Positions 1-64,000 of a DNA stretch of 64,000 bases are shown in pieces (positions within the stretch are counted from its first letter, which is position 1; each line of letters begins with the position of its first letter). The DNA comes from a candidate division FCPU426 bacterium (GTDB lineage: Bacteria; Oederibacteriota; Muellerivitia; Muellerivitales; Muellerivitaceae), in the NCBI GenBank assembly GCA_963847625.1, contig CAWKAR010000060.1, positions 64,001-128,000 on the forward strand, written 5' to 3'. A program made the position numbers and the translations under genes. The notes beneath the pieces were generated by a model. That model did no database searches and was not told where the DNA came from. It worked only from the letters and a program-made list of their open reading frames with translations.

Positions 1-33
1 AAATGCACAGGAATTTGAAAGAAAGGAGTTGGA

Positions 34-267
34 ATGGCTCCATCGGCATTTGAGGATTCACTCGCAAAATTAGAGGGAATAGTATCCAAAATGGAATCGG
101 GGGATCTCAAGTTGGAGGATTCCCTGAAACTATTCGAGGAAGGCATGAAGCTCACCAAGGAATGCAACCATCGCTTGAACGAGATAGAAAAAAAAGTCAA
201 AAACCTCCTTAAAACCACCCAAGCCAAAGCGAATGAAAGTGGATCAACCCGTGGGTCCAAGGCCTGA
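34..267 (+). CDS. xseB: Exodeoxyribonuclease VII small subunit
   Basis: FEDSLAKLEGIV..LEDSLKLFEEGMKL..C..L motif; lies directly upstream of ispA as usual. Confidence 0.95.
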   Translation: MAPSAFEDSLAKLEGIVSKMESGDLKLEDSLKLFEEGMKLTKECNHRLNEIEKKVKNLLKTTQAKANESGSTRGSKA

Positions 268-272
268 GACCC

Positions 273-1169
273 ATGCCCTTTCCAATCCAAGCCTACCTTG
301 AGAAAAAACGCCGGTACGTTGACGCCGGATTAACGCGGGTCTTTCACAATGCCGGGAACTGCCCCCCAGCCCTTTGGCAAAGCATGAAATACAGCGTTTT
401 CTCCGGGGGAAAACGGCTTCGTCCCATCCTATGCCTGGCCGCTTCCGAGGCGGTTGGCCTGCCCACAACCGAGGCACTGCGCATCGGCTGTTCGCTGGAA
501 CTCATTCACACCTACAGCCTTATACATGACGACCTCCCGGCCCTGGACGACGACGATTTTAGGCGGGGCCGAAAAACCAACCACAAGGTGTTCGGGGAGG
601 CCATGGCCATCCTGGCAGGGGACGGCCTCCTCACCCTGGCCTTCGGGTGGGCATCCAACCCATTGGCTTATTCCCCGAGCCGAAGAAAAAACTTGGCGCT
701 CGTGACGGCGGAATTGGCCCGCGCGGCGGGTTACCCCGGCATGGTGGGGGGACAGGTGGACGATGTTTTATCGGAGAGAAAAAAACCAAACCTTACCAAG
801 GTCCTTTCCATCCATAGCCGGAAAACCGGCGCCCTGCTGTCGGCCAGCGTCAAACTGCCGGCGCTCCTGGCGGGGGCATCCGCCGTAAAAACCCGGGCCT
901 TATCCGTTTACGGCCGTTGCGCCGGCCTGGCTTTCCAAATCGTGGACGATATTTTGAACGAGACGGGAAAAAGCAGCCACCTGGGCAAGAAAGCGGGAAG
1001 CGACCGGGCCCGGGGAAAGATGACCTATCCCGCGGTGGTGGGCGTCAGGAATTCCAAAAGGGAAGTGGTGAGGCTGACGAAACAGGCCGTGGAAGCCCTC
1101 CGGGTTTTCGGAGCCAAGGGAGAGCCCCTGGCGGCCCTGGCCCTCCACATGGCAGAAAGAACGATGTGA
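273..1169 (+). CDS. ispA: Polyprenyl (farnesyl/geranylgeranyl) diphosphate synthase
   Basis: GGKRLRP, first Asp-rich motif IHDDLPALDDDDFRRG, KTGAL, FQIVDD. Confidence 0.95.
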   Translation: MPFPIQAYLEKKRRYVDAGLTRVFHNAGNCPPALWQSMKYSVFSGGKRLRPILCLAASEAVGLPTTEALRIGCSLELIHTYSLIHDDLPALDDDDFRRGRKTNHKVFGEAMAILAGDGLLTLAFGWASNPLAYSPSRRKNLALVTAELARAAGYPGMVGGQVDDVLSERKKPNLTKVLSIHSRKTGALLSASVKLPALLAGASAVKTRALSVYGRCAGLAFQIVDDILNETGKSSHLGKKAGSDRARGKMTYPAVVGVRNSKREVVRLTKQAVEALRVFGAKGEPLAALALHMAERTM

Positions 1170-1615
1170 GCATGAACCCGGTGAACCAAATCATTACCTC
1201 GAAAATTTTTTGGGTCACGGCTTTAGCCTGGTTCGTGGCCCAAAGCTGCAAGGTATTGTTTTATTTTTACCGCCATCATAAGATTAATTTTAAGCTTTTC
1301 GTGGGATCGGGGGGCATGCCCAGCTCCCATTCCGCGTTGGTATCCTGCATGGCCACGACCATAGGGTTGCAGTGCGGCTGGAGCTCACCGATTTTTCTCC
1401 TGGCCATGGGCGTCTCCTTCGTCATCATGGCGGACGCGGCGGGCGTGCGAAGGGCGGCGGGCCAACAAGCCAAGATCCTGAATGAAATCCTGGACGACAT
1501 GAACAACTCCAAGCCCTTTCCCCACCAGCGCTTGAAGGAATTCCTGGGGCACACACCCATTGAAGTGATCACTGGGGCTTTAATGGGTTTTTGTTTTGCG
1601 ATGATTTTTTATTAA
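1166..1615 (+). CDS. Divergent PAP2 family membrane protein (DUF212/YuiD-like)
   Basis: GGMPSSHS, DAAGVRRAAGQQA and LKEFLGHTP motifs. Likely start is GTG 1166 (overlapping the ispA stop) or ATG 1172, not 917. Confidence 0.9.
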   Translation: MSMNPVNQIITSKIFWVTALAWFVAQSCKVLFYFYRHHKINFKLFVGSGGMPSSHSALVSCMATTIGLQCGWSSPIFLLAMGVSFVIMADAAGVRRAAGQQAKILNEILDDMNNSKPFPHQRLKEFLGHTPIEVITGALMGFCFAMIFY

Positions 1616-1744
1616 AAAAGGCCGTAAAAGCCCTTTATTCGTTTTTGAAAATGCTTCTGATATTTTTTGTTTTTTTTGGGGCATGACAAACCCGTAAAAC
1701 AGCGTTTTAATCTTTAATCACCGGTTATCCGCAATTGGAGACGC

Positions 1745-3661
1745 ATGTACGAGTACCTGGACAAAATCGACAGCCCGACGAATTTAAGGGAGCTTCCGCC
1801 CGAAGCTCTTCCGAAGGTCGCGGAGGAAATAAGGGATTTCCTCATCACTTCCGTTTCCAAGACCGGGGGCCACCTGGGCGCGTCATTGGGGGCGGTCGAA
1901 TTGACCCTCGCCCTGCATTATGTTTATGACACGCCCCGGGACCGCATCGTTTGGGACGTGGGACACCAGGCGTACGGGCATAAGGCCATCACCGGCCGCC
2001 GGGACCGTTTCGCGACCCTGCGGCAGGCTGACGGCCTGGGCGGGTTCCCAAAACGCTCGGAAAGCGAATACGACACCTTTACCGTCGGGCATGCCGGCAC
2101 CGCCCTTTCTGCGGCGTTCGGAATGGCCCTGGCCCGCACAATCCAGAAAAAGAATTTCCACGTCGTGGCGGTGGTCGGCGACGCGGGCATCTCCAACGGC
2201 TTGTCCATGGAAGCCCTCAACAACATCGCGGATCACCCGGAACTGGACATGGCGGTCATCCTTAACGACAACGAGATGTCCATCTCGCCCAACGTGGGGG
2301 CCATGTCGGCCTACCTGAGCAAGATCCTGACCGGAAAGTCCTTTAACGAGGCCAAGACCCGCCTGGAACACATGCTCGACCGCATCCCCAAAGTGGGGCC
2401 CCAGGTCCTCCAGATGGCCCACCACGCCGAGGAAGCTTTGAAGGGTTTCGTGACCCCTGGAACCCTTTTCGAGGAGTTGGGCCTGCGCTATTACGGACCC
2501 ATCGATGGGCACAATGTCCTCATGCTGGTGGAAATCTTCAAGCGCGTCAAACAATTGAAGGGGCCCGTCATGCTCCACCTCATCACCCAGAAGGGGAAGG
2601 GCTACGGCCCGGCGGAGGAAAACCCGGTGAAGTTTCACGGGGTGACCGTATTCGACAGGGAAACCGGGATGATGACCGCGCCTTCCGTTCCCGGCTCCGC
2701 GCCCACCTACACCAAGGTTTTCGGGGAAGCCATGATCGAGCTGGCGAAGGACCACCCGAAACTCGTCGGAATCACCGCCGCCATGCCGGACGGCACGGGC
2801 CTCAAAAAGTTCGGCGAACTGTACCCCGGCCGCTATCTGGACGTGGGTATCGCCGAAAGCCACGCGGTTTGCATGGCCGCCGGAATGGCCTGCGAGGGCC
2901 TCAAGCCCGTGGTGGCCATCTATTCCACCTTCCTCCAAAGGGCCTACGACCAGATCATCCACGACGTTTGCCTCCAGAAACTGCCGGTCGTGTTCGCCCT
3001 GGACCGGGGCGGTTTGGTGGGGGACGACGGGGAGACCCACCAGGGCGCCTACGACTTGTCCTTCCTGCGTTGCGTGCCCAACCTGACGGTCATGGCCCCC
3101 GCGGACGAGAACGAATTGAGGAACATGCTTTTTACGGCGGTCGAGCACGACGGCCCCATCGCCCTGCGTTATCCCCGGGGGGCCGGGGAGGGGGTTCCCA
3201 TCGAGCCGGGTTTTCAAAAGCTTGAAATCGGAAAGGGAAAGATCCTGTCGGAGGGCCGCCATTACGCCATCTTGGCCATTGGAAACATGGTCGGCGTTGC
3301 CCGGCAGGCGGCCGCCTTGCTGAAAAAGGAGGGGCTGGAAGGAACCATTGCCAACATGAGGTTTGTGAAACCCCTGGATGAGAAACTTCTCCAGACGATC
3401 GCGGCTAAAAACAAGGTCCTTCTCACCCTGGAGGAAAACGTACTGGCCGGGGGGTTTGGGAGCGCGGTCCTGGAAGCCCTTCAAAAACACCGTCTCTTTG
3501 ACTGCGCGGTGCGAAGGCTCGGAATTCCCGATAAGTTCATCGATCAAGCCCGGCCCCAGCAACAGAGGGAACAATGCGGCTTAGACGCGCACCATGTCGC
3601 GGAGGCTGTGCGGCAACTGCTCGCGAACAAGGCGCCTTACATGCTAGGAGCTGTTTCTTAA
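1745..3661 (+). CDS. dxs: 1-deoxy-D-xylulose-5-phosphate synthase
   Basis: GGHLGASLG, WDVGHQAY, GDAG..NDN TPP motif, DVGIAE, IYSTFLQRAYDQ. Confidence 0.97.
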   Translation: MYEYLDKIDSPTNLRELPPEALPKVAEEIRDFLITSVSKTGGHLGASLGAVELTLALHYVYDTPRDRIVWDVGHQAYGHKAITGRRDRFATLRQADGLGGFPKRSESEYDTFTVGHAGTALSAAFGMALARTIQKKNFHVVAVVGDAGISNGLSMEALNNIADHPELDMAVILNDNEMSISPNVGAMSAYLSKILTGKSFNEAKTRLEHMLDRIPKVGPQVLQMAHHAEEALKGFVTPGTLFEELGLRYYGPIDGHNVLMLVEIFKRVKQLKGPVMLHLITQKGKGYGPAEENPVKFHGVTVFDRETGMMTAPSVPGSAPTYTKVFGEAMIELAKDHPKLVGITAAMPDGTGLKKFGELYPGRYLDVGIAESHAVCMAAGMACEGLKPVVAIYSTFLQRAYDQIIHDVCLQKLPVVFALDRGGLVGDDGETHQGAYDLSFLRCVPNLTVMAPADENELRNMLFTAVEHDGPIALRYPRGAGEGVPIEPGFQKLEIGKGKILSEGRHYAILAIGNMVGVARQAAALLKKEGLEGTIANMRFVKPLDEKLLQTIAAKNKVLLTLEENVLAGGFGSAVLEALQKHRLFDCAVRRLGIPDKFIDQARPQQQREQCGLDAHHVAEAVRQLLANKAPYMLGAVS

Positions 3662-3662
3662 G

Positions 3663-4664
3663 ATGCCCATTTGGACCCCACGCATCCGATTTTTCCTCCT
3701 CCTGGACGGCGCCATTCTTTTTGGGCTGATCGTTTTATACAGCGTCTGCAACCATCCCTCCATCCAAACCCGTAGTACCTTAAGCGAGCGTATTTTCATC
3801 ACCCCCGAGGCAGGGGAGACAACACCCGGCACCCAGCCTGAGCGGGAAACCCTGCAACCGCCCCCAGCCGCCATGCAAACCGGAAGCCCGGGCGCCATCC
3901 AACTCAACCGGCTGCGTTCTTCCAGCGTGACCGTGCTCGTCCATAACGTGGAACTAAAGGAGAACTACTGGTCCATCGCCAGCGACAATGACATCGACAT
4001 TTACACGCTGATCGGGGCCAATCCCGACCTGCCTTTCCGGGCGGCCTTGGGACACCCGGTCAACATTCTCTCCCGCCGGGGGGTCTTGCATAACGTCGAG
4101 AAGGATGAGACCCTAAAAACCATCTGTGCCCTTTATAAATGCGACGAAAAACTCCTGGCGTCCGAAAACCACTTGACCTGGTGGCACGGGCTGAGAATCG
4201 GTGACGTGCTTTTCGTACCGAACGTGAAACCCCTGCGCATGACCGAGGATTGGCGGAATTACTTCAGCAAACGCGGAATTTTTGGAATACCTTTCGCGAG
4301 CTGGGGCAAGGGATGGACTTCCGGTTTCGGGTGGCGCAAAGACCCCATTACCGGCGAGCGAAAGATCCACAAGGGCGTCGATTTCAAGGCCCACTATGGC
4401 GAGGCCGTTTACGCGGCCGGCACAGGGACCGTCATCTTCGCGGGCGTGTCCGGGGGTTATGGAAACCTCATCCAGATCAAGCACCCCAACGGCTACATCA
4501 CCATGTACGGGCATCTTTCCAAAATCTACGTCAAGGGGGGACACCACGTTCGAAGGGGCGAAATCATCGGCCGGGTAGGGGCCACCGGCAGGGTGACCGG
4601 CCCGCACCTGCATTTTGAAATCCGGAAGAACGGGAAGGCCATCGACCCCCTGCAGATGATTTGA
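3663..4664 (+). CDS. LysM-domain M23 family metallopeptidase
   Basis: N-terminal TM segment, two LysM-like repeats, HKGVD (HxxxD) and GPHLHFE (HxH). Confidence 0.9.
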   Translation: MPIWTPRIRFFLLLDGAILFGLIVLYSVCNHPSIQTRSTLSERIFITPEAGETTPGTQPERETLQPPPAAMQTGSPGAIQLNRLRSSSVTVLVHNVELKENYWSIASDNDIDIYTLIGANPDLPFRAALGHPVNILSRRGVLHNVEKDETLKTICALYKCDEKLLASENHLTWWHGLRIGDVLFVPNVKPLRMTEDWRNYFSKRGIFGIPFASWGKGWTSGFGWRKDPITGERKIHKGVDFKAHYGEAVYAAGTGTVIFAGVSGGYGNLIQIKHPNGYITMYGHLSKIYVKGGHHVRRGEIIGRVGATGRVTGPHLHFEIRKNGKAIDPLQMI

Positions 4665-4742
4665 GACATTTGTAAATATTTTTTCCATGGTTTTGAGACG
4701 AAGGAACCCCTCGGGTTTTTGTTTAGTTGCATTCTTCAATTC

Positions 4743-4999
4743 ACGCCGGTTGCCGACATTTTTGAGGCCGCCGCCGACGTTTCCCCCTACCTAAAAGAAC
4801 ACGGAATATTGGCCCAAATCGCCAATAACGAGGCTTTATCCGCCCTATAGGGGCTCACCGGCGCCCAAATGGCAGGTTTAAAGGCCATTACAGTCATGAA
4901 ATCCGTGGGTTTCCACGTGGCGGCCAACGCCCTTGTCTCTGGAACACTCTTAAAACAGGCCACCGGGGGGCCGGGGTCATCGTCATCGGCGACGACTAG
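4743..4999 (+). pseudogene. Remnant of indolepyruvate:ferredoxin oxidoreductase alpha subunit N-terminus
   Basis: Reads TPVADIFEAAADVSPYLKEHGILAQIANNEALSAL*GLTGAQMAGLKAITVMKSVGFHVAANAL, with an in-frame TAG at 4848-4850, then a frameshift to GAGVIVIGDD*. Resembles the IorA NE / MKxVG / GDD motifs. Confidence 0.7.
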
Positions 5000-5065
5000 A
5001 CAGGTCATATTGACTCCGGCGTGGTTTCGGCATAATTTGATATTCTCAATTTCTTCGGAGGGGTT

Positions 5066-5314
5066 ATGGCCAAGCGCAAGGGGCGCATGGAGGTGGATGC
5101 AAACCGCTGCAAGGCGTGCGGGCTGTGCGTGGAATTCTGCCCAAAGCATTGCATCGAACCGTCGGAAGGCTTGAGTCCCCTCGGCTATGTTCCCATGCGG
5201 TTTCGGGATGATTCGGACTGCACCGGGTGCGGCATCTGCGCCTTGATGTGCCCCGACATGGCCATCAAAGTTTGGATCCTGGAGGAAACCGCCGCCGGCG
5301 AGGCCCGCAAGTGA
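5066..5314 (+). CDS. 2[4Fe-4S] ferredoxin-like delta subunit of 2-oxoacid:ferredoxin oxidoreductase
   Basis: CKACGLCVEFCP and CTGCGICALMCP; GGAGG upstream. Confidence 0.93.
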   Translation: MAKRKGRMEVDANRCKACGLCVEFCPKHCIEPSEGLSPLGYVPMRFRDDSDCTGCGICALMCPDMAIKVWILEETAAGEARK

Positions 5315-6373
5315 CCCTCACCTTGATTAAAGGCAACGAGGTGATCACCGAGGCGGCCATCGCCGCCGGTTGCCGTTTTTACGCCGGTTATCCCATCACC
5401 CCCCAGAACGAGATCACGTCTTCCATGGCCCGCCGGATGCCCGAGGCGGGCGGGACCTTCATCCAGGCCGAAAGCGAACTCGCCGCGGTCAACCTGTGCT
5501 TCGGCGCCTCGGTGGCCGGAGCGCGCGCCATGACCTCCACCTCTTCCCCCGGGTTCAGCCTGATGCAGGAGGCGGTTTCCTACCTGGCCGGCTGCGAGAT
5601 ACCCTGCGTGCTGGTGAACATCATGCGGGGCGGCCCCGGGCTGGGCAACATCCAGCCTTCCCAGGCCGATTACTTCCAGGCGGTGAAAGGAGGCGGCCAC
5701 GGCGATTACCGGTCCCTGGTCCTGGCCCCCGCCACCGTGGAAGAAGCCTACGCCTTCATCCAACTGGCTTTCGAGCTGTCCGACAAATACCGGAATCCCG
5801 CCGTCCTGCTGGCCGACGGGTTGCTGGGCCAGCTCATGGAACCGGTGGATCTGGCCCCGAAATCCCTGCCGGTCCTCCCCAAGCGTTCCTGGATATTGGA
5901 CGGCTGCCAAGGGGCGCAAGCCCCGCCTCATCCGTTCGCTTCTCATGGTGGAGGGGGAACTCGAGAAGCACAACTACGACCTGGCGGAAAAATACCGCTC
6001 CATGGGCAAGGAAGTGCGTTGGGAGTTGGACAAGCAGGGGAATGCGGAATTGCTGGTGGTGGCTTATGGTTCAGCTTCGCGGGCCGCGAAAGCCGCGGTG
6101 CGCGAGGCGCGCGGCCGGGGCTTGAAGGTCGACTTGCTGCGCCCCCAGACCCTTTGGCCTTTCCCTTCCGAGGCCGTTCGCGAAGCCGCGCAACGCTCGG
6201 GACGGGTGCTGGTGGTGGAAATGAGCCTGGGCCAGATGGTGGAAGACGTGCGTCTGGCCGTGGAAGGCGCGGTGCCCGTGGATTTTTTCGGACGGCCGGG
6301 CGGGGCCGTGCCCATGCCGGGCGAGATCCTGGCGGCCATGGAACGAGCCCTCGGCCGGAAGTCCAAACCATGA
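5311..6373 (+). pseudogene. 2-oxoacid:ferredoxin oxidoreductase alpha subunit (VorB-like), +1 frameshift near 5905-5908
   Basis: GTG 5311 overlaps the upstream stop; GYPITPQ, QAESE, TSSPG. The frame switches at GGCTGCCAAGGGG into KGRKPRLIRSLLMVEG and continues to VVEMSLGQ (ORF 5945..6373). May be a sequencing error. Confidence 0.85.
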
Positions 6374-7105
6374 AACTGGCCAACCCCCGCCCGGAGTCCC
6401 TCACAGGAAACCCCAATGGCGTATTGCGCCGGGTGCGGCCATGGGTTGGCGCACCGGCTGGTGGCCGAGGTCCTGGATGAGCTGGGAGTGCGGGAGCGGG
6501 CCGTGGGTGTGGCGCCCGTCGGCTGCGCGGTTTTCGCATACGATTACTGGAACTTTGACGTGACCGAGGCTCCCCACGGCCGCACGCCCTGCGTGGCGGC
6601 CGGCATCAAGAGGGTCCTGCCCGACCGGGTGGTGTTCAGCTACCAGGGGGACGGGGACTTGGCCTCCATCGGCATGGGGGAAATCGTGCACACCGCCAAC
6701 CGGGGCGAAAACATCACGGTGGTCTTCATCAACAACGCCAACTACGGCATGACAGGCGGGCAGATGGCGCCCACCACGCCCCTGGGCATGAGGACCGCCA
6801 CCACGCCTTTGGGGCGCACGGCGGTGGACGGGCATCCGTTCCGGATCCCGGAACTCCTGAACGCCCTGGAACCTCCCGTGTACCTGGACCGCCAGTCGCT
6901 TCACGACCCGGCGCACGTCCGGAAGGCCAAGGCCTCCTTGAAAAAGGCGTTCCAGTTCCAAGTGCAGGGCAAGGGTTTCGCCCTGGTGGAACTGCTGTCG
7001 GCCTGCCCGGCCAACTGGGGCATGACTCCAGCAGACGCTATGAAATGGGTGGGCGAGCACATGGTCAAGACATTCCCACTGGGAGTGATTCGGGACAAGT
7101 CTTGA
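6370..7105 (+). pseudogene. 2-oxoacid:ferredoxin oxidoreductase beta (TPP-binding) subunit, +1 frameshift near 6407-6415
   Basis: ATGA overlap at 6370 gives MKLANPRPESLTGNP, then the +1 frame gives YCAGCGHG, QGDGD..NN and YGMTGGQ. ATG 6416 could give a near-complete protein. Confidence 0.85.
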
Positions 7106-7148
7106 AAGCGGCTGACCCATAAGGAATAACCCATAACGGGAGTTTTTC

Positions 7149-7703
7149 ATGAGGGAAGAATTTCACTTCAGGGGTTCGGGAGGACAGGGCATCCTGCTGA
7201 TGGGGCTCGTGCTGGCTCATTCGGCCCTCAAGGAAGGCCTGCACGTGTCCTGGATCCCCTCCTACGGCGCCGAGCGCCGGGGCGGGCCCTCCTTCTGCGC
7301 GGTCACGGTTTCGGATGAACCCGTGGATTGCCCGCTGACGGACCAGCCTACGTTGCTTTTCACCATGGATCTACGCGCGGCCCGCGCCTATGCACCTTCC
7401 CTGCGACCGGACGCCATCCTGGTTTACAACTCGACGATGGTTTCCGAGCCGCCCGCGGGAAGTTTCAAGGCTTACGGAGTGGAAGCTTCAAGCCTGGCTG
7501 CCGAGGCCAAGCTGGCTCAAGCGGCCAACATGGTGGCCCTCGGAGCGGTTCTGGCGGTCAAGCCCGTGGTGAAACTGCCCACAGTGGCCCAGGCCCTGCC
7601 CACGGTGTTGGGCGACCGCAAGAGCCACCTGGCGCCGGCCAATTTCCACGTGCTGGAATCCGGCTTCAAGGCCGTCCGCCCCTTTTCCCCCGCAGGACAC
7701 TAA
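7149..7703 (+). CDS. 2-oxoacid:ferredoxin oxidoreductase gamma subunit
   Basis: GSGGQG, PSYGAERRGG, NMVALGA. Confidence 0.93.
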   Translation: MREEFHFRGSGGQGILLMGLVLAHSALKEGLHVSWIPSYGAERRGGPSFCAVTVSDEPVDCPLTDQPTLLFTMDLRAARAYAPSLRPDAILVYNSTMVSEPPAGSFKAYGVEASSLAAEAKLAQAANMVALGAVLAVKPVVKLPTVAQALPTVLGDRKSHLAPANFHVLESGFKAVRPFSPAGH

Positions 7704-7858
7704 ACCCGGCAAACCCAAACAACCTGCTTCCATTTAATCCGCCAGGGAAATCCAGTTCTTTTATTCCATCTTGGGCGCTGAAAGGCCTTTCGTTTATAAC
7801 CAATGTCTTCATTAGGTTCCTCGTTGCTTATCCACTTTTACCGCGTTAAATTGTTCCC

Positions 7859-9574
7859 ATGCTTAGCCAACTCTCCATAAAAAATTTTGCCATTCTTGAC
7901 TCCATCACCCTGGAGTTCGGCCCAGGATTCAATGTCATGACCGGTGAAACAGGCGCCGGGAAATCCATCATCGTGGACGCCCTTTATTTTCTATTAGGCG
8001 ACCGGATTTCAAACGACATGCTTCGGGCGGGACAGGAAAAGGTGACCGTAGAAGCATTGTTCCAGGTCTCGGGAGACAGCCCCGCCCTCACCAAGCTGTC
8101 GGAATGGGGAATCGAGACCAAAGACCATGAAATCCTGGTCAAGCGGGAATATACCCTTTCCGCCGGAAAAACCCGTAGTTTCATCAACGGAGAAATGGCC
8201 ACCACCGCCATGGTGGACGAGTTGGGAGACTTCCTGGTGGACATCCATGGACAGCATGAACACCAGGCTATTTTCAAAGTGGGGAGGCACCGGCAGCTCA
8301 TCGATTCCTTCGGCCACACGGCCCCGCTCCTGGAAAAAACCGCCCAGGCCTACCAGGCCCTGTCGAAGCTATTGTCGGAACAGGCGGGTCTGGGAGGGGA
8401 TTCCAGGGAAATTGCCCGCAGGACCGATCTTCTGCAGTTTCAGGTGCAGGAATTGGAAGCGGCTGGTTTGGAAAACTTGAATGAGGAAGAACTGCTGAAT
8501 AAATACCAGTTGATGCGTCACGCGGAAAAGATCACCACTCAAGTGACCGAGGCCCAGCGGCTCCTGGACGAGGAAGGAGACGGCGGAGTGACCGGCATGT
8601 TCGGCACCGTGGTCGCGCGCCTGACGGACAGCAACCGTTTGGACCCCGGCCTGGAAAACATGCTTCATGCGGTCAAAACCTTGCAGGAAAACTTGAACCA
8701 GCTTTCATTCGATATCGCCCGGAAACTGGAAAGCTATACCTTCAGCGGCAAGGAGTACCAGGATCTCTCGGATCGGATTGACGGCTTGAATCACTTGAAA
8801 AAAAAATACGGTGACACGTTGGCGGAAATCCTGAATTACCTTAAGAACATCAAAGAAGAATTAAAAAAACTGCTTGGCCGGGAAGATCTTTTGAAAACCC
8901 TGGGGCTTCAAATCGAGAAGGCAGCGGAACAATACCGGCGTTTAGCCGGGGAATTAAGCGCAAAGCGCCTGCAAGCGGGACGGGAACTGGCCAAACAAGT
9001 TCAGGGAACCCTGAAAGAACTGGGCTTACCCCATGCCTTGATGGGCGTCGAGGTAAATCCCCAGGAAGACCCGGGAAGCCCAGTGTTGGAAAACGGCCGA
9101 AGGCTGGCATTGTCGCCCAATGGTTGGGACAAGGTGGAATTCACCTTTTCCGCCAACCCGGGTGAACCCCAAAAACCCCTGGCTAAAGTGGCTTCGGGCG
9201 GTGAAGCCTCCCGTGTCATGTTGGCTTTAAAAGCCGTCTTATCCGAAAGCGACGAGGTTTCCACCCTGATTTTCGACGAGATCGATACGGGGGTGGGGGC
9301 AAGAACTGCCTCAACCGTCGCAGCTCTCCTCGCCGGCCTTTCAAAAAACAAACAGCTTCTATGCATTTCCCACCTTGCCCCGATTGCCGCTATGGGCGAC
9401 TACCACTTCCAGGTGGAAAAAACCTTCATCCATGGCAAAACCGCAATAACTGTCAACCGTTTAACGGAGAAAAATCGGGTTGAAGAATTGGCTAAAATGC
9501 TGGCCGGAGGGCCTGTTTCGGAAACTTCCCGCACACACGCGCGTGAATTATATGGTAAAATGCGCGCGCTTTAG
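7859..9574 (+). CDS. recN: DNA repair protein RecN
   Basis: TGETGAGKS, DIHGQHEH, ASGGE, FDEIDTG, ISHL. Confidence 0.96.
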   Translation: MLSQLSIKNFAILDSITLEFGPGFNVMTGETGAGKSIIVDALYFLLGDRISNDMLRAGQEKVTVEALFQVSGDSPALTKLSEWGIETKDHEILVKREYTLSAGKTRSFINGEMATTAMVDELGDFLVDIHGQHEHQAIFKVGRHRQLIDSFGHTAPLLEKTAQAYQALSKLLSEQAGLGGDSREIARRTDLLQFQVQELEAAGLENLNEEELLNKYQLMRHAEKITTQVTEAQRLLDEEGDGGVTGMFGTVVARLTDSNRLDPGLENMLHAVKTLQENLNQLSFDIARKLESYTFSGKEYQDLSDRIDGLNHLKKKYGDTLAEILNYLKNIKEELKKLLGREDLLKTLGLQIEKAAEQYRRLAGELSAKRLQAGRELAKQVQGTLKELGLPHALMGVEVNPQEDPGSPVLENGRRLALSPNGWDKVEFTFSANPGEPQKPLAKVASGGEASRVMLALKAVLSESDEVSTLIFDEIDTGVGARTASTVAALLAGLSKNKQLLCISHLAPIAAMGDYHFQVEKTFIHGKTAITVNRLTEKNRVEELAKMLAGGPVSETSRTHARELYGKMRAL

Positions 9575-9638
9575 TAAAAGCGTCACGGCAAATTAAATGT
9601 TCGTGATTGTGCCGAAAAAAATTCCTTGGAGGAGCTAC

Positions 9639-10529
9639 ATGAAGCTTTTCACCCGGTTGATGGTAGGTGGTTTAGCCCTTGCGTTGGTTTTGAGTCTGGG
9701 CGCAGGGACCGCGAACGCCGCTTCGAAGAAGAAAAAAGCTGTTGTGAAAAAGCAAACACACGAGGTGCGCCACGTAAGGGAAAAAAAGGAAGTGATCGAT
9801 GGTTTAAATACCAGCGGCAAACCTGGTTATTTCATCAGTGATACGGCGGCCGTTTTGAATCAAAACCAAATCGTAGGGGCTGCCCACCTGACTTTTGATT
9901 CATGGGGAAGTGTCTTGCAGATTCCAGTTGGAGTTAGTTATGGGATAACGGACAAGCTCATGGTCAATGTCAATACTTCCTTTTTTACTGCCGGGGGCGT
10001 GAGCGGCCTCTATTACCTGAATTTTGGTGGAAAGTATGGGTTCAAGAACGTTGGGGATACCAATAATTTGGACGTAGCCGCTGGACTTGATTTTGGAATA
10101 GGCCCTCTTTCAAACACCATTTACGGTTTTAGCACCTTCGCCTTTGACCCCTATGGGGTGGTGACTTATACATTAAAAGACGGATTACAGTTGAATGGGA
10201 AACTGGGGTTGTATGTAACTTCCTATAGCATCAATGTTCCATATCTCATCAGTTTTTTACCCGTGCAATGGGGAACCCATTCGGTTTCATACTCCTATTC
10301 CGATTTCCAGTTGGATTTGGGAGCCGCCTATCCTTTCAGCCGCGATTTGACGGGTATTGCCGAATTGGCCACCAACGGGGTGGTGGGGAATGGCGCGAGC
10401 GGGGGAACCCCACTCTTGGTTGGTATCCGAACCGGGAAAGATGTCCAGTTCCAAGCCTTCGGTGGATTTGATTTTGGGGGATCGGTTGGTTTGTTCATCG
10501 GCGGCGGCGTCGCCATCTTTTCAAAATAA
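9639..10529 (+). CDS. Secreted, probable outer-membrane beta-barrel protein
   Basis: GGAG RBS before ATG 9639, signal peptide (ANA-A), Lys-rich linker, amphipathic Gly/aromatic strands. Confidence 0.65.
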   Translation: MKLFTRLMVGGLALALVLSLGAGTANAASKKKKAVVKKQTHEVRHVREKKEVIDGLNTSGKPGYFISDTAAVLNQNQIVGAAHLTFDSWGSVLQIPVGVSYGITDKLMVNVNTSFFTAGGVSGLYYLNFGGKYGFKNVGDTNNLDVAAGLDFGIGPLSNTIYGFSTFAFDPYGVVTYTLKDGLQLNGKLGLYVTSYSINVPYLISFLPVQWGTHSVSYSYSDFQLDLGAAYPFSRDLTGIAELATNGVVGNGASGGTPLLVGIRTGKDVQFQAFGGFDFGGSVGLFIGGGVAIFSK

Positions 10530-10541
10530 AAGAATCAATTT

Positions 10542-10580
10542 AAAAAGGCTGGTTCTCTCTTGAGGGAACCAGCTTTTTTT
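10542..10580 (+). terminator. Rho-independent terminator, possibly bidirectional
   Basis: AAAAAGGCTGGTTCTCTC-TT-GAGGGAACCAGCTTTTTTT hairpin with T7, just after the stop at 10529. Confidence 0.85.
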
Positions 10581-10758
10581 ATTATGTAACCACCATTGAT
10601 CCCATTCAGTTCCTTGTGAACAAACTCCAATTTTCCTATAATCCAAAGGCTTGAAAATACTGATTTTTTTGGTTGTTTAACTCTGATTAGATTCTTGCCA
10701 CAGTAGATACCCATGGGCAAGCCCGTGGAACTCTAACCGGCGATAATTAGAATTTCAA

Positions 10759-11511
10759 ATGGAGGCAGGTTCCTTGACCGTTTCCGAATCAACCCACCCC
10801 CAACCTCAAAAGCCAACCGCCCGGCCCACCGTCTGGCGCCAAATCGCCGGATTGTTCGTAGACCTTTTATTCAGCGCCTTCATCGGATGGGTAGTTTGTT
10901 TTACCTTCGGCTGGCAGACCTATTGGACCTCCCTGTCCCTCCTTCTTTGGGTCGGCGAGGTTTTTTGGTGCAGGGACCGTTTGAAACCCACGGCGGGGGA
11001 GTACTTCCTGGGAATCCGTTATTTGACCTCCGCTTCAAGCCAGGTGGTTGCCGACATTAAAATCATACACCCGAAATTAAAATTAAACGGTTTTATCCTT
11101 TTTGCAGGGGTATTGGAATTAACCTTATCCATTCTTTTCTTCAGCGGGTGGACCCTCCTGGCAAAATCCGTTATTGGCGGAATCATTATCAGCCCTCCGT
11201 TATCCTTGGTTTATTGGGCGGTTTACGGTTTGGGTTTATTCGCCTGTGGCGCTTCCTTCCTGGGCGGTTCGAAAAACATCTTTTGGGTGGTACCGGTCAT
11301 CCATGGCTGGTTCCTGGCAGATTTTCATTTGAGTTGCCGGGTCTGGGAAGGAATATTGAAGACCGAAATGACGATCACTCCCGGCGCCTCCACCGCCTTA
11401 TGGGAATCCCTTTCCAAAGTCCAGCCTCCCAGTATGCTTGTGACTTTTTTAGTCTGGACCGCATTTCTAGCGCTGGTTATTTTCTTTTCCCGCAAGCTGA
11501 TGGTGAATTAA
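10759..11511 (+). CDS. Integral membrane protein with RDD-like N-terminus
   Basis: About 6 hydrophobic segments; WRQIAGLFVD...TAGEYFLGIR resembles RDD. Confidence 0.6.
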   Translation: MEAGSLTVSESTHPQPQKPTARPTVWRQIAGLFVDLLFSAFIGWVVCFTFGWQTYWTSLSLLLWVGEVFWCRDRLKPTAGEYFLGIRYLTSASSQVVADIKIIHPKLKLNGFILFAGVLELTLSILFFSGWTLLAKSVIGGIIISPPLSLVYWAVYGLGLFACGASFLGGSKNIFWVVPVIHGWFLADFHLSCRVWEGILKTEMTITPGASTALWESLSKVQPPSMLVTFLVWTAFLALVIFFSRKLMVN

Positions 11512-11550
11512 AGGCCCTGCCGCCCCTGTTTCTCGGCGGAAAACCCATGG

Positions 11551-11579
11551 CTGACAGTTGATTCTCTCTTGCGTATAAT
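11551..11579 (+). promoter_or_regulatory. Sigma70-type promoter for leuS
   Basis: CTGACA-17 bp-TATAAT, ending 34 bp before the leuS ATG. Confidence 0.6.
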
Positions 11580-11613
11580 TCCAATTCGTAAATGAAACAT
11601 TCGAAAGGCCCAG

Positions 11614-14124
11614 ATGGAAGCTTATAACTTCGCTGAAATTGAACAAAGATGGAAAAAAACTTGGGAGGAAAAAGGCATTTTTTCCTGTGATCTTTCCAAC
11701 AAAAACAAGAAATATTACACCCTGGTCATGTTTCCTTACCCCTCGGGTGATTATCTGCATGCGGGCCATGGGCGTAACTACATCATCGGGGACGCAGTTT
11801 ACCGATATTTCAGGGCACTGGGTTTCAACACCTTGAACCCCATGGGCTTTGACGCCTTCGGACTACCGGCAGAAAACGCCGCCATCCAAAAAGGAATCCA
11901 CCCCGAGGATTGGACCCTGGGCAACATCGAACGGATGAAAGGCCAATTTTACGATTGGGGAATGGGTTATGACTGGGAAAAAGAGGTGATTTCCTGTCTC
12001 CCCAATTATTACCGTTGGACGCAATGGATCTTCCTGAAACTTTACGAGAAAGGGCTGGCCTATCGAAAAAAAGCCTACGTGAATTGGTGTCCCTCCTGCC
12101 TGACGGTCCTGGCCAACGAGCAAGTAGTGGATCAGAAATGCGAAAGATGTGATTCGCCGGTGGAACAAAAAGACCTTGAACAATGGTTCTTCAAAATCAC
12201 GGATTACGCAGAAAGGCTTTTGAAGGATATCGACCGTCTGGAAGAATGGCCGGAACGGGTAAAAAGCATGCAAAAAAACTGGATCGGCCGAAGCGAGGGG
12301 GCCGAAGTCCGTTTCAAGGTTGAAGGGAAGGATGAGACGATCACCGTCTTCACAACCCGGCCAGACACGCTTTTCGGGGCCACTTACATGGTTTTAGCCC
12401 CGGAACACCCCCTAGTATCTTCCTTGGTAAAAGGAACCGTCAAAGAAAAGGAAGTAAAGGCATTCAGCGATAAGGTTAGAAAGCAAAGTTCGATGGATCG
12501 GATCGGCGAGAACGCCGAGAAAATAGGGTTGGATATCGGCGTAAAAGCCATCAACCCCGTCAACAAAAAATCCATCCCCATCTACATTGCCAATTACGTA
12601 CTCATGGAATACGGAACCGGAGCCATCATGGCTGTCCCGGCTCATGACACACGTGACTTTGAATTCGCAAAAAAATACAACATTCCTATTATCCAAGTCA
12701 TTCAAGACCCGGATGAAGATCTCAAAAAATCCCAGGCAGCCACAAAGGGAAAGATGTATGACCCTTTGGCCCAGGCCTTCACGGGGGACGGTATCCACAT
12801 CAATTCCGGTTTTCTCGATCAATTGAATCTTCAGGATTCCATCATCCAGATGAACAAGTGGCTTGAATCCAACCATTTTGGCAAGAGCGCTGTCACCTAC
12901 CGGCTGAGGGACTGGCTCATCTCCCGCCAAAGGTATTGGGGGGCCCCGATCCCCATGGTTCGATGCGAAAAATGCGGGTGGGTTCCGATTCCGGAGAAAG
13001 ATTTACCGGTAAAATTGCCCCGCGACGTGAAATTCAAACCCACCGGGGAATCGCCCTTGAAAGACGTTCCGGAATTCGTCAAGACGAAATGTCCCAAATG
13101 CGGACAAGAAGCCCGCCGGGAAACCGACACCATGGACACCTTCGTGGACTCCAGCTGGTATTACCTGCGTTATGTGTCGGCCCAAGACAGTAATCAGGCC
13201 TTCGATTCCAAGTTGGCCAACGGTTGGCTGCCGGTAGACCAGTACATCGGGGGAGTAGAGCACGCCATATTGCACCTCCTTTATTCCCGGTTTATCACCA
13301 AAGTCCTGAAGGACCTGGGCTACATCCAATTCGACGAACCATTTAAAAGACTATTCACCCAGGGCATGATCACCAAGGGCGGCGTGAAAATGTCGAAAAG
13401 CAAGGGAAACGCCGTCCAACCCGACCAGTTGATAAATAAATTCGGCTCGGATACCTTCCGGCTTTATACTCTTTTCATCGGTCCCCCCGAAAGGGATGTG
13501 GAATGGGACGACCGCGCGGTGGAAGGGGCCTTTCGGTTCCTAAACCGGGTCTGGAGGCTCTTCCAAGAGTTCCTGGCCCTCCCGGATGCTCTGCGGGAAG
13601 CGCCCCCAGTGGCTGTGACGGAAATGGATGGGGCCGTCCGCCGAAAAATCCACCAAACGATCCAAAAAGTCACCCAGGACATGACTGGAGGTTTCAAGTT
13701 CAACACGGCGGTCTCGGCCATGATGGAATTAGTCAACCTTCTTTACGAATACCGCGACCAGCCCGACGCGAAGACCCCGATTTTGAGGGAAGCTCTCGTG
13801 TCTCTCGTGAGACTGATGGGGCCCTTTACACCTCACATCGCCGAGGAAATGTGGGGCCGTTTAGAAAATGGAAAATATCTATTGGATTCCGGTTGGCCCC
13901 AGTTTGATCCGGCTCTTTTAATTGCCGAAAAGGTCGAAATAGCCGTACAAGTGAATGGAAAATTGAGGGCCCGGTTGACGGTTCCTGTGGGGCTGGATGA
14001 GAAGGCAATTCGGGAAATATCAAAATCCGACGAGAAAATTTCCCGGTTATTCAACCCAGATCAGATTCAGAAAATCATATGGGTCAAGGACAAGTTGGTT
14101 AATTTCATCGTGCGCCAAACCTGA
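11614..14124 (+). CDS. leuS: Leucine--tRNA ligase
   Basis: MFPYPSG, HAGH (HIGH-like), KMSKS, DWLISRQRYWG, C-terminal VQVNGKLR. Confidence 0.98.
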   Translation: MEAYNFAEIEQRWKKTWEEKGIFSCDLSNKNKKYYTLVMFPYPSGDYLHAGHGRNYIIGDAVYRYFRALGFNTLNPMGFDAFGLPAENAAIQKGIHPEDWTLGNIERMKGQFYDWGMGYDWEKEVISCLPNYYRWTQWIFLKLYEKGLAYRKKAYVNWCPSCLTVLANEQVVDQKCERCDSPVEQKDLEQWFFKITDYAERLLKDIDRLEEWPERVKSMQKNWIGRSEGAEVRFKVEGKDETITVFTTRPDTLFGATYMVLAPEHPLVSSLVKGTVKEKEVKAFSDKVRKQSSMDRIGENAEKIGLDIGVKAINPVNKKSIPIYIANYVLMEYGTGAIMAVPAHDTRDFEFAKKYNIPIIQVIQDPDEDLKKSQAATKGKMYDPLAQAFTGDGIHINSGFLDQLNLQDSIIQMNKWLESNHFGKSAVTYRLRDWLISRQRYWGAPIPMVRCEKCGWVPIPEKDLPVKLPRDVKFKPTGESPLKDVPEFVKTKCPKCGQEARRETDTMDTFVDSSWYYLRYVSAQDSNQAFDSKLANGWLPVDQYIGGVEHAILHLLYSRFITKVLKDLGYIQFDEPFKRLFTQGMITKGGVKMSKSKGNAVQPDQLINKFGSDTFRLYTLFIGPPERDVEWDDRAVEGAFRFLNRVWRLFQEFLALPDALREAPPVAVTEMDGAVRRKIHQTIQKVTQDMTGGFKFNTAVSAMMELVNLLYEYRDQPDAKTPILREALVSLVRLMGPFTPHIAEEMWGRLENGKYLLDSGWPQFDPALLIAEKVEIAVQVNGKLRARLTVPVGLDEKAIREISKSDEKISRLFNPDQIQKIIWVKDKLVNFIVRQT

Positions 14125-14155
14125 ACTCTCGGCTATTTAAGATGAAGAGGTTAAA

Positions 14156-14686
14156 TTGGTTAAAACAAATATTCTTTTGCAAAAGCTTTTGCCCATTGCC
14201 CTGACATTCTTTTGTTTGTCGCCAATTATGGGATGCAGGCCGGCTGTTTTGATCGTGCCTTCCTACATCAAAACAGTGGGAGTGGACCCGGTTGATAATC
14301 GTACGAGCGAGTATGGGTTGGATACGGATTTAACTGCGTCACTCATCCGTAATTTTCAATATGACGGGCGACTGGGAATCGAGAATCCAGATAAAGCCGA
14401 CCTCCGGGTGAAGGTCACCATCCGCCAATATATAGAACAACCTATCTATTTCGACCCCAAAACTAATGTGGTACTCCAGTACCAAATCTCGGTGATTTAC
14501 GATTTGGCGGCGCTCGACACACAAGAAAATAAAACCTTTATGGAAGACGCTCAAAAAAACCATAGCATCATTTATTACACCCCCAACTACGCTGGGGCTG
14601 TTCCCGAAACCAAACCCCAGGCCGTCGCGCGCCTGGAGGATGAGTTGGCAAGATTGATAGTCCGTAGAGTTTTAGAGGGTTATTAA
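14156..14686 (+). CDS. lptE: LptE-like LPS assembly lipoprotein
   Basis: Lipobox-like IMGC; size and position between leuS and holA. Confidence 0.75.
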   Translation: MVKTNILLQKLLPIALTFFCLSPIMGCRPAVLIVPSYIKTVGVDPVDNRTSEYGLDTDLTASLIRNFQYDGRLGIENPDKADLRVKVTIRQYIEQPIYFDPKTNVVLQYQISVIYDLAALDTQENKTFMEDAQKNHSIIYYTPNYAGAVPETKPQAVARLEDELARLIVRRVLEGY

Positions 14687-14727
14687 CTCCTCACTCATTA
14701 AAAATTCGGTACTTAAAAGGTTAAAAA

Positions 14728-15438
14728 ATGAATAAAAAAATATTTGGATGGATTGTCCTTTTTCTTCTAATGGCCGTACCAATTTCCCCAGTTTCAGGGG
14801 ACCTGGAATGGATCACCGGCGGGACCCCAAAAAACACCTCCGACAAACCGGGAGGAGCGGTTATTCAAGACGCCCCAGGGGTGGAAAATCACCCAACTCC
14901 CGCTAGTAATCAAAACGTCATTCTCAGCCACCTCATCACCTGCACGGCCATCAACAATCACTATCCTTCCGATAGTGTGAATTACTTTTTCCTCAATAAA
15001 AACCACCAGATTTGTTTTTACGCATATTTCCTCATGAAGCCCTCCAGCCGGATACACTCCGCCACAGCCGAATGCTTTTCGCCCAACAACCTATTGATTG
15101 CCCGTTACGAACGGGAATATCAGGTGGGGTTTACCGACCAACTTTTGACAATTCAAAACGAAACCTACCAGTTTTTTATTTTGGAGATGAGCCTGGGCAT
15201 GGAAAAAATGCGGAGTGAATACGGCCAAACTGGCTTGCCACGGGATACTGGCCTTTATACGATCCACTTAAGCGTGGATGGGGAACTGGTTGGAATAACC
15301 TTTTTCTACGTACGGCCCGAGGAATGGAAAACAACACCTGTTCCGACTGTCGCGCCTGTTTCGCCCAAATCCGGCGAAAATCTCCTCCCTATGAGTACGC
15401 CATTCTCCAATATTCCCATACCAAAAGGCATTCAATGA
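14728..15438 (+). CDS. Secreted hypothetical protein
   Basis: Signal peptide, beta-rich core (GLYTIHLSVDG), Pro/Thr-rich tail. Confidence 0.65.
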   Translation: MNKKIFGWIVLFLLMAVPISPVSGDLEWITGGTPKNTSDKPGGAVIQDAPGVENHPTPASNQNVILSHLITCTAINNHYPSDSVNYFFLNKNHQICFYAYFLMKPSSRIHSATAECFSPNNLLIARYEREYQVGFTDQLLTIQNETYQFFILEMSLGMEKMRSEYGQTGLPRDTGLYTIHLSVDGELVGITFFYVRPEEWKTTPVPTVAPVSPKSGENLLPMSTPFSNIPIPKGIQ

Positions 15439-15539
15439 TTCCTGGCTTTTGTTTTAAACGGTCCTTTTTGGAAAGAAAAACCAAATAAAAAAAACCCGAG
15501 GTTGTCACGGTTGGGTTTCTAATTTTCCTGGAGTTTTAC

Positions 15540-16589
15540 TTGTATTTCGATGAATTTACGAAAAGGTTGAAAAAAGATCCCCTACCCAATCTTCTCTTTT
15601 TTTATGGAGATTCGGGCGGAGTTATCTCCGAGGGATACCGTGCCGTCAAAAATAAATTCTTCGCTGCCAACCCGGACGGCGCGATTGAGAATTTCGACGC
15701 GGATGAATGCGGTCTTTCTCAAATTCTTTCTGCCGCTCAAACCTCTTCTCTTTTCGCCCGACTTCAACTGCTGATCGTAAAAAACGCTGAAAATATTTTC
15801 AGCGGCAAGTCCGATGAGTCTGTTCAACAATTATCTGAATATTGCAAAAATCCAAATTCTTCGTCGCATTTGATTTTCTTGGCTGCGGGGATGAGGAAAA
15901 CCGCCAAAGTTATAATCTTGGCGGAAAAAAACGGGTGGGCGGTTCAATGTTCTGATATCCCCGAATGGAAAATAACAGCTTGGCTTCAAGAACAATGTCG
16001 GTCAAAGGGAATTACATTAAATGAGGAGGGTTCCCGGGAACTAGTTTCAAAAATCGGCATGGACATTTCCTTTCTTCAACGGGCATTGGAGAACCTCTCT
16101 ATTTATCTTTACCCCGGAAAAACCGCCACCCTGGATGACGTCCGTAACTTCCCAGAGCCGGGAATCGGCTCTGGGATTTTCATTTTTCTCGACGCTGTCG
16201 GAACACGAAATGTTAAAAACACTTTGAAACTATTGCATCTCATGCGCAATGAGAATGATGGAGGCATCCTTTCGATGCTCTACGGCAGGATGCGGGAACT
16301 GCTCCAAATATCCATCGGAAGATCGAAAGGATTGGATCAAACTACCCTAGCCCATCAATTGGGCCTTCACCCCTTTCGTCTAAAGAATCTTTGGATTCAA
16401 AGTGAAAGATTTTCTACCGAAGAATTGAAACGAGCCCTGAAAAAATTGATTCAACTTCAATCGGGAGCCATTTCCGGGCGGTTGGGAAAAGAAGTCGTAC
16501 TTATATCGCTTGAAAATTGGATTTTAAGCTTGGATCGAAAAAACAAGCAAACATCGCCTGATTCAAGGGAAAAAGTAGCGGCCCGCTAA
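15540..16589 (+). CDS. holA: DNA polymerase III subunit delta
   Basis: LLFFYG, SLF..QLLIVKN, IFIFLDA, LGLHPFR; conserved leuS-lptE-holA-rpsT synteny; GGAG before TTG. Confidence 0.88.
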   Translation: MYFDEFTKRLKKDPLPNLLFFYGDSGGVISEGYRAVKNKFFAANPDGAIENFDADECGLSQILSAAQTSSLFARLQLLIVKNAENIFSGKSDESVQQLSEYCKNPNSSSHLIFLAAGMRKTAKVIILAEKNGWAVQCSDIPEWKITAWLQEQCRSKGITLNEEGSRELVSKIGMDISFLQRALENLSIYLYPGKTATLDDVRNFPEPGIGSGIFIFLDAVGTRNVKNTLKLLHLMRNENDGGILSMLYGRMRELLQISIGRSKGLDQTTLAHQLGLHPFRLKNLWIQSERFSTEELKRALKKLIQLQSGAISGRLGKEVVLISLENWILSLDRKNKQTSPDSREKVAAR

Positions 16590-16599
16590 ACCTTTGGGT

Positions 16600-16863
16600 T
16601 TAAGCTTTTTTGAACTTTTTATGGACAATGGTGGAAAGGCGAGAGATGTGCCGTGACGCGTTGTTGCGCTTGATGACGTCCTTGGCGCAGGCTTGGTCCA
16701 ACACCTTCATGGCAAGGATCAGGTTTTTCTTGGCTTCTTCCTCGGTCTGGGCAGTGCGGACGGTTTTAATGATGGTTCGGATCTTGTTTTTCAACGCGGA
16801 ATTGCGGGCTGTCCTTGTTTTGGTACGGCGTATATCCTTCATGGATGACTTAATAATCGGCAT
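16600..16863 (-). CDS. rpsT: 30S ribosomal protein S20
   Basis: MPIIKSSMKDIRR..RN...IKRNNASRHISRL. Confidence 0.95.
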   Translation of the reverse strand: MPIIKSSMKDIRRTKTRTARNSALKNKIRTIIKTVRTAQTEEEAKKNLILAMKVLDQACAKDVIKRNNASRHISRLSTIVHKKFKKA

Positions 16864-16935
16864 GAATCCTCCAAATAGGGCGTCAGGATGCGAAACGGAG
16901 GCATATGGTAAACAATGTGTCGGGAGCTGTCAATA

Positions 16936-18567
16936 ATGCTTAAACTCTTGAACCCAACCAAAAACCTTAAAAAAGAATCTACCCACTTGGGCGGCCATTT
17001 CCGACTGGTTACATTCGCCACCTCGGTCAGCCGGGTGACCGGTTTCGTTCGGGACCAACTGAACGCGGCCCTTTTTGGGGCAAGCTGGGTATCGGATGCC
17101 TATTTCATGGCCATTCGTATTCCGAGCCTCCTAAGGGATCTTTTCGCGGAGGGCTCCCTCTCCAACGCTTTTATACCGGCTTTTACTTCCCGTTTGAGCG
17201 ATCGGAAAGACGCATGGAAATTGGCGTCCCAGGTTTTCACCCTTCTCTTGATGGTGACGGGCCTGCTATCGGCTCTCGGAATCCTGTTTGCTCCACAGAT
17301 CGTTTGGGTCATCGCCCATGGATTTATTCCGACCCAAGATAAATTTTCTTTGACCATCGAACTGACCCGGATTCTTTTTCCGGTTTTAGCCTTCGTATCC
17401 CTGGCGGCCCTTTGGATGGGAACGCTCAACTCCTTATACAAATTCACTTGGCCCGCCTTCGCTCCGGTTTTCATGAATCTCGTCCAGATTATTGCGGGCG
17501 TGCTGTTACTGAAGGTTTATAAGGCGGAAACTCCGCTGGAAGAAATCCGGAACGTCCAGCTATGGACTCTTTCTATGACCCTGGGGATGCTTCTTCAATG
17601 GCTGGTTCAGCTACCGGCCGCCCGGAAGGAAGGCTCCCAGTTTCGCCTGGCCTGGCCCCCCAACCATCCGGGAGTAGGAGAGATGCTCAGGCTGATGGGC
17701 CCGGCCGTGGTGAGTTCCTCGGTACTGCAGGTGAACATCCTGGTGAACCAGTTTTTCGCCTCCTTCCTCGTCACCGGTTATGTCAGCTATCTCTACTACG
17801 GCCAGCGTCTGTACCAGCTTCCTTACGGAATCTTCGGGGTTTCCATCGCCACCGTGGTTTTTCCCCTCCTGTCTCGTCTTTCCAGTGACGGAAAAAACGG
17901 GGAATTCGCCGAAACCCTTTCCAAAGCCCTGTCGGCGGGATTGTTCGTGATGGTGCCCTGCACGGTGGGCATCTGGATTACAGCGAAGGCCGCCTGCTTG
18001 CTGGCCTTCCAGTATGGGCGGTTCACGATGGAAGCAAGTCAGGCCGCCGCGGAAGCCACCGCTATTTACTCCCTCGGGTTGGTGGGAAGCACTGGCGTCA
18101 AGATTCTCCTGCCCGCTTTCTACGCCCGGGGAAATTCCAAAATTCCTCTTTTTTCCTCTCTTTGCGCCATGATAACCAATGCGGGTTTGAATTTCGCCGG
18201 TTTCTTGTTCATTGCGGATTCTCATATGCGTTTTTGGGGATTGGCATTGGCCTCAGGCGTGGGAGCTATGGTGAACCTCGTTTGGCTTTTGTCGAGCCTC
18301 GGAAAAATCGGGGTCCAACTCCATTGGGGCTTTTTAACCAAGGAAGCATTCAAAACCATTGTTGCATCAATTGTGATGGGTTTCCTGGTTTGGATTCTTT
18401 TGATCAAAGTACAATCCTTCAATTTGCCCTGGGCACGTCTCTGGAATTTTACAATTCCAGTACTATTCGGAATAGCAATTTACTATTTTCTGACCAAGGC
18501 TATGCGTCACAAAGGTTTAGTTTGGATTTTAGGATCTCGAAGTGAAAATAAAACACAACCTGAATAA
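16936..18567 (+). CDS. murJ: Lipid II flippase MurJ
   Basis: SRVTGFVRD, DAY..A.RIP...FAEG, RLYQLPYG, AFYARG; divergent from rpsT. Start chosen from GGAG at 16923. Confidence 0.95.
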   Translation: MLKLLNPTKNLKKESTHLGGHFRLVTFATSVSRVTGFVRDQLNAALFGASWVSDAYFMAIRIPSLLRDLFAEGSLSNAFIPAFTSRLSDRKDAWKLASQVFTLLLMVTGLLSALGILFAPQIVWVIAHGFIPTQDKFSLTIELTRILFPVLAFVSLAALWMGTLNSLYKFTWPAFAPVFMNLVQIIAGVLLLKVYKAETPLEEIRNVQLWTLSMTLGMLLQWLVQLPAARKEGSQFRLAWPPNHPGVGEMLRLMGPAVVSSSVLQVNILVNQFFASFLVTGYVSYLYYGQRLYQLPYGIFGVSIATVVFPLLSRLSSDGKNGEFAETLSKALSAGLFVMVPCTVGIWITAKAACLLAFQYGRFTMEASQAAAEATAIYSLGLVGSTGVKILLPAFYARGNSKIPLFSSLCAMITNAGLNFAGFLFIADSHMRFWGLALASGVGAMVNLVWLLSSLGKIGVQLHWGFLTKEAFKTIVASIVMGFLVWILLIKVQSFNLPWARLWNFTIPVLFGIAIYYFLTKAMRHKGLVWILGSRSENKTQPE

Positions 18568-19129
18568 AAACAACCCCGGCATCCAATGGGGTTGTTTTCA
18601 CACGAGATTCGGCTGGTGCGCCTCAGCTTGGTCCCCAATGGGCTTGGCGGCTTTTGTTCTTCCTAAAAAATCAAGAAAAAGCGCACTCGTCGAGTTGAAA
18701 AAAATCAACCCTCTTGCCAGATTGAAAAAATTGGAAAAGAAACCATCGAAAATATCCCCTACCTTTCAGCGGCAAACTTTGGCGGCTTTGAATGGAAAAC
18801 TCTTTCATCCCATAAACACGGACACGCGGTTGTTGACCCCTTTCCAGAGAAAAATTCTGGAAGCGACGCGTCTGGTCAAAAGAGGTCAAACTCGATCTTA
18901 TGCTTGGGCCGCAAAAAGGGCAGGTTCCCCCAAGGGTTGCAGGGCCGCTGGACAAGCTCTCCATTACAATCCAATCCCTTTATTCATTCCTTGCCATCGG
19001 ATTGTGAGCTCAAACGGGAATCTTGGGGGTTTTGGAAGCGGTATTCAGTGGAAAATTAAACTGTTGAAGAAAGAAGGAGTCCCTATTGAGTCCTCCCGGG
19101 AAGATAGTTACAGGGTCGGAAAGGTCTGA
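18542..19129 (+). CDS. ogt: Methylated-DNA--protein-cysteine methyltransferase
   Basis: TPFQ, RAAG.A..NP, active-site PCHR, GGF..G..WK..LL..EG. Confidence 0.92.
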   Translation: MKIKHNLNKNNPGIQWGCFHTRFGWCASAWSPMGLAAFVLPKKSRKSALVELKKINPLARLKKLEKKPSKISPTFQRQTLAALNGKLFHPINTDTRLLTPFQRKILEATRLVKRGQTRSYAWAAKRAGSPKGCRAAGQALHYNPIPLFIPCHRIVSSNGNLGGFGSGIQWKIKLLKKEGVPIESSREDSYRVGKV

Positions 19130-19229
19130 TAAAATATTGCAGTTATTTCATAAACGCGAGTATAAACAGCTTAATTGAAACTTCTTTCTAGAACTGACCT
19201 TTTGGACCGCTATCGCTTAAGAGGGACGG

Positions 19230-21038
19230 ATGCTCCAAGGCAATATTGATAAATATAAGCTCCTGGAAATTAAAGGAAGCGGCACCTTCGGCACCGTCTG
19301 GCTTGCGGAAGATACATGGATTGGGAAAAAAGTCGCTATAAAAATCCCCCACAATCAAAAAGAAGAATTCACCACCCTCATCGCCGAACCTAAACTACTC
19401 GCCTCGTTGGATCATCCCAATATCGTCCAAATCTTAACCGTGGATAAAGCGGAAAATATATTTTTCATGGTTATGGAATATGTGGATGGGAAAAACCTGG
19501 CCCAACTTCTCCAAGAAACATCCCTGACTTACAAAGAAGGCGTCGACATTATTATCCAGATTTTATCCGCATTGCAGTATGCCCATGATAAAAACGTCAT
19601 TCATCGAGATCTGAAACCGGGGAACATACTTCTAACGTCAGATCGGAAAGCGAAAATCACGGATTTTGGAACTGCTATGATTCAGGCGGGCAAAAATGGC
19701 GTGGGTAGTATTGGGGGCACCCTCTTTTATATGTCCAAGGAACAAGTATTGGGGCATCCCACACCCGCTTCGGATCTCTACTCGGTAGGGGTAATTCTAT
19801 ATGAGATGGTCACAGGGAAACTCCCATTTTCAGATGAAGTCCCAATGGCGGTTTTAAATAAAATTTTAAAGGATGATCCACCCATACCCCATCAATTGAA
19901 TCCGGCGCTTCCCAGGGAATTGGAAGCGGTCATTTTAAAAGCCATGCAAAAGGAGTTATCAAAACGATATCAGTCCGCCAGTGAAATGAAGAATGATTTG
20001 GAGAAAATTCCAATTTCTTTACTTTCTTCACCCATTTCAGTGGGAAGCAAAAGTCAGGAATTATTGACCCATACCTTGATACAAGAAGCCCAAAAAAAGC
20101 AAATCAAAGAAGCAGGGGATATTAATACACTTAGGTACCAGGGATATCATTACAAGTTGATCCGAACAATCGGAAGCCGCGGTAAAGAAGAAGGAAATTT
20201 CATATCACCCGGTTCCGTCGCAGTCGATGCGCAAAAACGCATTTATGTTTGCGATTCATTAAAATGTAACATCCAGGTTTTTGATTTTGAAGGAAAATTT
20301 CTCTATTCGGTCGGTAAATTTGGAAAAGATACAGGTGATCCACGGGAAGTTTGTTTTCTCATGCCGGTTTCCGTTGTTGTTGACCAGGGAGGAAATCTCG
20401 TTGTCTTGGATTCAAAAACATGCTCGGTTCAGATCATAGGAAAATCCGGGGAATTAATCGCAAAATTCGGTGAACCCGCCTCTCCAACGACAGGAAAAAT
20501 AGAAATCGGGGCAGGCGGATTCTTCCATCCCCAAGCCCTGGCTTTAGATGATAAGGACAATATTTATGTTTCAGATACGGGGAATCATCGGATTCGCGTT
20601 TTTAACCCGGCTGGAAAAGTTTTAAATAAATTCGGGATTCAGGGAGCCAGATTGGGCGAATTTAACAGTCCTGCTGGAATTACGTTGGACAATGCCTCGA
20701 ATCTTTTAGTGGTGGATGAAAAAAATTACCGGGTTCAAATTTTCACTTATCGTGGCGTTTTTAAGAATAAATTCGGAAAAAGAGGAAGCGGTCGGGGAGA
20801 ATTTTCCTCTCCAATAGGTGTTGCAACAGATTCAAAAAGAAACATTTTTATTTCAGACAGGGACTTGAGGATACAAATATTTGATCCCGAGGGATATTAT
20901 TTAACGGAATTCGGCACGCCCCAAGGCAATTATAAAATTGCTCCAAAATACTATGGCCTTGTCATTGATTCTGAGAATAACCTTTATGTAACTGATGTCG
21001 CCAATTGCAGCGTTTTGATCTACGCCTTAAAGAAATGA
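19230..21038 (+). CDS. Hanks-type Ser/Thr kinase with C-terminal NHL beta-propeller
   Basis: GSGTFG, VAIK, HRDLKPGN, DFG, SDLYS; about 6 NHL repeats (F..P.G.A.D...IYV.D..N.RIQVF). Confidence 0.93.
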   Translation: MLQGNIDKYKLLEIKGSGTFGTVWLAEDTWIGKKVAIKIPHNQKEEFTTLIAEPKLLASLDHPNIVQILTVDKAENIFFMVMEYVDGKNLAQLLQETSLTYKEGVDIIIQILSALQYAHDKNVIHRDLKPGNILLTSDRKAKITDFGTAMIQAGKNGVGSIGGTLFYMSKEQVLGHPTPASDLYSVGVILYEMVTGKLPFSDEVPMAVLNKILKDDPPIPHQLNPALPRELEAVILKAMQKELSKRYQSASEMKNDLEKIPISLLSSPISVGSKSQELLTHTLIQEAQKKQIKEAGDINTLRYQGYHYKLIRTIGSRGKEEGNFISPGSVAVDAQKRIYVCDSLKCNIQVFDFEGKFLYSVGKFGKDTGDPREVCFLMPVSVVVDQGGNLVVLDSKTCSVQIIGKSGELIAKFGEPASPTTGKIEIGAGGFFHPQALALDDKDNIYVSDTGNHRIRVFNPAGKVLNKFGIQGARLGEFNSPAGITLDNASNLLVVDEKNYRVQIFTYRGVFKNKFGKRGSGRGEFSSPIGVATDSKRNIFISDRDLRIQIFDPEGYYLTEFGTPQGNYKIAPKYYGLVIDSENNLYVTDVANCSVLIYALKK

Positions 21039-21045
21039 GTTATTC

Positions 21046-22626
21046 ATGAGCCCCAATCCCACTTCCGCCGAATCGGAAACACCAGGCCGCATCATCCTGA
21101 CGCCTGGTAAATTAACCGGTAAACCCCAAATCACGATTACAGTTCTTGCCGGGCCAGAACAAGGGCAGGTATTCAAGATTTCAAGACCCACAACCACCAT
21201 AGGACGATCGAATACTTGTGAGATCGTCGTAACTGATCCTTTGGTTTCACGGCAACATTGCCAGATCCTTTTGGGAATGGGGGGCATAAATCTTCGGGAT
21301 TTAGGCAGCACCAATGGGACTTTTCTGAACGGATCCCGTTTAACTGAAAATCCAATAAGAAACCAGGATGTCATTTCTATAGGTTCAACGCGTTTACGTT
21401 TTGCGGTAGAAGTCACCAAAGAAGCTCTGGACTCGCGAAACTATAAAATTGATGAACTTGCACATAAAAAACTTCTAACACTTTATGAGGTCGGCAATAT
21501 TGTCAACTCCGTTCTTGAGTTAAAAACACTTCTTTCAATTATTATGGCAATGGCTATTAAAGTTATGCAAGCAAACCGAGGTTTTCTTCTCATTCGAGAA
21601 AAAAATGGGGAACTAAAGCCGGTTGCCACACATGCTCTGACTACTTCCGAAGCACAAGCACCTTATAGTCAAACCATTGTGGATACCGTTTTGAAAGAAA
21701 GAGTCCCTGTCTTGGTTTTAGACGCTACACAGGACGTTCGTTTTTCAAACCGAGAAAGCCTGCGCGCTCTTCCTCTGTCTTCTGTTATTTGTGTGCCCAT
21801 TTGGGAAAGGGATAATATCGTTGGAGTCATTTACGTGGATAAAGCTGAAGGGACAAACACTTTTAACGAAGAAGACATGTATTTTCTTTCTGCATTTGCC
21901 AACCAAGCAGCGGTAGCGATTACAAACGCCAAGCTTTTTGATGATGTAAGGCGGGAGGAACGATTAAGAACTTCACTTCAACGTTATCTTTCTCCAAATC
22001 TTGTTGATGAAATGGTTCAAAAGAGCGGAGTCACTTTTTCTCTTGGTGGTGAGAAACGAAAAGTTTCTATTTTATTCTGCGATATTCGAGGATTCACCTC
22101 ACTCACGGAGAGGGAACCGGTGGAAGTGGTCGTAACTCTCTTAAATGAATATTTTAGTGCCATGTCCGACGTCATTTTCGCCAATCACGGCACCTTGGAT
22201 AAGTTCATAGGAGATGCCATTATGGCCATCTACGGTGCACCGCTAGATTTGCCGGATAATGCATTTCAATGCGTGAAAACCGCGATTGAAATGAGGGAAA
22301 AATTAGTCTTTCTAAATGAAAAATGGAAATCCGGAAACAGGCCTCAAATTCAGGTCGGTTTCGGCATTAACACGGGCGAGGCCATCGTGGGGAATATCGG
22401 AAGCGAACGTCGTATGGAATACACTGCCATTGGCGATATGGTGAACGTGGCTTCACGAATCGAAGGTGAAACCGGTAGCAATCAGATTTTCATTACCGAA
22501 TCCACTTTCGCGGAATTGGGTAACCGTGTGAACGTCAAAAAGCTCTCCCCGGTGAAGCTAAAAGGAAAAAGCTCTAAAGTCCAAATTTTCGAGGTCCTGG
22601 CCTTGAATAAAACTCCATTGCCCTAA
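21046..22626 (+). CDS. FHA-GAF-class III adenylate cyclase
   Basis: FHA (IGRS, VSRQH, STNGT), GAF (ICVP..GVIYVD..F.EED), cyclase (FCDIRGFT, DKFIGD, TAIGDMVNVASRIE). Confidence 0.93.
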   Translation: MSPNPTSAESETPGRIILTPGKLTGKPQITITVLAGPEQGQVFKISRPTTTIGRSNTCEIVVTDPLVSRQHCQILLGMGGINLRDLGSTNGTFLNGSRLTENPIRNQDVISIGSTRLRFAVEVTKEALDSRNYKIDELAHKKLLTLYEVGNIVNSVLELKTLLSIIMAMAIKVMQANRGFLLIREKNGELKPVATHALTTSEAQAPYSQTIVDTVLKERVPVLVLDATQDVRFSNRESLRALPLSSVICVPIWERDNIVGVIYVDKAEGTNTFNEEDMYFLSAFANQAAVAITNAKLFDDVRREERLRTSLQRYLSPNLVDEMVQKSGVTFSLGGEKRKVSILFCDIRGFTSLTEREPVEVVVTLLNEYFSAMSDVIFANHGTLDKFIGDAIMAIYGAPLDLPDNAFQCVKTAIEMREKLVFLNEKWKSGNRPQIQVGFGINTGEAIVGNIGSERRMEYTAIGDMVNVASRIEGETGSNQIFITESTFAELGNRVNVKKLSPVKLKGKSSKVQIFEVLALNKTPLP

Positions 22627-22728
22627 TCGGATATTTTTTCCAATCCCGGAAACATCCCCGATAAAAATATTTTAAAAATTTATTCCAAGACATGCTTTTT
22701 CTTTTCCTGCCGCTTGATAGAATGGACT

Positions 22729-24549
22729 ATGGGTAAAATCAAAAAACTCCCGGAAAACATCATTAATCAAATCGCCGCGGGTGAAGTCATTGAAAGGCCC
22801 GCATCCGTTGTCAAGGAATTCCTGGAAAACGCGTTGGACGCGGGCGCTAAAAACCTTGAAATAACCGTCCAAGAAGGGGGTCTTAAGCTCATCAAGGTTT
22901 CGGATGACGGGCAGGGCCTTTCTTCCGAAGACGCCCTTCTTTCGATTCAAAAACACGCCACCAGCAAAATATTTTCCTTGGAAGATTTATCGAACATCCA
23001 ATCTTTTGGTTTCCGGGGGGAAGCCTTAGCCAGTATTGCTTCTGTTTGCCATTTTGAAATGACCTCCAGGGAAACCGGAACCCTTTCCGGATTCAGCGTC
23101 AAGGTCAAGGGGGGAGGTAAAATTCAAACCCAAGAAATGGGAAGGCCCGAGGGAACTACCGTTATCGCCGCCAACTTGTTTTTCAATACCCCCGCCCGGC
23201 TCAAATTCATGAAAAAAAAGGCGACAGAGGAAAATCACATTATTTCCGTGGTTTCAAATTACGCCTTGTCTTATCCCGGAAAAACCTTCAAGTTGGTCAT
23301 GGGGGGAAAGACCGTACTATCAACCACTCCGGTTGATTTAAAGGACAGGATCGGACAGGTCTTGGGAAAAGATATTGCCCGCTCCCTGGTCCCGGTCGGC
23401 TTTAAATCGGGAAACATCCAAATCCATGGGGCTGTGAGCCTTCCCACCATTACAAAACCCACCCGGGAAGGCATGCTTTTTTTCGTAAATCATCGTTGGA
23501 TTTCCAACCCCTCCATCGGCCATGCTGTCATGACTGCCTATCACACTTTATTGCCGACCAAGCGTTTTCCCATTGCGGTTTTATTTTTGGAGATTCCTCC
23601 GGATCAGGTGGACGTGAACGTTCATCCCACGAAAAAAGAGGTCAAGTTCGCCAGGGACCGCGAGGTTTATGACGCGGTTGTGGCCGGCGTCAGGGGAGGG
23701 ATTCTTTCATCTTCAAATCCAAAAACGGGCTTCGCAACAATTGATATCCAAAAACCGATTCATTATTTTTCAGTTGATCAAGGTCCGGCTGCGGTTCTGG
23801 AAAAAAGCTTGTTGTTCAAAAATGAAAACAGGGCCGAGCAAAATAACTCTCAGCATGGATTTTTGCCGGCTCCTCTATTGGGAGACAGCCCCGAAAAGAC
23901 ATCAACAACCCCGTTTTTCACTAAAGGGGAACAAACTCCGCGGCGGATTGATCCTGGCATCCAGCTTTACAACTTCACGCAACTCTTTAACACCTTTATC
24001 ATTTTTCAGTCTGATACGGAAATGTTCATCGCGGACCAACACACGGTTCATGAACGGATAAATTATGAACGTTTAATGAATAGTTTGGCCCAAAAAAGGT
24101 CGGAAATACAAACCCTCTTAGTGCCATTAACCCTTGAATTTAATCCCAAAGAGGCGGCCGCCTTAAAAAACAACCTTGAAATCCTGGCAGAACTCGGCTT
24201 GGAAATAACTCCGTTTGGCGGGAATACTTTTTTATTCTCCAGCGTCCCATCCGATTTGAAGGATAAAAACCTAATCCCCCTGTTGAAAGATTTGGCAGAC
24301 GAATTAACTTCCCAAGAAAACACCAATATTAATAATACTAATCGGCTGGCCCAGGTCCGCGAAAAAATAGCGACTTTTCTTTCGTGCCGAAGCGCAGTCA
24401 TGGCGGGGGACCGGCTCAACGACCTTCAAATGAAATCACTGATTGATCAAATGAGAAAAGCAAACCTTCCTTTTACATGTCCACATGGCCGTCCAACGAT
24501 TATTTCCATACCATTGTCAGACCTTTACCGCAAGTTCGACCGGCATTAA
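22729..24549 (+). CDS. mutL: DNA mismatch repair endonuclease MutL
   Basis: NQIAAGEVIERPASVVKE, GFRGEAL, DVNVHPTK, DQHTVHER, CPHGRP. Confidence 0.97.
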   Translation: MGKIKKLPENIINQIAAGEVIERPASVVKEFLENALDAGAKNLEITVQEGGLKLIKVSDDGQGLSSEDALLSIQKHATSKIFSLEDLSNIQSFGFRGEALASIASVCHFEMTSRETGTLSGFSVKVKGGGKIQTQEMGRPEGTTVIAANLFFNTPARLKFMKKKATEENHIISVVSNYALSYPGKTFKLVMGGKTVLSTTPVDLKDRIGQVLGKDIARSLVPVGFKSGNIQIHGAVSLPTITKPTREGMLFFVNHRWISNPSIGHAVMTAYHTLLPTKRFPIAVLFLEIPPDQVDVNVHPTKKEVKFARDREVYDAVVAGVRGGILSSSNPKTGFATIDIQKPIHYFSVDQGPAAVLEKSLLFKNENRAEQNNSQHGFLPAPLLGDSPEKTSTTPFFTKGEQTPRRIDPGIQLYNFTQLFNTFIIFQSDTEMFIADQHTVHERINYERLMNSLAQKRSEIQTLLVPLTLEFNPKEAAALKNNLEILAELGLEITPFGGNTFLFSSVPSDLKDKNLIPLLKDLADELTSQENTNINNTNRLAQVREKIATFLSCRSAVMAGDRLNDLQMKSLIDQMRKANLPFTCPHGRPTIISIPLSDLYRKFDRH

Positions 24550-24580
24550 ATTTACGCAAAATGGTTGAAAGATTATTATT

Positions 24581-25543
24581 GTGAAAAATCCAAACAGACT
24601 CGATTTTTCGAACATAAAAATTCCAATTTTGGTTGGGCCCACTGGAGTCGGGAAATCTGAAATTGCGTTTGCCTTATCTAAAAAGTTGGACCTCGAAATT
24701 CTTTCCGCTGATGCTTACCAGATTTACAAAGGACTGCCGATCGGAACCGCCCAACCTCCCCTCGCCTGGCAAAAACAGACCCCCCATTATTTAGTGGGGG
24801 TTCGAAAACCGGGACTTTCCTGGAGCGCGGCGGAGTTTGCCATAAAGGCCAAAAAAATAATAGAAAATCGCATCCAATCGGGAAAAAGAATATTAATCGT
24901 CGGGGGGGCCGGATTTTACATCAGGGCGTTGGTGGAGGGATTGCCAAACGGTTCTAAAGTGAACCCTAAAATTCGGACCGGGGTGGCTGAAAAATTGAAA
25001 ATAATGAACCATGAAGAGGCGCATAAATGGTTGAGCCAAATAGATCCCGCGGCGAGCAAACGGATTCATGTAAATGATTCAAGAAGAATAAGCAGGGCAT
25101 TGGAAAAAGCATTGGATCCCTCATGCCCGGATGATTTCGAGCCAATAAAAAAAGATCATGTTGATTTTTATGGTTTGGACCTATCAAGCGAAAACTTGGA
25201 TATCATCCTGAAAAATAGAATAGAAGCCATGTGGGTGAACGGCCTTTTAGCCGAATTGGAAAATTTAACGCGTTCGGGAATTTCCCCTCAACATCCCATT
25301 TGGTCTGCCATCGGTTATTTTGAAGCCTTAGCTTTTTTACGCGGTGAAATACCTGAAAAAGTCGCAAAGGAATTGATATTCCGAAGAACACGGCAATACG
25401 CCAAGCGCCAGAGAACGTGGTTTAAACGTCAACATCAAGTTGAATGGATAAATTTAGATCATATCGGTAAAGAAACAGCGGTGGAAATATTGGCAAAAAA
25501 AATTAATGCAAATTGGAGAAATAATGCGAACCATTCGGATTAG
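24581..25543 (+). CDS. miaA: tRNA dimethylallyltransferase
   Basis: GPTGVGKS, SADAYQIY, VGGAGFY, TRQYAKRQRTWF; follows mutL. Confidence 0.96.
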   Translation: MKNPNRLDFSNIKIPILVGPTGVGKSEIAFALSKKLDLEILSADAYQIYKGLPIGTAQPPLAWQKQTPHYLVGVRKPGLSWSAAEFAIKAKKIIENRIQSGKRILIVGGAGFYIRALVEGLPNGSKVNPKIRTGVAEKLKIMNHEEAHKWLSQIDPAASKRIHVNDSRRISRALEKALDPSCPDDFEPIKKDHVDFYGLDLSSENLDIILKNRIEAMWVNGLLAELENLTRSGISPQHPIWSAIGYFEALAFLRGEIPEKVAKELIFRRTRQYAKRQRTWFKRQHQVEWINLDHIGKETAVEILAKKINANWRNNANHSD

Positions 25544-25967
25544 GGTGGCGGGTATTTTGATTCATGACGGTAAAATTCTTCTAGTCAAACATGAAAAAAA
25601 CAACGAAACATACTGGCTTTTGCCCGGCGGCGGAATTGAATATGGAGAATCCGTTGAAAACGCGCTTATACGGGAATTCCAGGAGGAGGTTGGCATCGAT
25701 ATAAAAGTCGGGAAACTGGTTTTGGTCCATGATTCGATTCCGCCGAAATTGTTTAGGCATGTTTTAAATTTGTATTTTCTTGTTACTGCCAATAGTTTTG
25801 AAATAAAAGTGACCCGAGATTCAGTCCTTGTAGATGCCGCCTTCGTCTCCTTGGAAGAATTTCCAGGCGTGCCAGTTAAACCCGATGTGAAAAAAGAAGT
25901 CCTAAATGGTTATCGGGAAAAATGGTTAAAAGAGAGTTTATACCTCGGTAACCTTTGGAATGATTAA
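25524..25967 (+). CDS. NUDIX hydrolase
   Basis: Nudix box GGIEYGESVENALIREFQEEVG; GGAG before ATG 25524. Confidence 0.92.
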   Translation: MRTIRIRVAGILIHDGKILLVKHEKNNETYWLLPGGGIEYGESVENALIREFQEEVGIDIKVGKLVLVHDSIPPKLFRHVLNLYFLVTANSFEIKVTRDSVLVDAAFVSLEEFPGVPVKPDVKKEVLNGYREKWLKESLYLGNLWND

Positions 25968-26178
25968 AAGGGAATTTTTCAATCAAATTTAATGCCATTA
26001 TTCGTTAATAGGGTTTTTTATGTATTTTTATACGCAAAAGGATATACGGGCAAAAAAGGTCAAAAAAACAAACACTAGTTTTGCCAAGGTTAAACTGGGT
26101 TGGATATCGTGTCTGAAGTCCAGTAATTATCTTCTGATTATTGCATCGTTTTTCTTAGTCTGTTACCATAATTGACTC

Positions 26179-27150
26179 ATGAACCCAGACCCATCCCAAC
26201 CGACAAAAAAAAGTTCGAAATTTTATATCCTTTTAATATCACTTTTTTCATTATTCGTTTTAAGTTTGATTTTTGTCGTTTATACGGTTCAAAAAGTAAT
26301 CGGTCATAATTCCACTTCTTTACTTTCTTTAAACTCGAATGAAATCTCTTTAATTGAGATCCAGGGGCCTATTTATGAGAGCGATGATATTGTCCGAAGG
26401 ATTAAACGCTTTAAAAACAGCTCGAAAAAGGCGCTGATCTTAAGGATCAACAGTCCGGGGGGCGCAGTTGCCCCTTCGCAGGAAATTTATACTGAAATAT
26501 TAAGCGCGAGAAACAACAAAAAAATTATCGTGGCAAGTTTGGGAAGTTTGGCTGCTTCGGGGGCCTATTATATTGCGGCCGCATGTGACAAGATCGTTGC
26601 CGATCCTGGAACCGTGACTGGTTCCATTGGAGTCATTGCTGAATTTCCGGATGCATCCAAACTTTTAGGTAAAATTGGGGTGAATTTTCAAATTGTAAAG
26701 AGCGGAAAATTTAAGGATACCGGCACTTTTGATCGCCCAATGACTCCCGCGGAAAAACGCTACCTTCAAGAAACAATTAACGATGTTTTTCAACAATTTG
26801 TAGATTCTGTTATAAAATGTCGAAAGGAAGTTTTTCAGGAAAAGTTATCAAAGTTTCTTGGGAAAAAAACCTCGAAAATAACTGAAAAAGAAATCCACAA
26901 CCATATTCTTCATTATGCAGATGGAAGGGTCTTAACAGGGAAAAATGCCTGTGAATTGGGTTTTGTCGATAAACTAGGAAATTATTATGATGCCGTGCGT
27001 TTAGCCGCAGATTTAGCGGGAATAAAAGGGGAACCAACAGTCCGTCGAGACGAATCATTGAAATTGGATCAAATTTTCAACAGTATATTGCCCTTTAGAT
27101 GGTTAAGCGATATGGGAAGTTCATTTCATCTTGATTATCGTGCCTTTTAG
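26179..27150 (+). CDS. sppA: Signal peptide peptidase SppA (S49, 36K type)
   Basis: INSPGG, AASGAYY, TGSIGV, KSGKFKD, ADGRVLTG. Confidence 0.93.
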   Translation: MNPDPSQPTKKSSKFYILLISLFSLFVLSLIFVVYTVQKVIGHNSTSLLSLNSNEISLIEIQGPIYESDDIVRRIKRFKNSSKKALILRINSPGGAVAPSQEIYTEILSARNNKKIIVASLGSLAASGAYYIAAACDKIVADPGTVTGSIGVIAEFPDASKLLGKIGVNFQIVKSGKFKDTGTFDRPMTPAEKRYLQETINDVFQQFVDSVIKCRKEVFQEKLSKFLGKKTSKITEKEIHNHILHYADGRVLTGKNACELGFVDKLGNYYDAVRLAADLAGIKGEPTVRRDESLKLDQIFNSILPFRWLSDMGSSFHLDYRAF

Positions 27151-27189
27151 TTGCCGTTCTATTATATTTTTATCTTCTAGGAGGAACAT

Positions 27190-29013
27190 TTGGCGGAAAC
27201 TAAACCTCAAAATCCAAAAGCTGCGCCTGATCCAGCCCCAATGCCAGTAACGATTGCTGCCACACCCACGGCGGTTCCGGAAAAAAATAAGTATTTAACT
27301 AAGATAAAAAGTTTTTTAACAACCACTATGTTTTTCATGTCGGGTTTTATTTTTATATTTCTGTCAATTTTAATGAAATATACCAGTTTGATTCCGGAAT
27401 CAGTCCAAACTTTCGTAAATCATTTTATTCCGCGATTGCTTTGGTTCATCGCTGGAATTGGGTTTATTCTTTTGGGGCAGGCAATGTTTTTGACTAGTAA
27501 GGAATATTCCGCTGAGTACAAAAATAATCGCAATTCACCTCATTCTTGGAAAATTCCTCTAATCTCAACACTTGGGTCGATTCTTTCTGTGGCCGGAGTT
27601 TATGGATTGTTGGTGAGTTTAAAAATATTCCCGGCAATTCAAAATATTATGGTTTTAATTTTTTTATTTCTTGTTTTTTGTTGTTATATTCTTTGGTATG
27701 TATTTGCACATTTGAAAAACCGTTATCCAACTATTGCCGGTCTTCGAGTGGGCATGGTTGCTTTTATTCTTTCATCCGTATCCTTTTTATCCTGGACCTG
27801 GACCCAATATGTTTTTTTAAGTCTTATTTTTGGCATTTTCGGAATCATTTCGGTAGTTGTAAGTTTAGTCCTGGTTCCTTTTGAAAAAGAAGAACAACGT
27901 GGGAATTGGCTAAGAATTTGTTGCATATTAATAAGCGTTATCTTTCTTTTATATGTTGGAATTAATTCCTTTTTTATTAATAAATCACATATTAATTTAG
28001 TAAATCTAGGTGCAGTCCAACAAAATATTGCTGGTAAAGTTGATAACCTTACCTATTCTCCCGATGGAAAAAAAATTGCCTTTTCACAAAAAGTGGGGAA
28101 GGAATGGTTCTTACAAGTTGTTGATCCGAAGAACCCACAATATAAAGTATTCAAGATTAAGGCTGGCGAAAATTCATTTCGACCAGTATTTATAGAAAAT
28201 GGTGGGTATATTTTAATTGATAGTGTTAATAACGGATTACGTAATATCTCGAAAATTAATGTCGGGAATGGTGCTTTAGTAAATATAACTTCTAGCGGAG
28301 TAGAAAAATTCGGTGATGGGATTCCTTGGTCAGAAACACGTAAAGAGTTTCTGTATGTTGTTCAAAATTCCAATTCATGGGAATTGAAAACTTTTTCCGC
28401 TTTAACTGGTAATTCAAACGTTCTTTTTGATTCCACTAAACCAATATTGACACCATCTTGGACTTCTTCTGGAAAGGTGGTTTACGCTGATTCCTATTCC
28501 GATCGCCCTTATATATTCGATTTAAATACAAAAACATCAAACCTTGTTATATCGGATGATGAAAAAACTGAACGCTTTCAGGAAAATAATAAAATAAAGT
28601 CCGGTATTCCTGTTGATGAAGTAATTCCGGCACCTGATGGTTTTCGATATCTCTATTTAACACGAAATTCCTCTAAAAACATTTCTTCAGTTTGGACAGT
28701 TTTTTCAGATGGGACTAAGGCTTCCAAGCTTTACGAAACAACAGGAGACATTAAATCTTTTTCATGGAATGCTGACTCACAACAAATTGTTTTTGAAGAA
28801 AGTTGTTCTCAAATGGGATTTTTTACTAAAATGAAAAATATAGAAATTCTTGACGCAAACCTCATGGAAATAAAATCCCTTCTTTTACCCCAAGTTTCCC
28901 ATTATTCTCCGGCCGTTTCTCCCGACGGTGTGAAAATAGCATTTGTGGGAAACCATAGTTTGTGGAATCCCTTAATTGGAAGTTCCGGAATTTGGATAGC
29001 TGTTCTACGTTAA
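27190..29013 (+). CDS. Multi-pass membrane protein with C-terminal TolB-like (PD40) beta-propeller
   Basis: About 7 TM helices, then YSPDGKKIAF ... SWNADSQQIVF ... VSPDGVKIAF repeats. Confidence 0.8.
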   Translation: MAETKPQNPKAAPDPAPMPVTIAATPTAVPEKNKYLTKIKSFLTTTMFFMSGFIFIFLSILMKYTSLIPESVQTFVNHFIPRLLWFIAGIGFILLGQAMFLTSKEYSAEYKNNRNSPHSWKIPLISTLGSILSVAGVYGLLVSLKIFPAIQNIMVLIFLFLVFCCYILWYVFAHLKNRYPTIAGLRVGMVAFILSSVSFLSWTWTQYVFLSLIFGIFGIISVVVSLVLVPFEKEEQRGNWLRICCILISVIFLLYVGINSFFINKSHINLVNLGAVQQNIAGKVDNLTYSPDGKKIAFSQKVGKEWFLQVVDPKNPQYKVFKIKAGENSFRPVFIENGGYILIDSVNNGLRNISKINVGNGALVNITSSGVEKFGDGIPWSETRKEFLYVVQNSNSWELKTFSALTGNSNVLFDSTKPILTPSWTSSGKVVYADSYSDRPYIFDLNTKTSNLVISDDEKTERFQENNKIKSGIPVDEVIPAPDGFRYLYLTRNSSKNISSVWTVFSDGTKASKLYETTGDIKSFSWNADSQQIVFEESCSQMGFFTKMKNIEILDANLMEIKSLLLPQVSHYSPAVSPDGVKIAFVGNHSLWNPLIGSSGIWIAVLR

Positions 29014-29046
29014 ACCGCTACCATTTCTCTTCCTAAAGAGCTAATA

Positions 29047-32000
29047 ATGAAGTCCGCTCTTTTTCATAAATTTCAATTTTTCATCGTTATTTGTATTTTC
29101 ATGACTCTTCATGCCAGGGCTGATCTTGATTTCGGTAACAATAAAGTTCGATATCATACCGATCACCATTGGAAAATTTTAGAAAGCCAGCACTTTGAGA
29201 TTTATTATTATAAAGAGTGTGAAGCCTTCGCTCATATTGCGGTTCAATGTGCTGAAAATGCATTTGTAAATACATGTAAAGTATTTGATTATGTTCCAAT
29301 AAATAAAATCCCCCTTTTTCTTTACGGAACCGGTCTGGAATTCCAAGAGACCAACATTACACCCGAAATTCTATCGGAGGGTGTCGGTGGTTTTACTGAG
29401 ATTTTTAAAAACCGAATATCCGTTCCCATCAATGGATCCTATTACGAATTTGAAAAAGTACTTCATCATGAATTAACCCATGCTTTTCAATACGATCTTA
29501 TTTATGGAGAAAGTTGGCGTTCAATTAATTTATTTAAATCGATTCTTGTACCCACTTGGATGATGGAAGGAATGGCCGAGTGGAATGCTCAACACCTTGA
29601 CGGACAAGGTGAAATGGTTTTAAGGGACGCAATCCTTAACGACCAAGTATTGCCGTTGAATATCCTCGAATCTTTTGACCACTTCGAACAAGTTTATATG
29701 GCATATAAGGAATCGCAGAGCATATTGGATTATATTTCCCAGCTATATGGTTCAGAAATAGTCGCTCAAATATTCAAAAAAATGGCAGTCAATCAATCTC
29801 CGGATACTGCAGTCAAAAATACCATTGGAATATCATTGGATGAACTTTATGAAAATTGGCATTTTTTTATAAAAAGCCAAACATGGTCAAGAATAAATGG
29901 ACTTCCAACACCTGAAAAATACGGGGAACTGATTGAAAAGGGAGCCACGAAGGCAACCGTTTCGCCTGATGAGATTGCTATAGCCTATATCAAGGGTGAA
30001 GATCTCATCCTATATAACCTCTCAAGTAAGACCAAAAAAGTGCTTACTCATAAAAAATTTGAAACACAAGGTTCAGGTATTGTCTGGTCACCAAATGGCA
30101 ATTATCTCGCCTTTTCAGCGGCACGAAATGGCGAATATAAACTTTCTATAATTGAAATTAAAAATCGTAAAATCCAAGAGTTTAACATGCCGAAATTACC
30201 GATAATTTACTCACCTTCTTGGTCACCCGACCAAAGATATATCATTTTTTCTGCTTTTGATTATTCAACTGTTGATCTTTATAGACTGGAATTTTCTACC
30301 GGTAAAATTGAACGTTTGACGAACAATTTAATTACAAAATCATGGGCGACCTATTCTCAGGACGGAAAAGTAGTGTATTTTTTGGGAGAAGACTCGGGAG
30401 AAACCAAAATATATCGTATGAACCTAAATGAGAAAGGGTTTACTCTGGTAAACCCGGAAATTGTTGGAAAAGATTTAGCGACTATTTCTTCTTTTCAAGT
30501 AATGAAGGACTCTATTTATTTTACATCTAATCGAAATAATAGAATTTTCAATTTATTTAAAATGAATCTGAATGGCGACCAATTGACACAGTTGACAAAC
30601 ACATATGTGGATGTGTTAAGTGTAGCCCCCTTGCCAAATAAGAAGGTATTTGTAACCCTTTATCAACATGCTCAGGTTGGTTTGTACTCTTTCCTGGCCG
30701 AAAAGCTCGATCAAAATACTCAACCACCAATTAATTTAAAATATTTGGCAAACTCATTTGAAAATGCTTCAAAAATACTAGCGAACAATCCGACTAAGAA
30801 CTTGATTAAAAAAGATGAAACAAAAGAAAAAATGAATATTTCAACTTTAGAAGATAGTCAAAACAAAAAAGAACCAGAAAAAACCCCGGAGCAAATAAGA
30901 AAGATAGAAGTAACTGATTCTTCAAATATTGTTCAACTTCAATGGCCGGTAACCACAGTGGAAGGAGGGGCGGAAATCGACAATTATCGAATTTATCGAT
31001 CTACTGATTCCGGGCAACATTTTATTTTTCTTGGTTCCACATCCAATTCACGCGATGGTAAATATACTGATTACAATGTTAAAAAAGGGGAATCATACTT
31101 CTATTATGTAACAGCAATAAATAAAAAAGGAGAAAGTCTACCTTCTCCCATTGTTCCCGCTATTCCTACTTTCAATCTTTCTTCAAGAGATTATCAATTC
31201 AAATTTACCCCGGACATTCTTTTACTTTTAGCGGGTTATGACAGTTCTGCGGGTTTTGTTGGGGGGGGTATTGCTCAATTCAGCGATTATCTCGGCGATA
31301 ACCGTTTAAGCCTAATTGGCGATACTGTCCCTGGCGTCGAAACTGGCATTCAAACGAATTATGAGTTTTCACCTTGGAGAACAACCATAGATCTGAACTA
31401 TTATTATTTTCAAAATTATCTGAATATTTATGACCTTCAAACCGGAAATATCGTTAACCAATATCGCAATAATGAAAACGGGATGGATTTAAATTTCAGT
31501 TATCCGTTGGATTCTTTTACTCGATTTGAATATGGCATTGGCACACAACGTTTTCAAGGCAACCCGTTATACCTTCAATTTTCAGAAGGGATTTCCAATT
31601 ATTCTCTAAATTCCGACCTGTGGAATGTGGCCAATTATTATCGCATTTCATTAGTTGAAGAAAAAAGAAAGGGAGAACGATTCTGGCCTAGCAATGGATA
31701 CGCTTTTAATTTTACCCTCTTGCACGCGCTTCCGGTTTTAGATTCAAATGTTTCATTTGCAAATATTCTTTTTGAAACTCAAGTCTTCGCGGATATAAAT
31801 TTTTTAAATCATCTAGTGTGGGCTAATCGAATTATCGGGATGACATCCCAAGGCCCGAATCCCCAGTCGTTTTTTATTGGTAACGATGAACTTTTTCAAG
31901 CTTACTTTACTACTATCCGTGGTTACGGCAATAAAACTTTTTTCGGTAGTAACCTAGCGCTTTTGAATACCGAGTTAAGATATCCTATTGCAAACAACAT

Positions 32001-32256
32001 GAATTTTTTATTACAACCACTTTCATTTGTCATGATTAAAGATATTGAGCTAGCTGGTTTCGTGGATAACGGAATCATGGCTGACCAACTTCAAAATATG
32101 GCAAAATCACCCCTTTTGTGCAGTATCGGAACTGGGTTGCGTTTTTACACTTTTCTCTACCAACGAGCGCTGGTTATGCTCCGTTTTGATGTTGCCTGGC
32201 GGTTGGACGGGTCATATCCACCAACCTTTCATTTTAATTTAGCGCCGATATTTTGA
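29047..32256 (+). CDS. Zn-metallopeptidase + PD40 propeller + FN3 + Omp85/BamA-like barrel fusion
   Basis: Signal peptide, HHELTH and WMMEGMAE, WSPD repeats, FN3 (YRIYRS..YFYYVTA..GES), IRGY lid-like motif, ELRYP, GTGLR, terminal F. Confidence 0.85.
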   Translation: MKSALFHKFQFFIVICIFMTLHARADLDFGNNKVRYHTDHHWKILESQHFEIYYYKECEAFAHIAVQCAENAFVNTCKVFDYVPINKIPLFLYGTGLEFQETNITPEILSEGVGGFTEIFKNRISVPINGSYYEFEKVLHHELTHAFQYDLIYGESWRSINLFKSILVPTWMMEGMAEWNAQHLDGQGEMVLRDAILNDQVLPLNILESFDHFEQVYMAYKESQSILDYISQLYGSEIVAQIFKKMAVNQSPDTAVKNTIGISLDELYENWHFFIKSQTWSRINGLPTPEKYGELIEKGATKATVSPDEIAIAYIKGEDLILYNLSSKTKKVLTHKKFETQGSGIVWSPNGNYLAFSAARNGEYKLSIIEIKNRKIQEFNMPKLPIIYSPSWSPDQRYIIFSAFDYSTVDLYRLEFSTGKIERLTNNLITKSWATYSQDGKVVYFLGEDSGETKIYRMNLNEKGFTLVNPEIVGKDLATISSFQVMKDSIYFTSNRNNRIFNLFKMNLNGDQLTQLTNTYVDVLSVAPLPNKKVFVTLYQHAQVGLYSFLAEKLDQNTQPPINLKYLANSFENASKILANNPTKNLIKKDETKEKMNISTLEDSQNKKEPEKTPEQIRKIEVTDSSNIVQLQWPVTTVEGGAEIDNYRIYRSTDSGQHFIFLGSTSNSRDGKYTDYNVKKGESYFYYVTAINKKGESLPSPIVPAIPTFNLSSRDYQFKFTPDILLLLAGYDSSAGFVGGGIAQFSDYLGDNRLSLIGDTVPGVETGIQTNYEFSPWRTTIDLNYYYFQNYLNIYDLQTGNIVNQYRNNENGMDLNFSYPLDSFTRFEYGIGTQRFQGNPLYLQFSEGISNYSLNSDLWNVANYYRISLVEEKRKGERFWPSNGYAFNFTLLHALPVLDSNVSFANILFETQVFADINFLNHLVWANRIIGMTSQGPNPQSFFIGNDELFQAYFTTIRGYGNKTFFGSNLALLNTELRYPIANNMNFLLQPLSFVMIKDIELAGFVDNGIMADQLQNMAKSPLLCSIGTGLRFYTFLYQRALVMLRFDVAWRLDGSYPPTFHFNLAPIF

Positions 32257-32411
32257 TTACAAAATCCCATCGTGATAAAAACAAGTTGGTTCAATAGTAT
32301 GGAACCGTTATAATACTTCCGGGTTTGTTGAACAATTTCATTGTAAGGTTATGCTGCTCTAAAAACCCAGTAAATCAGTTTTAATCATTCATTAAATTTT
32401 GAGGTTATTCA

Positions 32412-33032
32412 GTGAAAAAACTTCTCCTATTCATTCTTCTAAGTTTTTTGATTTTTCCTCTTTTCGCAGGTGTTTCAGTATCAAAATTTAACATTTCTGA
32501 TTACGCAATGGTTAATCTTGATTTTTTGAGGACTCATTACCAGGAAATAAATAACGGCAGATCAATCCAAATTGATGCGAATTTCTTAAACCTAAAATGG
32601 AAATCTCCCTTTGAATATAGGGAGCGATTAAAAGAAATTGGTTTAAATGTAAATAAATATAATGTCATTGAATTTACATTAAAAGAAAAAGACAATGTTC
32701 ATTATTCCTTTCCAAATCTTCTTTTTCACACGGAGTCAGGCGACCTTCACGAATTAAGTTCCCTTGTAAAAGGAGAAAGAATTATCGTTTATGGTAAATT
32801 TTATAAATTAAAAAAGTCTGAATATGTTATTGATGTGGATTTGATGGAAGTCATATTAAAAGGTGGTCATAACCGAAACTTCCTTATTGATTCCAGAATC
32901 GCTCCAACTCCAACATCTGTTCCCACAAGTACTCCTACTCCAGGTTTAAATTTATGGCAAAAATTAAATAATTTTGTCAATCCCAAGGAAACTCCAACTA
33001 TTACTGGTACTGTAACCCCCACCGTTCAATAG
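32412..33032 (+). CDS. Secreted hypothetical protein, possible OB-fold
   Basis: Signal peptide, L.KGERIIVYGK motif, Pro/Thr-rich tail. Confidence 0.6.
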   Translation: MKKLLLFILLSFLIFPLFAGVSVSKFNISDYAMVNLDFLRTHYQEINNGRSIQIDANFLNLKWKSPFEYRERLKEIGLNVNKYNVIEFTLKEKDNVHYSFPNLLFHTESGDLHELSSLVKGERIIVYGKFYKLKKSEYVIDVDLMEVILKGGHNRNFLIDSRIAPTPTSVPTSTPTPGLNLWQKLNNFVNPKETPTITGTVTPTVQ

Positions 33033-33124
33033 AAAAATTATTTAAAAAATAAACCTAACTGCTATTCAAAAATAATCTTTCTAATAATCACCCATTTAAC
33101 CCATAAACTTCTTAAAGTAAAACT

Positions 33125-34179
33125 GCCGAATTCACGGAGTAAGTGCAACACTTCGCCGGAAGACTTCCGCCGGAGTTTTAAAGCCCAAACATTTCCTGGG
33201 CCTGTTATTGAGCCATCTTTCTATGGTCCTGAATTCTTTGAAGGACACTTTAGCAAGATCAGTCTTTTTAGGCAAATGGCGGCGGACAAGACCGATAGTA
33301 TTTTCCACCGTACCTTTTTCCCAACTGTGGAAAGGGGCGCAGAAAAAGGATTTTGTACCAAGCACGTGGTTGGTTTCCAAGTGGTTGGTGTTTTCGGTTC
33401 CGTTGTCATAGGTCAGACTCAGGCGGGCGTCTTGAGGGAAGCGGCATAAAGCGCGGTTGAGGCTATGACTCATTTGGCGAGCGGTCTTTCGTTTGAGCTT
33501 TCCCAACTTGGAAAAACGGCTTTGACGCTCGACGAGAGCCCGCATAGCAACTTTACTCTGACGAGAGACCATGGTGTCGGTTTCCCAATGGCCGAATTGC
33601 TTGCGTTGATTGGCGATCTCGGAGCGCTTATCGATGGAAACACGGCCTGGGATATGGTTTTTGGCGTGCTTACGGCTGTGGCCAAATGAGAATCGTCGCC
33701 GGTGGTGTCGAACTAGGCAAGGAATCAGCTCAGTGGCTTCAGCATAAACCCACTGATAGATAGCTTCAGGACCAATGGTTTGCTTAGGCCGTAGGTGACC
33801 TAATCGACCTGAAATGAGTTCTGGAGACCAGCCTCGTTTCAATTGACGACGGACGTAGGCACGAATTCGTTTTGTTTTCAGGCGTAAACGGCGTGCTCGT
33901 TGTTGGTTGCGGTCAACATACCGTTGATGGGCTCGATGAGAAAGATAATAACCAGAACGGATAGGGGGAGCATTGCGCTTGAGTTCCCTGGAGAGGGTGG
34001 AAGGAGACCTCTTCAAGGCGCGTGAAATTGCTCGAAGGCTAAGACCCTTTCCTTTCAAGACGGATAAATGATCTCTTTCTTCAACGCTTAAATGCTTGTA
34101 TTTCTTTTTCATAGCCGCATATCCTATTCATGCGGCCTTCTTCAGACACTAAGTGTTGCACTTACTTATGGAACTCGGG
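33125..34179 (-). mobile_element. IS30-family insertion sequence (1055 bp)
   Basis: Imperfect terminal IRs with a 16-bp perfect core AGTAAGTGCAACACTT (33138-33153 / 34151-34166); ACT repeated at 33122-33124 and 34180-34182. Confidence 0.9.
33132..34112 (-). CDS. IS30-family transposase
   Basis: HTH R.PSTLSREL.RN, WSPE.I, GHWETD, TYDNGTE, WEKGTVEN, LNNRPRKCLGFKTP. Confidence 0.95.
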   Translation of the reverse strand: MKKKYKHLSVEERDHLSVLKGKGLSLRAISRALKRSPSTLSRELKRNAPPIRSGYYLSHRAHQRYVDRNQQRARRLRLKTKRIRAYVRRQLKRGWSPELISGRLGHLRPKQTIGPEAIYQWVYAEATELIPCLVRHHRRRFSFGHSRKHAKNHIPGRVSIDKRSEIANQRKQFGHWETDTMVSRQSKVAMRALVERQSRFSKLGKLKRKTARQMSHSLNRALCRFPQDARLSLTYDNGTENTNHLETNHVLGTKSFFCAPFHSWEKGTVENTIGLVRRHLPKKTDLAKVSFKEFRTIERWLNNRPRKCLGFKTPAEVFRRSVALTP

Positions 34180-34432
34180 ACTTTAACTAATTCATAAAAT
34201 CATTTATTTCAAAACAATACCAAAGAGTCATACATTTTCAACAATACCAAAATTCTATTTATTCTCATCTTTTGTTGTCCTTTATAAACTTTAAAGATCA
34301 ATAGGGAAGAACACTATTAAATTTTGACTCAGGTATACCTTTTTCTAACATCAGATGAAGTGTTTTAGAACGTTTGTACACAAAGTGAAAATGAATCCCT
34401 GACCTTCCCCCAATGTTTGATCCAAATTTAAG

Positions 34433-35263
34433 TTAGTTAAGGCCCAACTTTTCGGCCTTTGCTTCCATTGGGGTTTTTCCCCCCAAACTGCTGTGCGGTC
34501 TCTGCCAGTTATACACCTGCCTCCACCAATCCACGACTACCTGGGCCTCCGCTTTTGAAAGAAAAATTTCTTGGTTCAGGCACTCATCCCTAAACTTTCC
34601 GTTGAAACTTTCGATGAATCCATTCTGCCATGGACTCCCTGGTTCGATATATAGCACCTCTACGCCCTTCTCCTCAAGCCAGTTCCTCAGTTCTTTCGCC
34701 ACGAACTCTGGCCCGTTGTCCACCCGCAGGCACTTTGGTGTCCCGTACTCCGTCATCAACTCGTCCAGCGTCTCCAGCACGTCCCGGCTTCTCATTCGCT
34801 TCTCCGCCCGGATCTCCAAGCATTCCCTAAATCCTTCATCCAACACCGTCAAAAACTTCACCTTTCCCCCGAACCATGTCAGGTCATGCACGAAGTCCAT
34901 CGTCCACACCTCGTTGGAACCCAAAGCCGGGTGGGGCCTTCTCCATTCCGTCGGAACCCTCTTCTTCCTGGGTCTCCTGCGCGGTAATTGAAGCCCTGCT
35001 ACCTGGTAGAGCCTCTCCACCCGCTTGTGATTCACATCAAGGCCTCTGCGTTCCAACATCCACAACATCCGAGGGCTTCCGAAACGTCGGTTTCTTTGCG
35101 CTAACTTAACCATTTCCTGCAGGATCACCTGGTTCAACGGATCTTCTGGCTGGGCCTCATATCGAAAACTCGATCGATTTACCCCAAGAACATCACAGGC
35201 TCGTCTTTCCGGTACTTCCTGAGCCTTCAGGGCTTCCACCATGCCTTTTTGCTCCTCGATCAA
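34433..35263 (-). CDS. IS3-family transposase OrfB (DDE integrase core)
   Basis: WTMDF, VDNGPEF, PGSPWQNGFIESFNG, YN..RPHSSLG. Confidence 0.95.
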   Translation of the reverse strand: MIEEQKGMVEALKAQEVPERRACDVLGVNRSSFRYEAQPEDPLNQVILQEMVKLAQRNRRFGSPRMLWMLERRGLDVNHKRVERLYQVAGLQLPRRRPRKKRVPTEWRRPHPALGSNEVWTMDFVHDLTWFGGKVKFLTVLDEGFRECLEIRAEKRMRSRDVLETLDELMTEYGTPKCLRVDNGPEFVAKELRNWLEEKGVEVLYIEPGSPWQNGFIESFNGKFRDECLNQEIFLSKAEAQVVVDWWRQVYNWQRPHSSLGGKTPMEAKAEKLGLN

Positions 35264-35529
35264 TACCCCTTTTTTTTTATGTGCTCTTGGAGAACCTGAA
35301 TAGCCAGGGCCTGATCACCCGCTAACTGCTTGAGTTTCCGGTTTTCTTCTTCCAGCTGTTTGATGCGGTGGACTTCGGAAACTCCAAGGCTTCCGTACAT
35401 GCGTTTCCAGCGGTAGTAAGTCTGCTCGGAAATGCCATGCTTTCGGAGAACTTCCTCAACGGCGGGAGCTTTCTCCGCCTCGCGGAGAATAGCCACTATC
35501 TGCTCAGATAAAAACCGTTTCTTTGCCAT
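35260..35529 (-). CDS. IS3-family transposase OrfA
   Basis: EQIVAILRE..HGISEQTYYRWK..LEEEN.KLK; ends in an A9-G4 slippery run. Confidence 0.95.
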   Translation of the reverse strand: MAKKRFLSEQIVAILREAEKAPAVEEVLRKHGISEQTYYRWKRMYGSLGVSEVHRIKQLEEENRKLKQLAGDQALAIQVLQEHIKKKGY

Positions 35530-35798
35530 CTTTCCCCTCCCGATCTATAATCCAAAACTAACATATTTTTGGATCAGTTTTCGGGGGAAAGGTCATCCCT
35601 TCCTTTTAAAATCTTTCAAAAGAACACCCTTTAAATAAAAAAACAGGGCATTTTTACTGATTTAAATTCAGACGATGGATGAATGTTTATAAAACCGTTA
35701 TCGAAGGCATCGTTAGCATTGGTAAATATAGATTTAAGGTTGATGGGTTGAGACATTCATTATGTTTAGTCAAAATTTTCCGCATCGCTAAGAACATC

Positions 35799-36836
35799 TT
35801 AGGACTTGCGGTTCATCGAGCGATATTTATCCAAGACAGAGGCGACACCCTGATTTATTACGAGATTTAATAAATGGGACCCAGAAACATTTTCAAAGGC
35901 CCGGCGATGTGCTTGAAGAGTTTTGGTAGAAGCTAACTTGACATAATTCTCACTAACCATAATGCTGGAATGACCCATTAAATCCCGGATTTCGTAAACA
36001 CTGGCTCCTGATTCAGCCAACTGGGTACCAAAAGAATGTCTTAAAACATGGACCGTAAGCTCTTCTGGATTTTCCAACTTTGCCCACTGAGCTGCTTTTT
36101 TGACCCACCTCTCAAGGTAATCTGGGTGAATGGGTTTTTGTTCACTTCGTGGGCTTGTGAAAAGATGAACAACATCCTTTTTAATTTGTTTCAGGTAAAG
36201 TTTTAAAAGCTCCTTTAGAGTCTCAGTCATGGGTACCATTCGTTCCTTGTCACCCTTGCCGATAACCGTAAGCAGGCCTCGTGTTAAATCCAAATCCCGG
36301 ATTCTCAGATGTGCGATCTCAGAAACCCGAAGACCACAGTGGAAGCCCAGGAGTATGGTCAGGCTGATTTTTTGTGCCTCTAAATCGTCCATTTGGAGGC
36401 TTCGAACCAGGGCCTCACGATCCTTAGGTGGCAATGGGCGAGGATTACGCTGGGGGCTACGAATAGCAAAATTGTGAAAGACTGCCGTAGGATCCGTTGC
36501 AATATGCTGGATGGAAGCCAGATAACGATAAAAGGAGCGGGTAGAGGCTAGAATGCGCCTCATGGTACGCGTGGAATAAGCCTTTCTTGGTTTGCCGCTG
36601 GGAGTAATTCCGGGTTTTGTCAAAGAAGCTGCAAAGTGAACCATGTGTTCAGGTTGGACATGTAAAGGCGTTGCTATGTTAGAAATGTCAAAAAATTGTT
36701 TCAGGATTCGAAGATCCTGATGATAATTTTCCTTAGTGTGTGAAGATTTGCAAAGTGACAAGAAACCATCGTATGGCTTTAATTCAAAAAGGTTTTGGGA
36801 AATATTTCCTATTTTTTTTTCTAGTTTTGATTTCAT
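35799..36836 (-). CDS. Tyrosine recombinase, Xer-like
   Basis: SAM-like N-domain (RRILASTRSFYRYL); catalytic R (GLRVSE), K (GKGDKER), HVLRH, GH and Y (SENY). Confidence 0.92.
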   Translation of the reverse strand: MKSKLEKKIGNISQNLFELKPYDGFLSLCKSSHTKENYHQDLRILKQFFDISNIATPLHVQPEHMVHFAASLTKPGITPSGKPRKAYSTRTMRRILASTRSFYRYLASIQHIATDPTAVFHNFAIRSPQRNPRPLPPKDREALVRSLQMDDLEAQKISLTILLGFHCGLRVSEIAHLRIRDLDLTRGLLTVIGKGDKERMVPMTETLKELLKLYLKQIKKDVVHLFTSPRSEQKPIHPDYLERWVKKAAQWAKLENPEELTVHVLRHSFGTQLAESGASVYEIRDLMGHSSIMVSENYVKLASTKTLQAHRRAFENVSGSHLLNLVINQGVASVLDKYRSMNRKS

Positions 36837-36838
36837 TT

Positions 36839-36866
36839 ATTTGGTATAACTGCAATTATACCGAAT
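36839..36866. other. dif-like tyrosine recombinase site (11-6-11)
   Basis: ATTTGGTATAA-CTGCAA-TTATACCGAAT; arms are 10/11 inverted; has the ATAA-N6-TTAT core typical of dif sites; 2 bp upstream of the recombinase ATG. Confidence 0.8.
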
Positions 36867-37044
36867 AGCAATTGGACTGCAAGAGGTCTTTCCTTAAACT
36901 TCATTAATGCGATAAGGTACCGTTATTTCATTTTTAGCAAAGTAAATCGCACCTATTTTTAGCCGATTTTGCATTTAAAAGCTATTTTTTTAAACGATTT
37001 GCCAGAAGAATGAGGTTTTATACCTTTTCATTCGTAGTCTTAAA

Positions 37045-37818
37045 TTAGGTCGACTTTGATATAAACTCGTTTACGATATTTTGAAATTGGATAGGATTTT
37101 CTAGTGGTACCAAGTGACCAGCCTGCTCCATGACCTTCAATTGGCTATTGGGAATCGCTTTGGACATGGATTCTGCATCGGCTGCTGGTATTAATGAATC
37201 TTCATTGCCAGCTATCACTAAAACCGGGACCGTTAATCGCGACATTAGGTCGTTCTGGTCCCGTCTTTCGGCCATGGCGCGTTGGGCTAAGACGATGGCA
37301 ATGGGATCGACCATTTGGATCCAATGTTGCAGACGCTCAATAATTCTTGATTTATTAGCTAAAGTTGTCTTGCCCAAAAGCCCCGGAATCATGGCTGACG
37401 CCAAAAATTCCACGCCCTCTTTTTTCACCCGCTTAGCCATATTAAGGCGATTTTGTTTCGCTTCGGGTTTATCTAAACTTGGCCTTGTGGAAATAAAAAT
37501 TACTTTTAATATTTTATCCGGAAACTGGCGGATATACTCCATAGCCCAATATCCACCCATGGAAATGCCCCCTAACGTGATTGGTTCAGTCATTCCCCTC
37601 TCAAACAAGTGATTTTCAAGACCCTGCGCGGCTTCCGAGAGGGTTAAACCATTGGAGGGCGTGGATGAAAAACCAAATCCAGGAAAGTCAGGAAGAATCA
37701 ATCGGTAACCGGACGGGACTTTAAAATCTTGCCACATCAAGTGAGAAAGTGGGAAAGCATGTAAAAGAACAAGGGGTTTACCATTTCCAATGCTCATGGA
37801 CGATATAGTTGGGATCAT
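37045..37818 (-). CDS. Alpha/beta hydrolase
   Basis: LLHAFP, DFPGFG, nucleophile elbow GISMG, G.ED, GH. Confidence 0.92.
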   Translation of the reverse strand: MIPTISSMSIGNGKPLVLLHAFPLSHLMWQDFKVPSGYRLILPDFPGFGFSSTPSNGLTLSEAAQGLENHLFERGMTEPITLGGISMGGYWAMEYIRQFPDKILKVIFISTRPSLDKPEAKQNRLNMAKRVKKEGVEFLASAMIPGLLGKTTLANKSRIIERLQHWIQMVDPIAIVLAQRAMAERRDQNDLMSRLTVPVLVIAGNEDSLIPAADAESMSKAIPNSQLKVMEQAGHLVPLENPIQFQNIVNEFISKST

Positions 37819-37922
37819 ATTTAAAAAACCTTTTAAGAATAATTGATTTACTCATTAATGTTAAACTCATACTTTAAGAAATTGAAGTCATTTAGAGAAT
37901 TTATAAACATTTAATTAATACG

Positions 37923-38570
37923 TTAGTGATTTTGAAATTGGCATTTGTAGGTTGGATAAACATCATGCTTGAAAGTAACCCCGGATTCAAGCGAAGTAAT
38001 CCAAATTTTATTCCTTATAGGTGAAGTTCCGATTATAAGAAACTGTAAAACTTCATTTGTCATTAAACCAGCAAGTACTTTTTGAATTATTATGTTGTTC
38101 CCTATTCCGAATGCTTTAGTATTTAAAGTTTTAAAACATTGAAAACAAGGACAGGATTTTTGGTAATTAGTCAAATGGTAAATGATCAAGCTGTTTTCTG
38201 TAGTCCATCCCAAAAATACTGACTGAGGTTTCATTTGAGATATTTGTTTGATTTGTTCATTAAAATTTCTTTGATTTAAGAATGCGATTGCTGCTGAAAA
38301 TATCGGTAAGTTATCCATTTTGTATTTAAGAACTTGAATATGAACATCCGGAAACTGTTTAATGAAGGGTAAGGGACTAAAATCTGACTCTTTATTAACG
38401 AAAATGTTTTTAATACCGGTTGCCGAAAAAGCAGTTATCGCCGCTTTGAGTGCTATTTTTTCCCCCGCGATTAAAACAAAAACATCTCTCCACTTCTTTT
38501 GCCCTTCCTCGCTAATCTCAGGAATTATCAATTGCCGTGAGTAACGTTGATTCCAATTCGATTGATTCAT
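37923..38570 (-). CDS. Degenerate ThiF/MoeB-like protein
   Basis: RYSRQLIIPEISEEGQKK and CPCFQC present; GxGxxG absent. Confidence 0.7.
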   Translation of the reverse strand: MNQSNWNQRYSRQLIIPEISEEGQKKWRDVFVLIAGEKIALKAAITAFSATGIKNIFVNKESDFSPLPFIKQFPDVHIQVLKYKMDNLPIFSAAIAFLNQRNFNEQIKQISQMKPQSVFLGWTTENSLIIYHLTNYQKSCPCFQCFKTLNTKAFGIGNNIIIQKVLAGLMTNEVLQFLIIGTSPIRNKIWITSLESGVTFKHDVYPTYKCQFQNH

Positions 38571-38804
38571 TTTTTTCTTTCCATTAATCTTAGAAAGCCA
38601 TTTTAAGAAAAGACTTTTGAAACGATTTTTGTGATTTCCCTTTCAAGTTTTAACCGAAATGATAAGTAAATTCACACGATTTAAAACCATTTCCTGAAAT
38701 TTCCAAAACTTAACTTCTCAATAATTAAATGAGGTTTCTTCCAATATATAAACAATAGAGCGCGATTAAATACTAAGATAGAAACAAATTTACGAATTTT
38801 TCAT

Positions 38805-39683
38805 TTAATAACCCAAAAGAATTCCCGTTTCTATTGGAAGTACTATCAACGGACTATCAATTGAAGAAAAGTTAGCGAAATGTGTGCTTATGAAGTCTAT
38901 TGAAATTTTTCCTTGGATAAAAAATTTTGTATCTTCTCCGGCGTTGAGCGCTATACCTACTCCCCCTTCTATAAGAAAATCCACCTCGTTTGAGTTGACA
39001 GGGACATATAAAATATCATACGTTTCATCGAGTTGCGCAGTGTTGTCACTCCGGTATTCATTATAGGTAATACCCGGCCCTACGAAAATATAAGGGCAAA
39101 AATTTGATTGTGTTAATCGAGTTCTTATCCACAATGCAGCACCAACCATCATGAGATTGTTATTGTGAGTCAAAGTGTTGTTTTTCGCACTGAATTGGTT
39201 TAAAGCCAAATCCAGCCAAATTGAAAATTGTTTCGAGAACTGATATCCGCTTCCAAGATCAAAGACAAAAGAAGGACTATATGCTTTTTTGGTATTCATA
39301 CTAGGCGGTATTCCTAATCCAATACTAACAGTGGACATCCATTTTGACTCTCGTTTGGTTAAAACTGATTTATGGTGTTCCATGGACGGTCCCTCTGCCC
39401 ATAAAATTTCAGGTGCGGATGATAAAGGTGTCATAGTCGGCGTAAAGGGGCTAGATTTTGTTCCCGATAAACCGGGTGTTGGTAGGGACCCAGTAACCAT
39501 TGACGAAAATGTCGGCAATACAGTCATTGTTTCCGTTGGAGTGGGTTTTGGTTCATACGTAGGAATAAAAAGCACATTACCTGAATGAAGGATATTTAGA
39601 TTAAAGAAAAACCAGAAGCACAGAATGATCAGCGGCTTCAACAAACCAGTTGGATTTTTAAATGGTGAAATTTTATTCGTCAT
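38805..39683 (-). CDS. Probable outer-membrane beta-barrel protein with Pro/Thr-rich N-terminal linker
   Basis: ATG 39683 with GGAG; signal-like segment; PYIFVGPG and EGGVG strands; terminal aromatic residue. Confidence 0.6.
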   Translation of the reverse strand: MTNKISPFKNPTGLLKPLIILCFWFFFNLNILHSGNVLFIPTYEPKPTPTETMTVLPTFSSMVTGSLPTPGLSGTKSSPFTPTMTPLSSAPEILWAEGPSMEHHKSVLTKRESKWMSTVSIGLGIPPSMNTKKAYSPSFVFDLGSGYQFSKQFSIWLDLALNQFSAKNNTLTHNNNLMMVGAALWIRTRLTQSNFCPYIFVGPGITYNEYRSDNTAQLDETYDILYVPVNSNEVDFLIEGGVGIALNAGEDTKFFIQGKISIDFISTHFANFSSIDSPLIVLPIETGILLGY

Positions 39684-41253
39684 TACTCCGCCGTAAAACT
39701 TGTCCTGGAAATCTTCCTGTGAATGCTCCCTTTTCAAAAACGGGTTGTCCATTTACGAGGACCATATTGATCCCCCTGGGCGGTTCCCATGGTGAAACAG
39801 CCGTTGCTGTGTCCCCAATGCTTTTGAAATTAAAAACAACAATGTCTCCCCAATACCCTTCACGAATCAACCCCCTTTCGCTGAGACCTAAAAGTTTAGC
39901 CGGTTCTTCTGTTAATCGATTTATGGCCTCGGAAAGCCGAATGATCCTCTTGGTCCTTACGTATGTACCTAAAAGCCGTGGGAAGGAACCTACATCCCTA
40001 GGGTGTGGTATGGATCCGGAAGAATCGGAACCGAAAAGGATATAGGGAGATTGAATTTTCTTGATAAGACCTTCTTCCGATAACCCATGGTAGCAAATTT
40101 TAACATCGGGTCCGTTTTCAAGTAACAATGCCAATACGGTACGCTCTTCGGTTAAATTACGCTGTTTGGCCAAATCCTTGAGGGTCAACCCCAAAGCACT
40201 TTGGGAATCCTTGGCATGAACCCTGGTGATTTCTATTTTGTCTCCCCCTCCATACTCCTGCAGTCGTCTGTGGATAGAAGCTAAAACTTCATCGGTTTTG
40301 GCCTGATACAAATAGTAATCCCATCGGGTGGCTTCCTGGGGCAGGTAAAGGAACTGATAAAGCGGGATTTGTACTTCGTTTCCCCAAAAATCATAGGGAT
40401 AAACCGTTGCAAAGATGGAGTATCCTTCCCCTCGCGCATCTTCAATCAATTTTAATCCGCTTTCAGTTTGGTCCCAGTTGCTTGGCAATTTGAATAAAAG
40501 ATGTTGGATCACAATGGGAATTTTATCGGCTTTGGCCACGTGTATGGCTTCCCTGATTGCTTCCAATACATTGGAACGATAGTTTCGGATATGGGTGTAA
40601 TAAGCAGAATGCGGATAATGGGAAAGAACCGAAGTAAGTTGCTCCAATTCGGAGGGCTGGCACCATAAACCTGGTTCATATCCCAAACCACTGGAGATGC
40701 CAAAAGCACCGGCTTGTAGGGCTCCTTCGACGAAACTTTTCATTCGCCGCATATCAACATTTCCGGCGGGTTTTTCCCGCCGGTTACGAATAAACCAATC
40801 CCTCACGCTTCCCTGTCCAATAAGGGTTCCAACGTTTAAAAGCCCTTTGTGTTTTTCCAATTTTTTTAGGTTTTTTTGAACATCCAGGATGGAAAATCCG
40901 CAATTACCTGCAAGCCCGGAGGTGACTCCCTCCCGGATGGCATTTTCTTGTTCTTGGAGGGTCCAAAGCAAATCATTGTGGCAGAGAATATCCACGAATC
41001 CCGGAGCGACAACCAACCCGGAAACATCAACCGAACGATCAGTTTCAGACAAACTTAAATCACCGATTTTTGATATTTTCCCATTTAATATCCCAACATC
41101 CGCTTTAAAGGGCGGCTTCCCTGAGCCATCCACGATCAAACCGTTTTTAAGGACTAGGTTGAAGTGGAGACTTTCAGCTGCAGTTGGATAAAAACAGGAA
41201 AAAAAGAATAAACTGAAACAAACTATGATGTATTTCAAAAACACCCTCTTCAT
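39673..41253 (-). CDS. D-aminoacylase-like amidohydrolase with signal peptide
   Basis: IVDGSG, APGFVD, GNCG, HIR, GSD, HPR..GSFPR, G.WGDIVVF, VLVNG. Confidence 0.88.
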   Translation of the reverse strand: MKRVFLKYIIVCFSLFFFSCFYPTAAESLHFNLVLKNGLIVDGSGKPPFKADVGILNGKISKIGDLSLSETDRSVDVSGLVVAPGFVDILCHNDLLWTLQEQENAIREGVTSGLAGNCGFSILDVQKNLKKLEKHKGLLNVGTLIGQGSVRDWFIRNRREKPAGNVDMRRMKSFVEGALQAGAFGISSGLGYEPGLWCQPSELEQLTSVLSHYPHSAYYTHIRNYRSNVLEAIREAIHVAKADKIPIVIQHLLFKLPSNWDQTESGLKLIEDARGEGYSIFATVYPYDFWGNEVQIPLYQFLYLPQEATRWDYYLYQAKTDEVLASIHRRLQEYGGGDKIEITRVHAKDSQSALGLTLKDLAKQRNLTEERTVLALLLENGPDVKICYHGLSEEGLIKKIQSPYILFGSDSSGSIPHPRDVGSFPRLLGTYVRTKRIIRLSEAINRLTEEPAKLLGLSERGLIREGYWGDIVVFNFKSIGDTATAVSPWEPPRGINMVLVNGQPVFEKGAFTGRFPGQVLRRSNDE

Positions 41254-41327
41254 TTAATTTAGAAATTAAAAGTATAAAAAAATGTTGACTTTTAACTTCC
41301 AGAAAAGCATTTACTAATGTTTTTCTT

Positions 41328-42788
41328 TTATGCTTTTTTAAGAACCGATAAAAAACCCCCATCATGAGATCGGGTCGGCCAAAAGAGAAGACCTTCCTCG
41401 CAGGATAATATCCCAGTTTGTTCAGCAGGAACCTGTAATAACAGAGTCTTGTATTCCGGGTGATTTTTTTGGAAAGCCCGTACCACTTCCTGATTTTCCT
41501 CGTTTTCCATTGAACAAGTGCTGTAAATCAGGTTTCCCTTTGGATAAAGGTGTTCCTGGACCATATCCAGAAGTTTCAATTGATGTTGTGTCTGATCCAA
41601 TATGTCTTTTAGTTTTAACCTCCATCGCAGGTCAGCCCGTCGGGACAAAACGCCCGTACCAGTACAGGGTGCGTCCACCCAAATCAGGTCGAATTTTTGC
41701 GCTGGAGAAAGCTTTTCAGCGGGGCCCTCATGGATGACGACTTGTTTTAAGTCCACTCTTTTTAAATTTTCCGAAAGCAGCTTTAATCGGACCGAAGAGG
41801 GTTCTGTTGCTAATATTTGCCCTTTTTCGGCAACTTTCCAAGCCATGCCGATGGTCTTCCCACCTGGAGCGGCGCAGACATCCCAAACTTTGATACCGGG
41901 TGAAAGTGGGATCAACTCCAGCATAGCCTGAGGAACCCAATCCTGGATAATCCATTCCCCCTGCTGAAAACTGTTTCCCTCGAACAATCCCCCTTCATGG
42001 TCCTCCAAAATTAACGCCTGGGGTGGCCATTCAACCGAGGAAACGCTTATTTTCTTTTCCTTCAAATCGGCAATGACCTTTTCTTTGAACCCGGGTTTTG
42101 TGTGAAAATATACCAGATGAGGATGATTATCCGCCTTCAATACTTCTTCTAATTTTTCTCGGCTTAAATATTCGGCCCATTTTTTCACAAGCCACGTTGG
42201 ATGGGAATATTTCAGTGCTAGAGCGTCCAAATCGCTATCGCCTTTGATGAGAAAATTTTTCTTTTTCGTTTCAGCAGTCCGCAAAACCGCGTTCACAAAA
42301 CCGCTTAAGGTTGCTAGTCCCAGAACCTTGGCTAAATTGACGGATTCATGGACAGCGGCCCAGGCAGGTACTCGGTCCAGGAACATCAATTGGTATAAAC
42401 CCATTCGAAGCGAAACCTTAACTTCTACCGGAAGTTTAGAAAATGGAGACTGGCAGAGATTTCCCAGGTGGTAATCCAAAAGCCGCATCTGACGGGTGAC
42501 TCCGTAAACCAGTTCCCGCATCAAGGCCGTGTCCTCCGGTTTCAGTTTGCGGGGATTTTCCAAGACATCGGAGACCTTGGCACCCTTTTCAATTTTGGAA
42601 AGAGCTTTAGCGGCCTCTAAACGGGAAGGCGAGACTTCAATTTGCATCCCTCCGTGGAATCGTTGTTTACTTTTTGGTAATTTCCCCGTTGGGCCGGAAC
42701 CGTGGTGTTTCCTGATCGCAGAACTGTTTTTAGGATGTGCATATCGGCTTTTTGGCATTTCGAAAGGACGTTTAGATGGTTGGCTCAT
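41328..42788 (-). CDS. rsmB: 16S rRNA m5C967 methyltransferase
   Basis: NusB-like domain, DVCAAPGGKT, DAPCTGTG, YSTCS..EEN; adjacent to fmt. Confidence 0.93.
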   Translation of the reverse strand: MSQPSKRPFEMPKSRYAHPKNSSAIRKHHGSGPTGKLPKSKQRFHGGMQIEVSPSRLEAAKALSKIEKGAKVSDVLENPRKLKPEDTALMRELVYGVTRQMRLLDYHLGNLCQSPFSKLPVEVKVSLRMGLYQLMFLDRVPAWAAVHESVNLAKVLGLATLSGFVNAVLRTAETKKKNFLIKGDSDLDALALKYSHPTWLVKKWAEYLSREKLEEVLKADNHPHLVYFHTKPGFKEKVIADLKEKKISVSSVEWPPQALILEDHEGGLFEGNSFQQGEWIIQDWVPQAMLELIPLSPGIKVWDVCAAPGGKTIGMAWKVAEKGQILATEPSSVRLKLLSENLKRVDLKQVVIHEGPAEKLSPAQKFDLIWVDAPCTGTGVLSRRADLRWRLKLKDILDQTQHQLKLLDMVQEHLYPKGNLIYSTCSMENEENQEVVRAFQKNHPEYKTLLLQVPAEQTGILSCEEGLLFWPTRSHDGGFLSVLKKA

Positions 42789-43753
42789 GAAAGAATTTCG
42801 CCGGGTTTGAAATTAGGATGGCCCAGATTGAAATCATAAGCGCTCATTTTCTTTTTCCCTGGGGGCTGTATTTCCTTGATTAAAACCGACCCATTCCCGG
42901 GAAGCGCAGCCACACGAATACCATCCTTACTGACCGCGATAATCTCACCGGGTATTTTATTCCCTGAAAACTGATTCAACTCTCCCGCCGAATGGATTCT
43001 CAAGTTTAAGTCCTTCCATTGGGTTTCAGCAACCGGCCATGGAGAAAGCCCCCGGATTTTATTCACGATCTCCATCGATGATAAATCCCATCGAATGCGG
43101 CACTGTTCCCTCTTCAGGCTGGGGGCGTAAGTAGCTCTAGAATGATCTTGGGCAATTCTAGACGCTTTGCCGTTTTTTAAAAGAACCAATGCTTCCAGTA
43201 ACCCTTCAGCCCCCAAGGAGGCAAGGCGATCATGAACCTCCCCTGTCGTTTCATTTGATCCAATTTCGGTTTTCTTGATCAAAAGAATGTCGCCCTCATC
43301 CATTTTTTCGTTCATGTACATGATGGTGACGCCGGTTTCTTTCTCCCCCGCCATGACGGCGTAATGGATAGGGGCTGCGCCCCGGTACTTTGGAAGAATC
43401 GATCCATGGACGTTCAAACAGGCGATTCTTGGGATTTGCAGAATGGCCAACGGAAGAATCTGGCCGTAAGCGGCAACGACCGTAATGTCTGGCCCCACTG
43501 ATCGAAGGGTTTCAACGGATTCGGGAAATTTAATCTTTTCAGGTTGAAATACTTTTAACCCCAAACGTTTAGCGGTTTTTTTGACAGGTGAGGCCTTTAA
43601 TTCCAACCCCCTCCCCGCGGGACGATCCGGCTGGGTAACCACCAATGGGATTTCGTATCCCACCTTCTGGAGCGATTCAAGGACTGGTACCGCGAAATCG
43701 GATGTGCCTAAAAAAAGAATTCGTAATGGTTCTTCCATATTTGACCCTGACAA
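42785..43753 (-). CDS. fmt: Methionyl-tRNA formyltransferase
   Basis: VVTQPDRPAGRG, NVHGSILPKYRGAAPI, MDEGD. Confidence 0.97.
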   Translation of the reverse strand: MSGSNMEEPLRILFLGTSDFAVPVLESLQKVGYEIPLVVTQPDRPAGRGLELKASPVKKTAKRLGLKVFQPEKIKFPESVETLRSVGPDITVVAAYGQILPLAILQIPRIACLNVHGSILPKYRGAAPIHYAVMAGEKETGVTIMYMNEKMDEGDILLIKKTEIGSNETTGEVHDRLASLGAEGLLEALVLLKNGKASRIAQDHSRATYAPSLKREQCRIRWDLSSMEIVNKIRGLSPWPVAETQWKDLNLRIHSAGELNQFSGNKIPGEIIAVSKDGIRVAALPGNGSVLIKEIQPPGKKKMSAYDFNLGHPNFKPGEILS

Positions 43754-43854
43754 GAGAATGAACTTACCGGCAAAAAGATAATGACGATATTAAAACATGG
43801 AACTTCATTTTTTTCAGGGTTGTTTATCAAGCAAGAATGAATGGAAGGGGCTAA

Positions 43855-44397
43855 TTATAAGCGTATAGCTTCGTCGTAATTTCTTTTCAATTGATCCAGC
43901 TGTTTTTTCAGAAAAAGGCGCTTAATCGCTGGAATTTTTTGGATGAAAAGCCGCCCGTTCATATGGTCGATTTCGTGGAGAACACAACGAGCCAGAAGCC
44001 CTTCAAATTCGAATTCCTGCCAGGAACCTTCTAATCCTTGACCCTTTACTTTAACTTTTAAAGCTCTTTCCACATCTTCCCTGATATCCGGAATAGAAAG
44101 GCAACCTTCCTCGATGGTTTCAGAACCTTCCTCGGCAAGGATTTCGGGGTTAGAAAGGACAAGGGATTCACCACGTTCTTCCTGGTCAAAATGAATGTCC
44201 ATCACCATCATTCGGATGAGTTCCCCAACCTGAACTGCGGCTAAACCAATGCCGTTAGCCTGCCGCATGGTTTCCGTCATATCATCTGCCAATTTCTTTA
44301 ATGCAGGTCCAAATTCTGTTACGGGTTTGCTCATGGTTTTAAGAATGGGATTGGGATATAGCACAATGGGACGATTCAATTTTGACCTCTTTTGCAT
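43855..44397 (-). CDS. def: Peptide deformylase
   Basis: GIGLAA, EGCLS, HEIDH. Confidence 0.97.
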   Translation of the reverse strand: MQKRSKLNRPIVLYPNPILKTMSKPVTEFGPALKKLADDMTETMRQANGIGLAAVQVGELIRMMVMDIHFDQEERGESLVLSNPEILAEEGSETIEEGCLSIPDIREDVERALKVKVKGQGLEGSWQEFEFEGLLARCVLHEIDHMNGRLFIQKIPAIKRLFLKKQLDQLKRNYDEAIRL

Positions 44398-44547
44398 TTT
44401 TCTCCCAAAAATTATAGGGATATAACAATACGAAACTCAAGGGGATTACAAAAGCAATTTTGAATTTAGACGTTAAAAGTTCTGGGTTTTTGAAAAGTTG
44501 TTATTCATAACGGTTTTAATTCTCTACTATTCTTAGCTTTTAGGATC

Positions 44548-45213
44548 TTAAATAGGGTATGCCATAATCTTTTTCTTTAATTCAGAAGCCGCATTCCGAG
44601 GATTATCAGCATCGAAAATAGTTCGAACCACCGCGATCCTGCGCCCTCCAACTTCCAGAACCCCCTGGATATTGGTAAGATCGATGCCGCCAATGGCAAA
44701 AAAAGGAATAGGAGGTTTCATGGCAGCCACTTGGCGAACATATTCCAGTGTTACCGCGGGACGCCCGGCTTTGGTGGGGGTGGCAAAAACCGGGCCCACT
44801 CCTATGTAGTCGGCCCCATGGGCCAAGGCCATGCAGGCTTGGTCGGGTGCGTGTGTTGAAACCCCAACAATTTTTCCGGGCCCTAGGATTTTCCGGGCTT
44901 CCGTAACCGGCATATCCTCCTGGCCGAGATGGACACCATCCGCTTCCGAAAGCACCGCTATATCAGGCCGGTTGTTCACGATGAAGAGTGCGTTAAATTG
45001 GCGGGTAATTTCCCGGATATCACGCGCCATTTTTAGGAGCGCTGAATCCTTCAGTGAATACTCCCGCAGTTGAACGATATCCACACCCCCTTTTAAGGAT
45101 GCTTCTACGATTTTTGGAGTCGGCCTGTCATCGGGTAGATTTTGCCCAGTAACCAAGTACAATCGGGTTTTTGAAAGGATATTTTTCAATTCAGGCATGC
45201 GTCTATCTTTCAC
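44548..45213 (-). CDS. thiE: Thiamine-phosphate synthase
   Basis: VQLRE, GVHLGQED, STH, GPVFATPTK, AIGGI. Confidence 0.95.
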   Translation of the reverse strand: MKDRRMPELKNILSKTRLYLVTGQNLPDDRPTPKIVEASLKGGVDIVQLREYSLKDSALLKMARDIREITRQFNALFIVNNRPDIAVLSEADGVHLGQEDMPVTEARKILGPGKIVGVSTHAPDQACMALAHGADYIGVGPVFATPTKAGRPAVTLEYVRQVAAMKPPIPFFAIGGIDLTNIQGVLEVGGRRIAVVRTIFDADNPRNAASELKKKIMAYPI

Positions 45214-45244
45214 GAAATATTATTTTGAAACGGAAAGTGGCCGC

Positions 45245-46045
45245 CTAGAAATCTTTAGGCGCCGTGGAGGCCTGGGCGTATAACTTTTTGGGAATGCGGC
45301 CGGCGAGATAGGAAAGGCGGCCGGCTTCGCAGGCGGCTTTCATGGCAGAGGCCATCTTCAAGGGATCCTTCGCGTGGGCGATGCCAGTATTTAATAATAT
45401 CGCCACCACCCCCAACTCCATGGCCTGGGTCACGTCTGAGGCGCAGCCTACACCCGCGTCGATCAATACCGGACACTTCACCTTTTCTAAAATGATTCGG
45501 ATGTTGTTGGGATTCAAAACTCCTTGGCCCGAACCGATAGGCGATCCTGCAGGCATAACCGCATGGGCTCCGGCCTGCTCCAGCTTTTGGGCCATGACCG
45601 GGTCATCCGAGGTATAGGTCATCACCGTAAAGCCCTCTTTCACCAGGATTTGGGTCGCTTCTAGTGTCGCTATGGGGTCTGGAAGTAGGGTTTTTTCGTC
45701 AAAAAGCACCTCCAGTTTGACAAAATCTGAGATTCCCGAGGCCCTAGCCAAGTGGGCAACCCTTATCGCTTCTTCAACACTATAACAACCGGCGGTATTG
45801 GGCAGAAGGGTGTATTTCTTTAAATCTATAAAATCCAGCAGGTTTTTTTCGCCCTTTTTATCCAACGGTATCCTGCGCAAGGCCACGGTGACGATTTGGG
45901 TGCCGGATGCTTCCAGGCATTGGCCCATCAGCTCATGAGTGGTGTACTTCCCGGTTCCGATTAAAAGCCGTGAAGTAAAATTTTTACCGTTGATTTTCCA
46001 CGAATCGCGTTCTTGAACCAGTTCCATGATTCCAAACCTTTTCAT
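45245..46045 (-). CDS. thiG: Thiazole synthase
   Basis: [34 protein letters not shown]. The true start may be about 18 nt further in. Confidence 0.96.
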
Positions 46046-46093
46046 TATGATTTGTGTTTAAGTTAATGAATTTGTGAAGTAAAGGCTCCAGAC

Positions 46094-46315
46094 TCATCCA
46101 CCCCCAACAAATTGTATCAATTCAACCCGATCGCCCTCTCCCAGGGTCAAAGAAGATCTTTCTTTCGGATGGATGACCTGGCGGTTGACTTCCGCCACCA
46201 GGGCCTCTTTTTTGATCCCCAATCGGTTTATCAATTCCTCTAATGTTAGGATTTCAGTAAATTCAAGGTTTTCACCGTTCACGAAAAGTTTCAAGAAATT
46301 CCTCACAGTTCCCAA
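46094..46315 (-). CDS. thiS: Sulfur carrier protein ThiS
   Basis: VNGE...EVN...GDRVELIQFVGGG C-terminus. Confidence 0.93.
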   Translation of the reverse strand: MGTVRNFLKLFVNGENLEFTEILTLEELINRLGIKKEALVAEVNRQVIHPKERSSLTLGEGDRVELIQFVGGG

Positions 46316-46387
46316 TGTTGTTATTCATCCCGGAAAGTTTTATGCCGGCTAGTTTTATATTTATCATGGGTAAAAAACAGAGAATTT

Positions 46388-46801
46388 TCAAGGCCGGCTT
46401 TTGAACGAATGAAGAGTTTCATGAAGCAGTTTTTCCAGTTCCTTTTCCTCGGCGGTGATTGGCAGGTTCAACAAGCGGTTTATTGCGAGCCGCATAAGAG
46501 GACTTCTCCTCAACTGTTTATTATGGGATAACAATTTTTCAAGGATTTTCAGTTGATGAAAAGTCAGCCGAACGGATTTTGTTTTCCCTTCAAACGGATG
46601 CTGATGTGGAAAAACCGGGACCTGGCGTGAAGGGCCCTTCAAAGCACTCGAATCTTCAATTTTTTGTACGGGATATGTTTTTTCCGGAAACGAGATTTTG
46701 ATTTGAGGATCAGTGGGCGCAGGCTGATTTTGGCCTCGCAAGGCTTCTAGTCTTTTAATTTGTTTTTCGGCTAATGTGAGTGGCTTTTCGGGTTCGTTCA
46801 A
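46388..46801 (-). CDS. Hypothetical protein, possible ribbon-helix-helix domain
   Basis: Disordered N-half, then KSVRLT...RSPLMRLAINRLL pattern. Confidence 0.55.
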   Translation of the reverse strand: MNEPEKPLTLAEKQIKRLEALRGQNQPAPTDPQIKISFPEKTYPVQKIEDSSALKGPSRQVPVFPHQHPFEGKTKSVRLTFHQLKILEKLLSHNKQLRRSPLMRLAINRLLNLPITAEEKELEKLLHETLHSFKSRP

Positions 46802-46885
46802 GGTGTATTCCTGTTAAATTTATTATTTAAATCTAAAGGTATTCTTTCCGGGAATGCGTCCCATCATTTTAGTCAATAATCGGTT

Positions 46886-47830
46886 TCATTTTCCTAAACT
46901 TTCATATCTCCGGCTGAAAACAATCCCCTGATCGGTTGTCACAAATGGCCATTTTCTCTCGAGCCACGGTCCGACGAAATAACAACATAAACCTACCCCC
47001 AAACCCGCTACGACATCAACGAAATAATGGTACCGGCCATAAATGGTCCCGATGAACAGGGCGAAAATCATAAAAAAAACAAAATAACGCCATTTTTTTA
47101 AATACGGAAAGGCCATAAAACAGATGATCGACGCCGCGATATGGGAACTGGGAAAGGAACCGCCGGGAAACGCGTTGTTTTCCATGGTCATCTGCAGCCA
47201 GTCTGAAACCCAATAACCTTTAAGGGAGTCCCGCAGTCCCGGCATAAAAAATCGGGGGCTTTCGGCTGGGAAAAAGACGAATAAAAAATAGTGGAAAAAA
47301 TATGTGAAACAAAGCGAGAACATGAAAGAACGAAAGACCGGCTTGGGGGCTTTAAGATAGATCACGAGTGTTGAAAGGGGCAGTAAAATGAAATAGAAAC
47401 TGTAGCCAACACTGAAGAATTCGTTGATCAGTTGATTAGGAGTATAAAATTGTTGAAAGTTCCAAATCGAGGTTCCAATCCGTCCGAGTTCGTAGTCCAC
47501 GCTTACAAGCCATTCATCCAGTGTCCAATCGAAAAACAGGTGAATCAAATAACCCATTTCCCTGTAAAAATAGATGATGATCACCAATGGATAAACCTGC
47601 CGGAGGAAACCGAAAATCAGCCCTGTGCTGTTCCGGAACAACCAAAGAACCGCGACGAGACAGAGGGAAAAAATAAAATGACAGCTTAATAAGCGCCATT
47701 TCAGTTCAAGGGAAATGTTGCCCGCGACAATCAAGGTTGAAAGAAGAAATTGGTAAATAAGAATCAGGGAATCAACTGAATTGATCCAAGGCTCTTCATG
47801 CCGCCCGGAATAAAACGAGTTTCGGTTCAT
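46886..47830 (-). CDS. PAP2-family membrane phosphatase/phosphotransferase
   Basis: FPAESPR, FPSSH, RYHYFVD; ATG 47830 overlaps the upstream stop (ATGA). Confidence 0.88.
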   Translation of the reverse strand: MNRNSFYSGRHEEPWINSVDSLILIYQFLLSTLIVAGNISLELKWRLLSCHFIFSLCLVAVLWLFRNSTGLIFGFLRQVYPLVIIIYFYREMGYLIHLFFDWTLDEWLVSVDYELGRIGTSIWNFQQFYTPNQLINEFFSVGYSFYFILLPLSTLVIYLKAPKPVFRSFMFSLCFTYFFHYFLFVFFPAESPRFFMPGLRDSLKGYWVSDWLQMTMENNAFPGGSFPSSHIAASIICFMAFPYLKKWRYFVFFMIFALFIGTIYGRYHYFVDVVAGLGVGLCCYFVGPWLERKWPFVTTDQGIVFSRRYESLGK

Positions 47831-50223
47831 GGTTTCAAAACCGTTGTTTGGGAAGGCAAGCCCTGTTTCGCCATTTTTGAGGTGTATAACTCCGCCACGC
47901 CGGGAGTATGGTCGGCATGGAGGATAAGACATGCGACACTGTAATAAGGCACTTCATAGTCAAGATATTGTTTTAACCCTGCTTCAACCACCACGTCGGC
48001 TTCCTCGCCGTTTAATGATATACGCGGGTGGCAATAGCGGTCCCCTTCGTTCACCAACAACAAGACCACGTTTCGGTTCTGGGGATTTTGACGCGCGAAT
48101 ACCGTGAGGTTTGCCATTTGGGTTTGCGCTGGGATGATCCTTCCGGAAAAGTGGTTCGCGATCATTTTGAGGACCCAATAAGCGGGATTCGGCCCTTTCT
48201 CTCCGATATACTCCATACCGTCGCCACCGCGCAGGCGGGTGAAAAGACCCATATTGAACCCTTCCTCCGATAGCAACGCCATTTCATTCGCCTCCCAAAG
48301 GCCCCCCCAAATGCCTTGGGGATCAATGAAATCCGGTTGTCGGTTAGTCACTCCCACGGCGCATAAATTCCCGCCGGTGACAAGAAGAGGCACGTAAACG
48401 TCCGTATTCTCGTATACGACATCCCTTAACTCCTTCAACAGGATGGGCTCCGCGCGTAACAGTGTCCCCATCAATTTAACCGTAAGATTTGAGTTGTCAG
48501 TGGCCCCGTATCGGTGGAGGGAAACCATATCGATGATATCCCCGTCATATCTTAAAAAAGGCCTCAGCCAATCCTCTTGTGGGCGGGAATATTTAAACGC
48601 TAATTCTGGGCCCAAAACGAATATGGAAGGATCCTGCAGTTTCATGGCGTTGAAATCAGCCCGGAAATCATTGATGTAATCATAGGCCGTGTAATTGTTA
48701 TAAGCAGGATTCGGGACTTTTTTTTCATATAGGTCCGGTTCGTCACCCACGGTCCAAAATTTGATGTTCAATTTTTTAAGATTACAGAATTTAACCCAAT
48801 CTGCAGCCTCATCGGGAAAACCGGCGCGAACCCCCAAGACCGGCTCGGCCCCAATGCTTCGGGCGAAAACTACGAAATCCTCAAGGACTTGGTGTTGTTG
48901 TTCAAGGGTCCCGCTTGTTGTTTCTATCCCTTCAAGCCTTAACATTTTAATACCGGAGGTTTTTATCCAATCGGCGGTAGCCTGCGTGTTTTTTTCAAAC
49001 CATTCCAGGTTCCGGGATGAAAGCGCCATTCCATAGTATGTGGGATTCGAGACCCCCTTTTTAGGAATCATATCCTCGGATAGGGGTGAAAGCAGGAGGG
49101 TGGCGGGTTTGTGTTTGGCAGGCAGGGGGCAGAGGGAACAGGCAAAACCGTTTTTTCGTGCGTAAATCACGGTCAGGTCATAAACCCGTATCCCTTCCGT
49201 ATTAAAAGACCCATTAGAGTCGGTGAGTGTTTTCTGGGTGCGCGGCCACGTCGTGATCTTTGCTCCGGCAATGGGTTTTCCCTCGGGTCCCAACACGATA
49301 CCGGTTATCTTCCGAGTCCCTAAAAAAGTGGCGCCGCTTGTGCCATCCCGGACCAATTCCGCGTTCAAGTCCTCATTTTTGCCGAAGGGAATCGAGGCTT
49401 TAGCCGGACCATTCCACTGAACCTCGGTCCAAAGAAGGGGATTCTCCCAACTATCCGGGTCCCCGGTCATGTCGAGCTGGACGCACCGATTTCCATTCAA
49501 TCCCCCTTCGTTTATCACCAGATTGATCGCAGATGTCTTTCCGGGCCCCAATTCCATCCCCTCGAAAAAGGCCCAAGGAATACCCGCCTCCAGGATATAA
49601 CCGGCTTTCGTCAAACGCGCGGTGATACGTCCCCCTTGTATTTCCCTGTCGAGATTCAGGCAATAAAGTTTGGGACTTTTGCAATCCGTTCCTGGCGATA
49701 TGGCGATGCGGTAGTCCCCGCGGGATAGTTTTTGGCGATCCTGGATACTCGCGTCCGTGGATATATAAAATTCCAAACAGTCCCCGTTCCAGAGGGACAG
49801 CCCGCTTCCCTGGTTAACGACATGGACGGAATTGGACGCGGTTGGGGAAATACCCTGGCCTGGATAGCTGCTGTTCGGGGATAAATACGGGTTTCCGCCC
49901 GGTTTTTGTATGATGGCGGCAAGATAAAGAAATTGGTCGTCATAGGTCAAGAAAATCCTGGCGCTGAAGTCATCCTCCCCCTTCCAATAAACCTTTCCCA
50001 GGGTGACTTGGGAAGGTCGGTTCAGAAGGATCATCCGCGCGGTAGGCCATTCGCTGAGATGGCCGTCAATTCGGATAGGTGAGGGGACACCTTCAACGGT
50101 CAACGGCGTGGGTTGGGTAGTTTGCGCAGGAAGAACGGTCGTAAACAAAAATCCGAGAATTAGCACGATGCCTGCCGAGAGGACTCGTCCCACTCTTTGA
50201 ATACAGGAAGTTTTTGATTTCAT
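47827..50223 (-). CDS. Secreted CBM9-like + carboxypeptidase-regulatory-like + GH clan-A-like protein
   Basis: IDGHLSEW, YDDQFLY, WNGDCLE, EAGIPW (CBM9-like); GIV..EGKPIAGA; WTVGDEPD and SLHRY (TIM barrel). Confidence 0.75.
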   Translation of the reverse strand: MKSKTSCIQRVGRVLSAGIVLILGFLFTTVLPAQTTQPTPLTVEGVPSPIRIDGHLSEWPTARMILLNRPSQVTLGKVYWKGEDDFSARIFLTYDDQFLYLAAIIQKPGGNPYLSPNSSYPGQGISPTASNSVHVVNQGSGLSLWNGDCLEFYISTDASIQDRQKLSRGDYRIAISPGTDCKSPKLYCLNLDREIQGGRITARLTKAGYILEAGIPWAFFEGMELGPGKTSAINLVINEGGLNGNRCVQLDMTGDPDSWENPLLWTEVQWNGPAKASIPFGKNEDLNAELVRDGTSGATFLGTRKITGIVLGPEGKPIAGAKITTWPRTQKTLTDSNGSFNTEGIRVYDLTVIYARKNGFACSLCPLPAKHKPATLLLSPLSEDMIPKKGVSNPTYYGMALSSRNLEWFEKNTQATADWIKTSGIKMLRLEGIETTSGTLEQQHQVLEDFVVFARSIGAEPVLGVRAGFPDEAADWVKFCNLKKLNIKFWTVGDEPDLYEKKVPNPAYNNYTAYDYINDFRADFNAMKLQDPSIFVLGPELAFKYSRPQEDWLRPFLRYDGDIIDMVSLHRYGATDNSNLTVKLMGTLLRAEPILLKELRDVVYENTDVYVPLLVTGGNLCAVGVTNRQPDFIDPQGIWGGLWEANEMALLSEEGFNMGLFTRLRGGDGMEYIGEKGPNPAYWVLKMIANHFSGRIIPAQTQMANLTVFARQNPQNRNVVLLLVNEGDRYCHPRISLNGEEADVVVEAGLKQYLDYEVPYYSVACLILHADHTPGVAELYTSKMAKQGLPSQTTVLKP

Positions 50224-50261
50224 TTAATAACCATTGCTTTTTTACATTCTACCCGTCGTTT

Positions 50262-50297
50262 AAATAAAAAGGCGAACTTCCATCGGAAAGTCCGCCC
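50262..50297 (-). terminator. Possible terminator after gltD
   Basis: Imperfect GGCG(G/A)ACTT hairpin followed by T5 on the minus strand. Confidence 0.45.
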
Positions 50298-50337
50298 CTG
50301 GCTTCATTCAAAATATTAAATGGATGATTTCGGGCCC

Positions 50338-51783
50338 TTAAAGGGGATTCGACAGGGCCGTTTCCCCCGTCAACCAAAGGTCCACTCCCCGGGCCGCGGC
50401 TCGCCCTTCAGCGATGGCCCAGACGACCAAGGATTGACCGCGGGTCATGTCTCCCGCCGTGAAAACCCCCGGAACATTCGTCATCTTGTTGGCGTCCGCC
50501 TTCACATGGGTCCGCGAGTCTTGTTCCACCCCCAGCTTCGCGAAGAAGGGGTTCTTTTCCGGGCCTAAAAAGCCCATGGCCAGGAAAACCAGGTCCGCGT
50601 CGATGGTAAACTCGCTCCCGGCGATTTCCTGCATCTTGGGGGGGGCGGAAGGCTGGGAAACCCAGTTCAATTTGACCGCATGGAGTTTTTTCACCCTGCC
50701 ATTTTCGCCCGTGAATTTTTTGGTCAAGACGCTGTAGATTCTCTCTCCGCCTTCCTCATGGGCCGGAGCGGTCCGGAATATGCGCGCCCATTGGGGCCAG
50801 GGATTGTCGAACGGCCTCTCGTTGGGGGGTTGGGGCAAAAGCTCGAAGGAAGTGACGCTTTTGGCACCCTGGCGGTGGGCGGTCCCGATGCAGTCCGCAC
50901 CCGTATCCCCGCCGCCCAGGATCACCACGTGCTTTCCCTTGGCCATAATCTGGTTCTCCACCTGGTCGCCTTCCTGGATCCGGTTGGATTGGGCCAGGTA
51001 TTCCATGGCGAAATGGACGCCCTTCAATTCCCGGCCCGGCACCTCCAGGTTGCGGGGTTGTGTCGCCCCGCAGGCAAACACGATGGCGTCGAAGCTCTTG
51101 CGCAGTTCCTCGATGGGGACGTTCACGCCGATATTGGCGTTCACTTTGAATTCCACGCCTTCCGCCTTCATTTGCTCGATCCGGCGGTTCAAATGGCGTT
51201 TTTCCATCTTGAATTCCGGGATTCCATACCTGAGAAGACCCCCGACGCGGTCATCCCGCTCGTAAAGCGTGACCTTGTGTCCCACGCGGGCCAACTGCTG
51301 GGCGCAGGCCAAACCCGCCGGTCCGGAACCCACGACGGCGACTTTCTTGCCCGTGGTTTTTTTGGGGGGGAGGGGCTTAATCCAGCCCTCGTCCCAGGCC
51401 CGGTCAATGATGGAAAGCTCGATTTGCTTGATCGTGACCGGCTGCTGGTAGACGTCCATGGCCAGCGTGCAGGAATTCTCGCAGGGGGCCGGGCAGAGCC
51501 TGCCGGTGAAATCGGGGAAATTATTGGTGGCATGGAGGCGGTCGATGGCTTCCTTCCAGCGGTCGCGGTAGACCAGGTCGTTCCAATCGGGAATGATGTT
51601 CCCCAGGGGGCAGCCCTGGTGGCAGAAAGGCACGCCGCAATCCATGCAGCGGGCCGCCTGGGTTTTCAGGTGCGTCGGCTCCGGGGCCAGCATGTATTCC
51701 TTCCAGTCCTTGACCCGTTCGGCAATCGGCCGCTTGTGGGGCAACTCCCGCCCGGCTTCCATGAATCCTGTCGGTTTTCCCAT
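50338..51783 (-). CDS. gltD: Glutamate synthase small subunit
   Basis: RCMDCGVPFC, GRLCPAPCE, GSGPAG, GGGDT, RGQSLVVWAI. Confidence 0.97.
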   Translation of the reverse strand: MGKPTGFMEAGRELPHKRPIAERVKDWKEYMLAPEPTHLKTQAARCMDCGVPFCHQGCPLGNIIPDWNDLVYRDRWKEAIDRLHATNNFPDFTGRLCPAPCENSCTLAMDVYQQPVTIKQIELSIIDRAWDEGWIKPLPPKKTTGKKVAVVGSGPAGLACAQQLARVGHKVTLYERDDRVGGLLRYGIPEFKMEKRHLNRRIEQMKAEGVEFKVNANIGVNVPIEELRKSFDAIVFACGATQPRNLEVPGRELKGVHFAMEYLAQSNRIQEGDQVENQIMAKGKHVVILGGGDTGADCIGTAHRQGAKSVTSFELLPQPPNERPFDNPWPQWARIFRTAPAHEEGGERIYSVLTKKFTGENGRVKKLHAVKLNWVSQPSAPPKMQEIAGSEFTIDADLVFLAMGFLGPEKNPFFAKLGVEQDSRTHVKADANKMTNVPGVFTAGDMTRGQSLVVWAIAEGRAAARGVDLWLTGETALSNPL

Positions 51784-51826
51784 ATTCCCTCAATGCGAAT
51801 CTTGCATGATCTATAATTTAAAATTA

Positions 51827-54800
51827 TTACGCCACTGCTTCCGGATTGGCTGCCGGTTCCTTCAGGGCCTGGAGGGCCTCCTTGTAATCGATTGGCATGA
51901 CCTTGACGAATTGTCCGGCCGTCTTGCCCCAGTTCTTGAGAATGCCTTCGGCCACAGTGCTTCCGGTGTAATCCTGGTGTTTGCGGAGCATCTCATGGAT
52001 GAGCTTCAAGTCCTCCTCGTCCGGCTGTTCCAACTCCACCATTTCCTGGTTGCATCGGATGCCGAAATCGCCGGTCTTGTTCCAGACATAGGCGATCCCG
52101 CCCGACATGCCCGCGGCGAAGTTCCTGCCGGTATCCCCGATCACGACCACCCGGCCGCCGGTCATGTACTCGCAACCGTGGTCCCCCACGCCCTCAACGA
52201 CCGCGTAAACGCCCGAGTTCCGCACGCAGAAGCGCTCCCCGGCCTTTCCGCGGATGTATCCTTCCCCGCTGGTGGCTCCGTAAAACAGGACGTTTCCCAC
52301 CAGGATATTCTCCTCGGGCGCGAAGGTGGCTTCCTTGGGCGGATACACGATGAGCCTGCCTCCGCACAGCCCCTTGCCCAAATAGTCGTTGGAATCACCC
52401 TCCAAACGCAGGGTCATGCCCCTTGGCACGAAAGCCCCGAAGCTCTGGCCGGCTGTTCCCTTAAAGGTGATCTGAATGGTGTCGTCCGGCAGGCCCTTGG
52501 AGCCGTACTTGCGGGAGATCTCGGCGCCCAGCATCGTCCCCACCGTCCGGTTAATGTTGCGGATGGGGACCTCGAACTTCACGGGCTTCTTATCTTCCAG
52601 AGCAGTCTTGCAACGCTCGAGGAGCACCTCGTTGTCCAGGGCCTTGTCCAGCCCGTGATCCTGCTTTTGCACGCAATAGACTGGTCCTGCGTTGGATTCC
52701 TCGGGCCTGTGGAAGATGGCGGTAAAGTCCAGTCCCCTGGACTTCCAATGTGCGATGGCCCCGTTCATTTCCAGCATTTCGGAATGGCCAACCATCTCAT
52801 TGATAGTCTTGAAACCCAATTCGGCCATGATCTCGCGGACTTCCTCCGCCACGAACATCATGAAATTCACCACGTGCTCGGGCTTGCCGATGAATTTCTT
52901 GCGCAGTTCGGGATTCTGGGTGGCGACCCCTACGGGGCAGGTGTCCAAGTGGCACACCCTCATCATGATGCAGCCCTCGGCCACCAGTGCGGCAGTGGCA
53001 AAACCGTACTCCTCGGCGCCCAAAAGACAGGCGACCGCCACGTCCCGGCCCGTCTTTAACTGCCCGTCGGTTTGCACGACAATCCGGTCCCGGAGGTGGT
53101 TTTTCACGAGAATCTGGTGGGTCTCGGCCAGGCCCAGTTCCCAGGGTATGCCTGCGTGCTTGATGGAGGCCAGGGGGGAAGCGCCAGTGCCGCCGTCATG
53201 CCCGCTGATGAGAACGTGGTCCGCGTGGGCCTTGCAAACGCCCGCCGCTACCGTTCCCACGCCCAATTCGGCCACCAATTTGACCGAAATGCGGGCGTAC
53301 TGGTTGGCGTTCTTGAGGTCGTGGATGAGCTGGGCCAAGTCCTCGATGGAATAAATGTCGTGGTGCGGCGGGGGGGAAATGAGCCCCACGAAGGGCGTGG
53401 AGAAACGCGTCTTGGCGATCCAGGGATAGACCTTCCGGCCCGGCAACTGCCCGCCCTCACCCGGTTTGGCCCCCTGGGCCATCTTGATCTGCAGTTCCCG
53501 GGCGTTGACGAGGTAATGGCTGGTCACGCCGAACCGGCCCGAGGCCACCTGCTTGATGGCGGAATTCCGGGAATCACCGTTGGACTCGGGCTTGAAACGC
53601 GCTTCATCCTCCCCGCCCTCCCCCGTGTTGGACTTTCCGCCCAGCCGGTTCATGGCGATGGCCAGGTTCTGGTGGGCTTCCTGGCTGATGGAACCGTAGG
53701 ACATGGCCCCGGTGGCGAAACGCTTCACGATCGCTTTAGCTGGCTCCACCTGGTCCAGGGGGATGGGACTGCCCTTCTTGAATTTGAAAAGGCTTCGCAG
53801 GGTACAAAGGGCGGCTGATTGGTTGTTCACATCCCCGGAATATGCCTTGAACAGCTTGTAATTGCCGGTCCTCACCGAATGTTGGAGCTTGTGAACCGTA
53901 TCAGGATTGAAAAGGTGCTTTTCCCCATCCCGGCGCCATTGGTACCGTCCCCCCCAGTCCAGGTCCAGTTCCCGTTCGGGCCTTTCCGGGAAGGCGCCCC
54001 TGTGTCGCTTTTCCATCTCGGCCGCCACCTCGTTGATACCGATCCCCTGGATCCGGGACGCGGTCCAGGTGAAATATTTGTCCACAAAATCCCGGTTCAA
54101 ACCGATGGCTTCGAAAATCTGGGCCCCCCGGTAGCTTTGGATCGTTGAAATGCCCATCTTGGACATGATTTTGACGATTCCCTTGTTGGCGGCCTTGATG
54201 AACTGCTTCACGGCGGTCTTGTGGTCGATTTCCGGGGGCAGGATGCCCCGGCGGATCATGTCGTCCAGGGTCTCGAAAGCCAGGTAGGGATTGATCGCGT
54301 TGGCCCCGTAACCCAGGAGCAGGGCGAAGTGGTGGACTTCCCGGGGCTCGCCCGTTTCCAGGATCAAACCCACCTTGGTTCTTTCCCCTCTTTTTACCAG
54401 ATGGTGGTGCACCCCGGCCGTAGCCAAAAGGCTGGGGATGGGCGAATAATCATGGTTCAATCCCCGGTCCGACAGGATGAGGATCTGGCAACCCTTGCGG
54501 ACCGCCTGGCTGGCCTTTTCCCGGATTTCCTCCATAGCCCGGGTAAGGCCCGGACCACCCTCCGCCACCTTATAAAGGATCGGCAGAGTGATGGATTTGA
54601 AGTCCTTATGGGAGATATGGGTGAATTTGGCGGTTTCGTCGTTGTCCAGGACCGGGCTTTGGATTTCCACCTGGCGGCAGCTTATAGGCGTGGGATGCAG
54701 GATGTTTCCCTCGGCCCCGAGGGTGGTGGTGATGGTGGTGACCAACTTCTCCTGGATCGCGTCCAAGGGAGGGTTGGTGACCTGCGCGAAAAGCTGCTTG

Positions 54801-56356
54801 AAATAATTGAACAGTGGCTGGGGATGGTTGGACAGCACCGCCAGGGGGGTGTCATCACCCATGGAGCCGATGGGTTCCTCCCCGTTCGTGGCCATGGGGG
54901 CCATCAGGAGCCGGATATCCTCGTGGGTGTATCCGAAAGCCTTCTGGCGCCTCAGGACCGTGTCGTGATCCGGTTCCGGTACATGGGGGGCTTCCGGCAG
55001 TTCCTCCAAGGGGATTAAATCGTCTTTCAACCATTGGCCGTAGGGCTGGGCCTTAGCGATTTTTTCCTTCAATTCAACGTCGTCGATGATGCGGCCAAGC
55101 TCAAGGTCGACCAGGAACATCTTGCCCGGCTCCAGCCGGCCCTTCCGGGCCACCCGCTTGGGGTCGATATCCAGGACCCCGACCTCGGAAGCCATGACGA
55201 CCAGGTCGTCCTTGGTGACGTAGTAGCGGGACGGGCGCAGGCCGTTGCGGTCCAAAACCGCGCCGATGACGTTGCCGTCGGTGAAGGCGATGGAGGCGGG
55301 GCCGTCCCATGGCTCCATCAGGCAGGAATGGTAACGGTAGAAATCCTTCTTGTACTGGGGCATGGTGGCGTGGCCGGCCCAGGCCTCGGGAATGAGCATC
55401 ATGATGGCGTGGGGAAGGCTTCGTCCGGCCATGACGAGGATTTCCAAGGCGTTGTCGAAGGTGGCCGAGTCCGACTGTCCCTCCCCCACGACCGGCAGAA
55501 GGCGTTTCATTTCCTCTTTCGAGAAGTAATCGCTCTCAAAAAGGCCTTCACGGGCGTGCATCCAGTTGATGTTTCCGCGCAGGGTGTTGATTTCGCCGTT
55601 GTGGGCGATATAGCGGAAGGGCTGGGCCAGGTCCCAGGACGGGAAGGTGTTGGTTGAAAAGCGGGAGTGGATCAAGGCCAGGGCCGATTCCATGTCGTGG
55701 TCCCGCAAATCGGGGAAATAGGAAGCCTCCTGGTTCGGCATCAGCATGCCCTTGTAAACCACCGTGCGGCAGGAGAGGCTGGCCACGTAAAAAAGGTTTT
55801 TCTCCTTGATACCGGCGGCATTGGCTTCGTTCTCCACCCTCTTGCGGATCAGGAAAAGCTTGCGTTCAAAAGCACCCTCATTCTTGACGGCGGCCGACTT
55901 GCCCACGAAGATCTGTTTCATGAGGGGTTCACAAGCCCTGGCGCCGGGGCCCACGTCGGTGTTCATCGTGGGAACCAGCCGCCAACCCAAGAGTTCCTGG
56001 CCTTCCTCCTTGACGATCCGGCTGAATAGATCCTCGCAGGTCTTGGCGTCATCCGGGTTCCGGGGAAGGAAAACCATCCCAACCCCGTAATGGCCCGCGG
56101 CGGGAAGTTTGATGTTCCATTTGGGGGCCATTTTGCGGAAAAACTTATCGGGGATCTGGATCAGGATGCCGACGCCGTCGCCCGTGTTGGCCTCGCAGCC
56201 GCAGGCACCCCGATGGGCGAGGTTGAGAAGGATTTCCACACCCTGTTCCACGATCTCATGGGATTTCTTGTTTTTCACGTTGACGACGAATCCCACTCCG
56301 CAGGAATCTTTTCCCGCGTCGAATGGGTGGAGAAGGTTTTCGGGTCGGTTGATCAT
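51827..56356 (-). CDS. gltB: Glutamate synthase large subunit
   Basis: CGVGF amidotransferase start, [43 protein letters not shown] domain. Confidence 0.98.
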
Positions 56357-56372
56357 AAGGTCATTTGGAGTT

Positions 56373-56432
56373 AAAAAAAGCGGCCACTCATGTGGTGCCG
56401 CTTTTTCAAAGCATCATTTTTTTGAGTGGCAT
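56373..56432 (-). promoter_or_regulatory. Putative attenuator leader of gltBD
   Basis: Terminator-like GCGGCACCAC-AUGA-GUGGCCGC-U7 ending 16 nt before the ATG; upstream GCCACUCA is complementary to its UGAGUGGC; u[11 protein letters not shown] (56432-56406). Confidence 0.55.
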
Positions 56433-56707
56433 AAATTACAATAGTTTCAAGCCATTTTCAAGGGAAGTCGGCCCTGGGGAAATTGCAAAAGGATGAGGAA
56501 AAATAGGTTCAAAAACTAAACAAAAGCCAAATCAGCATCAAAAATATATTTATACGTTGTCATTGTGCCGATTGACCTTATAAGACTTAGTGGGAAATCG
56601 GTACTATACCGGTCTCTTTAAATGGTTTATGGAAGGTCGGCATGCGGGGAATGCCCGCTGAATAAGCGGTCGTTTATGAGGAAACAACCCCGGTTTAAAT
56701 AACGCCT

Positions 56708-57841
<1,134 letters not shown>

Positions 57842-58370
57842 TTAGGTATTCCTTTTTAGCGGGATAAAGAAAACGGGATTTATCATTTCCGTTGGCATAA
57901 ATATTTCTGCAATCCCGCCAACTTGAATTCAACGATTTAAGAACCGGCATAAATGACTCCCCGGGTTGGACATCGATCCATGCTTCGCATTCACAGGGGA
58001 AAATCCCCCATGTGTACCCCGGTAAACAGCATGGGGAAGCCTCTTCCCCATACCCCATTCCGTTTCGAGTCCCAATTTAAACCCGTCCCCGAGCTGGACT
58101 CTCTTCGCTTCACTCAGGGCAAGCTCACCCGGAACTCAATAGCCATTGAAATACCATTATTTTACCGTCCTGGAATAAAAGGCGGGAATTCTTTGAAAAA
58201 TTCTGTTTTAAAAGAGAAATAAGATCAAAAAGACCCGAATTCCGGCCTCATGATAATTAGGAAACCGGCTTCTGCGGGCAGGACTTCCGGCTTCTGTGCA
58301 TAATCCAATTGAAAGCGCGCATTCCCTCCATTCAAATTCTGCGGGCAGGACCCCCGGCCAGATGCCAGCA

Positions 58371-58475
58371 GGAATGTGGGCGGTTTATCCTTCCCTACCG
58401 GCAAATGACACCAGGAATGTGGGCGGTTTATCCTCCTTTCCGACGGATGCCGACGGAAATGTGGGCGGGTTATCT
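58371..58475. repeat. About 42-43-bp tandem repeat, 3 units
   Basis: GGAATGTGGGCGGTTTATC at 58371 and 58414, variant at about 58455. Confidence 0.8.
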
Positions 58476-58481
58476 CCCCCC

Positions 58482-58629
58482 ATACTGGGTTATCTGGTTC
58501 CTCATACTGGGTTGCTGGCTTTCAATATTGGGTTCCTCGCCTTTTATACTGGGTTGCTGGCTTCCAATACTGGTTTACTGGCCTCTTATACTGGGTTGCG
58601 GGCTTCCAATACTGGGTTGGCGGCTCCCC
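58482..58629. repeat. About 21-bp tandem repeat, 7 imperfect units
   Basis: ATACTGGGTT-type unit starts at 58482, 58504, 58525, 58546, 58567, 58588 and 58609. Confidence 0.9.
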
Positions 58630-58830
58630 CGGGCCTCTGCGGGCAGGACTTCAGGCACATGCCGACGGGCATCGGCCACATGAACTGGGTTATCGGCCTC
58701 GTCAACCGGTTAACGCCCTATTATGGGTTAGCCCCCAAAAGGGCCTTGGAAGAGGGCATAGGGGCCAAATTGGTGGGTCTTTTTTATGGATGGGCGCACT
58801 CAATTCCAAGACCTCCGGCCGCCAGGAAGG

Positions 58831-59112
58831 TTAATGTCCGGCTAGGCCCCCGGCCCTTTCGTAGATTGGCTGGGCAATGGCTTTCTGTCCGGCCCTTTCA
58901 TAATCCTCGCCGATTTGGAGGAGCTACTTGGGATCGTGGGGGTGCAAGTCCATCGCCCCCTGGAGCGCCACCAGGGCCTGTGACGGCATTTCCTTGTCCA
59001 AATACAAGTCCGCCATCTTCAGGTAATAGACCGGCTCGCGGGAATTCCGCCTGTTTCGCTGGACACGGTCCAACCCCCAAAACAAGAACCCGAAATATGA
59101 CCAATATTTCAC
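58831..59112 (-). pseudogene. TPR-like protein remnant with in-frame stop
   Basis: PVYYLKMADLYLDKEMPSQALVALQGAMDLHPHDPK*LLQIGEDYERAGQKAIAQPIYERA: the TPR pattern continues across the TAG at 58924-58926. Confidence 0.6.
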
Positions 59113-59240
59113 GTTTCAGGTTTTCCCTCCGGTTAACCCATTTTAAAATCTTTCGGATATAAAAATAATCTTCAATAACCTATAATTAAACCGTTTTAAC
59201 AATACTTTTCAATAAACCATCGATCATTCGGAGCCGACTC

Positions 59241-62200
59241 ATGAAATTCCTTTCGAGAAAGATTTGCCAAGGCATGAAAACCCTTTTTTTGGATTTTTTT
59301 CGTAGGCGCTTCAAAAGCAGTTTCTCAACCTTGGCCTTTTTGGCATTTGTAGGTTGTGCCGCCTCCCCCGCTCATGCCAACGTGCTCTTATCAAACGTTT
59401 TCGGCTCCAATATGGTCATCCAACAGGGTGTTTCGATCCATTTCTGGGGCATTGCCGGCGTTGGAGAATCCGTCACCGTCAGCTTCAATGGCCAGTCCGC
59501 CTCTGGAACTGGGGACAGCAACGGCAACTGGTCCCTTTATCTCCCGAGCATGACCGACAACGCCACAGGCCAAAACCTCGTCGCCTCCGGGCCCGCCAAC
59601 ACCCAAACCTTTGGCAACGTCGTGGTCGGTGACGTCTATCTTTTGTCGGGCCAATCCAACATGTGGTGGGTTTGGAACAACTGCACCGATACCTCAGGAA
59701 CTGTGACCATAGGGCCTTCGGAGGCCGCTACCGCCACCTTCCCGAACATGCGGATCAGGCACGTCAATTCGGCGGCTTCGCAAACCCCCGTGGCGGACGT
59801 GCCGGCAGGCCAGTGGTATGAATATATTCCCGCCAATAATACCAACACCCTCAATTACACGGGCCTGGGCTACTACATCGGCAGGGATATTTCCCAGGCC
59901 ACCACGAACACCATCCCCATCGGCCTGTTGGAATCGGATTACCCGGGTATGCCGTTGGAGATTTTTTTAAGCACGGACGCCATCCAGGCCGACCCGATCC
60001 TGGCGCCGGCCATTATCACCCCTTCCTCCCCCGCGACCTATACGGCTGAGGTTTACAACGCCATGATCGCGCCCCTGACGCCCTTCAACATCCGGGCCGT
60101 GGTTTGGGACCAGGGGGAATCCAACGAGGGCGCCCCTTCTTATTTCCCCTCCTACGAATACGATTATCTCCTGCCGGAACTCATCAAGAACTGGCGGGAA
60201 AAATGGAACCAGAATTTCCCCTTCTACATCATCCAGCTCCAGAACATCGCCAACATGAACCCCGCGGTCATCCCCACCCCCATCCCAACCGGCCTTCCCT
60301 GCACCTACTGGAATGGCACGGAACCCTATAGCACCGCTTACAACGTGGGGATCGCCGACGTGCGTTTTGGGCAGTTCACCAGCTTAAAGATGCCCTATAC
60401 CGGCATGAGCGTGAATTTCGACTTGAACCCCCGCGCGCTCAATTGCGACGCTTCCCTTTCCTACCACCCGCCAGACAAAGAAGCCTTTGCGGCCCGGATC
60501 GTCCCCTGGATGCTGCGGGACATCTACGGGCAGTCCATTCCTCTGTCCTATACCGGCCCCTTTTACCAGAATTACCAGTCACAGGGTTCCACCATTATCT
60601 GTAATTTCGCCTCCCCCACCGGGGGATCGGCCAACCTGTCCACGAATGATTCGAACCCAGTCACGGCCTTCCAGATCGCTCCTTCCGGGTCCACCGCCTA
60701 CGTTTGGGCCAACGCCGCCATTTCATCCGACGGGAACAGTGTTTCGGTTTGGAGCCCCTCGGTGACGAACCCCGGCTCGGTGCGCTACGCTTGGGGTTGG
60801 GACCCCATTGATCCCGCCGGCCCCGTGGCCAACCTCTCGGATTCCAACGCTTATCTGGCCTCTCCTTTCCAGACCTATACCTTTTCAAATATGCTCGTGA
60901 CAGGGAACGGCGGGGCCGCGGTTTCGGACATGAATCTGGTTCCCTCCACCTCTAACGGCACCGACTTCGGGACCGCCGGCCTGTGCCAGGCCGTGACCGA
61001 AACCTTCACCATTACTAACGACCCAACCGCCCTTTCCAGCCTGAACCTGACGGGTGGGCCCAATTACGTCCGCATTACCGGGGCCAACGCGGCGGATTTC
61101 ACGGTCGTTTCCCAACCTTTATCCTCCACCCTCACCCCTGGCGCCAGCGGGATTTTCCTCGTGCGTTTCCAGCCCGGCGCGACCGGTTTGCGGCAGGCCA
61201 TCCTGCAAATCCCCTGCGACACTCCCCCAAAGACCCCCTACACCATTTATATCCAGGCCACAGGCGTGGATAATTGCACACCCACTCCGACCCCGACCGG
61301 AACCTGGTACTCACCCACCCCCACCAGCACGAACACCCCCACCATCACTCCCTCCCCCACATTCACGCCCGCATACGCCGTGAGCATGATCGACAATTTC
61401 GACACGAACACCTCCCAGCCCGCCTCCAGCCGCATCAATCTTTGGGGACAATCCTGGGGAGCCTATTCCGGCAACAGCGCCACCATCGGCGTGACTTATT
61501 TCACCCCGGGTGCCAACACGACCGCCGATTGCGTCAGCATCTTTGGTTCCGTCCCCGCCAACGGTTATTGCAATTACCTTTGCTATCTTCTTCCCAGCCA
61601 GGCCTCGTACAACGCCTTGGCGGCCGGTTACACGGGTATCCAGTTCTGGATTTACGGCGACGGCAGCCAGATCCGCCCCCAAATCATGTCCCAGGCCGTC
61701 ACGAGCGGGGACTTTTACGGCGAGACCATTACCCCGCCAATCGGCACCTGGACCTTGGAAACCATTCCTTTTTCCCAAATGACCCAGGCGGGATGGGGCA
61801 AGCAAACGAACATCCCGGTTAATCCCACGGGCGCGGATGTTACCGGGGTAAAATTCGACGTCATTTCCAACGGCAACTATGGCTACCTCCTGGACCAGGT
61901 CTCTTTTGAGGGTCCATTGCCGACGGCCACTCCCACTGGAACCTGGTACACTTCCACACCCACCAATACCCCCACGCCCACCATCACGCCCACCCCGACG
62001 GTCACTTTCACATTCACGCCGACCGGATCGGCCACGCCCACCATGACCAACACTCCCCTTCCGGACACCACCCTTTACAACTTCGAGAACGGCACGGTGA
62101 TGGGTTGGAATTATGTTAACAACCAGGCGGTCACCATCCAGAATTCCACGTCGATGTCCTATTACGGGAGCCATTCCCTGGCGGTGAGCTTGAATTTCAC

Positions 62201-63188
62201 CTCGACGTCGGTCGACGCGGAATTCGGCTCGCAAAGCCCGAACCTTTTGGCCCCGGTCACCAACTTGACGGGCAAAACTATCGTCGCTCATGTCTGGGTT
62301 CCGGCCAGCTACCCCGCTGCTACCCAGGCTTATATTTTCATTAAAAGCGGATCAGGATGGGCCTGGCAAACAGGGCCGGCGACGACCCTGGTTCCCGGCG
62401 CCTGGAACACCCTGACGCTTGACCCCGCCCAACCGCACAACACCGCGGGCACCCCCGATATCACCAATGTGCTGGCGATCGGAATTCAAATGTTCTCGTC
62501 CGTGGTTTGGTCCGGCACGATTTACGTGGATTCAGTCGACGTGATTCTTGCCGCGACACCCACCCCCACCAATACATCTACCCCGACCAGTACGAGCACC
62601 CCCTGCATGGTGAATGGCACCCCTTGCACCCCGACAGTAACAAATACTCCGACGTTAACCAACAGCCCGACTAACACCTCCACTCCTACCCTCACTCTGA
62701 CGCTCACGAACAGCCCCACCTACACCTTATCTCCGACGGATACGCCCACCTTGACCCCCACTCCGACTCCGTCCCCAACGTCAACGCCGACAGATACGCC
62801 TACTCCAACCAGCACTTCAACCCCTACTCCCACTGTTACCGACACTCTGACGCTGACACCGACACCCACCCTGACCCCGACCTGCACCCGGACGATGACT
62901 CCGGCGGCGGCTTGCAAGGCGCCATTGATCTACCCGAACCCCGCGAAAACCGGTTTCCTGCAACTGCGCCTAGCCCCCTGCGCGGTCTCATCCAAGGTAA
63001 CGGTAAAACTGTTCACGGTTGCATTCCGGATGGTGGTGGACCTGGAAATTACCCAGATTCCGGCAGGAGGTGATTTTTCCATCCCCCTGAACGATATTTG
63101 GAACCAGCCTTTGACGAATGGTTTGTACTATGTGGTGATTACTACGAACCAGGGCAAGTCGGTCCAGAAACTGCTGGTCCTTCGTTAA
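59241..63188 (+). CDS. Secreted multidomain sialate O-acetylesterase-like protein with Ig-like and CBM-like domains, PT linkers and C-terminal sorting-like domain
   Basis: Signal AHA-N; GQSNM, DQGESN, HPPDK; DFG..TFTITN..F.P (ASH/Ig); two jelly-roll domains; long (PT)n; YPNP..KLFTVAFR..GLYYVV. Confidence 0.88.
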   Translation: MKFLSRKICQGMKTLFLDFFRRRFKSSFSTLAFLAFVGCAASPAHANVLLSNVFGSNMVIQQGVSIHFWGIAGVGESVTVSFNGQSASGTGDSNGNWSLYLPSMTDNATGQNLVASGPANTQTFGNVVVGDVYLLSGQSNMWWVWNNCTDTSGTVTIGPSEAATATFPNMRIRHVNSAASQTPVADVPAGQWYEYIPANNTNTLNYTGLGYYIGRDISQATTNTIPIGLLESDYPGMPLEIFLSTDAIQADPILAPAIITPSSPATYTAEVYNAMIAPLTPFNIRAVVWDQGESNEGAPSYFPSYEYDYLLPELIKNWREKWNQNFPFYIIQLQNIANMNPAVIPTPIPTGLPCTYWNGTEPYSTAYNVGIADVRFGQFTSLKMPYTGMSVNFDLNPRALNCDASLSYHPPDKEAFAARIVPWMLRDIYGQSIPLSYTGPFYQNYQSQGSTIICNFASPTGGSANLSTNDSNPVTAFQIAPSGSTAYVWANAAISSDGNSVSVWSPSVTNPGSVRYAWGWDPIDPAGPVANLSDSNAYLASPFQTYTFSNMLVTGNGGAAVSDMNLVPSTSNGTDFGTAGLCQAVTETFTITNDPTALSSLNLTGGPNYVRITGANAADFTVVSQPLSSTLTPGASGIFLVRFQPGATGLRQAILQIPCDTPPKTPYTIYIQATGVDNCTPTPTPTGTWYSPTPTSTNTPTITPSPTFTPAYAVSMIDNFDTNTSQPASSRINLWGQSWGAYSGNSATIGVTYFTPGANTTADCVSIFGSVPANGYCNYLCYLLPSQASYNALAAGYTGIQFWIYGDGSQIRPQIMSQAVTSGDFYGETITPPIGTWTLETIPFSQMTQAGWGKQTNIPVNPTGADVTGVKFDVISNGNYGYLLDQVSFEGPLPTATPTGTWYTSTPTNTPTPTITPTPTVTFTFTPTGSATPTMTNTPLPDTTLYNFENGTVMGWNYVNNQAVTIQNSTSMSYYGSHSLAVSLNFTSTSVDAEFGSQSPNLLAPVTNLTGKTIVAHVWVPASYPAATQAYIFIKSGSGWAWQTGPATTLVPGAWNTLTLDPAQPHNTAGTPDITNVLAIGIQMFSSVVWSGTIYVDSVDVILAATPTPTNTSTPTSTSTPCMVNGTPCTPTVTNTPTLTNSPTNTSTPTLTLTLTNSPTYTLSPTDTPTLTPTPTPSPTSTPTDTPTPTSTSTPTPTVTDTLTLTPTPTLTPTCTRTMTPAAACKAPLIYPNPAKTGFLQLRLAPCAVSSKVTVKLFTVAFRMVVDLEITQIPAGGDFSIPLNDIWNQPLTNGLYYVVITTNQGKSVQKLLVLR

Positions 63189-63453
63189 AAAATACGATTC
63201 CCTATTCCCCTGTCGCTTGATCGTCAAGGATTTTCCCGGTTATTTTATCGATCATGACTACGCGGCTTCCGCCTTCTATGATCTACCCATTTTGGCTCGT
63301 CACAAGACACAATAAACATTCTCCGAGGATCGGGAAAAATTGCCATATATGGTGAGACCTTCAGCCACACCATGAGTGATCTTAAATGCTCTCTCCCGGC
63401 AAGTAGGTAAAATGTCTAAAGCGCCGGGATCCGATGAAAAGCAGCAGCATGAC

Positions 63454-64000
63454 TTAATAGCTCGCGAGCAATTCCGGGTGGGGCCAGTTGTCGATGCCGA
63501 ACCAATGCAAAACCACCCGCATCAAACTCCCCCAAAACTTGATGACCTCAAGCCAAAATTCGCGCTTCGTCCAAAACCCTTCCGGGGTTGGTTCGTTGGG
63601 ATAAGGCGCAACTTTAGCACCTGAGCCCAAAAGGTATAGGCGGGTTAGAAAAAGGGCGCGGGGTTCGTGAAACCAGGCGCAAACAAGCGCCACGTGCCGG
63701 TAACTGCCTTTTCGGATAAAAGGGGCGGCATAGCGCGCGTTCTGGTCCGTGGTGCGGGCCCTGGGATCGATGGTCATAGGAATGTTTTCGACGGCTAATG
63801 GATCAATGATGGAACGGATGATTTGGATGTTTTCCGAAAAGTAAATCGGACAGTTGAACTGGCGGGCCAACTCCAGGCAATGCAGGGAGGTCTTGTTAAT
63901 GCCACTGTAAACCACGACCAAATCCGGTTTCTCAAGGCTGGGTTTTTCAGAATATATTACGGCTAAATAGACAAATTGAGCTATGAGAACAGCCGCCAAT
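63454..64000 (-). CDS. YdcF/DUF218 (ElyC/SanA-like) protein, 5' end outside window
   Basis: DLVVVYSG, ARTTDQNA, FHEPRA, EVIK motifs. Confidence 0.75.
   Translation of the reverse strand, partial: LAAVLIAQFVYLAVIYSEKPSLEKPDLVVVYSGINKTSLHCLELARQFNCPIYFSENIQIIRSIIDPLAVENIPMTIDPRARTTDQNARYAAPFIRKGSYRHVALVCAWFHEPRALFLTRLYLLGSGAKVAPYPNEPTPEGFWTKREFWLEVIKFWGSLMRVVLHWFGIDNWPHPELLASY

Follow-up and report, generated by a model that had tools for sequence, protein, structure and literature searches.

Can a single tyrosine recombinase gene, abutting a palindromic dif-like site, form by itself the chromosome dimer resolution system of a bacterial lineage, and does it take the place of XerC and XerD there? 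The question is raised by a locus in a 64-kb stretch of DNA (the window) from a bacterium of candidate division FCPU426, whose features are collected in Table 1. A first-pass annotation had claimed a full Xer-like recombinase with an R-K-HxxR-H-Y signature, and this holds: the 345-aa open reading frame contains all six catalytic residues (R170, K194, H263, R266, H289, and Y298), which are invariant in 37 aligned homologues. The protein combines a core-binding with a catalytic domain, has no arm-binding domain, and carries a family-specific hairpin insertion at about residues 75-85 as well as a C-terminal extension. In its predicted structure model, in which helix 238-251 has a pLDDT of 87, the best TM-score is 0.64, to XerH (20-21% identity), and archaeal XerA is the top Foldseek match. 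The recombinase stays below the XerC, XerD, XerS, and XerA cut-offs, reaching 161/335 and 146/330 bits with the XerC/XerD models, 86 bits against a cut-off of 267 with the XerS model, and 136 against 220 with the XerA model.

Table 1 Features of the recombinase-site module and its surroundings (window positions).
Feature	Position	Strand	Remarks
Xer-type tyrosine recombinase gene	35799..36836	minus	345 aa ORF; Pfam core-binding and catalytic domains
H-P-D-Y codons 237-240	36117..36128	minus	start of helix 238-251; co-vary with arm bases 5-6/23-24
dif-like site	36839..36866		11-6-11, arms 10/11 symmetric, asymmetric 6-bp spacer; putative crossover site
TATAAT -10-like hexamer	36855..36860	minus	predicted recombinase promoter; gene-distal arm plus first spacer base
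Weak -35 candidate	36877..36882	minus	16 nt before -10; 3/6 here, nearer consensus in relatives
Motif B, upstream copy	36961..37001	plus	~35-bp, bipartite, A/T-rich; reads away from site; from motif matrix
Motif B, downstream copy	35608..35648	minus	inverted relative to upstream copy; from motif matrix
Motif A	35720..35736	minus	degenerate here; fixed distance, mostly 88-89 bp, before downstream motif B
alpha/beta hydrolase gene	37045..37818	minus	conserved upstream neighbour (33/35 loci); synteny marker

An 11-6-11 site with 10/11 symmetric arms had also been described two bases from the ATG; its coordinates and arm pairing were checked and found correct, the site's end lying 2 nt ahead of the recombinase start codon. 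This degree of symmetry in 11-6-11 geometry is reached at just 167 of 4,429,135 genome positions. Uniqueness of the site and its presence beside orthologues had both been proposed as checks. When the genome was searched with the arms only (at most 5 mismatches in 22), the next best matches carried 4 mismatches, and the site was found upstream of the gene in all 30 genomes of the order with an assembled 5' end, as well as at 10 distinct metagenome loci. The 40 distinct sites derive from 46 distinct loci (51 less 5 duplicates), including two split genomes and the metagenome loci; among the six loci without a site, the 5' end is missing in five, and one is a relative of 40% identity in an operon-like setting. 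A reference-free search, which took the best 11-6-11 palindrome upstream of each gene and made no use of the query site, recovered the site in 26/28 loci, the remaining two holding degenerate sites of 7/11 and 8/11 symmetry.

Across the 40 sites, the same anatomy recurs, an intergenic, A/T-rich stretch of ~28 bp with two arms around a 6-bp asymmetric spacer, and symmetry is at least 10/11 in 34 of them. All sites share the inner ATA/TAT, and their outer arms form classes that switch on both arms together: 5.35 of 6 outer pairs match, compared with 3.0 +/- 0.25 after shuffling of arms among loci (never above 3.9 in 2000 shuffles). None of the 40 spacers is self-complementary, and 39 of them read either T....G (27) or C....A (12), which are one asymmetric spacer in two orientations. 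Asymmetry and pattern of the spacer thus fit a crossover site better than a bare operator. Each chromosome carries one copy, judged by the arms search in the window's own genome and by a core search across the family, in which palindromic arms were absent from all nine secondary matches fetched (and from three controls). A second copy bounding an island in the manner of attL/attR, another check that the annotation had named, was found neither in the own genome nor in relatives.

The site overlaps the predicted recombinase promoter. Its gene-distal arm reads TATAAT in 23 and TATAAC in 9 of the 40 sites, and the best -35 match 16-18 nt upstream averages 4.1/6 across the family, whereas the two controls, the opposite strand and other upstream windows, give 2.3 and 2.5; a generic promoter scan of the window did not list its own -35 candidate. 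In 23/40 loci, the distance between the start codon and the end of the site is between -7 and +2 nt. At the CA-class loci L008, L010, L016, and L184 the ATG sits inside the gene-proximal arm, implying a leaderless transcript. Occupancy of a site that covers the predicted -10 box and the start region would repress the recombinase gene. Autoregulation through the site has been speculated for xerS, according to excerpts of PMC1914069, and the module would support that idea, here with a visible -35/-10 fit. The same overlap, with a -35 at the right spacing and a close start codon at many loci, is also what one would see if the palindrome were an operator only, where the recombinase represses itself while recombining elsewhere or acting otherwise, and the co-variation of site and enzyme described below likewise speaks for binding rather than for strand exchange. 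For an operator, however, a terminus position (11/11 genomes) and conservation of an asymmetric 6-bp spacer (40/40) would be unnecessary, and we found no alternative dif candidate with a matching enzyme; we regard this explanation as quite unlikely.

The distribution of the module was surveyed in 61 genomes, 32 of them from the order (the window's genome, 30 others of its family, and 1 of a sister family) and 29 from outside. A close orthologue (54-76% identity) is present in single copy in 31/32 order genomes, namely the window's genome, 29/30 other family members, and the sole sister-family genome. The single genome without it is 63% complete, and two of the orthologue genes are split across contigs. 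Outside the order, a broader profile found no orthologue in 67 genomes of the phylum, and a scan of a genome collection with the family alignment returned just generic XerC/D from other phyla.

Whether the order has xerC/xerD together with a canonical dif had been raised as a further check. Order genomes were scored with the XerD model, which gives sister-class XerC 270-325 bits; its cut-off is exceeded in 0/32 of them versus 20/29 genomes elsewhere in the phylum, where 28/29 reach 270 bits or more, in most cases with two matches. In 9/31 family genomes there are sporadic recombinase pairs, usually of neighbouring genes, with 190-265 bits to this model; one such pair was placed in the tree, where it groups with a three-recombinase cluster, and we read these pairs as mobile. 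A canonical asymmetric dif with a TTATGTTAA-type XerD arm is seen in the outside genomes G042 and G140, and this is not the form of the 40 module sites. The own genome contains a single intergenic match resembling canonical dif (C11:1290), without a matching enzyme, and in relatives such matches are as frequent as reversed-pattern controls. Several genomes outside the order (L261, L262, L264; G032, G044, G050, G055, G060) contain a single XerC/D-level match and form a branch of their own; these genomes are perhaps incomplete, or candidates for additional unusual Xer systems.

The apparent terminus had been given as the location of the module. Genes on both sides of the site are oriented toward it on the own contig, the clearest such switch among contigs >40 kb, and in 11/11 genomes 78-94% of the coding bases within 20 kb are directed at the site. 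The order has no closed genome, and positions were judged on draft assemblies, among which G004 consists of five contigs. In G004, GC skew is positive in 9/10 samples left of the site and negative in 8/8 right of it, gene orientation flips at the site along with the skew, and on the second large contig gene orientation diverges at dnaA; ignoring three smaller contigs, the arcs measure ~1.37/1.36 or 1.58/1.15 Mb by the two possible joins. Among octamer types, GAAGGG[GA]A has the strongest leading-strand bias; in ten relatives 71 copies are directed at the site and 11 away from it, and on the own contig the counts are 24 and 6. GC skew of the own contig is weak and lacks a clean flip at the site: the cumulative maximum falls at 37.6 kb of the contig, and the site is found at 100.8 kb. 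The terminus call is based on gene orientation, polar octamers, and relatives rather than on the own GC skew.

FtsK with a gamma domain is present in 5/5 genomes. GyrA/ParC-family genes number one per genome in 5/5 (G000, G002, G004, G013, and G031), near dnaA where checked, and by this gene count topoisomerase IV appears to be absent from the lineage. With topoisomerase IV seemingly missing, the main job of the module might be decatenation of sister chromosomes, with dimer resolution secondary, a role that has been suggested for XerH as well (in the accessible part of PMC5357621). As this is compatible with a dimer resolution system and differs in emphasis only, we give it extremely little weight as an explanation of its own.

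We conclude, from comparative sequence evidence, that the module is very probably the one-enzyme Xer/dif chromosome dimer resolution system of the order, replacing XerC plus XerD. The annotation's reading of a self-contained single-Xer cassette of a possibly uncharacterised type is supported by the order-wide occurrence of gene and site and by XerD scores that stay below the cut-off. In the scheme we infer, two recombinase subunits would bind each site, one enzyme serving both arms; recognition of the conserved inner ATAA/TTAT would follow other Xer systems, and helix residues 237-240 would read the outer bases 5-6/23-24, which vary. Two sister sites would synapse as a homotetramer, strand exchange would proceed across the asymmetric 6-bp spacer, which would set its direction, and FtsK, with the polar G-rich octamers as its guide, is probably what sets off the reaction when the cell divides.

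Recognition of the outer bases was addressed with 38 full enzyme-site pairs. Residue 239 is the top single predictor of arm bases 5-6 (34/38 in leave-one-out), followed by Y240 (29/38), every other column reaching 26 or fewer. Counting either arm, D239 is paired with GG in 16/16, R239 with CA in 4/4, and N237 with AG in 7/7 cases; H237 plus H/N239 goes with TC in 11/13 left arms, the other two being hybrids that fit on the right arm. With residues 228-250 left out of the tree, these residue states require 4, 4, 5, and 8 changes, and independent pairs on well-supported branches follow the expected direction in 2/2, 3/3, 4/4, and 4/5 cases, with each test non-significant alone (2-5 pairs each, p 0.125-0.5). 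Residues 237-240 align with E. coli XerD R220/Q221, column 239 corresponding to Q221. R220 is a base-reading residue of XerD (PMC9226527), and Q221 is reported to contact dif position 24, positions 23-24 setting specificity (excerpts of PMC2731167). Two split genes were held out: G009 obeys the residue-base rule (HVDY with GG), G017 breaks it (D-P-R-T with a GAG, AG-type, arm), so that, with 1/2 held-out cases passed, the rule is incomplete. The four or five natural enzyme-site classes, among them HPDY/GG, HPHF/TC, HIRY/CA, NPNY/AG, and DPRT/GAG, could be used to probe outer-arm recognition by Xer enzymes, and they are candidate orthogonal recombinase-site pairs.

The module is bracketed by two inverted copies of a motif termed motif B, the sole strong ones in the own genome (44.5 and 50.5; next 26) according to a matrix trained on such module-adjacent copies. 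A fixed motif B pattern is found in 1-3 copies in 31/31 family genomes, in 0/1 of the sister family, and in 3/29 outside, reversed-pattern controls giving 0 in the family. All 62 adjacent copies read outward, as do 6/8 distal copies on the site's contig. Motif B is missing beside the gene in G004, G020, and G031, and in G004 and G020 copies occur solely away from it. Motif A, which we take to resemble an IHF site, lies 87-99 bp before 33/36 downstream copies and 96-108 bp before 10/17 copies of the distal set, and precedes 1/26 upstream copies; five HU/IHF-family genes are present. Helical phasing relative to the site is borderline for the upstream motif B (p ~0.05, post hoc, with kin that are not independent) and was not seen for the downstream copy.

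Polar sites oppositely oriented on either side of the terminus, as in the Tus/Ter or RTP/Ter fork traps, are what motif B provides, while Tus and RTP were each found in 0/5 genomes. Distal copies have no shared neighbour gene and hence point to no candidate binding protein. As a conserved terminus element, motif B may act as a fork trap, provide accessory sites in synapse formation, or serve for looping. A sigma-54 promoter was considered by eye and rejected: the GG-GC spacing is 9, in place of the 10 of the sigma-54 consensus, and there is no consistent downstream gene. Inward-pointing copies were seen twice, one an extra motif B at L238 (G012:C2:72195-72225), 2.2 kb from the site and just before the hydrolase start, the other at G004:C1:332638.

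A context free of phage, integron, and tRNA genes had been claimed for the locus. The 64-kb window indeed contains no tRNA, and Rfam yielded no real match over 33000-39000; the claim has to be amended in that an IS3 and an IS30 element lie directly downstream of the module at 33132-35529, just outside the downstream motif B. In 10 relatives neither element was found in the 20 kb on either side of the site, and they are therefore not part of the module. In G002 a close relative of the IS3 adjoins a distal motif B, and one is also found near the weak copy on C27. In the genus of G000 and G001, a small inversion across the terminus (window 27190-37818 compared with L141-L160) has flipped the hydrolase-site-xer unit with respect to a flanking p206/tolB-like block; the 9 further relatives that were checked have this block, usually with omp85, on the hydrolase side. 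On viral contigs, the family's protein motif was unmatched, the second arm class gave 0 matches, and a looser motif B search gave 39 matches, all <16 compared with 44-50 for real copies. A lone motif B match and a lone site match on such contigs were discarded, as they lie inside coding sequence of unrelated phages.

These data bear on another possibility, that the module belongs to a mobile element, now fixed and defective: the enzyme would be its integrase, the palindrome its attachment site, and the motif B copies its inverted ends, and chromosome dimers would not be resolved by it. An inverted motif B pair does bracket the unit, IS elements flank it here, and its nearest relatives include a recombinase at a prophage end in G010. 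Such an element is difficult to reconcile with one intact copy in 31/32 genomes at 54-76% identity and in conserved synteny, with the lack of a second site, of cargo, and of any XerCD found in the order, or with the three genomes in which motif B is missing beside the gene and the absence of true matches on viral contigs. We therefore consider it very unlikely and retain the chromosomal dimer resolution system as the preferred reading.

Where the enzyme came from was approached with trees of 147, 95, and 39 rows, computed under a simple model and unrooted in direction, with relatives picked as best matches of the family profile and with XerH, XerL, and verified archaeal XerA absent. A phylogeny with XerC, XerD, and XerS had been suggested by the annotation, and in all three trees the recombinase lies outside these three, the family grouping with divergent simple recombinases. 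SH-aLRT support is 97 for the branch holding known Xer proteins and 79-84 for the side of the family plus relatives. The AU test rejects a shared clade with XerS (p 0.0076 and 0.0057) and also grouping with XerD or XerC, the latter two constraints at the same time forcing labelled sequences into clades. The family profile gives XerD 163 bits, XerA 128 and 112, and XerH 62. The one-enzyme module is most likely of separate origin, and if so, a further separate origin of one-enzyme dimer resolution would stand beside those of XerS, XerH, XerL, and XerA. No publication on a one-enzyme module of this order was found among the literature matches listed, in which subscription journals are thinly covered.

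Genomic context is known for two of the relatives, P0145 and L183. P0145 is encoded at a prophage end in G010, beside exonuclease, endolysin, and tail genes. The prophage (G010:C20, L265-L266) extends from ~4400 to at least 30000; apart from this terminal recombinase, which falls in the same broad clade as the family, it encodes a 2311-aa protein and a tRNA-Met along with the tail genes and the endolysin. Domestication of the enzyme from a phage recombinase is plausible. Simple tyrosine recombinases have a subgroup called 'Cand', and a prophage recombinase among the nearest kin bears on the open question of host domestication of mobile-element integrases for dimer resolution (both in excerpts of PMC8138268). 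Searches gave no relative for the divergent homologue P0104, and named phage and plasmid records gave just ~26-31% matches. A bolder joint reading, which we offer tentatively and think unlikely to be right as a whole, is that the order swapped XerCD for an integrase derived from its own prophages and repeatedly re-tuned it via the 237-240 code, inside an undescribed terminus structure made of the polar motif B pair and a helically phased IHF-like partner site. Motif B would there be a fork trap independent of Tus and RTP, or a set of accessory sites licensing recombination and decatenation in cells that lack topoisomerase IV.

Single-enzyme systems known from the accessible parts of the literature are XerS, XerH, and XerA (PMC5357621) as well as XerL (PMC9765430). 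The closest parallel in layout is XerS/difSL of Streptococcus and Lactococcus, likewise one ~350 aa recombinase with its site immediately 5' of the gene, located at the terminus and standing in for XerCD in one clade (excerpts of PMC1914069 and PMC5357621). The difSL site differs in its 31 bp and unequal arms from the nearly symmetric 28-bp 11-6-11 module site (PMC1914069, in part). The module would work like XerS/difSL without belonging to the XerS family. XerH/difH of Campylobacterota shares a single recombinase whose gene is often near the site, in hosts apparently without topoisomerase IV (PMC2731167 and PMC5241119, in part). The difH spacers CTATAA and CTGTAA also occur among module spacers (PMC2731167 Table 2), whereas the arms read GAAAA/TTTTC in difH, going by the excerpted text of PMC2731167, and TATAA/TTATA in the module site; the difH arm sequence TGAAAA...TTTTCAAA is not matched by module sites, just the spacer being alike.

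XerL/dif of Legionellales, compared by its description in the accessible part of PMC9765430, resembles the module in a single recombinase forming its own clade and a perfectly symmetric site near the terminus, but XerL is longer (catalytic Y387 compared with Y298 in the module enzyme) and the genes flanking its dif vary, whereas gene and site are fused here. With XerC/XerD-dif of E. coli, B. subtilis, and the rest of the phylum, the module has in common the 11-6-11 geometry, the inner ATAA/TTAT, FtsK-gamma, the terminus, and the helix position that reads bases 23-24; it differs in having one enzyme, symmetric arms, and gene-site linkage, and scores far below both cut-offs. Archaeal XerA/dif also uses a single enzyme and inverted repeats around a 6-nt spacer and is sometimes gene-linked (excerpts of PMC8371274 and PMC5357621); unlike it, the module resides in a bacterial host with FtsK.

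Two observations concern other recombinases and sites met during the searches. Tandem double recombinases near the top of the profile matches were set aside, their scores probably being sums over two ordinary domains; many proteins of 600-870 aa (P0137, P0140, P0141, P0146-P0153, and others) consist of two complete tyrosine recombinase units in tandem, like a fused XerC-XerD. In G000, two dif-like 11-6-11 sites (G000:C55:22827-22854 and 23243-23270; L336:6828-6855 and 7244-7271) lie 416 bp apart around an 85-aa ORF, on an element that carries ParA, ParB, and a type IV coupling protein. They are 11/11 and 8/11 symmetric with related spacers in opposite orientation, the arms of one being identical to the CA class of other genera, and could be pdif-like module sites or operators.
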